From Bugula neritina (Eukaryota; Animalia; Bryozoa), in the NCBI GenBank assembly GCA_964035545.1, contig OZ037766.1:13382722-13446721 (forward strand): 64,000 nucleotides of DNA. The letters are read 5' to 3'. The translations under genes were made by a program, and so were the position numbers. Below the pieces are notes generated by a model, which worked only from the letters and a program-made list of their open reading frames with translations, did not search any database and was not told where the DNA came from. Numbering within the stretch: position 1 is the stretch's first letter; each line of letters begins with the position of its first letter. Below, piece by piece: positions 1-64,000 of this stretch.

Positions 1-140
1 TTTTAACACTGTAGCTGTTAGCCATAAAAGTTAAAATTGGATGCTGAAATAAGTAGAATACTATTTTGCATTTACAATGCCCCATTTTAGTAGCTTAATG
101 ATTAGTAAGCAAGTTAATATTCTGTTTATGGCGTGTTTAG

Positions 141-244
141 ATATGGTACCTGTAAACATGACTGATTCTGCTAAGAAGTTGATGGCACTTGTTAAAGAAG
201 ATAAGTTCACTTCTGGTGATCATGTTGATTACTTTGACTCCTGA
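141..244 (+). CDS. SPR: Terminal coding exon of a sepiapterin reductase-like SDR (rest of gene lies left of the window)
   Basis: After acceptor gtttag at 135-140 the exon reads MVPVNMTDSAKKLMALVKEDKFTSGDHVDYFDS*, resembling the SPR C-terminal pattern (SAxKLxxLLxxDxFxSGxHVDFYD). Too short for the ORF track; only 33 aa of evidence. Confidence 0.75.
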
Positions 245-1536
245 AGGTTCACATCAGATTGGTAAAGAAATCTCTTAACTGATAATGGCGGTTACTGTGC
301 AGTATTCTAGCATGATGGGTACAACTTCTTTTAAATGTTGTTTTTTCTAAAACACTCACTTTGATTATACGCAGAATCATTGTAAAGTAAATCTAGACTG
401 AAGCATAAGATATTTTAAAATAAAATGGACATTATCATTTTATTTTGTGTTGTGGAATTTGATTCTATGATGGTCTTCTTCTGTCACATTTATATCATGT
501 TGTTTTATATTTATGTTACTCTTTTTATTATAATCTAGTCTGATATTTTGAAACTATACAAATATAGTTTTGCTTCTGGCAGCAGTTATTAGCTTAGCTT
601 TCTGTCCACTCTAAGACTTAAATATTTTCATTTACTACTTTGCTTGTAGTTGCCTAAACACAAAAGTGAAAATGTTTTGAGTAATGCATGTTTTCAAAAT
701 TTACACAAAACCATTATTGCCACTTGAATTTTTAATTTGAACTCATCAGTTGTTGCTTATTCACTCTTGAGAAAAATTCTATGGTAGAACTATAACAGTG
801 TAAATTTAAATAGCCAAGTACCCACATTTCTTTGCCAATAGAGCTATCTCAACAGTGCTTGCTGGTAATTTACAGAAAAACAAGCTCTCTCAACCACTTC
901 AACATGTAGAAATTTGATGGCAGAATATTTACCAATGCATCAATTTTAACATCAATTATGTTCAGGCTTTATTGAGGATAACCAAGTATATTGTAAGTTA
1001 GTGAGCTGTATATTCATATATTATGTATATTCTCACCTGCCTATAGAGAAAGCTATGGTACACATCAAGTCTTAAAACAAGTTTATGTATGCCTCCTTTC
1101 AAATGTATAACTTGCACAATATTATAAGCATACTGATAACTGTCAGTGATGTTAGTAAATGGTACCAAGCTTAAATCAACTTTTGATGTTGGCAATGTGA
1201 AGACTAACCATCTGCTTCTGAAAAAATGACTTGAAAAGTGAAATACCTAAATATAAGCTTGTCTAGTACACCATAAAATAGATTAGATAAAATAAAGCAT
1301 CATGACTCTTGAGAGTTTTTAAGTAACTTGCTTTTGTCAGATTTTAAAGCATAGCTGTATCTGTTTACTATAAGACGTTGGTATTTTAATAATATTATGA
1401 ATGGCTTGAATAATATCTGAAAGCTATAATAAAACTACACATAACATTGTATTCAAAATACTATTACTTCCATATGAATTTAAATAGCTACTGACAAAAT
1501 CTATTTTGGAAGGTTGCACCAATTTATAAGTTGCTG

Positions 1537-3162
1537 CTAAGAAGGATGGTCTGGTTTATCAAAGTCTTCTGCGTATTCCTTGGTTAAGGGGAAAATGACA
1601 AGACATCCAATTGTAGATGACAGCATCATTAGTAGGTAGAGCCAGAATAAACATCTGTAATAGAAAAATATAAGTTAAAATATACCAGTAGGCCAAGCGA
1701 GTGTGGGGCATACACTGTAACCTACATGTTATATGAATTGGGTCTGTGTATTGTAACACCAGCAATACAAACAGTAAGTGCAAAAGCACTCCTCCCCTAG
1801 CAGCACAAAGTAACAGTTGCACAGTTTTAAAGTGCCCAGGGTACACTTTATTCATGCAGTATTAAAATATTCATATATATCTCAGCTATCGTTTACAAAC
1901 TCGACTGCATGCTCAAACAATTTTGTGTTTTAATAAATTTTGTGCCCATGCTGACTGTAGGTTCATTGAACTCTGAAACTCAATTTAAATGAATATTTTA
2001 ATACTGCATAGATGAAGGGTGTCAATGACTTCTTAAGCATGATACACCAGGTAACAGCATGGCATATTTGTATGAGTACTTCAGCAAAACAAATCTCAAC
2101 CAAACCATAGTATTGCTGACCTATCGATCACTATGGCAACAAAATGCCAGTCTTCTGTAGTATTCTGCTTATGTAGCAGCTCTTCCTGGTGTTGTACAAT
2201 GGAGTGCAGTCGTTTTAATAGTGGGTCTGTTTCCATAGATTTAATAGTTTCTTCTTTTGCTCTTTCATCAGTAATTTTTTCATGCTCACTAAATTTTTTA
2301 TGACATTAATGAGTTAATATGTTGATATATAGAAACTTTAGAAAAGAAGATCTCAAGTAGCAAAATAGGGCAGCATAATATACAGTGGTAGTTCACTCCA
2401 AGTTCAGTGTAAAAATAAGAGCTACTCCAGGGTCCTTCATAAATTCTATAACTTAGAACTAAATCTCTTGTTATAATAAGAGTACTGTGATGTGGCCCTA
2501 AACTAAATCACAGCTGGCATAATATCCATCAATAGAGCTACAAATCATCAAATTTTACAATGTCAATGCTAGATGTTATAGACATTGCTGTACTGAGAAT
2601 CTTGGCAGCAAAATGCAGCTAAACTGAGACTATAAATAGAATACTTTACTTGAAAAAAAAGAGTTAAATAAGCATTGCGGCTAAAATTTGTATGAACATA
2701 TCTTGCAGTGATAATAATGATTGATATCACAGTCTTACATGTGATTGGTGTCAGCAGGTGAGTCGCTTTTGACATTATTGCCAGACAAGGGGTGTCTGTT
2801 TCTATGTCTACCAGGACCTTCTCGTCTGTTATGAACAGCTGGCATCAGAACCTACAGAGATATTTATAAAATATTTTAGTACTGCAGCTTTTTGGTGACA
2901 TATTATATATTATATTATATGTTTATTTACATTTGGACAGTTTAAGGGAAAATAGAATGTTTCTTCAATAACTTTTTCAGTGAACAGCAACCTAGAATAT
3001 TTTGATCAGAAGTTTGCACGATACACTTCTCATCTCCTATTGAAAAGCAAGAGAGAAACTGTTTAGAAATACACAGCCATTGTTCCAATTTTGTGGTGGC
3101 TGTTTTTTCACATGGCATGGATAGACAGACCTTTGGAAAAACCTATTTTCCTTACTTATTCA

Positions 3163-3205
<43 letters not shown>

Positions 3206-6200
3206 TATATCATTATATAAGCATGTCACATCTGTGTATGTGTTTAAAAAAATGGCAACGTTAGTTAAGCTATATATTTATATAAGATGGGTGGGAGTTA
3301 ACTTCTCAAACAGCTTAGGTGTTTGAGCATTTTCTGTGAGATTGCATGAAATTAATAGCAAAATTAGGCTTCAGTATATCAATTACAATATAATTTGTGT
3401 AAAACAATTCTGTATTGTACCATAACAATGTAAATATACTACATTTATCAATATTATACAATATGTGTTAATATCTACAAATATAGTAAGTAACTGATTT
3501 TTGCACTATTGTACTATGTGTAATTTGAGTAATTGCTGAAAGATTATGAGCAGAAAAGTAAAAGAAGACAACTTGGTATGTGACAAGAAGAGCTAAATAG
3601 CTAGAAATGTACACTAGTATCATGCGTTGCTACTATAAAAACATCTAAAAATAAGAGCCATATTTCAGGACTCTACTCTACTAGCAGTGCAAGCAGTAGA
3701 AAAGGTTTGGAAAGGTTTATGGGTATAAGGCAGGCTGAGACGAAACCTTTCACATAATATAGTTGATACAAACTAATAATACAGTGAGTGGTGAGCTACA
3801 ATAGCACAGGTGGTAACACACTATACATTGTGCTAAAGAATACACACCAGTTGAATATTATAAAAATATACTCACACTATTTATGTCTAGTTTAGCCTTT
3901 AACACAAATCAAATAATTATTGCATAAATTCTTCGTATTGTCTGTTATCTTGAAATGTAAACTATTACATTGCTTTCATGTGTACACCATTGCAGTTGCA
4001 GCTACTGTATTCCGTTTATGCTTGCTATTTCACAATATTATTAATACTTGTATAATATTGTTGTATATTATGCCGTCTGCATATGTATGAGGTAGGTACA
4101 GTAATGGAGAAATTGAACAAAGTCTGTGTTCTGGATTAAAAATGTAGCAAAAGGTACATTGTAGCAAGAATTTCAATCCACCCCAAACCAAAATTTTCCA
4201 AGACAATTAAAGAACTTAGACTATTAAAATTGCTATTCACCTATAAGCATGATCTATCTAGAGTACCTGTGCAAGCTTCTTTATGTTGAAATGTCTCTCT
4301 TCATAGCTTGTCATCTTGACGCAGGTGATTTTAGAAAGAGTATACGACACTTTATGTATCCAGTAAGGTACTTCTCTATCACCATCAGCTTGGTGGTTGA
4401 CGTTAGCAACAATAACACCAACAATCACTGAGAAAGCTGTGATACACATAGAGGAAGTGATGTAGATACCTGCAAAGACACGTTGACACTTATTAATGTG
4501 AGCATACTTGTTCAAAAAGCAAACAATCTACTGGTAAGCTTAGCATATTGTCATATCGTGAAGGGAAGTTGAAAGTTAAAATTTTACTAAAATTACTTTC
4601 GAATTGCAAAAGGAAACAGTGTTGTTGACTTGGAAATAAAAGTTCAACATAGGTTTTTTCCTCATAGCCTGTTATCAGAATAATGATTATGAATTTAAAC
4701 GTGCTTTGAGATCTATTTGCTGTAAAATGTATTTCAATATAATTGTAGACCTTAAGTCAAACAAAACCCACTGGTTTATGAAAAAAAAACTTAATGCAAG
4801 TATTATAGAGCTTGGTTTACAATCAACTAAACACATTGCATTCGAGTATGACTCAGAGATGCTTTAAAAACGTTATTTAATGGTGACCCTGTTGGCAATT
4901 GAAGACAAAATCATGAGCAGAAGTTTTTAAGCAAGATGAACAATTAACAAATTTAGACATGTGAATGAGAAATGCAATAAATTTTATTATAATCTGTATA
5001 AAACCTATTCTTTTACACTAAACTAATGCAATAACTGGAACTTTAGTAGTAAAGTTGTACCTATAATGGGAACGTGAACGCTTGTTGAAGGCATGTTTTC
5101 TGCTATTAGCAGCATGAACACTGAGAATGCTAGTAAAATGGTGAGACCCAGGCTAATCTTCTCTCCTGAATCAGGTTTCATCCAAAAACACAGGAGAGTG
5201 AGAATGGAGAGCATCACACATGGTATTATGAGATTGTAGGTATAATATAGAGTTCTACAAAAGAGTTAATCTGCTACCATTGTATTTTGTAGATGCATTT
5301 AATATAATATACTTTAAAGTTATATAACCACAGTACCGTGCACTATATATAAACAGCCTACTATAATATTCTTTTCAAGTACAACAAACCATTAAAACTT
5401 ATTACTATAGTATGCAGTATTCAGGCCTAAAAATCAAGATATCTGAAAGAGTGGCAGAATTCTGGAAATAGTCAAGCTTCATAACTACCTAACATTTTAT
5501 CTTGAACTTTATATAATATTATGTAAGAAAGAAATGTTTCTAAAAGAGTTTTTATTGTGATAATGTGTGTAAAGTTGATAAAACTATATTAAAGGAGGTT
5601 TATGCTGTATTGTTGCTTGTACAACTTTAAGTTTGTAAATGAGCAATATTTCATGACATATTACTAATCATGCATGACAGAGTTTAAAAAGTTGACCTAC
5701 AATGTTTTATAGTGACAAGACTTGTCAATGAATAATATTTGTATATGATGTGTAGCGTTTGTAAATTTTAATTAAATGGGTGACAACACTAAAATAGTAA
5801 CCGTGGATATAGTATTTCACACACTTTAATATGCTGGTGGCGTTTCACACAAAACTAGAAAGAGTGAGGACCAAATTATTTGTAGATTTCTCAAATGCCT
5901 TCGTTATTGCCAACTATAACCTATTTATTTTTGCAAATCATAGTTTTTTTAAAGTAAGTTAGCTTATTAGTAATTTAAAAAAAATAATTATGCAGGCAGA
6001 TTAAAATATGTAGGAAACTACATTATATCATTATCCAGTTGTGTTAAGCACAAATAAATTGCCTATTTATTTTCAACAGAATAGAATAGTTTGATCTCAA
6101 ATAATCCATACATTTTTAATGCAAGTGGATATTAGATAGGTTGTGTCCACTTATTAAAATTATGCAATGGTTATTTTCAAATGCACTAAATAAAAATAAA

Positions 6201-9200
6201 TGGGATTGTGTATGAAATACATTTTGTTATTTAATGAAATATGAATATTGCGTTTATCTAGAGTAAAATACGAATAATACAAAATGTAAACATCATAAAA
6301 AGTTCATTTGGCTTACAAGTGTTTATAAAAAACATTGATGTGAACAGAATTTTTATGAGGCTGCACATTTATCCTCTTTAACATCATATCCAACTGCATC
6401 TGACACATTTTCAAATCCCTCCTTTTTCAATAACTCTGATAATTCCTTTTTTATCTTCTCAACAACTGGGGGACCTTCATAAGCCAGTGAAGAATAAATT
6501 TGGACAAGACTTGCACCAGCTTTTATTTTATCTAAAGCATCCTGTCCTGAGAAAACACCACCAACACCAATAATAACTACTCGGCCAAATGTCAGCCTGT
6601 ACATATCCCTAATGAGGTCGGTAGACATTTGCCGAAGAGGAGCTCCACTAAGTCCGCCAACTTCAACTTTATTCTTATTTTGGAGAAACTCGGGCCGTGA
6701 AAGAGTTGTATTTGATATCACGAGTCCATCTATACCACTATCTCTAGCAGCAACAACTGTTGCAATAGCCACTTTATCACTTTCTGAGAGATCTGGCGCT
6801 ATTTTGACAAATATTGGTGGTTTATTTTTTCTCTCCAGCTTGCTGTTAGCTTCGACAACTGCCTTTATAATAGTTTGTAATTGATCTTGAGCCTGGAGCT
6901 TCCTCAAGCCTGGTGTATTTGGGCTAGACACATTTATGACCAAAAAGTCTACGAAAGGTCCGAAATTTTCCACACCTTTGACGTAATCCTGAGCTGCATC
7001 TGATGTTGACTTATTTTTACCCAGATTTACTCCTACATATCCTCGTTTATTTTCTGAAAGCTTGTTGTACCAATTTTCAACATGAACCACAGCAGGTTGA
7101 TGTCCAAAGCTGTTAAATCCATAGCGATTAATAATAGCTTTATCTTCATGCAACCGAAAAACTCTAGGCTTTTCATTACCTGGTTGGGGTTCAGGAGTGA
7201 CTCCACCAACTTCAATGAATCCAAATCCTAAGTTTAACAGTCCATCTATGGCTTCACAATGTTTATCAAAGCCTGCTGCTAGCCCCACAGGATTCATAAC
7301 TTTCCAATCGAAAATATTGTTTTGTAGATTGTCATAATTTTGTGCTCGACATCTAGGATACAGACCATACTTGAGAATAGCAACTCCCATGTTATGCGCA
7401 GTTTCAGCAGATGTTAACTTGTGTAGTGTTGGCATTACAACATTTGCATAGAACTTGGGATTTCCAGAATAGAGAGCATGGCTGGCAAACAGGGCAGTAC
7501 CCCCAGTAGCTATTAGCAGTAATTGTTTCAGCTTGCTCATTTTTGTTCTTGTTTAATTGAAGCTTCTATTTATATTTTTCTTATCAGTTGCACAAAATGG
7601 TAAATCAAAGGCTGTCCAGGTTTTTCTTGTTTAGATGTAGCATCAATTGTTATTCTCAACAGGCACAACTGCTTTTTATCACTATTTGATGTTACGGGAG
7701 TAGGAGTATTTGAATGAAGTTGAATTTGACAGTGAGCACAATGGCAATCACTATGATATTGAGTATGGGCAGAATCAGAAAAGCTAAATGTTTAAGTATT
7801 TGGTATTACGTTGGCCTTTGCTAGCCAGCATGCAAATTGAAACCGTAAAACAATAAAAAGCATTAATACTACTCAGTACTGAGTACTCACTCACACTCAC
7901 ATTGGTATTGACAATGAGGGTGACTACATTTACATTAGACTTGGTGATTAGATCTACTTTTTTTAGCTTCAAAGCTTCTGGTACAGTAATTGTAATACAA
8001 AGTCAAATATATGCAAATGCCAGTATTCAAGTTCAAAAATATTAAATAAAATTATACAAATTTTAAATTGAATTATTTTGAAACTCGCATTGACTTTGGA
8101 ACTTGGTGGTTTCAGTTTGACTTTGAGTGTGACTGAAAATAAAAAGTAACAAAGGCAATCACAATTGTGACGATAACAACTCCAATTAATAATATGAATT
8201 ATTGTATATTAATAACTAGAGGTATGAGTATAAGTATAGCAATTGTACATAAAATTAATCCCTGCTTCATATGTATACCTATAAGTTAACGCCATAATAC
8301 AATTTGAAAATACAATTTGAAAAATTCTAATTTCCAAACAAAAAGTGAGAGAAAAATTTAATAAATGGGTACGAAAAGATAAGTTAATCAAGCTTCCATT
8401 TTTTCCACCGTTTTCTGATTGTTTATTACGACGTTTCATAAAACTATTGCAGAGGCTGTGGACATAGAGTTAGAAAAGATAACTCTGTAAAGCATTTACT
8501 ATAGGTTGTGGGATATTCACTAAGCCTGAGCCTATTAATTTCAAATCAATGATCATGTCAATAAAGTTTGAGTAAGTAAAACTGCAAAACCCCTCATCAT
8601 CTTAGATGAGTGTAGGTTTAGTTATTTTAAAAAGTACCTAAAGTATTTTGTGATCAGAAAGGTTGATGTGCAACCCACAGGATCACTAGATGCAGCACAA
8701 AAGCTGGGATTCACTGAGTACAGTATTTGTATTATTTGTATAACTCCAACCATCAAACACGAGACCTAACTCACGCCTACTGTCCTCAATGACCATAAAC
8801 TTTGTCCTGCTTCAATCAATTTCCACAACCCACACTCTGAGCCTTAATACTTGAAAATAAAAGAAATAAGATTAATACATAATTTCGAAAGAAATGCCCT
8901 GTGCTAACTCAAAATTTGCACATGCTGCGTGAGGGTTTGGCATATACAGATGCGAATAACATACTTACAAATAGACTTCACATTTTAAAGAGTTTCTTAC
9001 CCCTAATACCTTTCACTTTTTTAAAACAATAATTATACTTCATTTGATGAAGATCATTTGTTTATAAGTTTTAAGTAGTAGGTACAGCTCTAAAGTAAAG
9101 CTATAAAAGCTTGTAATGCAATTATTCACAATTTTCCATGTCACTAGAAAAATATGACAGCTATAATCATGTTATTATTGTGGGCTAAAATTCTGCATGG

Positions 9201-12200
9201 TGTATGTAATGAGAGAATAATGTATTATAATATTTTAGAAACATGCAATTATAAGGGTATGCAATTACCAATATGGTCTAGTTACTTGCAATTTTTTATT
9301 ATGTATAGAATACTCAAGTCATGATGATTGCTAGTCAATAGTTTGGATTTCTTATTAGCCAGAGAAGTTTGCCACACAGGGAAAAGTGAACCATGGTTAA
9401 ACATATTTTAAATAATTTGTGCTTCATTAGAAACAATTGATGTTCAACTAGTACATAAGTAAAAATAACTGTTTGGGATGAAACACTCATACACACAAAA
9501 TACACACATCTTTGGAAAGAACAGTCTGCAAACAGTAGTCAATCTTGAAATTAAATGGTTAATGTTAGCTGAGTGACAAGTAAGACATTTATAATCAAAA
9601 CTTGAAAGTGGAATGTGTGTTCTACCTTTCATCTAACTCCACGTATACTAATATATGTACTACAGGAGGAGCAAAAGAGAAGATGGTGGGGGTACAGTGT
9701 ACGCCCTCACTTTGACTGTTGCCTATGCCTAATGTTTGAACGAGTCAGCGCACATTTTCAATAAAAATATTAAAAGTATATTTTAATACAAATTACTATT
9801 GAGTCCTTTAGAGTACTCAATATTTCTCACACATTTTTTTTCAGACTGTTATTTAAGGAGTTGTGACATATACTTGCTTACCTTCTTCTCATAAAGACTT
9901 CAAAAGTGACATCAATATAGGGGGCTTCACAGCAAGGGTAGTATACAACATTACGCACCACTTTGGTGCCTAAGAGTCTCCATTCTCCATTTGGCTGAAA
10001 ATTGTTTAAATCTATTCCATCACGTCGTTTTGTGAGATTCACTTGTGAGCCATCATAACTCCACGTACCAAGTTTTAGTTTACAAGTCTAAATAGCAGAA
10101 AACCTCAATAAAATTACAGCAGGATAGCCTAATAATGAATTATATGATAATTTTGTTTGTCAACTTCATCTCAATGGCACAATATTATTGACATATTGAT
10201 GCATAACTTGATACAGTTATGTATACCTCAGTTGGCTGTAAGATGCTAACTACATACAACATACATGTATGTTGTGTAAGTATTATTATATGCTATAACA
10301 TCACCCTACATTTCTAACTAACACAACAAAACTTAGAGATATTCATATTGGTAGTAGTTTTCATGCTGTCAATATATATAATATATATGAATGTTTTATT
10401 GCATACTGTTTTCAGCTACCAGCATTATGATAATTGTCAAGTTTCTTTATCAATTCACAAAGTTTATAAAGCCAATGTTGAAAATTATGCTTTTTGCCAA
10501 CAGGTATGTATATAGGTAATTTGTGTATAGGTATAATATGTGAATATATGTAGGTATAAAAAACAATTGAATTATTAATTACTAATTAGGAGTAAACATT
10601 ATAACATACTTGATCGTCAAATGGAAAATATTTAATTTGTACTTCACAGGCTCCTTTAAATTTGACAATAGGGGGCCAGAAGACATTCCCATTGTGTGAG
10701 ACCATAGCTAAGGCTTGCATATAACCTCCTTTCATATCTTCCACACTAAAGCAGACAAGCAAACCCAATCTTTTTATAATATACAAATAGGCGGGTTTTT
10801 GTTCTAAAGTTTGTCACTGATTGTTTGTCACCAATTTTATTGAAGTTTCACATTTTGAGTACTTTACGCTGACACTGCTACTTTTTGCAAATAGATCTGA
10901 GAGAGCCATGTTATAGTTATACAAACCATAAAATTTAAACTTTGATAGATTTTTTATAATACCAGAAAAAGAGTAGGCTGTAAGACAAGTTAAGTTATGC
11001 TGACGGAAACGCTTTCCTGTTACCAAAGTACGAGTATATAATTGTAGCCTTAGTAAACTACAACCTGTTATAAAGCACAATGTCTGGGAGCCACAGTAAT
11101 CTACAAGGTACTCTTAGAACAGTGAGGTTGTTATAGTCTTGAGGATCCCAAATCAGCTTTTCATCTATCCAGTCCTAAAAGTATGTTAATATAATGACAT
11201 ACAAAATACAGCTTTTTACAATCTGTTGAAAAATGTTTAGTATGTTAAATTGCAGAACACTTATACGAGTATTACATACCTAGTAAGCTAGTACTTTAAA
11301 AATACTGCAAAGTAAAGTGACAGCTATATATATATATATATATATATATAGAAAAACACTGATTACTTTTAGAGTTTGCAGAACTTCAAATTTTGCAATA
11401 ATAAATGTGTAGAAGACATTGCATAAATGCACAAAGCAGCTTTTAGCTGTTATACTTTGGTCAGATTATGTCATCTTGAATGGAATAATATTCCTTAGGC
11501 TAATTGCAACTGAACTTATATACAACAGCAAATGTTTTGGAATTCTATATATCAACTATCAACATATACCAACTATTTCCCTTTCACTGTTATACAGTAG
11601 ATATTATAAAACTTGCCTGATCAAGCCACACTAGAGTTGTCAGCACTTGATACTTTTCTTCCTAAATTAATAATGACATCTCACAATAATAACATATAAT
11701 TTAACACCAAGATTTTTCGTTTAAATACCTTTTGACCATTAATTACAAGATTTCATGTGTGCTTATATTTATATTTGCAGGTTTGCTAGAACTCGGGACT
11801 TTTTGTTACGTATTCAAAAGAATTGCAACAAGCAAACTAGTCATGACTGAAAGAAGCAATTTGTAAAAAAATGTATCATTATTTTTAAATTTCAACAAAC
11901 AAATTAATGATGAAGTGTACTTAGTAACAAATCTCATATCTGAACTTCCTACCAGATCTATTTGATTTAGTGTGAGCCCAATTTTCAGTGTGATTGGATC
12001 TGAAGCCTTGAGAACTGGCCGAACAGCTTTTTCATAGTTGGTCATCAATGATCTCAAAAGTCTTTGTTCGTCAGTGTCAGTGAGTCTGAAGGACGTATAA
12101 TTAAACCTCGAGGACGAAAGTTCATCCTAAATGATACAAAGAAGTCTGGGAGTTATAGTAGCTATAAACAAATTCTACACCATATTACAAGCACGTGCTT

Positions 12201-12941
12201 ATTTCTAGTACCCATTCCTGTGAGAAAAGTGATAAGAAGGGGTTTCGAAAGTTATAATAGCCTTGCAATCTAAGTCTGTTTAATTAGGTTAATTGAAGGC
12301 TTTATTGTGACACAGTAGTAACATAAACTTTGATTGTTTTTGACATCAATGGCCATAGTGGAGATGTAATGTTACAATAATGTCCACTTTACCAATTAGG
12401 GAGCTTTTTTACTTGCATCATATATAACATAAAAAACTTTTACTATAATGCATAAAAAGCATAACAAATTGAACTGATGAAAAATCTGAAGTTTTAATAA
12501 TTTTGTGCCAATGAATTTTACAATAGTTAGTTTATTAGCATAAGAATAGTTAAAGTTAAAAAATTTGAAAAACTGATCACTAGACTTCATGAAGCAAATT
12601 GCATTTAAGTAAGGCAGATGTCTTAGGACTTATTTAAAGTCTACAATTAACATACATTTTCATTTACAAAGAAATCTTTGCAATTTCGTTGAAAATAACT
12701 TTATTACATCTTGAATTATGAAAGTTTCAAAACAAAAATTCGTAGTGTTTTATTGCATTAAAAATCCTCCAACTTATATAGTATAATATTGTCGTTGTGC
12801 AAATTCTCGTCTCACATTATGACTTTCACAACTCTCAAAGTAGCTATTTGTATGCAACAGAAGCTATGGCATAGTTATAAAGCAGTATTATAAGTACTAG
12901 TAAAACTGTCATATCAACCAAAAATATTTTCTACATATATA

Positions 12942-12986
<45 letters not shown>

Positions 12987-15900
12987 CAACAGCTATTGTC
13001 AATAATGAATGGTAATGGCCTTGAATGTTTTTTATGTCATATCATTAATTAAATGAGATTATAAGTACTGTATGATTAGTAATTATATTAGGTAATTCAC
13101 TTGCTTTCCTATTCTGAACTTTGGAGTAATTCTCCGAGGATATAATATGCATGTTATAATATGCCTAAGTACTAGGCAGCATGAGAAAGTATTTTTATGC
13201 AGCATGATTCTCGTTGGAATAAAATTATTTCTTTCGCATAGTAAGGGAGAGTTTCTAAAAGCTCCTACAAATAATGATAGGTTTATAGTCTATGGTACAT
13301 AGTACATGTACATTTATAGTACATGTATAGTCTAATCTTTATCATTGTGTATGAGTTTTCATGAGCATGAGTTTTCGTGAGCATGAGTTTTCGTGAGCAT
13401 TAGCTTGTGTGTGTGTGTGTTTGTGTGTGTTTATGTGCGTGTTTTTTACAGCAAAATGCGCACTATAATATAAAGAATCAATGCATAAAAAATGCTCATA
13501 CAGCTGCAGGTTCATATTTCACATGATTGGAATGGATATTTCACCAAAGCATGTGAAACCATGGATTCTAAGTTCATCAGTAAAAATTGATTAGTAGTGT
13601 TTATAACATTGAGATTCTGTGACTCGTGAGAAAATCTAATCTCTCACATCCTCTAGAGAGGAAATAATTAATAATTTATGAGAAATTACATTACATTCAT
13701 CTGTTGTATTCTACTGAGATATAAAGTTAACAGTCACGCCTAATACTGATTCAAACTTTTTTATAATATTTATCAGTCTATTGCTTTGCTATAAATATAT
13801 ATATAATATAAACATGTATGAATATATTCAAAGAATGTTATAAGTACAGATTGTATTTCTCAATCATCTATAGAAAACATATGTAGGCCTAATAGATACT
13901 TGAAGCCTAGATTAGGGAATCTGGTATACATGTTAGCTAAACCTATCAACTTATGTCCATCAAATATAGTATCCACTTCATGGCTGTGTTCTCTATCATT
14001 AATTTGTAAATTAGACAATAATTAAATAAGTCCACTTATGCTACTATTTATAGATCTGTCACTTATTCTACAAGGAACATCATTTAAAACAATTATGCAT
14101 TAATATAGCTTCAAGTAGCCTGAAAATTCTTATTTTATATTCCTACATATGTCGTCATACAGCCATATAATGCACCTTATACATGCATTATTGTTTTTGA
14201 GTAAACGTTTTTCTAAATTTTCATAAGTCACAAGAATAAAAAATATATAAATATGTTGCTTGCATTATTTGTGTATGTTGCATGTATTTATTACAACCAT
14301 ATGTAGCATGCACTCTACATAGTTGTAACAAAATATTGGTATATAGATAAGCCATGTAAAGATAATTTTGACATGTGTTATATTAAGTGCACTCTAAATT
14401 GAACATATTATATGGATAATATCATATAGTGAGTACAATGTGTAATCTATAGTATGTAATATATTTCAAATTGATATTATTTTGAATTTATAATGAAAGA
14501 AAAAAACTATTATACTGCTAATAGCATACTAATTTAGTATAGTGTTCATAATTTTTCAACACTGTCTAATTTACAATATGATGTTTAACATGCAAAATTG
14601 GTATAGCAATGAAGCATAAAATTTAAAGGAACTTTCTGCTATGTTAAAACACAAACCTAAAGTTTGTCTTTCAATGTTATAGCAGCCTTATTTATTGCCA
14701 GTGCTGTTTAAACTTGATCTATGAGCTGTTTTGTCAATCGACTCAGAAGTTGAAACATGGGAACAGCTTAATTGTAATAATGTATATGTGTACCCTAATA
14801 ATTATTAAAACCATATAATTTAAAATCAACAACATAAAATGCTTGAACTTTTACACACCTTGTAAATTTTATCAGTTGGTGAGCATAATCCTTAAAAGTA
14901 AAGTGAATGCATTGATCTTTAACCTTGCACATGACTCATTTTTAAAACTGATGGACAAATTATATAGAGCTGGTGCAAGGAGTGGTGTGGGGTGGGATCT
15001 TTAGTGTTGATTTATAATGGTAGGCCACACCAAGTTCATTGGTAAGAAGTCTGGTACAAGTTTCATATACAAAACATGGTTGAACTTGAGCTCTTAATTC
15101 ATGTAAATTATATTTTATGAAAACTATGTACCAGCAGTATAAACATTTACTAAGTTTCCAAGCATCACATTATAATGTGAATGGATTTTTTCATTCGATG
15201 TTTGGAAACAGTTACATCAAATGAAACCTTGCACAACCATAATGCAAAGTAATGGAAATGCAGTGCTAGCTTTTTGTGCAACTCAGAAAATATCTAAGAT
15301 GTTTTCTTACCTCGAATGAAGATCTTAAATGAGCTATCATGTGCCCTGTTATATTCCTATTACCCACATAAGTGATATTTGACAGAATGTTGAATACATA
15401 GTTCTTCAGTGAGTCAGATATCATAAGTGACTTGTTGTTAGAAAGACTTGAACCTAGAATCAACGCTTTCTCTCTCAGTGTTAAAATGTTGGTCTCAGAG
15501 TTAATGTCTTGCAGAGCTGATATGACCATTTCCATAGTTTCATTGTCCGTAGGTGGCTGGTATAGAGATCGAGTATGACGTACATGACTAGACTTGGAAG
15601 CAGACGGTGACTGAACGACTAAATTACTTGTTCCAGTCTGTAGCTCCTCAACTCCCTTATGCTCAGGGTGTGAACTTACCAACGGGACGCAAAAACAAAC
15701 ATGATAACCTAAAATCAAAATCATTATATTTAAGTAATCAGCTCGAATTTGTTCTAGGGAAGCAGCCAACTGTCGTGCAGATATTTGTTGCTTTCGAATT
15801 TCCAATGAGTTTGCATTTGAGATCTGAGTACCTACTTTTGCTACAACTCTCTAGACTCAAGATTTTTACAATTTTTTTTTACACAGATCTGCCAATTTTG

Positions 15901-16599
15901 TCAGTCAGTCTATTTAAAGATAGCAATAAAACTACCTGTTTTGATAAACCAAAATTAGGGTATAGCTCAATCTTTATTATACAAGCGAAGTGAAGTCTAT
16001 TAACCCAAAATTATAAAGATATATGATTACATTTCGATTTTGTTCTACATATAAGGTTTTAGAGTAATTTTGTTGGAGTTAGTTAAATTATATAATCATG
16101 TTTAATTAAACAAGCCTGGTCCACAAACGTAGGCAAACTTTTAAAGCTTAAATCAGCATGGTTTATTAGAATGCATTTTTTAAAAAGTAGTTGACAATTT
16201 ATAATCGACACAGTATTATACAAATTTTAATTTTTTCTTCTTCACATTATTATCAATATCACTTGTAAAATTGTCTTTTAATAGTTTGAATAAGTATGCT
16301 ATTTTAGATATATAGACTTCTTAGTTTTACAACGTGGAATAAACCAGAATGAAGCTCTTATAACTATAAAGTTTTGGGTGGTTTATTATTGTATCAAGTT
16401 GAACACTATTTGTGATTTAATGCAGCAGATGCAATCATTTCAATTTTTCAAACTTTAACAGGTTAAGCTTAATCTACTCTTAGCAAAATTGTTGTGATTA
16501 CTCTACAGTTGAAACTGCAGCAAAAAGTTACTACAGATACTTTAAATACTCACCTAATATGAAATATAGAAACAATGTTAATAGTCTCATTCTACACAT
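1537..16599 (-). CDS. Nicotinic acetylcholine receptor alpha subunit (Cys-loop, predicted cation-selective), ~636 aa, 12 exons
   Basis: Exons 16599-16554, 15708-15311, 12126-11953, 11661-11617, 11174-11065, 10745-10610, 10087-9882, 5254-5061, 4469-4267, 2851-2739, 2288-2121, 1654-1537 join in frame (1911 nt). Motifs: [27 protein letters not shown] (loop A), Cys-loop [22 protein letters not shown] (loop B), YYPCCEAPY (loop C vicinal Cys = alpha), M2 [23 protein letters not shown]4 [16 protein letters not shown]. The first two exons are less certain than the core (1537-12126). Confidence 0.93.
6353..7540 (-). CDS. DHODH: Dihydroorotate dehydrogenase (quinone), class 2 mitochondrial; intronless CDS nested in a nAChR intron
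   Basis: Single 395-aa ORF with N-terminal hydrophobic anchor, [27 protein letters not shown] (catalytic Ser), [28 protein letters not shown]. Minus-strand AATAAA at 6066-6071. Confidence 0.97.
   Translation of the reverse strand: MSKLKQLLLIATGGTALFASHALYSGNPKFYANVVMPTLHKLTSAETAHNMGVAILKYGLYPRCRAQNYDNLQNNIFDWKVMNPVGLAAGFDKHCEAIDGLLNLGFGFIEVGGVTPEPQPGNEKPRVFRLHEDKAIINRYGFNSFGHQPAVVHVENWYNKLSENKRGYVGVNLGKNKSTSDAAQDYVKGVENFGPFVDFLVINVSSPNTPGLRKLQAQDQLQTIIKAVVEANSKLERKNKPPIFVKIAPDLSESDKVAIATVVAARDSGIDGLVISNTTLSRPEFLQNKNKVEVGGLSGAPLRQMSTDLIRDMYRLTFGRVVIIGVGGVFSGQDALDKIKAGASLVQIYSSLAYEGPPVVEKIKKELSELLKKEGFENVSDAVGYDVKEDKCAAS
13351..13400. repeat. ~3 copies of a 16-bp tandem unit (catgagttttcgtgag), followed by a short TG microsatellite
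   Basis: Read directly: atgagttttcatgagc atgagttttcgtgagc atgagttttcgtgagc. Confidence 0.8.
15149..15264. mobile_element. MITE family A, shortened/degenerate copy
   Basis: actaagtttcca...tggaaatgcagt ends; internal gaatggattttttcattcgatgtttg is the reverse complement of the internal segment of the copies at 49965 and 60058. Confidence 0.6.
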
Positions 16600-19500
16600 G
16601 CTGGGTTTCTGCTTCACATAGTTCCTTCATGACTGACAAACCAGCACTGGCAGATTGACCATGACGTGTTAGAATGTGGTATTTATATCATTATACTATA
16701 ATATAATAAAGAAATAATTGATTTCACATTATTCTCTAGCTAAAAGAGCATCAGTCCATATACATCAATAAATACTGCTACATTTATTGGATGCTTTGTG
16801 CTGTTCCTGTAGCCATTGAAGTAGTGATGCCAGTACAAATCTCATGACTCATCAACATAGAACGAAATATGTTATGCAGTGACACAAGATTTTAGATAAA
16901 GCTGTAATGTTTGAGTTAAAATGTTATAATATACATTATAGTTAAAATACCAAAGTATTTATTGGGTTAGCATCATTGTTGAGTGTGAAAGAATATTATA
17001 TGGCGCCCTCAATTTCAAAATTTATTCATGGTATGTAAAATCCTCGCTTATAAAAATGACTACAGAGAAAGAAATAGAAAGCTTAATAAAATATTAATAA
17101 AATATGTACCAAAGAGAAGCTACAATATAATTTTAATGGGCAACCATTTTCAGAATGAGCGTTTACGCAATACGTTTATGCGTGTAACTAAATACTAGCT
17201 GAAAATGTGAGCGTACAGGGCAGCAATCAATACTGAACATCTTCATAATTTAATTTGCATCAACATCAATATAATTATATGTTTTGCTATTAGCAAATAA
17301 GTGACTAGACAAATAAGCCATGTGCAGGGTGTACATTTGATTAATTATTTCAATAATGTTTTCTAATAAAGTGTAATTGTTCACTTACAATACAATATCT
17401 TATATCAAGAAAGACATTTACCTGAACTCACGTAAAACTGTGTCTTATTACTACTTGCTCATTCAATTCGAAGAGTAAACTTATGTCTGTCATGAAGCTG
17501 CTACTAGTTGATGACCCAACAAATTGCAAAACAGTTTATACCTAAAGGCAAGCTACTACTCACACTTTCCATATATAAGTATCATTTGTCAATTTTCTGT
17601 ATAGCTTATCCAGATACTGCGCTATGAAATATACACAGTAAAAGATATACAATAACCACTAACACAACACACGCTCACTGTATGCACACTGTAGAAATTG
17701 TGGAGGTATAACATTATTATAGTACATACTGCCTGTATATTACTGGGTGACAGCTCATAATTACATAACTAATCTGGCAGCTTGAATCATAGACAAAAAT
17801 ATTTTTCTTGGCAACTATTATTAATTATGTTCTTCACATCACAGCTTACCAGTCTTGTAAATTCTTCTAAGCATACATATCAATCTTACACAAGATTAGT
17901 TGGGGATTAATTCTTATCACATATATATTACCATAAAATGATGTGATAATGCTAAACCACATAATGCTATTTTATAAAGCTAATATATCAATATAATTTT
18001 AAGACTTTATTATATTAATCAATCAGGGTATTACAGACAATAGAAATTTTGGAAGAGAGCTGCAAAGTTGTGTGCTGTGTACAACACATAAACTTTTGCC
18101 ACTCGTAATTCTTACATAACATGTTGGCTACATTCTAGAATAATCTGTAGAATGTGTAAACTATATATACAGCATTTTGTTCCTAAAACTTGCATTAAAT
18201 TAGTTTTTTTACTTCTCTCTACTATAGTATGTAAATAATCATTTTACTAAACTCTGAGACACAATCTATTATTAGGCATCTTACAACTTTCACTACACTG
18301 TGTTATCGAGAACATGCATCATGTACTGTATATAATTATGCATAATATACTTCGATGCAGCGGCAATAACTATGCACCAAGCATTGACACTCGACTATCT
18401 AGTTGAAAAGGAAGCTGATGTCACTTTCAGGAAATAGATGTGTTGACATGATCTATTTAAAGCGTAACTCAAGTAGTATAAATATCTTCACAAATTAATG
18501 AAACATTCACTATACACAAGGTGTTTAGCATCACAGAGAAATTTTAAGCAGAAACAAGCTTGAACATTAACATACATAATTGCATTTAAACAATGAAATT
18601 CAAAAATGCTTATTCTAGGTGCACAACTGTTTAGCAATTAGTTTAAGTTCACAACTTTTGCATATCATAGTTAAGTGGTATTATGACGAACTGTTTACAC
18701 CAGCAAGTTAAAGTTTTAAGTGCCAAAATTCGAACTGGTTGACATTAGAAAAGATACAAAAATAACAAATCTTCAGAAATATATTTAAAGGTTCTTAAAC
18801 AGATTAACTGTTGAAATGCTCTGAAATGTCAGGTTTCAAACAAAATTGGTGAAAAATTGATGTTTGGTTATTTCTCAAATTTTTGCTGTATCATTAGTTA
18901 AAGCAATATTGCACTTAAATAACCTACTATATAAAAATTGCAACCACTCTATTTTGATGAACTAAAAATTTGTTAGAAACATCAGTTTTACAAACAAAAA
19001 GGTACTGATGTATAATTAAGAACTCATTTGAATTATTTTTTGCTTAATAAAAGCTTCTTGGCTAGATTGAAGATCACTTGCAGCATAAAACAGTTTATAA
19101 TAAAAAGTTTTGACTAAATTTGTAACCACCTGTTATTTAGTTTTTAGGCTTGGAAATTGTTAATTTTGAAACCTACATATGCCATACCATGTACAGGATT
19201 TACTATAATAACATGTGTATTGGTAGAGCACATTGCCTATTATTTTCAGAAGTCTTTACATATTCAGTGTATTAGAAGGATTTAACAATTTGAAACATCG
19301 ATAAGCTATTGCAGAGACATGACTCATTTACCCGCAATGCATTTAATTTTACTTTATAACTAAAAGTACACTAGCAAACTCATCTAACTAGTACCACTTT
19401 TCAGATGTAGGATGATTTGGATAAGTGTCTAACTGTTTCTCCAATGCATTATATCCATGCTGATGTGAGTTTAATCATACATATTTGATATATCAGCAAT

Positions 19501-21118
19501 TTGCGGTTTTAATAAATTATTTTAAATTTTGTACTTTAGAAAAATTAAGTCTTGAAGAACGTTTTTAGCTCAAAACCACACAAGCTGCTTTCCTTTTATT
19601 ATTTGGATTTTATCTAAGAACCCTAGTAAAGCGTATGCCTACATGATGTTGGTTCTTTGATGTTTTTTTATAATATTATAGCATATCAAATAATTTGCTG
19701 TTGGGAGAGAACTGCTGTAATTCAAGCTGGTGAAATCTTTTAAGTTGAAATATATTATAATTTTAAATAAACATTTCATTATATCTTTGTCTAGCATTTA
19801 CAGTGCAGATAGCACAATGTTATGACCCAGGCCCTCCCAGAGAAGAGAAAAACCATTTTCGAAATTTCATGGTTATATATTATGGCAGTAGTAAAACAGC
19901 TGAACTAAGGGTTCTGTTGTAGCATGTATTGGTGCAATAGTAGCATGAAGTAGTTTGTAAATCTTATAGTACTAATGTAGTAAAAACATAATTAGAAGTA
20001 GGTAATCCAAAATGAAGAGATATTCTAATAATTTTGTCAACAAGTGTGCTTAAGCATTGTGGTCATGGATGTCAAAACGGCCTCTTCGGCCTGTTTCTAG
20101 CAGAAATCTTTTACTATGACATTTTTAAGCCTGTGAGTTTGTCCCAATGTTTGCTTGCAGCACAAAGACAGAGCTTTGACCCTTCCTAACATTTTAAGAA
20201 CCACTGCTCTTAGAACTAAAGTTATCGCTTGCTGTTTTTAGTGTGTGAATAATACATGCTAGAAAAGATTCTATGTCCGATTGGTCATCTATGCTCCCTC
20301 CTTCCCTCTTTACACCGCATAATATACATTATTGGTTATTATTTATTAAACATCCAGATATTATTGAACCACTAAAATGCTGCCTTTTCAGTTTTGGACT
20401 GGGAAATGAAATAAACATTTAATGTTATATTATTACAGCTCCGAATATTCAACACATAACATTTATCTTCATTTCCCTGGCTATGTATCTGCCAGTATTA
20501 CATAATGATGTATCTTGTGATTCACACATAATTCTGCTTTGTATGACAAAATTGAAGCAAATGATTTGTTTAGACTTTAGAGTCACATAATTGATGCAAT
20601 TTCCACCAGCCTTTGATTATAGCACTTGCATTTATAGGCATTATCATTAAACTAGCATGGACTACACAAAATACACTTGAGAGTTATCCTTCCATTAAGA
20701 CTAGAATGTAAAAAGTAGCTTCTTGATGAATAAAAAATGCTGAAACACATCAACCTGTCTCAGCATTTGCTCATGATCTGCTTGTAATTTATACACCCTC
20801 TGCAATCATAACATTTGCCTAATATAAATATTTCATAGCAGATTATTTCTAATTCAATTATTATGACTTATTAGGAAATAGAAATTGAATAATTGCTATA
20901 AGAAAGAAACAAGCTGGAGAATAATATTAATGGACAAAAATTTGGAAAAATATCGTTTCAACAGTGCATAACCAAAAACTAGGTAGCATTCCAATATTCT
21001 GTAGTTACAGTGAGGCTATGGCCAAGTACATCATTGGTTATTAGATTTTAATAATTTCCGTGCAACCAAATGTGAGCAAATAAAGAATAAAATATTAACA
21101 GAAAAACCACATGTGACG

Positions 21119-21195
21119 TGTATGTGTATATGTATGTATATGTATGTATATGTATGTATATGTATGTATATGTATGTATATATATATATATATAT
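21119..21195. repeat. (TATG/TA)n microsatellite
   Basis: Direct reading. Confidence 0.9.
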
Positions 21196-21467
21196 GCTAC
21201 AAGTGTAAGGGGGTTAATGAATGATCATACATTTATGGGCCTACTGTTGTAGGGTGCTGGACTTGGACATTTATAAATGCTAAACTCTACAGCACATGCA
21301 TGAGTGGAGAGGTAATTGCTGTGCTATTTGCTTGTCATTGGCACAATTATTGCCAACTTTTTTGGTCAAAATAATATCTGCAAGATACTCTATTTAATGT
21401 GCGTACTATAATACTTATTTTGTATTTACAAACTAAATAAAATTACCAGCAATTTATAATTAATGCA

Positions 21468-21471
<4 letters not shown>

Positions 21472-21540
<69 letters not shown>

Positions 21541-21580
21541 ATATATATATTTGTATATATATATTTGTATATATTTGTAT
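21472..21580. repeat. (TA)n microsatellite with degenerate tail
   Basis: Direct reading; shorter (TA)n runs also near 3167-3202, 11325-11350 and 12945-12981. Confidence 0.9.
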
Positions 21581-21948
21581 AACAGTTGTAGTTACAATTA
21601 GTATATTTTATGAGTTTTATGAGTAGAATTAGAAACTGAGTTACACAAACAAGATGAAAAACAGTAATACAGTAATACATAACTAGGCAAGAACAATTTT
21701 TGTTTTGGTTTAGCAAAACATAATTGAAAGTATCAGCAGTATTTTAAGACTCTACAGATACAAGGAAACTCTAGGTAAACACACTGACCAATCAATAAAT
21801 TTTGTTTTAAGAATAACTCCAGTGCAAAAAGTGACCAAAATAAAGAAGAACAATATGAAGGAAAAAGTTCATAAATGCTGAAAATACCATAGCAAAGGTT
21901 GCTGGATAAATAGCTCTAACTTTTGTTTATTGATTATCTACATTAGCT

Positions 21949-23942
21949 CTAAAAAGACTTTTCAATAAACTCAGACTTGTTTTGCCGCAGAGTATCAGCT
22001 ATGTGTGCTGGGACACAGGCTATCTCCACAAGAGTTGTCTTCTCTCCATCTCTGTAGGTTAGACAATGGGCATTCAAGTAAGACGTTGGAGGCAATGTGT
22101 TTAGATATTGCTGAAGACCATCTAAACTCTCTACTTCTAAGGAAACTTGAGAGCTAAGATAATTCTCAAAATGAAAAGCAACTGGATCAGTTTGAGGTTG
22201 TGAAGTATAAACCGACTTTTCGTCTTCTTCTTGGGCAGTTAAACTATACCTGTGTAAAACTGTTAAGCACACTTTTTGTTCTGTTGTTGAGAGATTTGCA
22301 AGGTTTAATGATGCCCTCATCCAGGTTGCTGCTGACTTGACTGGAAAGTACATCTTCCTTTCCAACTGTACATTTTTTGTTACGATATAACGATCTCTCA
22401 CGGAGTTTGCAAGCACCAGCAGCTTTTTAGTCTCTGCTTCTATGGACTCTTTGTCACAAACAGCTCGACTCAAGATGACTGGGTCTTTAGTCAAACTGTA
22501 GCTATCCATGATTAATGCTAACAACTCGAAATGTTCTGAGTTTTCTTGATTGCCGTTAGGTGTTTTCTTTTTCTCACCCAGGCTAACTTTTTTAAGAGAA
22601 ACATGTGATATGCCTTCTACTCTAGCTGTCCATTGTGTGCTGAAAAAGCCCAAAATAAATTCTGCACAGAGCTTTAAAACCTTTATCACCTCAGTCATAA
22701 AATTCTTTGATTCTTCGCAATCAGATAAGTCTTTGAGTGAAAGCAGTTCTTGAATCAGCAGCAAGTAAAAATGAGTAGCAATAATGAAAAGAAGAACACC
22801 ATTTTTGGGAAAAAATTCATCTTGCATCATTTCTATTAATTCAAGTCTTCTTTCTTCTTCATGTCTTTTCAACATGCTTACAAGGCATTCAATGAGATTT
22901 TTGAGAAGGTTCTTTTTTTTCAAATAATACTCTTTCATAAATAGCACAAAACTTTCAAGACTTGCTAACAAATCAACTACCACAGTTTCTGGTTTCTCTG
23001 GAACATAAAATTTTATTAAATGGTCTTTTACATAAAATAGAGGGTCTGCCAAAGGGCGAGTTCTGAAGATGTTATCAAAAGCTGAAAGGGTGGAGGAAGA
23101 ATTTCTATTTACTGCAACAATGAGGTTTTTAACTACCCCATGAGGTGTCTGACTGAGATTATAAGTTTCGTCTGAGTGAACATGATAGAGAAACTTCTGG
23201 GCCTTGTAAGCAGTTGGAAAACTTGCATCACTTACATTCAAGAGCTCTGAATTCTCCAAACTCTTTAAACTACTAACAGTACCTATAGATGCAAGGGTTG
23301 CTTCAGGGGTGGTTACACTACCGAAGCCTGAACTACTTTCAGCTATACTTTTATTGTTCATCTCAGATTCATCAACTACTGGTTCATCCTCCAAGATACC
23401 AGGAATAGTAGGAGATGGAGTAGAATCTCCTCTTTCTAGTTTTGCAATCTAAAAATTAAAAGCTTATCTGACTTGAGACAGCATGCACCAAAGTTGTTAA
23501 ACAAAATAAGTAAATGGGCCAAAGATATTATCAATTTTGTCAAAGAAAACTTGCTGCAGCTGCTGCTATTTGTCAATGACAAAGAGAAAAACAAACGGAT
23601 GCAATATTTTATATACAATTTCATTTAGGTTAGCAAAAAATGAAGCTGTGAAGGAATTAAAACTTTTTACATGGTAATGACTAGTTCAGAAGTAAAATGC
23701 TTTTACATATTGCCACAACACAATTCTATTCTTCTATAACTTACAGATGCCATGGCAGTTTCACTTTTACATTCCTCTTCTCTCATCATTGCTCTTCTCT
23801 TAGCTTCTGGTATAACATCAGCAGATGGGTTGGATACACTGGTAGAAGAAGATGGAAGTTGTGACAGTATTTCACTTGTTTTAGGTTTGCTTCCTGTTGT
23901 ACTTGGTGACTTTGGAGCATCTTTTGATTCTTTGGATGCCAT
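21949..23942 (-). CDS. Uncharacterised ~565-aa protein (Ser-rich N-terminus, predicted helical body)
   Basis: Exon 23942-23745 (MASKESKDAPKSP...TAMAS|GTAAGT) joins in phase 0 to exon 23448-21949 (tttttag|IAKLERGD...), a 1500-nt open frame that is very unlikely by chance in this AT-rich DNA. No family recognised. Confidence 0.75.
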
Positions 23943-25122
23943 CTGGCAGCGTTTTGGAGAAATATGATGAAGTATCACTCCAATCCAGACTTGCTTTCAG
24001 TTTTATAATCGTTTGGCAAATGAAAATTAGCTTTTTAGCTAAAGTCTTTTTTATCAACAATAATTCTGTAGCTATGAAGCTGGATAAGCTGAAAATTTGC
24101 ATAAGTTTTGTTCAGAACTTTATAAAAATGCCCAATCACATTGCACAATTACCTATAGCTTTGGCTAGCAACTGGCTGTACAGAAGCTATTATTATGACA
24201 AAGCAGTTATAGCCACTATTTTAACTTGAATGTGAAGACTATCCAAGTCTAACAGCTCTAAAATACTTTTAAATATAATGAACAAGTCAATTTGGAGAAA
24301 CAATGCATTAATTACTTTTTCAAATACTTTTCAGGATTTAGGTTTGCTATTTTGTCTAAATAACTTCAAATATTTGTTTTAAAAGTTGGACACAGAAAAG
24401 TTCTCATTCCTGTCAAGATAGTTGCAAGTTGCTGGCTTATATGAAGTATCTGTTCCTTTTTTATCTGTAGATGTGCATCATTTCCTCACCAACCATCTGT
24501 AAATCACTTTTTACGGATATTTTTGGTCAACTGCTTCGTGTTTTCACTTTGATATGCAATTTTCACCAGGAATGAAGCATTTTTATTCAACTTATAAAAG
24601 AAAACCTGGTCAACTTTTACAATCCAGTTCCTCATACTGAATCAGAATGCATTTCATTTTAGTAGTTCCCCCTATAAAATATCTGCAAGTTGCAACACAC
24701 TCTACTCAACTGTTGAGACAGTAGCTGTGGCATGGCTCAACAGTTATTAGTTGAATTAGGATGCTCAATATAATATGCACAAAATCTGAAGATTTGAAGG
24801 TTTTATTTGGTAAATTTTAGTTTCAACAATTAAAAATCTGCCTTTAGAAAGTTTAAGGTTCAATAACATCAATTATTGTTATGAAAGTGCAAGTAGAACA
24901 ACGTGCCTACAGAGGCAAGTCAATGTGGAGCTCAACTCCTGTTATTAGGGTAGTGAGCATAGGCTTACTTTCCACTGCTAAGTAACTTTTTAGACTTTCA
25001 TGTTCAACTACTAGCATAAAAAATACTTGTGTATGGAAAAGGAATTAGAATGTTTTGTTTTTGCATTTCAAGTCATGATTTATATTTATGAAACAAAGGT
25101 TGGCTGACAGAAAAATGACATT

Positions 25123-26297
25123 TTACGAATCAGGAACCTCCATTTCGCCGTTACTAATGGCATCAATGACATCATGAGGGTGCTGACCATCAATAGTGCA
25201 GCCAATACTTTGGGCTGTACCTAGAATTTCCTTAACTGTGCCAGCAAGTAGCCTGGCCATACTTCTTTCTCTCATAATTCGAGCGATGCTGACAACCTCA
25301 TCAAATGTGATGTCACCATTGTGCTTGACTGTAAATAGCAAAGCAAGATTTCAACATCATCAGCTAGAATATTTGACATTTCAAACGGCCATCAAAAAAT
25401 TTTACTTCTAACCATAATTTATTACAAGAACGATTTCAACTATTGGCTAAATTTTTCATCAATAATATTAAAGCATACACTTAATGTGCAAAATAGTTAG
25501 CAAGCAAGACCTGATAGCCATAGAGTTTAAGGTAAGGGGGTGTCATGGGCAACCCGTAAGATATTTTGGATTGATGAAATAGTATGTACTATGTAGAGTT
25601 GGTTAATGACAGGTTAATATTGTAATAGTGAGACTCACTATTTTTGACTTTCTTTCGGTCTCTTGGTGGTTCTTTCAAAGCTTTGATGAGGAGAGCGGAT
25701 GCACTGGGTACAACTTCTACTTTTGCTTGACGATTTTGAATGGTGAGTTTACATGTGATTTTTAAACCCTTCCAGTCACCAGTGGCTTTGGCAATATCAT
25801 CTCCAACTTTTTTTGGTGATAAACCAAGAGGACCTACTTTGGGAGCAAGTGTGGCAGTAGCTCCAACCTCACCACCAACCGCTCGGAGATACACTAGAAA
25901 TACACATCAAACTCGGTTAATGTTATGGCAATTTACTAATTATATAAAGATAGTAATAGTTGTCATTCTACTATCCAGTTCCAACTCCCACGTTCTTAAA
26001 CTTATTCCAATATTTTTTTAATGAAGGGCATTACGATTATGATTAAGTTGAGAGCTAAATCGCTGTTTTGCGAAATGAATAGGCAGCTTATAAAAACTAG
26101 ACTCATATTTATGTTTAACGTACGATTTTAAGAAATATATGATCAATTTCCTCAACAGTAATGCACTTCAGATTATGAAGTTTTTGATATTTTCAAAAAA
26201 ATAGATTTAATACTCAACACAATATTTTTCAATAAAAACATAATATCAAAACATATTTACCTATGGTAATCGCATTTGGATCAAACTTGGGGCCCAT
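25123..26297 (-). CDS. RPL12: 60S ribosomal protein L12 (uL11)
   Basis: Exons 26297-26261, 25893-25639, 25328-25123: [59 protein letters not shown]...[24 protein letters not shown]. Confidence 0.98.
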
Positions 26298-26377
26298 ATT
26301 GTTTGGTTAAGGTGTGGATGAGTGCGATGTATGTCACTCGACCAAAATTGATGCACCGTAAACCAAGAGTAATCTTC

Positions 26378-26386
26378 GGAAAAGGG
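26378..26386 (-). promoter_or_regulatory. TCT-type initiator / 5'TOP pyrimidine tract of RPL12
   Basis: Minus strand CCCTTTTCC ~85 nt upstream of the ATG; typical of ribosomal protein gene transcription starts. Confidence 0.65.
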
Positions 26387-26639
26387 ATTGACAAGGAATC
26401 GTACGGTATTTTCAAAGTAGTGATAAAACACATTGTTTAAACATATTGTTAAATTTAAATTATTTGTTATAAATTTAAATTATTAATTAAATGATTAAAA
26501 ATTAATTTTAAAATAAATATTTTTACAACAATGTCGCCCTACCATATTGCCGAAACAGCTCAACTGCCAAGTATTTCCTAAGTTACAAGTGTATACAAAA
26601 ATTAGGTTAATCATAACAATCACAATAGTAATTATAAAA

Positions 26640-27045
26640 AAATGATAAAATTAAATATAATTATTTTATTTTATTTCAATTCTAATTTGAATTTGTGCTG
26701 AAATTTAGATTGAAGCCGAGACTTGACTGACTCTGTGAGTCGGAGGCAGTGTGTAAATCTAAAACATTCCTATTGGTTTTTGTGTAAAACTAAAGTAAAA
26801 CTAAATGATGAAGATGAAAATAAAATTCTAAGCGTTAAGACTTAAGTTAAGGACTTAAGCCTAATAGTAGTAATGCTAATACTAATAATAATAATATTAG
26901 TTCTAATACTCATAGTAATTATTAATAAAAATAATAAAATTAAATATAATTATTTGATTTTATTTCAATTTGAATTTGTGCCGAAATTCAGATTGAAGCC
27001 AAGATTTGACTGACTCTGTGAGTCGGAGGGAGTGTGTAAATCTAA
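26640..27045. repeat. Direct repeat pair (~120 bp units at ~26640-26762 and ~26930-27045)
   Basis: Both contain tgaatttgtgc(t/c)gaaatt(t/c)agattgaagcc(g/a)aga(c/t)ttgactgactctgtgagtcggagg(c/g)agtgtgtaaatctaa. Confidence 0.85.
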
Positions 27046-28772
27046 CACTCACACTGTAACAATAAATTTAAATAATCATGCTTATCGTAATACATTTAAC
27101 ATTTGTATTTTTCATCATTAAGATTGTCATTATTATGAATTATTATAGCATTGAAATTAAATATAAATTACAATGATTATATTTTATTTCAATGTTATAC
27201 TTTGTTACTTATATTTAATTTTATAATAATAATTATTAATATCACATTTAATAGGCCCTTTACAGATGTCTCCGATACCCCCTTTACAATTAAAAGTGTT
27301 GTGTCCTCCCAAAATGAGTAAGTTCAACCTTTTATAAAGAGCAAACTCATTAAAAATTTGAAGTTTGTCTGCTACTTGAAGTCCTAATTATACTATAAAA
27401 TTGTTTTTCTTTTGGAATTTAGGAGATAAATGTTTTGGTATAAGCAAAAGTATTAGCAGTTCACACAAAAATTTAAAAATGTTTCTCCTTAAAATATTTA
27501 AAAAAGCAAACTAGAGCATTTTTGTGATTTTGGTTACTGAGCAATGCTAAAGCGGCAGCTATGATATAAGTCCCATTCATCATTTGTTGTTCTGACTGTC
27601 ACCAATTTATAGCTGTTGACCTTTCAACTCTTTGTTCAACTTCCACTGTATACAATAATAATTAGCACTATCTTAGAGCACATGCCTGCTAGTAACATGT
27701 ATGTACATATATGTTGTTTACAAGGCAGCAGCTTTGCTGTGTTGGCATGTTTAAGTAATTATACTTTGAAGAGCATGTGCTACATTATGTTAAAGAGACT
27801 GTGAATTTTTTTACATAGTTTCTTATTATGGCTAGAACTTTTTTAAAAGAAAATGTTATTAAGAGAGGCAATGATTAGCATGTGCAAAAATTTATTAGAA
27901 ATATTATATGTTGTAAATAACTCAAATGTTGTCGCGAAAGTCATAATATCATGAGCAAATGCTGGACACACTAGCATAAACATAGCCTGAATAAATACCT
28001 TTTTCTGAGCAACTTTTTTTGTTGGCATTTTTCTCATGAGGATGTGTTATTTCAATAAAACTAGATCTACCGTTGCTGGTTAAATGTTTATTCGAAACTC
28101 TCTTTTAATAGAAATACAATCCCTCCCGTATGTTTTGAAGCAATGATACTGGAATTTACCCTGTTACTCAATTAGAGCAATATTTTGTTCACTTCATTGC
28201 TTCTAATTGTGTAGAACTATGATAAATTTCACTCAGCTAAATAATAGAGATTTTTGAGAAGACAACTCTTAGGTATTTGCTGGCTTACAAGTTTCCAATT
28301 TTATTTTAATGCAAGTTTCTATAAAAACAGGCTGTTTATCTATTGATGAAAGTTTCTTATAGCAATTATTATGTTATTAATAACAAATCCTTTATTGTAT
28401 CAACATGGCCATTTTTATTAATATTAAGTTAATGTTCTAATGCATGTATTGGAACTTTTATGGGGTAATTCACCGGGCATCATAATATGGTATCTGCTGC
28501 GCAATAATATCATTCACAAAATTTGAGCATAGTATTCTGAACATCAGTATATATTGTTATAGCTGGTGTACTTTTATACTTAAAAGTATGTTATGAGAGG
28601 CACCTGTTATCTCAACTCTGTGTTTCATTAGCATTTGCCTCCATCTTGTGATCAATGCAAAGTTACAATTTGCATTTTTGTTAAATGTTTTAATAGTGCA
28701 GGTAGCATGTAAGTTGTAACAATGCATATTAATAAATAAAGCTCAATATTTCTAGGAGGTATATATATATAA

Positions 28773-32130
<3,358 letters not shown>

Positions 32131-33159
32131 TTTAAATGACTGATGTTCACTATATAAATTTACACAACACTGTTTTCAACACAGTTATTTATTAAGACTT
32201 TTCTTGTCTTTATAGCATAAGCCACTATTTGCTTATTTGTTATCAATTATAATATAGATACTAAAATAGTTAATTGGTCTTAAGTAGCCAGAGGTCTGAT
32301 AATATGACTGGTAATTAGTAGTAGTTCTCTCAACAAATTACTTTTATTTTGTTGCGAGAGAAACTGCTGTGGGAGTAGCATTAATATCTTATTCCAAGCT
32401 GTTTAGAGATTGTCATTTCAGTCAACAATGACAATACTTATTGTTACAAAGGTTTTTGTATGCAAAATAATGCAACTTGTACCCACCATATTTAATATCT
32501 GTTTTGGCAAAGTTTTTAAAATCAAACTGCCAATAAATAAGTAATAAATTTATTTATTTGAATTGCCCATGCTTCCATATAATAAATTAAGTTTAACTAA
32601 TTCAGTGAAACGTATGAAAGTTATAGGTTTTACTTTAAAGTATAGTCTAAAATTATTATACTCTTTTGAAATTAAATTGCTAAGAAAAATGTATAGTCTA
32701 TTGGTAAACATAAATTTCAGACTCTCCACTCATCATGTTGTGACTAATTTAATGCTATATTGCTAACTCACAATGCTGTATGAAATATGCATTACAAAAC
32801 GGATTCTCTTAACAAATCATGATGTAGTGTATCAGAGGGTTTTAGTTCATAAATCCCATGTTTAGCATGTTGTGATGTATGAAATTATTGACAAATTTTC
32901 TACATTGAGGTCATAGTAAGGTGATGACTCATAAGTGATTAAAGAAGTAATTTTAGAATTGGAGAAACACTGGTGAAACCATTTATAATCATAGTTTGTG
33001 CAAGTTTATTAATTACTGTTACGGGCTCAATGTGGCGTGGGTTTTTATTGTATCATAGTCTTGTACCACATCCGACAAGTGAGATATGCTATTATATATG
33101 CTATGTGTAATTAGAAAACAACGGTGATTAAAAGTGAGTAAGAAATGAGGAACAATTTA

Positions 33160-33275
33160 GTGCGGGTGACACGTCGTCACTGCACGGGTGAATGCGTTGA
33201 CTAATGCATTGACGTAATCAGCTTTATCTCTAGTAGGTTTTTATTGCTGGTGGGCATGGTAACCCTGCGCATGAA
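33160..33275 (+). promoter_or_regulatory. Putative UAP1 proximal promoter with ACGT-core bZIP-like sites
   Basis: Locally CpG-rich; GTGACACGTCGTCAC (33166-33180), TTGACGTAA (33209-33217), TGCGCATG (~33266). Downstream lie a probable 5'UTR intron donor (gtaagt ~33366) and acceptor (tttcatag, 33610). Confidence 0.45.
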
Positions 33276-33630
33276 ATTGTATGGTATATAACACTTTGCT
33301 CTCATCATTTTATCATTTTAATGTTTGCATATTTTTCTACCACATCTCACTGAAGGCTGAGCTTTGTAAGTAAGTAGTGATCATCCATACTTAGTGAAAG
33401 ATTAGTATAATATACTACTTGACATCCGTCTAATCACTAATGTAGATATATATTCATGTTATATTCTATTTTTGGCACATGGCTGTCAAACTGAGAGACA
33501 AGTATTTAATAGAATTTCTATGGCTCACTCTTCTCTCTACGTTTAAAGAAGCCAGTATTTTTTAGCGCTTTCCAAGTATTTACCTTGTGTTTTACCTCAC
33601 TATTTCATAGATTGCTAATAGTTACCCAGA

Positions 33631-40835
<7,205 letters not shown>

Positions 40836-42116
40836 GAGTCACGAGTCTGGTCATTCAGATTGCGGTAGTAGTAAGAGTAACACGTTTTTCTGTTTCTCAT
40901 AACTGTTACCTGTACATAAATTATTCTACTTATTTTTCGATGTATGTTTTAATTTATTCAAGAAACAACATATTTATTTATTTACAAATAGCATGTTTTA
41001 ATTTCAAAAGGATTTTATACTGCTAATGTACAAGTGAAAGGATCTTCCTATAATGTACTTTTAGGTTAAATTAAATTCACACTGTCACCTAAGGCTGCAT
41101 AGTATCTTTATTAATATTTATTTTGGTGTAAACATTGCTCAACTGTCTAATACTAAAAACTTCGTCTCTTTTCCATTTTACTAAGAATATTAGGTAATTA
41201 TGTTGACATAGGTATTGAATATACTTCATGCAGGCACATGGGCCAACCATCTTTTTTTACTAATGCCTTATTTTGCAACTTTCCCGTTTCTATTTGTAGT
41301 AGCTATTAGAAAAAACACAATTCCGGCATGTTTCACATGTGTATTAGTACTTTTTATTCTTTCGTGAGTTATGTTGCAACTGTTTCATTTTGTTTTGTGT
41401 ATTTTAATATTTATATTTAATCTCTAAAATATTTTAATATAGCGAAATATTTATCACTGCACATTGAAAATTTAACCAAGACTTACTCATTTATATAAGT
41501 GAATGGATAAAATAAAGGAGAAAATTTGAATAATTAAATTTACTATATCTATTACAAAACTATGATATAATTATATATTCATACTACCAGCTTCAATACA
41601 TGTTTTACATATGAGTATGTTCTCTACAAACACATGTACAACATAGTTCCTTAGGTAATAAGTCAGTTATGAGTAAAACATATAAATCAGTTCTATAACA
41701 ATTTTGAAAATCTAAAAAATTAGGATCTGGAATATAATTCTATAATGTTACATAAGATTTGTTTTTCAATATATCCTCTAAATTAGGTCATTTTTATAGT
41801 GCGAATTCCTCTTGCAGGCTATTTAAGGAACTATGCAAGCAAGCCCTGAATTTATAACAAGCCCAATTCTATTAACCAGCAAGTTTAGTCATCACTCTCA
41901 ATATCTTTAAAAAGTCAACAAAACAACTTGAGAAAATTTCTATATAAATGTTTTCCCATAATTCATATTGTCTTGAGTTTTAATTCGCATTGGCAAAACT
42001 TCTTGACTTTAGAGTTACATGATGAATAAACTGTAATTGCCATAAGACTTTATAGTCAATGATTCTCTAACTAGCAAAGAGATTGTCCGCATGGGCTGCT
42101 GCATAGCGAACAACTA

Positions 42117-45100
42117 TCAGCCATCTATTTGGTGAACAAGCTCCCTGTTGCCACTACCACCTGCGTATATGGAGTTCTTCTGTCTCACTAACCTCCGAGG
42201 ACTTATATCTGAAGCCACGTTGGTAATACTCTCTGAGTTTGGTGCGTGTATGATCCCATTCACAGTTGAAGGATCAACAACTGTAAAAACACTGATTAAT
42301 GCAACATCATTCAGCATAAATATATGTGTGTGGTCATTATTACTATACCTTAATATGGTAATAAATAATACATAAAAATAAATGTAAGTTATTATAGATG
42401 TTATTAAACTATTTCTGTGTCATACAATCATAAATACTTATTGCAAATGACTGCAACAATAAAGACTAGCTATAATCAATAAACAAATGCCGATGTTTCC
42501 ATAAATTGTCAAGAAAAAATATGAATGCTACTCATGAGTTCAAGGAAGCACAACTCCTTTAACTCACTGTTGTTATTGACACTTATTATAGCTTCTTTAT
42601 TCTCATCTATTGTGATCAGTTTTTTCTTGTCATTGACTTCCACACACAGAGCTTGTATTTCACAGAGTGCCTCCTTTAAAGTCATGGCAAATTTATCTGA
42701 CCTAGAAACCAATATTATTATGTCATAACAGGATCTCAGTATTACAATTTGCTATATCAAAATGTATGTTAGTAAAGTAAGACCAATGAGACTATATTAA
42801 CATAATTTAGTTAAATAACTTGAAATGGAAATGTTTTTCCATAACCATAATATGCAACAGCCTGTGAGCTATTGCAAGACCAGCGTATAACATTAACCTT
42901 GTATCGGGACACTCTTTGAAGGAGGAGATACAGAAAATGATTCTATCTGAGTGTGGGTTGTAGGAAGCACCATAGCCATAACGAACCACTGGTCCGTAAC
43001 CCATAAAAGAATCCAATGTGGTCAGTACCTGAAAATAATTGTTCAATACCTATAAAGAGAGGATACCATTGGAGATATGATTCTCTATAACATGACTACA
43101 TGAGATATGTGCATATTCAGCTTCAGTCACCTATTTGTTATTTTTAAAAAGTTGAAGGTTTTATCTGGTCGCATTAACTTTGTTGAGATTTTTGAAAAAA
43201 ATGTTTGGTTACTTCACCAATTCCTGCATGTTTTTGGTTGATGGTAAACATTAATAAAGCTATATGCATCTTTAGAAAAGAGATATATATGTATATGAAA
43301 GTTTTACCTGACTAGTGGAAAGTGTGAATGTGTTACACAGGGACCATGTGACATCCTCAAAGATGGCTGGTGTGTAGGACATGTATTCTTCTGCTACTCT
43401 TTTCAGTGCCAACATGTGACAGTCCATGCCATGTCCGAGGATTGTCTGCAAGCATACAACACCTGAGTGAGTAGAATCACTTGTGATTGGTCTAGAATTT
43501 TAACTAGTAGCATACAGTAGAACTGTAGTGTCATTCTATCTCAGCTAGTTAAGGTGAAACTTAAATCATAGATCAACCATCTTGTAAATTAAAAATGTTT
43601 TTAATCTACAACTGCTCTGTTCAATTATTAAAACAATATTTTGTTTCAATAATAAAACTTTGTCTTTTTATAATATTTTCATGTTAGTGAAATACTGCAG
43701 ACATGAATCGGCCTAAAGTTCCTGACTATATGCTGTTGAACAGTTGGGCACTTAAAATGTTAGAATTTTCTATTTACAGCAAAATGTTTCCTGCTTTAAT
43801 TTATATCTGGCAAAAAGCAAGAAGTTTATAATTTCTTGCAAAAGCTTGAGTAATAAATTGATATAATATATACCTTGGTTTAAAAGCTATCTGCTATCAC
43901 CAATGACACTTTCATATATTTGAAAAACTTTAAAAAATTTTTTATTAAATTAAACTAATTTTTCTTAGCTAGACACATACGTTTATATAGTAGAATAAAT
44001 TGAGAGCTTGTAAGCACTTTCATGAAAAAACTTTGTAATAATTATAAATGAATAATCTCTACACTGTTCAATATTTATAGGTTTGTTGTGCTGTAGTACA
44101 AACTATGAACATGCAGTTTGTTATAGTACACATAAGCACAATAGTACCTGAACCATCAAATCAGTCTGTGCTTTAATGGCAGTTCTGAGGAGGAGCATCT
44201 TGGACTCGGCAGACGAGGTTGATTGAGCAGACATAGCCTCACACCACTCAAGTGCTTCACAAGAAGCAGCTCGGATATTATCTACCCTCCCCAGTCTGTA
44301 TCTTCGTGTAGATGCACTCTCATATGTAGAAACCAGGTTACCGTGCATTCTATAACCAAAAGGAATATATGTTGATAGTCCAAGGAAAACAGCAGCCGAA
44401 ATCATTAACTTAAATCGACAAGCAATTCTTTTCTCTATACACAACTTTACTAATTCACAATTTATATTTCATTACAAGAAAGCAAAACTAGGTTTTCAAA
44501 ATCTAAACAAGTAAAGTTGTAAGTATTTTTGCTGTTTCAATATAATGACTTATCTCTAACTTTGTAAGCAAATTTCTTATAAAAATAATTTAAAAAATCA
44601 GTCATTGTGTGCAAGGCATCACATCTAAAATGGCAGCTTCACAAAGCATCTAGCCATACTCTAAGCCTATATATACAAGTAGAAAGACTACCTGTAATAT
44701 GTGAGTTGAAGGGCTAACTGTATCAAGCAGTCAGGGCTCATATTCTGAGACTTCGGGAAATCCTTTCCATATACATCAAACCTCAGCAGGTAGAAGTCTA
44801 GGTTGGAGATTGCTCTATAAAACATTTCATAGAGCAATTTTAAAGTGAATGATTTTTTGGTGTAAGCCGTGTATCTTATAACCCAACAGTTTGTTTAACG
44901 ACGCTATAAAGAAATATGATTTCAATAAAAAACCTATTTTTGCTCTAGAATATTAGCGAAAATGTAAAGTTTACCGCTTTAAAAAAAGATAATGAGTTAT
45001 ATTATCAATATAAAGTTATCTATAATTAATAACTTCAACGTTTCAGCTTATTAATGTATACAGTCACTGTAAATTGCACTGCACACATACATATGAAGAA

Positions 45101-48100
45101 ACCCTCACTCATACAATAAGTGGACATAACCTACAGCAATTATTAGGTAAATATGCAATGCTTACAAGTCCATCCTGTGTCTTGCTTTAGATATACTTGT
45201 TTGTATATCTGCTGATAAATTCCAGTCAAGTCTTGTAGGATATGGCAAGTCAACTATAGAGTTCATCCTGACTAGCTTCCTTTTCCTTAGTTCTTCCCTA
45301 AAGTGCATAGAACGGAACATTCCAGAACTTACAGCATATACGACTACATATCAGCTCAGTGTGTTTTTCTCTAATAAATATTTATGCTTACAACTGGTGT
45401 GTGCGCGTTTGCGTGTGTGCGTGTGTGCGTGTGTGCGTGTGTGTGTGTTTATTCGTTATTAGACAATTAGAGTTCTTACATATATCGCAGCACGTGCTCT
45501 ATAAGTTGAACAACAGCTATGCCTTCTGATGGAGAGTGCTCATAGTTCAGTCCACACGCTCCATCCTCTCCAATTATAAACTAAAATTGAAGTAGCCATT
45601 AGTTTATACACAAGTAAACAGCATGGCACTGCATGGCACAAAACATCTCTCAAATTATACAGTACAGCGTTATCCTAACACCAAAGAGATGCTCACCTGC
45701 ATTGTTTTATCATACCATCTGTTGCAGCTATTGAGTTGAGTACTTTGACCATGCAGCATTTGCAGCGCTAAAGAGTTGTCATCTCTTAATTTAGAATCTG
45801 TGTCATCCACACTTCTGTGGTGGTTGTATGTAATAGGTACGGAGTTATCCAGACAGAGGACGAATATGCTAGTTTCAATAGAATGTAGAGACTTCTGGTT
45901 CACTGAATCTACAACAGAACTGTTATCTGTAACTTATAAACGTTCGATCGCTTGTAGTCAAAAGTAGAAACTAAGACAGTCTATTGAGCTTTTTTATAGT
46001 CTGAGAAAGTCTGTTGAAACTTGTATAGTCTGAAAAAGTGTGTTAAAATGTGTATAGTCTGAGAAAGTCTGTTGAACTGTGTTTAGTCTGAGAAAGTATG
46101 TTGAAACTTGTATAGTCTGAGGAAGTCTGTTGAATCATGTATTCTGTAATCGAATGCAATAGTAATATAGTACCTAGTAGCAACTTCTGACGGCATCGTG
46201 CCCATTCATCTCTAGACTGAGTGGTTAGTATACCAACAGTTTCATCTTCTTTTATTGGACTTTCTTCTGCAATTCTACAAATCCGTTTCAGTTGACAACA
46301 TATGTCATCCTCGCTCATCCTCATTACGTTGTTGGTAACTGCCATTTCAAATATCTGTAATGCACGATGAGCACTGTAGTATTCATACATTATGCTAGCT
46401 GTAAATCCAAGATGTACAGAAGAAAGAGTTTCTTTAATTATAGAGTGTTATTGTGTAGAGTTTTGTAAATATTTTTCAAGTGTCAGTTAGTTTAAAGTTC
46501 AAGTTTTATACCACTTAAACTTAATATTGGAAAACATCTGAAATCGGTGAAGCCAAGTGCCACGAATTGCATATAATAAACCAATTTTTATATAGGCTGA
46601 ATGCTGAAGCTAACGTTTAGCAAAAGCAATGCCTAATAAAGCAATATGAACTTGAGGTAAACATACAGTTAAGGTTGAAGATGTGGCCATAAATATGGTA
46701 TGTGTGAGTATATTAATATCTTTATAGGTATAACTGCTTACAGCAATAGCGATTTCAGTCAACATTATCAATCTATACTATATAATTTATAATATCTTAT
46801 AATATTTAACTGTAAATAGTACAATTTCAATTTTGTATAAAATGACACTGTGTGATACAATGCTTTTCTGTTTTATGTAAAAACTAAATATTATTTTAGT
46901 TGAAGATGTAGATTGTATTTTTCAAGGTATAGTTATATTGAAATCCAGCTTGGTTGAATTAGTATAAAGTGAAGGCATTATGAAAACAACATTAAGTAAA
47001 TATCAATACTCTATTGAATTGTCTATCTTTACAACACCTATTAATAATTAATATGTTGCATTAGAAAGCTATTAGATAACACTTACAGCTTTTGAAGGTT
47101 TGCAAAGATTGTTAAACACATTCCTATTGACTTTGCAGTGCTAAGCAACATTAACAGGAATTATGCATACAAAATATTATAATATGAAAATGAATAGTAA
47201 CTAAAGTTCATGGGTGTAGAGTTATTTTTACCAGCCATGCTTGCTTGGAAAACTGCACAACTCTTATAAAGCCAATCAGTTATAATGAATCATCACAAAT
47301 ATCTAATAATCAAGTGCCCACTAAACCGTATTAAACAGATAATTGATTTAGAAAAGGATTTGCCTTTGATATGACTTGAACTCTTTCCTTGCCCCTTTGG
47401 TGCTCAATGTAGACAAAAAACTAATTTATTCTGATTGCAATTGCCAGATCAACTGTACAAGTTGCATGTGTGATAATCCTGCTCCCATCTCACACACATC
47501 TAACAGATCACGGCTCACAAGGCTGCTGCTCTTCTCCACAAATCAGTTTAGACTTCATTGTAAGCATATTATTTCTTGCATGTTATAATCTTTATTTAAA
47601 GATCAGTACCCAGAAGCTAATTCAAGCGAACTAAAGTAGACTGGGTTTATAGAAAACAGTAGTGGTCTAGAGCACACAAGCAGAGTCACGTCATTTATTT
47701 ACTTATGTAGTACATGTGCGATTCCCCAGAACCCTACTGTGTAATATCTTAATGCTATAATCACAAATCATCACAGATCTGTACCAATACCTGGTTGTTT
47801 CTGATGACTGTAATATGCTCTCCAACCGGGCTGCTTTCAACAGTTCGTAGCTTGTCAATTTTCTCTCCCGGCTCTCTGTACGAAGAGAAGAGTCTGTAGT
47901 ATTGCTCCATACACAAGGGTTGTCCTTTCTCACGGTGCCTTGCTCTATCTATAGGCAACTTTCTCCTACAAAACACACATAATATCTGTATTCATGGTAA
48001 AGAAACTCATGCTTATTAACACAAGTTTACAGGAATAATGAATAGGAGCCTTGAAGAATATTTTAGTTAAATTTATTTAAGCTTTACAAACAGATGAAAA

Positions 48101-51100
48101 GGCTTCAATTTAAGAGTCAATACTAAAGATGTAATTCCTTTTTTGTCCACAGACCTAGCTTGTTGACATCTTTACAGGACAACTTTTCATAAAAAATTTT
48201 TTATTTAGTTTTAAGAGATTGGTAATTGCAAGATAGACAGCTTTTTCACTAAGGCAGGTTTTAAAATGTTAGTTTAGAATTTAGATTGTTGGGGTTGCCA
48301 GAGTCTTGCGACTATTATCATCATTACACCTTGATGATAGAATAATTCACCTCCCTTGTGCAAATAGCTGTCAAATCATACTTTAGCTATTTAGAAATCT
48401 AACATTTCTTGCAAAGCTGCATAAGGATTTGATAATTTTAGCTTATAATCAGCATTTGTAAAATTGCAGTACAACCTTTTATAAAATAAAATAGCAATTT
48501 TACTAATTTTCATTATCGTAAAGACTGCAAAATTGAAAGGATGTGAATATCTGTCATAATTGTTGGTTCTACTTGCTTTCATGCATACATCACTGTACAA
48601 AGAATTTAAATTTTGTTTAATATAACAGACAAGAACTCCAGTTTTATCTAGGAAAATATTTTTTAACAAAATAAGACAAAGTAATTTTTTTAAACGCAGT
48701 AGACACTAATTTTTGTTTCCAATCAAGTACATCCACCCAGCTTATCACATGTTACTATAGTAATTGGAAGACTGAAATAATAAGCAATTGCTGTTAACCA
48801 ACTGTATTAATTACAGCAGTTATAGCTTTGACAACCAACATTTTGCTGTTTATTTATTTTTACTGTTTATATCAAATTAATTTGCAGTAAAGTATGGCAC
48901 GGCTATCAACGTCATGCAGAAATCATGGCAAGTGGCTATGCTAATGGTGCAGTTGAAGATCTGTCTTCATTTGAGTGTTTCAGAACAACATGGCAATTTT
49001 ATATCATTACTATTTTTAAAAACTGATGGTGTTTTTAGCTACATTGTTTTTTAAATGGTGCATATGGATGAACAGGCATACTGCAACATCAATTTACTGA
49101 GATTAACTGAATTGCGTAGACATTATGTATTTTGATTATTTCTTTTCATTTCCTATAATTTCTTCACAAGAGTCACTATAAATGTAGTTTGAGCTAGTGC
49201 CACATAAAAAATGTTTTCTTATATTGAATACACAAAAGACTTCTATGTTTATAGAAACATTGCTGTGTGAAGGTATTTTTCATCCTTATTCCATTGCAGT
49301 GTTTGTCGATTCCAACAGCAGTGTTTTTCTCAGAAACATGACATTGTGGAAAGGCCTTATAGAAGTCAATCAGATGATAAATATATACACCAGGCTGAGA
49401 TGTGCAGCAAGTTGTTACCAGTGCTGCCTGCAGTTGCTCAGTTTAAGTGTAAGTAAGACTATGTAAGTGGGACTTTGACTTACGCATCAATTATAACCTT
49501 GTAATCCAATATTCCAGAGACAAGTCTAGCAGCGAATCTTGAAACAAAAATAGAGAAGAAAATCAATGTTTAAGATGCCTATAAACAATAAGTTGCCCGT
49601 ATGTTATACCATAATACGCAATACAAATTGTTTGCACAATGCATGACAAGCATAAGCTAAAGGCAAGCTTAAGGGCATGACACTGGATATTGAAACAATT
49701 GATATTATCTTGATTACTAACTGTAAGACTATAGACTGCTTTGCTATTAGCGTGCCACCATTATCTTACTTAATTATATGCATATTCGGAAGTTAAAGTA
49801 TACTTGAAGAAATTGGAAAGTCTTTATATCTAGAAGCTGAAAATAGCTAAATACCTATTATGTACGCGGAAGGTATTTGTTAGTATTGAAATCATATATA
49901 TGAGCATTGTATATTTTAACCAATTTCCAGTATTTGTCTTAACATGGCCACAAAAGGGGCATTCGCTGCGTTCCTATTGCTTCAAATAGATTCATATGGT
50001 TGAATTTGGGGTTTGCATGAACTGATGGTTGTGGTTTCATTCATTGACCTGTTCTCAAACATCGAATGAAAAATCTATTCACATAATGCGAAGCAATGGG
50101 AACGCAGTAAATGGGCTCTGAAATTGCAATCTACTTTACCAAGTTAGCAAAGCCTATAAACTTCATGGAAATTTTTCTTTTATTAATTTTTTAAAACTAT
50201 AATTTTATAATTGTCAGTGATATAAAAACAAACATCACTTGTTTTTTTCATGAGATTGATCAGACAATTATGTAATATGTTCAGTTAAATACCTGAGCTG
50301 CTCATTGCTATCAGCAAAGGTAGTTTTAGGAAAGACCATTCCAGGGTTGGAGTTAATAGGGAGTGGACTGCTGTTTAGCAAATACATGTCATCTAGCCAC
50401 CACTTGTACGCCTACAAATTCACACAATTTATATACAGGGCTGATTCATGTTGTAGCATATATTTGGCATTAGAGATGTTGGTGGAGAAAAGCATGCAAA
50501 TAAAGTAACAATCATGTTAATTATTCACTTTAAATATTATCTATTGAATTAATAGCTGCCTGTTATATGGGTCTTTATTGATTAAAGAAAAAATTTACTT
50601 GCTAAATCAGTTTTATTTAACAAAAAGTAAGCCATAAGGATGAGCAACTTTTATTGTCCCAATTTAAAATTGTCGCTAAATTAAAATTGCAAAATTTTAG
50701 CTGCTTATATGAAAAAGTTTTTGCAATAAAGTTAAAAATATGAGTGCAAATTTTTACAAGAATTATTTGAGCGTAGCCGCTATTAAGAATGGTAAATATT
50801 TACTCTTTTGACTTAAATATAGTTTACAATTTGTTGGATCAGAGTAGTTCTTATGTGAAGCAATTGATTTTTATTGATTTACAATTTCAGTAGTAATTAA
50901 TGGCTAAAAATTGCATTTTAGAATTATGGTGCTTGAATATGGCTTCTAGTAGCATAGTCGGATTTACTTGAATGAACTAATTGGGCTTTGCATCATTTAC
51001 CATATTTTAAATGTCAACAATCAGCTTGGTTTAATGCAGCGGTGTCCAACCTTTTCAGACCGAGGGCCACTAAAAAGCAGCATTTTGGTGGCGAGGGCCA

Positions 51101-52354
51101 TAGTGTCAACTTTAGGTTGTGCTGTGGGCCACAGCACCAGTTTTCTTTCCAAATTACTTTATTCCAAAATTTTATGAATCATTACACAATTAAGTCCCAA
51201 TAGTTACTGCAGGCTGCATGGTTTGCAGCATGTGTAGAAATAATACATTTGAAAAGTGGTTTTCCACTTTAATTCATGTATTCGTGTGAAAGCTAATTTT
51301 AGCTTCATACCTTTGAGGGCTACATAAATGTAGGCTGGGGGCCACATCCGGCCCTGGGGTCACCTGTTAGACAGCCCTGTTTTAAAGGCTACAGTCATAA
51401 TTAGTATATAAAAATACTCAAATCTCATAAAAGTCTACAATGGTAACAGATGGTTCAATTTAAAATAATTTACTTCTATGTTAAGCTAAATGTCTAGTCA
51501 TCATGTTGAGGACTAAGCAATGAACTCTTTTCCTTTTTAAAATTTGTAGCCATTTGAATCTTGCGTAACACTATTACTGAAGTCATTAATCCTAAGCATA
51601 TTGGCAATTAAACTTGCTATTAAATTATATGCACATAACTGTAGTCAGAAATAAATTTCTCTCTTCTTATTCTCATGTAAAGCAGCCTATATATTGAACC
51701 ATGTTTTAACAGATGTCCTTGTACAACTGCATACCCAATTGTCAGTAGTTTCTGAAAGATCTTCAATGAGTTTTTGCAGCTTTTCTCCCTCTCCACCTTT
51801 GGCTTGGAACTCCTTGACAAGATGACTGGCATGTTCATACTGTGACTCTGTGGTGATGGGCTTGATGACTTTGAGATATACAGTGAGAGTGTCAGCTAGC
51901 TTGGGAACCGGCAGCTTTGGTAAAGGCAGCTATAGATAAGGTCAACAATTATATTACATATTTTAATCAGGGAGTGTGCTATTTATATACAAGATGTAGT
52001 TTTGTCTCTGCGTAACAAAAGGACATCTCATATAAATGGTATACTCCCTGTTTAAACTATGAACTAATATAAATATTTGTTAGAATGGAAGTAGTGTTAT
52101 CAGTAGGTTAACTATACAATTTACCATTCAGTTTCTCTTAGATTTAGCATATATTTTACCAGCAATAATGCAGAAAATATGGAGCAAGCATATCTTGCTT
52201 TTGCCTTTTTGCTTTATCTAAGAAAACTAACTTTGAGATTCCATTGTGGATATTCTTCCAGATCTTGAGACTCCACCCTCTTCACATATTCCTTTACCAT
52301 TCGAGTAGTTCCCGCATTTGCATTTGGCGTGGTAGCGCACTTGTTGGCTGCCAT
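42117..52354 (-). CDS. CHAT: Choline O-acetyltransferase, ~727 aa, 15 coding exons
   Basis: Exons 52354-52232, 51929-51735, 50411-50293, 49537-49484, 47965-47791, 46354-46174, 45908-45697, 45580-45480, 45297-45166, 44814-44692, 44349-44148, 43445-43308, 43028-42898, 42701-42568, 42280-42117 (2184 nt, in frame). LPKLPVP, WWLDDMY, LPINSNP, NRWYDK, catalytic EHSPSEG, TYESASTRRYRLGRVDNIR (VDN is ChAT-type, versus TET/TDT in carnitine acyltransferases), LSTSQ, GYGPVV. Confidence 0.95.
45995..46140. repeat. Minisatellite, ~5 x 29 bp (tatagtctgagaaagtctgttgaaacttg), in ChAT intron 6
   Basis: Direct reading; degenerate tandem units without unique spacers. Confidence 0.85.
49965..50108. mobile_element. 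MITE family A copy in ChAT intron 3
   Basis: Terminal inverted repeats gctgcgttcctattgcttc ... gaagcaatgggaacgcagt; body similar to 60058-60220. Confidence 0.75.
51037..51379. mobile_element. Non-autonomous hAT (Charlie-like) element in ChAT intron 2
   Basis: Ends CAGCGGTGTCCAAC ... GTTAGACAGCCCTG, subterminal gggccac motifs, and degenerate 8-bp flanks with central TA (gtttaatg / ttttaaag). Confidence 0.7.
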
Positions 52355-55300
52355 TTTAGTTTTTGTTGATTTACAGATTAATTCGTTTAGCTGCCCATTT
52401 CTATACTCAGTTTAAACTAAAAGAAAAGAACTTTGAAAAACACTTCATGTATTATTCCAGCCGCTATGAATAAGCTGTGATAAATACACGCAGGTATTAA
52501 TTCCTTAAATATGGAGTATTATGGACATACAACAGATACAAACAACTACACACAAACATCAATGCTAGAAATTTAAAGCCACGGCACACTTGCTTGTATT
52601 CAAGGAACTAAACATAAATAAATAATAATAACAATGTAGCCACCAAGATAGAAAATGGAGTTGCTTTGCCAAAATTTGTTTTGATTTACATAATTAACTA
52701 TATATTTATTTTTCTTGAATGTGAAGCTATCACACAACTATTGTCTATGGTCCTTTGCTTACCTGTCTGGACAAATTGAAATAATTTGAAGAACTGACTG
52801 CCAAAGATTGCTACTGAATGTTCTGGAAGGCCATTGCACTAACGGTGTAAGTGTTATAAGAAGCCCTATCAAAGATCACGCATTTGTGCATGATCAAATT
52901 AGGGTTCAGGGCCAAAAAATCAATAAAGTATAACAGGTTCATAAGAATATTATGTTGAAACATGTAACAAACCAGGCTTAACATTCTTGAACACTTGGAG
53001 GTGAAAAATTTGCGGGGAAATTGTTCTATAGCAGCATATATACAGTTCTATAGCATCAAGTACTTGATTGAAACTGAAAATTGTGAAAACAGTAAATTTT
53101 TAAAAAATCTGGTTACTTAAGTAAAAATTGTGTTTAAATACACTGAAATCAAAATTTAAGTATTGAAATTAAAAGAAAATAAACATAAATGCTTTATTCA
53201 AGAAACTACAATGTTTATATGTCAAATACAGTTTTGTTAAAGCCATTGTGTATTACAAAAAAGGGGAAACCATTAAAATAGCTAAACGATGTAATAAATT
53301 AAGCAAATTGCACTCACCAGGACTCTGTCAGCAAAAATTGTTGTGAAAATTTAATTCTGCCAAATTGGTTAAGCAGCTGCACGTACCGAATTACAGTGAT
53401 TGTATTGAACTATCAAAAGAAGCGTATCAATATAAAAGATCCTAAAGGGATTGATTTGTAGTGTAGTAGAAATTCTTGAAGAATGTACAGTAAACATAAT
53501 AAGAAATCAATATTTGTACATAAAACATTTATATGTGGCATGATGAACAATTTGACTGGGCAACAGCTAATACTTTACTAAAGGAATTCAGTTTGCCAGA
53601 ACTATTTAAACTAAACTAATTTATCTAAACACTTGATAGAACTTGTTAACAAATGACAATATTTTATTTAGGCAACAACTCTGATGTAAAACCCAATTTT
53701 TTTCATTGGCTTTACACAGTACATGACACATGAGACTATAACACAATTCTGGATATGAAAAGATAAGCCTTAACAGCTCAGTTGTCAAAATGTGTAGATG
53801 GACTAAAATGTATTATAAGTACATTGCCTAAAACTTTACTTATTACGTCAAGTTTAATAATGGTTTCAAATTTAAAATATACAGTGTGGCTAGTTTTAGT
53901 TCAACCTATTATCCGCCTGTTTCAGAATTGTCAATAAAAACTGGTTAATAATTAATTAATGATTAATGCACATGGTTTGAATAGCTTTTAATGCAGCACT
54001 AAAAGAACACTATAATTGATTTTACCATTTAAACATCATACACAAAGTAGTATATTTTTATCATGATAGTACTTTTCTAGCTATGAATTGTACCAACTAC
54101 TAATTATATTCAATTTTAAACTCAATAATCATTAGATTTGAATGAAACATGTATACACAAGCCATTAATCCAGATAATTGATAAAACATGAGAATATACT
54201 AGTAGGTAGATAATATAACATTAAGTTGCAAATAGGTTCTTGCTTTCAAACTTTCAGCAGGCCAATGCCCAAAAGTTGAGCCTTTAAATTAAATGCACGC
54301 CAAGATACCATACAGTCATAATTTGAACTTTTCCAATCTTGATTTTTATTCACAATTTATTAAAATCTCATCTTCAAAGTATTGAAGAAGTATCATCAGA
54401 TGGAAAGGAGCTAAGTGAAAAGCTTCATTAGAACAATATGAAGAAATCAGAAGCCAAATCAGATTACTTGCCATTAATAAAGCACTGCCCTAGGTACTCA
54501 TTGTAGAAGAATAGCATTGATCATGCAGCTGGATAAGTTTTACAGACCTGAGGGGTTTACAACTGCAGCAATAACTCTCAACTATAAATTTCCAACAATT
54601 ACATAAAAGTTGCAATTAATTTGCTAAAGTATTATAGTGTAAGTGAAAGATGAATATATTCTATTATTGATTTAGCAATTGGTAATTTCATCAGCAAATG
54701 GTTTCTATAACTTCAATCTTGCCTATAATTGGCTTATGGTGTCTATAAACATGATGGCCAACAAGAATGGTTCATTAACTATACATCAAATACTGACACA
54801 ATTCGGATGGCCTGGCACTTCTATACTATGAGCATTTACTTTGTGCTTTAATTTCTAAAATATCTAATGCAGTAAATTTAACCCTTTATTCTGTGTAATT
54901 ATGTGTAATTAATTTTATTGAAACTACAGAAAAAAGCATGTTTTTGGGAAGAGGCTGCAAAAATATCGAAGCACCAAATAGAATTGAAAAAAATTAAAAG
55001 TAAAGTATAAAATACTCAAAGGTGGGCCCACAAAACACTAGCTGACTAGCAATTAAGTAGTAAAGTGAATACAACACTCAATATTTTACACACACCCCTT
55101 AGATTAGGTTTCACACACAGCCAAGTACATTAACTTCTTATATAACAAAGCATACACTAATTAATAAATAACCTCTAGATGACTAGTCCATAGAAAAGAG
55201 TTGACTCAAGTAGCCTTCACAATATAAATTATTTACAAAAAAATTAAGGTGAAACATCACGGCCTGTTATTATTAATCAAGACTAGATCATAAAAGCTAT

Positions 55301-55369
55301 CAAAAAAGCTTACAGAATAATAAATTCTGAGTTCATAGTTGTAACATTGCAAGAAGATTGTTAGTCAGT

Positions 55370-58300
55370 TTACACATCTGTAACTACCTGACTTTTCTGT
55401 TTATTTTCAATATGTTCTTGCAGGTTCAGTATATAATCTTCAGTAGTCATACTTTCATTTATTTTGATTTTGTCAAAGTCTATATTACTGAATTGATTAA
55501 AATCAATATCGTTAATAGATTTATTGGTAAAGAAATCGTGTGCGCTGTGTCTACTGGAGCCAGGTCTGTAGTTATCGTATTCAGATTCCGCTCCTATATC
55601 GCTGAGATTGGGATCACTGCGGGAGAACTCGCTGCCTACCATAGATGACATAATACTCATGTCATCGTCAAACAGCTGAGAGTTGGACATGTGTGAATTT
55701 CTATTGTATCGAGCTCTCCTCTGATATGGTAAGTTTAGCACCTCCTCGCTTTCACTGGGCAGTAACTCCATACTCTTACAGTGTCTCAGCGTAGAGCCCA
55801 TTGTGCTGGCGGCACCCGCAGCCGTCGGCTTCAGTAGAGCCAGTAGTTTACTCTCTGCCCACTGTAGCCGCTGCAAAGGATGCTCATGCTCGTCCTGATC
55901 ACGTGACTTAGAGGACGTTGAGTATGGCTCTGTCTCATAGTCTGTATCACCTACGAGACTATCACAGTCTGCAATGTCACTTTCTATCTCGCTATACAGC
56001 TCTCCTACATTCTGCCCCGACACCTGCATACGCTGCAGTTTGCTCATGAACTTGTTGGAGGGAAGCGCCACGGCCGGGGCATTCTTTCGACTATACTTCT
56101 GTTTGGGTGCATTACCGGACTGAAAGTGATTTCTATTGTCGTAAGTGCCATAGTCAGTGCTGTACATGTTATCATACTCGGTTATGTTCGAGTCGTAAAT
56201 GTGACTTACATTTTCATTGTCGTCGTCTGACAACTCTGACTCAGTGGCGATGCTGACAGAAGGGTCGTGGAGAGATGTGCCAGATCCAGCTGACCCTGTC
56301 AGCATCTGTCCATTAGTCTCCGAAGATGCTGACTGATGGATATCTGCTGGAATATTGTCCCTGCTTAGCCCTGGTTCACTAATATCATGTGGTATGCTTT
56401 CATCTGCAGCTGCCATTGCTTCTTCTATCAAGTTTAATAATCAAATCAGAAACTACATTAAAAGTCAAACTTTGCTGTAAACTTTAAGAATTTCTTATTT
56501 AAAAAGAGTGCTTAGGTTATGCATAGACTTAGTATTATCACAGCAGCATGACATTACTGCACAGTAACTTCTGCCAGAGAAAACAGAACCAGACTGATAT
56601 TTTCAAATGACTAAACTAACACTACGTTTCCATGATTTGCATTTAGCGAATGGATTTTTCATTTGCCTCATGGAAATAGTTTCATCGAAGCAAAACCGCA
56701 ACTATAAGTCAATGCAAACCGCAAGCACAAATTACTCCGTAAGGGCATCCATTCACATAATGCGCATGTCATGGAAACGCAGTGATTAGCAGTTACCAAT
56801 ACTATACATATTATACATAAATACCAGCAAGTCGCTCAAAGCCAAATATAACTTTACATTTATTACCTTGCAGACAATTTGTGTTTTCTGAGTACTGGCT
56901 AGTGATTGGCTGATTTCTACTCTTGGAGGGTGTGGTTGGTGGAGAGAGACTACGTATGGTGCTGGCAGCAGTCCTACTACCAGTGCTGTTGGAGTGAGAC
57001 GGATTACGTTTACGGGGCAGATGTGGAGACTTATGTAGACTCTCTCTTGTCTTAGCAAACCTGCACATTGTAAAATAAAATATAGCAGAGTCTACTTGCA
57101 TGCAGATAAAACCACACTAGTGTAGGAAATATTATATGATAAGCCTGCACACATATAGTTATGGTGATTATGAAGAGACAAATTGGAAGCTTATAGGGAT
57201 AAAAAGTTCTCCAAGTAATGCATACCATATACATTCATAGTACATACATGCATACAGTACATGCTGACTTAAAATCAAACGCAAAGACTGATAATCAAAT
57301 CTACCTATTAAGCTGCCGTTTGAGTAAAGGAGACAAAGATGGGTCAGCATTAATGTTAGGGAGCTGCTGATTGGTCAACTGCTGGTCGGTCATTCTGGCC
57401 ATCATGAGAGGGGAGTCACCATCAGGAGTGGTGCTGGTAGAGCTTACATTTCCTTCCATCGAAGTCTACAATTAGAAAACAAACACACACACTTGGTGTT
57501 TAGTGCGTGTATGACATTACACAATGGTGACACCATAAAGGTAGCACAGTTCAATAACCATTTCTATTCTACACCAACTTAAACTCACACTTTTTGCAAT
57601 AAACTACATTTAATTCATAATTATATGTTTTAAAGAGTTTCAAAGAGCTATAAATTCTAAGGTACGTGGAATAGCTTCATCACAGTCACTATGTATAGAA
57701 TTATCATGTATGTATATGCATGTGTATGTAATGTGTATGTATACGTATAGTATATGCACGTGTATTAGCATGTAAGTGTATGTAAATATGTGTCTAGTAT
57801 ATGTATAATGCTCAGATATATTCAACATATGATGAAATGAACTTAATTCTAACCCTGGTATGTTGCATTTTTATAAACTTTATTCAATGCATACTGAAGA
57901 GCTATAGAATTATCTGTAAACTCGAACCATAAGATGGCTAGCTAATACATATTCACAGCAGCCAAGTTAACATTCCGGTACAAAAATACTCTGTATAGAA
58001 GTGAAAAGGGGCAACACACCTGCATCTTATCAGAATAGACGCTACTGGCCATCACTCGGTCTAAACCCAGAATGAGTCCTTTTTTCGGCGGGTCCAAAGG
58101 TTTAACAGGTTGCAGAGGGGGTGGCTGGTGCACCACTGGCTGGTGTTGGTGGGGGGAGGAGTATATTCCCCGTAGCAATGGCACAGTATCCTTACAATCT
58201 TCGCTATCTTCCTGGTCAACTCGCTCACTGTGTAATCATATTGCAAGCAATTGCATATGAAGTTCATAAAACCGTTTTTTAAGAAAGAACTGTTAAAACG

Positions 58301-61300
58301 AAACTCTATACACACGCCTCAAGCAACATATGCTAAAATAAAGTCCAAACATATACTATTTTATATGAACATGAATTAGTAACACTCTGTGAGTAGAAAG
58401 AGAAGGCACGTTATCCATAGCCCTAGTACCTGCTGTACTGGTTGTGTATGAGCACGGGACTATCTCTATACGACGACTGAGAAGAGCTCCTGCTAGGTAG
58501 CCTTAGAGGAGGAGTAGAGCGAGTGTAGCTGAGGGCAGGAGACATCTTAGCCTGTGGGGGTGGAGATCTGGGAGCGGAGAATGAAATTCCACTGGCTGAT
58601 GTCATCGCTGTATCACACAAAATCAAGGACGGTTAGAGTTTTACAGCATATCACTGCCTGCAGCATGATGTGAATGGGTGGAGTATTAAGAACTATGGTA
58701 TAATGATACATTGAAGTGCAATTCTGTAAACTAACATATTTCTAGAAATCAACTGAAGATGTAATATAAAAATTCTGACACAGGCCCTTTGAACACATAA
58801 ATTACAGGCGCATTTTAAATAAAGCATAAAACAGATTATAATATATTTATATTTGGGTAAATTAATTATTACAATAAATCAAACTATAATTGCTGTATAA
58901 TTTCTCTACGTCTAAGCAATCTGCACATCTATGACAATGCATAGACATCATCAAACTATGCAGTACATATGTTTGTATTCAGTGCAAAGCAAACCCCTTC
59001 CTGCCCCACACAGTACCTCTTTGTGCACTGTGATAAGATGGTGATTTATATGAAGAGTCTTGGATGTGGGAGGAAGAGTTTGTGCTCCGTCTGCTATGGT
59101 TTCTAAATAAAGGAAGTTCACCAGCTGACCGGGGATGTTTCTTCTGCCAGCTGTGACTGTAGCAACATACAAGATCATTACATTCATTTCACCTGACATG
59201 ACTACAATTCATTATTTCTCTGAACATCAGACTGTACCAAATAAGGTTTTGCAAGGTTTTATTTTGCAAATCGATTATATTAAATGAGTATTACCTGTTC
59301 TCTGATTGGTTGGATGACATAGTAGGCTGTTGTACGTCTCCATAGAAGTCAACGTGCCCCTCAGGTGTGTGTGTCATCAGGTGAGCAGAAGACACTGGCG
59401 GGTTCCCTGAAGCACAAATAAACATTAAATAATGTAAGTCATGGTGTTATAAATATTCTATATATATCCCTACAAGCACCATCACCACGCATACTTGTAC
59501 TTAATTGCATCTATAAAATCATAGAAACCCACAAAAGCTTACAACCATTTGATTGAAACTTATCATGGACAAGATTACTTTCCACAGCTTTTACTGAAGC
59601 ACTACATTATATAAAAATGATATATAAATTATAAATAATTATTGCAATTTATAATTGTACAAACATACAAATAGGGCATACCATAAACCCATCAACATTT
59701 ATTTGATGGAAATCTATTTGCTAGAGGATGCAAGAAGGTATTCACAAGGCAAAGACATACCAGTTAGATTAGCCTGAGTAAGAATGATGGTTCCTCTACT
59801 GTCTGAAGAATGCAACCTCTGGATAGGGGGAGTTCTGTTCTTGGCGTAATGCACTGCGGGGAGCTCACACGGGGACATTGATCTGGAGGACACTTTAATG
59901 AGCGACGAGCTTTCTGGAATCTATGTGAACAATTAAACCCAACATTATATATTAAGTCTAATATTTTAACTAAAATATTATATATAGAGTAATATTCTAA
60001 CATACATAGAGTAATATTCTAACATATACAGAGAAATATTTTAACTAAAATTTATAAGCTGCGTGTCCACTGCTTCGAATGAATCCGTATGGGTGTTCAG
60101 TCGGATGAATTTGTGGCTACGGTTTGCATGAACTTATGGTTGTGGCTTCATTCAATGCAACTGTTCACACACATCGAATGAAAGATCCATACGCATAATG
60201 CGAAGCAATGGTAACGCATTGATAGAGAAATATTGTAACCAACATATATGACAATTAATATTTTAATAAAAGCAATATTACAATACCTTATTCCTAATAG
60301 TGTAGCAACTACTGAAACAACATTAACCTTGCAAATAGTTTTACTGAACATTTTCAAAGCATGATGGTTTTGGTGAACATAATTTTTCAGTAATCTCTAA
60401 TATTCTTCTAAATAACACTTAATTTACAGGTTGATAACCTAGTATTACAAAAATTATTACAATTATCTGTTTATTCAGTTTTCCTTTCTGTAACTGAATA
60501 CCGAAGCATAAACTCAGGCAATGATTGATCAGTATATATAGAAGGCTAGCTATATACTATGCTGACCCAGCAGCATATTGAAACTTGTACAAACCTTGAA
60601 AACATTATCTACAGTAAATCCACTCTCCTTACTAAAGTTCCGAGTAAAACTGCTGCTTGGTGTACTGCCTGTGGAGTTGCTGTGCTGCAGCAATCCTAAA
60701 ACAATGAAAATGCTATGCATGCTAAGAATACTGTGTGGCTGCTACCAAACATGGTTGCTATCAAATTACAAAAAAAGATTTACTAAGTAAAGTTAACACT
60801 AATACGTAATGCACTGGATGGTGTACATATAGAAGGTTAACTATGCTACCCTATAAACATATTAAAACTTGTACATTTATTGGGTACCCTAAAAAAGACT
60901 GAAGTTGACGTTTAAGAAAGAAAAATCTATGCAACTCAAATAAACCTAAAATTCAGCTCAAATTCTAAAATTTGTTGACCATGCCCAGAAAACTGATAGA
61001 TTACACAAACTATGAAGAGTTACAGGAAGCGGTGGTGTGTAGTACCTGGGGGCCATTCTGTCTTCATCTCATAGCTGGGTATCCTAACTCTAGCCTGAGA
61101 CGGCGCAGACTGGAATGGGTATTGTTGGCTGCTGATCACCACTGTCTCAGCTTGACTCAAAGTCCCCACAGAATGGTTGTGGACTCGAGGTGACCTGATA
61201 ACAACCTTCTTAATACAGCAATTGACTTGTGTGGGATTGTATAAAACAATATTAAACAATACTATCTTAAAAAAATTATTGGAAGTAAAAACACGATTTT

Positions 61301-63959
61301 ATTACATCATCCAAAAATCTTAGCCAATCAAAAGGAAAAAGACTATAAACACATACAAACTTGCATTTGACAGGATAATATCTAGCAGAAGCAAACTGAC
61401 ACGTGCAGAGTTGCCTCACCTTGAACGCTGATAGACTTCAGTCTGACTACCGTCACTCTCATTATCACTGGCTATAACAGACTGCAGACGTCTGCTCACC
61501 ACAATGTACGGCTGCAGCTCTTGTAACACGGGCATGTTGCCGTGAGACCGCGGCTGGAACTGGAATCGTCTCCTCAGTATTTGCGCCACTTCTTTATTCA
61601 CCTGCGAGAAAAGCACAACCAGTTATGGGACAAGCATAATCTATCTTGTTGTATTTCAACGAGTAACCCAGCACTATAATTAAACTCAAACCACTCTATC
61701 AGTCTGTGCATTCAGCAGCTAAAAATAAGAACTAAACTGGTGACCTTTAGGTCAGCTACACCATATGACATAAGCAATGAATACAGAGGGACATTTTGTT
61801 GACAGCAAAGATCACCTGAATATGATTTACTTTTCCAGAAAGTTCCAGCATTCTAGCCATCTCGACTGCTGGTCCCCAAATGTTGTACTGAGGCATCTTA
61901 TATCCCAACACTCCTTCAACCACGGGGCCTATTGATACTCCTAAATGCACCAATCAGCAGTGAACAACAAATACTTCAGGTACGATACAAAAATTTAAAA
62001 TACAAAGGAAGTAAAGATTTACGAATAAAATTGGCGATTCTAACAGAATAAAACATTCGCAATAGTTTATTATCTCAAACTACTTGTATAATACAAAATA
62101 TGATTTCCAATATCACAAAAAAAAACAAACTAAAAGACCACTTCTCATAGCTATAATTATCCACAAGTCACTTAGCCAACCGTCAACCAGAAGCGTATTA
62201 GAAACTAACCAGCTCTGAGCACGAGATTTCTACCAGCCATTGCGTTGAGCTGCATGAGACAGTGCTTCATATCGAGTAGGAGGTCGACTAACTTGCACAA
62301 GTGTTTCATTGCGTAGTCTTGCTCACCCCCATGCTACATACAACAAGTTATAACACTTATACTCATTACAAAGTAAGGCTCAACTACCAAAGGCTAAAGT
62401 TAAAACTTCAACATATATTTTTTCTCAAAATAATTAAAAAAATGCTGAAAATGAAAATTGCTGAGGAAAAATGTATGAAAATAACAAAATTTCAGCTGTT
62501 GAAACACGATTCGCAGAAGTGATATCACAGAATAAATCTAATGAATATAACTGGAGAAGTTACCAGGGAAGAGACACAATAGGATGTGCTGCATACAGCT
62601 GGGTACAGGTGAATGGCAATACGACAACGTACCTGGCCATAGGGGGCTGATGAGCCACTAATACCCGATACTAGAACATATGTCAGCCCATCATTGTACA
62701 CCTTCTCAATAAGCTGGAAATCAGGTCTCCTCAACAACTAAAAATATATTATTAAACTCATTGAAAAACAGAAGAGAAAATGAGTTGAGTTGAATGTACC
62801 AAGCACTTAAATGCTTTGATCACTGATGCTGAAATATGGATAAGCAAAGTAGAGCAATATAGCACTAATACCACTACTTATGTTGAAAAGGTATATAAAA
62901 CATGTGCATGATGCTCTATCAGCATATACACATTATTCATAATATATATATTCTATAATACTAAGAATTCACATGTAAAAAAAGTTGAGTTAATGTTATA
63001 TTGCAATTGCCCGATGGCAAACATAATATTTACACATTTCCTGAGAGTTTGTGTGATTGGTCAAAACTCACGTGATCGAATGCTGAGGTCACATCATGCA
63101 GAACCTGCATCAACAGCAACGATTGATTTGATTGGTGCATTTCGGCAGCAAAACCGGCAAAATTAGGAATCGTTAGAAAAGCTACTCCCGCGAGATTATG
63201 GCTCCTACAGAAAGGTTTCTACCAAAACACCAATACAATGAGAGTTTTACACTCAAGGCATTGTCAAGGCAAAGACTCATATACTTCTACATATTAGAAG
63301 TAAATAAAACCAGAATAATCAACTATAAGTTAATAAACTTGTACATGTTGAATGTATCATTTTGAAAGATATTTATATTCGAAAGAAGCATTATGTGAAA
63401 TATAAATTTACATAAAACTTTCTTTTTTATTACTAGCGATATGTGTTATATATTACAGTGTATATTACTAATGTACCCAACAACTATATGAGTGTACATG
63501 CATAATATAATTATATTGTTACAGGTACCATACTAAAAACCATCATAATTAACTTGTACACTAAAATACGTATATACCCCCTATATAATATATGTGTTTA
63601 GCATATATAATACATTATTAGCATCACATATGTATATCTCTTGCATACTAAATTATTCCCTACTATAATGTGCGCAATGTGGATACACACAACATATGAC
63701 ATATATTAATAGTATACTCACCACAACACACTCTGCATTGCTATAGTGTCCAATGACATGTGAAGGTAGGGCGTTCTCCACCACCCCCAATCTAAGAGTT
63801 GTCATATCCTGAGCATTCTGATAGCAACTAGTCTTCTTGTGCTGCCATATGAAGTCTAGCTTTCTGACCCATTCACTGTGCCGGCCAATGAGAATGTGCA
63901 TTATAGCGAAGTGGACCAGTGCGACTATGGCCATAACAGTGGAGGGAGGCAGCCCTTCT
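55370..63959 (-). CDS. 3' part of a transmembrane adenylyl cyclase-like gene (last TM helix, degenerate C2 domain, long tail); 5' part lies beyond the window
   Basis: Exons 63959-63722, 63218-63072, 62737-62633, 62333-62210, 61940-61816, 61601-61420, then nine small phase-compatible exons (~61194, 60695, 59919, 59406, 59157, 58607, 58227, 57465, 57060), ending with 56424-55370. AC-type motifs EWVRKLDFIWQ, NALPSHV, GVAFLTIPNF, AFDHLL..F..IEK, GPVVEGVLG..PQYNIWG, G..NHIQV. Confidence 0.88.
56621..56783. mobile_element. MITE family A copy (opposite orientation) in the last cyclase intron
   Basis: TIRs actacgtttccatga ... tcatggaaacgcagt; interior is complementary to the 49965/60058 copies. Confidence 0.65.
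60058..60220. mobile_element. MITE family A copy in a cyclase intron
   Basis: gctgcgtgtccactgcttcg ... cgaagcaatggtaacgca; shares ggtttgcatgaact(t/g)atggttgtgg and catcgaatgaaa with the 49965 copy. Confidence 0.75.
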
Positions 63960-64000
63960 CTAACAACACATCAATCGTTAATAACAGTTATACAGTTTAA

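What the first reader, a model, noticed from the sequence alone, without database searches (positions are those of the whole stretch)
61420..63218. Adenylyl cyclase C2 domain with the canonical catalytic residues replaced: candidate pseudo-cyclase
Seen: the frame is intact and the fold motifs are kept, but against the mAC C2 consensus (rat AC2 numbering, aligned from memory) EKIKTIGSTY becomes EKVYNDGLTY (adenine-selecting K938 to Y), QYDIWG becomes QYNIWG (D1018 to N), GNTVNVASRM becomes GPAVEMARML (transition-state N1025 to E, R1029 to M), and the KGKG loop (K1065) is absent (GNMPVLQE). Established: these C2 residues are needed for ATP cyclisation. Inference: with no frameshifts or stops over many exons, this is a retained non-catalytic or repurposed cyclase (G-protein sink, dominant-negative partner, scaffold), or its active site is supplied in a non-standard way by the unseen C1 domain.
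Basis: partly seen in the sequence, partly recalled or inferred. Interest (0 to 1): 0.8.

Follow-up and report, generated by a model that had tools for sequence, protein, structure and literature searches.

The report
Conserved dead adenylyl cyclase in bryozoans
A moss-animal (bryozoan) gene for a 12-helix membrane adenylyl cyclase of the AC1/rutabaga type has lost seven of its eight catalytic residues, yet it is spliced, expressed and kept under strong purifying selection in several bryozoan lineages, so it is very probably a natural 'dead enzyme' that works without making cAMP.

Summary
Exon-by-exon alignments to solved AC2, AC5, AC8 and AC9 structures and to mollusc and insect AC1-like proteins place Y at K938, N at D1018, E at N1025, M at R1029 and no lysine at the KGKG loop. 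I fetched the upstream exons. C1 is degenerate too (D396 to N, R484 to Q, only D440 kept) and carries no swapped K/D/N/R set, so 7 of 8 canonical residues are gone.

It is not a pseudogene:
- All C2 splice sites are AG/GT and the frames are open.
- Spliced contigs from four studies join the exons.
- dN/dS against a sibling lineage is 0.02 over 305 codons.
- At least five more distant lineages (56-78% identity) keep the same substitutions. The Watersipora subatra orthologue keeps D396 to N.

One point beyond the reading: the TGA at 61416-61418 lies in a splice donor, so the gene continues into a long Ser/Pro-rich tail.

The first transmembrane block and the tail end match AC1/rutabaga-type cyclases best. 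Three other cyclases in this genome keep the canonical motifs.

Best reading: a conserved non-catalytic AC1-type membrane cyclase acting as a regulator or scaffold. The scan had already flagged this same gene from the neighbouring window (s1-472698).

The parts
63722..63959 (-). Exon: end of transmembrane helix 12 and the linker into C2 (contains ...NALPSHV...)
   Evidence: Joint 63218/63722 in spliced contigs. AG/GT sites and frame. tblastn to AC1-like proteins, E 1e-8 to 5e-10. The upstream loose end matches the previous exon in L002 (...HDIQY).
63072..63218 (-). C2 exon 1 (AFLTIPNF in place of FASIPNF). T sits at the position that mirrors the metal Asp of C1.
   Evidence: Joints; frame. BLAST to AC1-like proteins, E about 5e-8. 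Orthologues are 61-76% identical.
62633..62737 (-). C2 exon 2 with K938 replaced by Y (IEKVYNDG in place of IEKIKTIG).
   Evidence: gapless alignments. Y is kept in L009 and L008.
62210..62333 (-). C2 exon 3 (helix and strand before the catalytic loop). It ends with one base of a split Gly codon.
   Evidence: Joints; frame and junction codon GGA. Orthologues are 75-78% identical.
61816..61940 (-). C2 exon 4 with D1018 to N, N1022 to P, N1025 to E, S1028 to R and R1029 to M.
   Evidence: PDB, E 8.5e-11; PF00211, 35.5 bits. In one search, six lineages share N1018, an acidic residue at 1025 and R1028. Position 1029 is K in five lineages and M here.
61420..61601 (-). C2 exon 5: KGKG (K1065) loop replaced by PVLQ, followed by the strongly conserved RRLQSVIASDN. 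It ends in a splice donor, not a stop.
   Evidence: alignment. (joint 61192/61418, cut +2). (GT donor). (junction codon AGG).
61046..61194 (-). Tail exon 1 (Ser/Pro-rich C-terminal extension).
   Evidence: Spliced contigs in four runs. Open frame. Found downstream of C2 in orthologue contigs L005-L008.
60595..60695 (-). Tail exon 2.
   Evidence: Joints 59920/60595 and 60694/61045. Frame.
59761..59920 (-). Tail exon 3.
   Evidence: Orthologues in L006 and L008 are 62-67% identical.
58020..59405 (-). Four further tail exons: about 59296-59405, 59017-59157, 58430-58606 and 58020-58227.
   Evidence: Pieces and joints of spliced contigs. I did not refine these boundaries.
57304..57465 (-). Next tail exon. 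The upper edge is fixed at 57465; the lower edge is that of the open frame only.
   Evidence: The loose end of the contigs at 58020 matches 57436-57465 with one mismatch. Open frame.
55373..56440 (-). Open frame holding the last exon. Its final ~140 residues match the C-terminal end of protostome AC1-like cyclases.
   Evidence: E 2e-9; E 1e-11; hits only to AC1-like proteins. Its link to the upstream exons is inferred: 1674 further bases of a spliced contig lie beyond 58020.

Best explanation
The finding is the C2 half of a single-copy, roughly 18.6-kb, multi-exon gene on the minus strand. The gene encodes a 12-helix membrane adenylyl cyclase of the AC1/rutabaga type: TM1, C1, TM2, C2 and a long Ser/Pro-rich tail with a conserved end.

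Shown: seven of the eight residues that carry out ATP cyclisation are replaced (D396N, R484Q, K938Y, D1018N, N1025E, R1029M, no Lys at K1065; D440 is kept here and is Glu in two other lineages). No swapped set exists in either domain. The gene is spliced, transcribed and under strong purifying selection. The substitutions are shared by several bryozoan lineages.

Inferred: the protein cannot make cAMP by the two-metal mechanism and is a pseudoenzyme. It most likely keeps the C1-C2 pseudo-dimer and the membrane bundles as an interaction platform. One route would be to pair with the catalytically competent cyclases of the same cell, as the inactive AC3-AT and truncated AC8 isoforms do. Another would be to bind their regulators (Gs alpha, G beta-gamma, Ca2+/calmodulin) and so tune cAMP output indirectly.

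My odds: about 0.85 that it is catalytically dead, about 0.65-0.7 that it is of AC1/rutabaga descent, and about 0.5 for the regulator/scaffold mode.
For: Catalytic residues:
- C2 substitutions. C1 substitutions.
- The list of eight canonical residues is from PMC6005667, Table 1.

Real, expressed gene:
- Spliced contigs from four runs in four studies, one on record as RNA-Seq. A single 3713-nt contig spans C2 and the tail. All C2 joints are GT..AG.
- AG/GT sites and open frames.
- Single copy, no retrocopy.

Selection:
- Against sibling contig L017, 305 codons give dS 0.20, dN 0.004, omega 0.02. Against L004, 142 codons show no amino-acid change at dS 0.26.
- C1 and C1b: 122 codons with 19 synonymous and 0 non-synonymous differences.

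Conservation of the new residues:
- Five further lineages at 56-78% identity keep Y938, N1018, D/E1025 and R1028, and lack KGKG.
- Watersipora subatra and contig L025 keep N at D396 and L at R484.

AC1/rutabaga type:
- Summed exon scores rank mollusc, annelid and insect AC1-like/rutabaga proteins first.
- The TM1 exon gives E 1e-27 to 1e-9 against AC1-like proteins and 1e-8 or worse against AC3-, AC6- and AC8-like.
- The tail end matches only AC1-like proteins.

Other cyclases: three paralogues in the same genome keep FAD(I/L) and (Y/F)D(I/V)WGxTVNxxSRM.

Precedents for inactive membrane cyclases that regulate active ones: PMC11971047 and the title and abstract of PMC5540275.
Against: - There is no enzyme assay, so inactivity is inferred from residues.
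- D440 is kept in this lineage. Most orthologues have R and K at 1028/1029, which could partly replace R1029.
- The replaced positions are themselves conserved. That fits a retained pocket with some ligand or chemistry as well as it fits a dead site.
- The run types are guesses except for X11. The contigs come from a sibling lineage that is 3-7% different, not from this individual.
- The exon borders of C1 and TM1 are not confirmed by RNA.
- The TM1 tree is unresolved, with long branches, so AC1 descent rests on score ranks and the tail match.
- No binding partner was tested.
Confidence: 0.72

Rival explanations
1. The remodelled cleft is a new ligand, metal or redox sensing site. The protein would then be a receptor-like sensor that uses the cyclase fold for binding, not catalysis.
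For: - The new residues are as conserved as the fold: Y938, N1018, acidic 1025, R1028 and a new Glu in VVEGV in six lineages.
- Four cysteines (C-x5-C-x3-C-x10-C, with a small insertion) were gained at the start of C1. They are kept in all three lineages seen and are absent from canonical AC1-like proteins.
- One Cys is kept in WQYKxC.
Against: No ligand is known and there is no structural model, because the joined protein could not be folded under the rules. Conserved residues can also simply stabilise an empty cleft. The cysteines may be structural or lipidated.
Confidence: 0.15
2. It is still a nucleotidyl cyclase or a related transferase with unorthodox chemistry or a different substrate.
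For: D440 (or E) is kept and Asn at 396 can still touch a metal. R1028/K1029 are basic in most orthologues. Purifying selection on the cleft is strong.
Against: Seven of eight residues needed for metal binding, base recognition, ribose orientation and phosphate binding are replaced together. No swapped set exists in either domain. Every active class III cyclase listed in PMC6005667 Table 1 keeps both Asp, the Asn and the Arg.
Confidence: 0.08
3. It is a decaying pseudogene or an unconstrained recent duplicate.
For: Catalytic residues are lost in both domains. Most exons score below the Pfam threshold on their own.
Against: - No stops or frameshifts, and canonical splice sites.
- Spliced transcripts.
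- Omega 0.02 with dS 0.2.
- Orthologues with the same exon structure in several lineages, including Watersipora.
- Single copy.
Confidence: 0.02
4. The substitutions are an alignment artefact and the canonical residues sit nearby.
For: R sits one place before R1029. The K938 exon matches PDB chains only weakly (E 0.5).
Against: phmmer, BLAST and MAFFT give the same gapless alignments against many cyclases. The flanking invariant residues (PQY, WG, the A of the VASRM stretch, IQV) are in register.
Confidence: 0.01

Closest known systems
AC1 / rutabaga group of Ca2+/calmodulin-responsive membrane adenylyl cyclases (for example Haliotis, Octopus, Owenia and Tubulanus 'adenylate cyclase type 1-like', and insect rutabaga)
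   Same: TM1-C1-TM2-C2 layout. The best exon-wise similarity is to this group. The TM1 block is 28-32% identical with E down to 1e-27. It has a long C-terminal extension whose last ~140 residues are shared only with protostome AC1-like proteins.
   Different: Those proteins keep all canonical catalytic residues. This gene has lost seven of eight and has gained a four-Cys cluster at the start of C1. Its catalytic domains are so diverged that most exons fall below the Pfam cut-off. A tree of TM1 does not resolve its place.
AC3-AT and N-terminally truncated AC8 isoforms of mammals (PMC11971047)
   Same: Membrane cyclase variants without enzymatic activity that bind active cyclases and lower cAMP output. 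This is the mode I propose here.
   Different: Those are truncated splice or promoter isoforms of active genes, and they are retained in the ER. This is a full-length, separately encoded gene that lost activity by point substitutions and has been kept that way across species.
Engineered catalytically inactive AC6 (AC6mut, PMC5540275)
   Same: A full-length membrane cyclase with a disabled active site that still has cellular effects independent of cAMP synthesis (title and abstract).
   Different: It is a laboratory mutant with a single change, not a natural, conserved protein.
Degenerate pseudosymmetric site of C1-C2 cyclases and of soluble guanylyl cyclase
   Same: The class III fold in which one of the two symmetric sites has lost its catalytic residues and serves for binding (forskolin or nucleotides). 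The residue roles are tabulated in PMC6005667.
   Different: In those enzymes one site stays active. Here both sites are degenerate.

Membership tests
Class III nucleotidyl cyclase catalytic domain (Pfam PF00211) | Significant match to the domain profile | tested here: met
   C2 exon 4 alone scores 35.5 bits against a cut-off of 21.9. Two C1 exons score 17.8 and 16.4 bits, below the cut-off on their own. PDB AC5 C2 matches at E 8.5e-11. The Watersipora orthologue P0236 carries PF00211 and matches AC5 at E 6e-32.
12-helix membrane adenylyl cyclase architecture | TM1, C1, TM2 and C2 in order in one gene | tested here: met
   Exon-wise tblastn of full-length cyclases gives collinear hits from TM1 to C2. 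AC_N scores 26.9 bits on the first exon, just below the 30.9 cut-off. Adcy_cons_dom gives only a faint match. I did not count the helices.
Catalytically competent class III cyclase | Two metal-binding Asp in C1 (D396, D440) | tested here: not met
   D396 is N here, in Watersipora and in L025. D440 is kept here but is E in Watersipora and L025.
Catalytically competent class III cyclase | Base-recognising pair K938 / D1018 | tested here: not met
   Y and N. Y is kept in 3 of 3 lineages and N in 6 of 6.
Catalytically competent class III cyclase | Transition-state and phosphate residues N1025, R1029, R484 and K1065 | tested here: not met
   E, M, Q and no Lys (PVLQ in place of KGKG). Orthologues have D, K and L, and likewise no Lys in that loop.
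AC1 / rutabaga subgroup | Subtype-specific TM1 block and C-terminal extension | tested here: met
   TM1 gives the best E-values to AC1-like/rutabaga proteins (1e-27 to 1e-9). The tail end hits only AC1-like proteins.
AC1 / rutabaga subgroup | Placement inside the clade on a tree | tested here: inconclusive
   The TM1 tree is unresolved with long branches. I built no tree of the joined catalytic domains.
AC1 / rutabaga subgroup | Stimulation by Ca2+/calmodulin | not testable with these tools
   Needs a binding or activity assay.
Pseudogene | Stops or frameshifts, neutral evolution, no transcript | tested here: not met
   Open frames and AG/GT sites. Omega 0.02. Spliced contigs.

The most novel reading that the evidence does not exclude
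The cyclase fold has been turned into a sensor. The conserved new cleft residues (Y938, N1018, acidic 1025, R1028, Glu in VVEGV) and the gained, conserved four-Cys cluster at the start of C1 would bind a metal, a redox signal or a small ligand. The AC1/rutabaga coincidence detector of other animals would then have become, in bryozoans, a non-enzymatic receptor that passes its signal on through partner proteins.
Probability: 0.15. Interest if true: 0.85.

Novelty: new variant of a known kind. Interest (0 to 1): 0.66.

Why it matters
All membrane adenylyl cyclases studied so far are enzymes. Non-catalytic roles have been inferred only from engineered mutants (AC6mut) or truncated isoforms (AC3-AT, short AC8). 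My four literature searches found no described natural, full-length pseudo-cyclase of this class.

This gene has kept the whole 12-helix architecture under strong selection in several bryozoan lineages after losing the chemistry. That makes it a natural experiment on what the membrane bundles, the C1-C2 dimer and the long tail do apart from making cAMP. It also suggests that the AC1/rutabaga-type cyclase, central to learning in flies and molluscs, has lost its catalytic role in this phylum.

Tried and rejected
Searches that gave nothing:
- All searches were exon by exon by reference, or used natural database proteins. No 3-D model of C1-C2 was therefore made.
- The search for related loci with a C1 exon in metagenome contigs found nothing, because exact 8-mers are too strict at about 60% identity. 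The first attempt was too short.
- A PDB search with the D396 exon found nothing. MAFFT and the Watersipora protein settled that position.
- Pfam on single exons is mostly below threshold.
- No tRNA or Rfam family lies in 55000-64000.

Inconclusive:
- The TM1 tree is unresolved.
- The paralogue at G000:C1:28.5 Mb was checked as a possible true AC1. Its best matches are AC8-like and it has no AC1-type TM1 or tail match.

Readings rejected:
- Pseudogene, retrocopy and misalignment.

Other points:
- The taxon of most orthologue contigs could not be named.
- The window's own species is not verified.

Full report
WHAT IS THERE. The quoted peptides lie on the minus strand. Spliced contigs from four public runs in four studies, one on record as RNA-Seq, were laid on 58001-64000. 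They define the exons 63722-63959, 63072-63218, 62633-62737, 62210-62333, 61816-61940 and 61420-61601. All of their introns are GT..AG on the minus strand. The frames are open and fit each other across split codons. The contigs differ from the window by 3-7%, so they come from a sibling lineage.

THE GENE DOES NOT END AT 61420. The TGA at 61416-61418 is part of the donor AG|GTGAGG. The transcripts splice on to 61046-61194, 60595-60695, 59761-59920, four more exons down to 58020, and an exon ending at 57465. The open frame 55373-56440 then matches the last ~140 residues of mollusc, annelid and nemertean 'adenylate cyclase type 1-like' proteins. The protein therefore has a long Ser/Pro-rich tail, as rutabaga-type cyclases do.

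- phmmer against PDB chains aligns exon 61816-61940 without gaps to the C2 of AC5 (E 8.5e-11), AC8 and rat AC2. This gives D1018 to N, N1022 to P, N1025 to E, S1028 to R and R1029 to M.
- The K938 exon aligns IEKVYNDG to IEKIKTIG.
- MAFFT puts PVLQ opposite KGKG.
- The roles of the eight canonical residues are tabulated in PMC6005667.

THE UNSEEN C1. I located the window in its genome and fetched 20 kb upstream (L002 position plus 63279 gives the window scale). The C1 exons are:
- L002:7204-7401, the end of TM6.
- L002:6839-7003.
- L002:6290-6448, with SIACVNMTG opposite SILFADIVG, so D396 is N.
- L002:5572-5727, with LGD kept, so D440 is kept.
- L002:4116-4334, with Q opposite R484.

C1 has L, K, L and D where a swapped K/D/N/R set would sit. 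C2 has T and L where metal aspartates would sit. Neither of the two symmetric sites is complete, and seven of eight residues are replaced. The first coding exon (L003:53-769) starts with ATG and carries the first transmembrane block.

NOT A PSEUDOGENE.
- Against the sibling genomic contig L017, 305 codons of TM12 and C2 give dS 0.20, dN 0.004 and omega 0.02. Against L004, 142 codons show no amino-acid change at dS 0.26. The tail has omega about 0.07.
- C1 and C1b segments show 19 synonymous and 0 non-synonymous differences in 122 codons.
- The gene is single copy with no retrocopy.

CONSERVED ELSEWHERE.
- A full HMMER scan with the 42-residue exon found short open-frame fragments from other assemblies. 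These share PQYNIWGPA(V/M)D(M/T/D)ARKLE.
- Their contigs L005-L011 carry the same exon structure at 56-78% identity. Y938, N1018, acidic 1025 and R1028 are kept, there is no KGKG, and the motif RRLQSVIASDN after C2 is nearly invariant.
- Position 1029 is K in these lineages and M in the window lineage.
- A word search with the TM1 exon found eleven further clusters at 52-65% identity. One is an annotated partial protein of the cheilostome Watersipora subatra, a different superfamily from Bugula.
- In Watersipora (L024) and in contig L025, D396 is again N, R484 is L and D440 is E.
- The loss therefore predates the split of these lineages.

WHAT KIND OF CYCLASE.
- Summed exon scores rank Haliotis, Octopus, Lottia, Owenia and Ylistrum AC1-like proteins and mayfly rutabaga first. 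All of them have canonical residues.
- The TM1 block matches AC1-like/rutabaga proteins at E 1e-27 to 1e-9, and AC3-, AC6- and AC8-like proteins at 1e-8 or worse.
- The tail end matches only AC1-like proteins.
- A TM1 tree is unresolved, so I give AC1 descent about 0.65-0.7.
- A scan of the genome with Haliotis AC1-like found the TM1 and tail matches only at this locus.
- Three other two-domain cyclases keep FAD(I/L) and (Y/F)D(I/V)WGxTVNxxSRM. The one at G000:C1:28.5 Mb looks AC8-like.

MECHANISM. It is shown that the protein lacks the residues for two-metal cyclisation in both sites, and that it is expressed and constrained. It is inferred that the protein is catalytically dead and acts through interactions. 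Precedents are AC3-AT and truncated AC8, which are inactive, bind active cyclases and lower cAMP (PMC11971047). AC6mut has cAMP-independent effects (PMC5540275).

Because the new cleft residues and a gained four-Cys cluster at the start of C1 are themselves conserved, a repurposed binding site remains open. Four literature searches found no described natural pseudo-cyclase of this class.

LIMITS.
- No assay was done.
- The C1 and TM1 exon borders lack RNA support.
- Run types are guesses except for X11.
- The species of the window and of most orthologue contigs is not verified.
- The same gene was flagged earlier from the neighbouring window (s1-472698).

Noticed in passing
L002:6839-6967 (minus); L024:20005-20130; L025:12734-12856: The start of C1 has gained four cysteines (C-x5-C-x3-C-x10-C) and a 4-5 residue insertion. 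All three bryozoan lineages seen keep them, and canonical AC1-like proteins lack them. This could be a metal or redox site.
   Followed up: partly
window 60103-60216: A ~100-base stretch inside a tail intron has very high summed depth in run X11. Contigs run off it into many different flanks, so it looks like an expressed multi-copy element. No tRNA or Rfam match.
   Followed up: partly
L024:10001-37011 (Watersipora subatra, GCA_963576615.1 OY755161.1): The public annotation splits the orthologue into two gene models: a 363-aa partial 'adenylate cyclase type 6-like' and an adjacent 1554-aa model. By TM1 and tail similarity the name 'type 6-like' looks wrong.
   Followed up: partly
P0032 (Owenia fusiformis AC1-like), about residues 962-1001: This otherwise canonical annelid AC1-like protein has K at R1029 and QYDIYG in place of QYDIWG, a partial departure at the same site.
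   Followed up: no
window 61422-61470 (minus) and orthologues: The motif RRLQSVIASDN directly after C2 is nearly invariant in four lineages and holds an RRxS site of the protein kinase A type. Mollusc AC1-like proteins have GRRSGG at the same place.
   Followed up: no
window 59320; joints 58606/59017 and 59157/59296: The sibling transcripts have an in-frame 3-base deletion in a tail exon. Two joints do not read as plain GT..AG, and one has an extra letter. Their borders were not refined.
   Followed up: no
L010 / L011 (JGI 3300033081, 3300033060): The most distant fragment with the same substitutions (56-59% identity) sits in much more G+C-rich DNA. It may come from a distant bryozoan or another phylum.
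   Followed up: no
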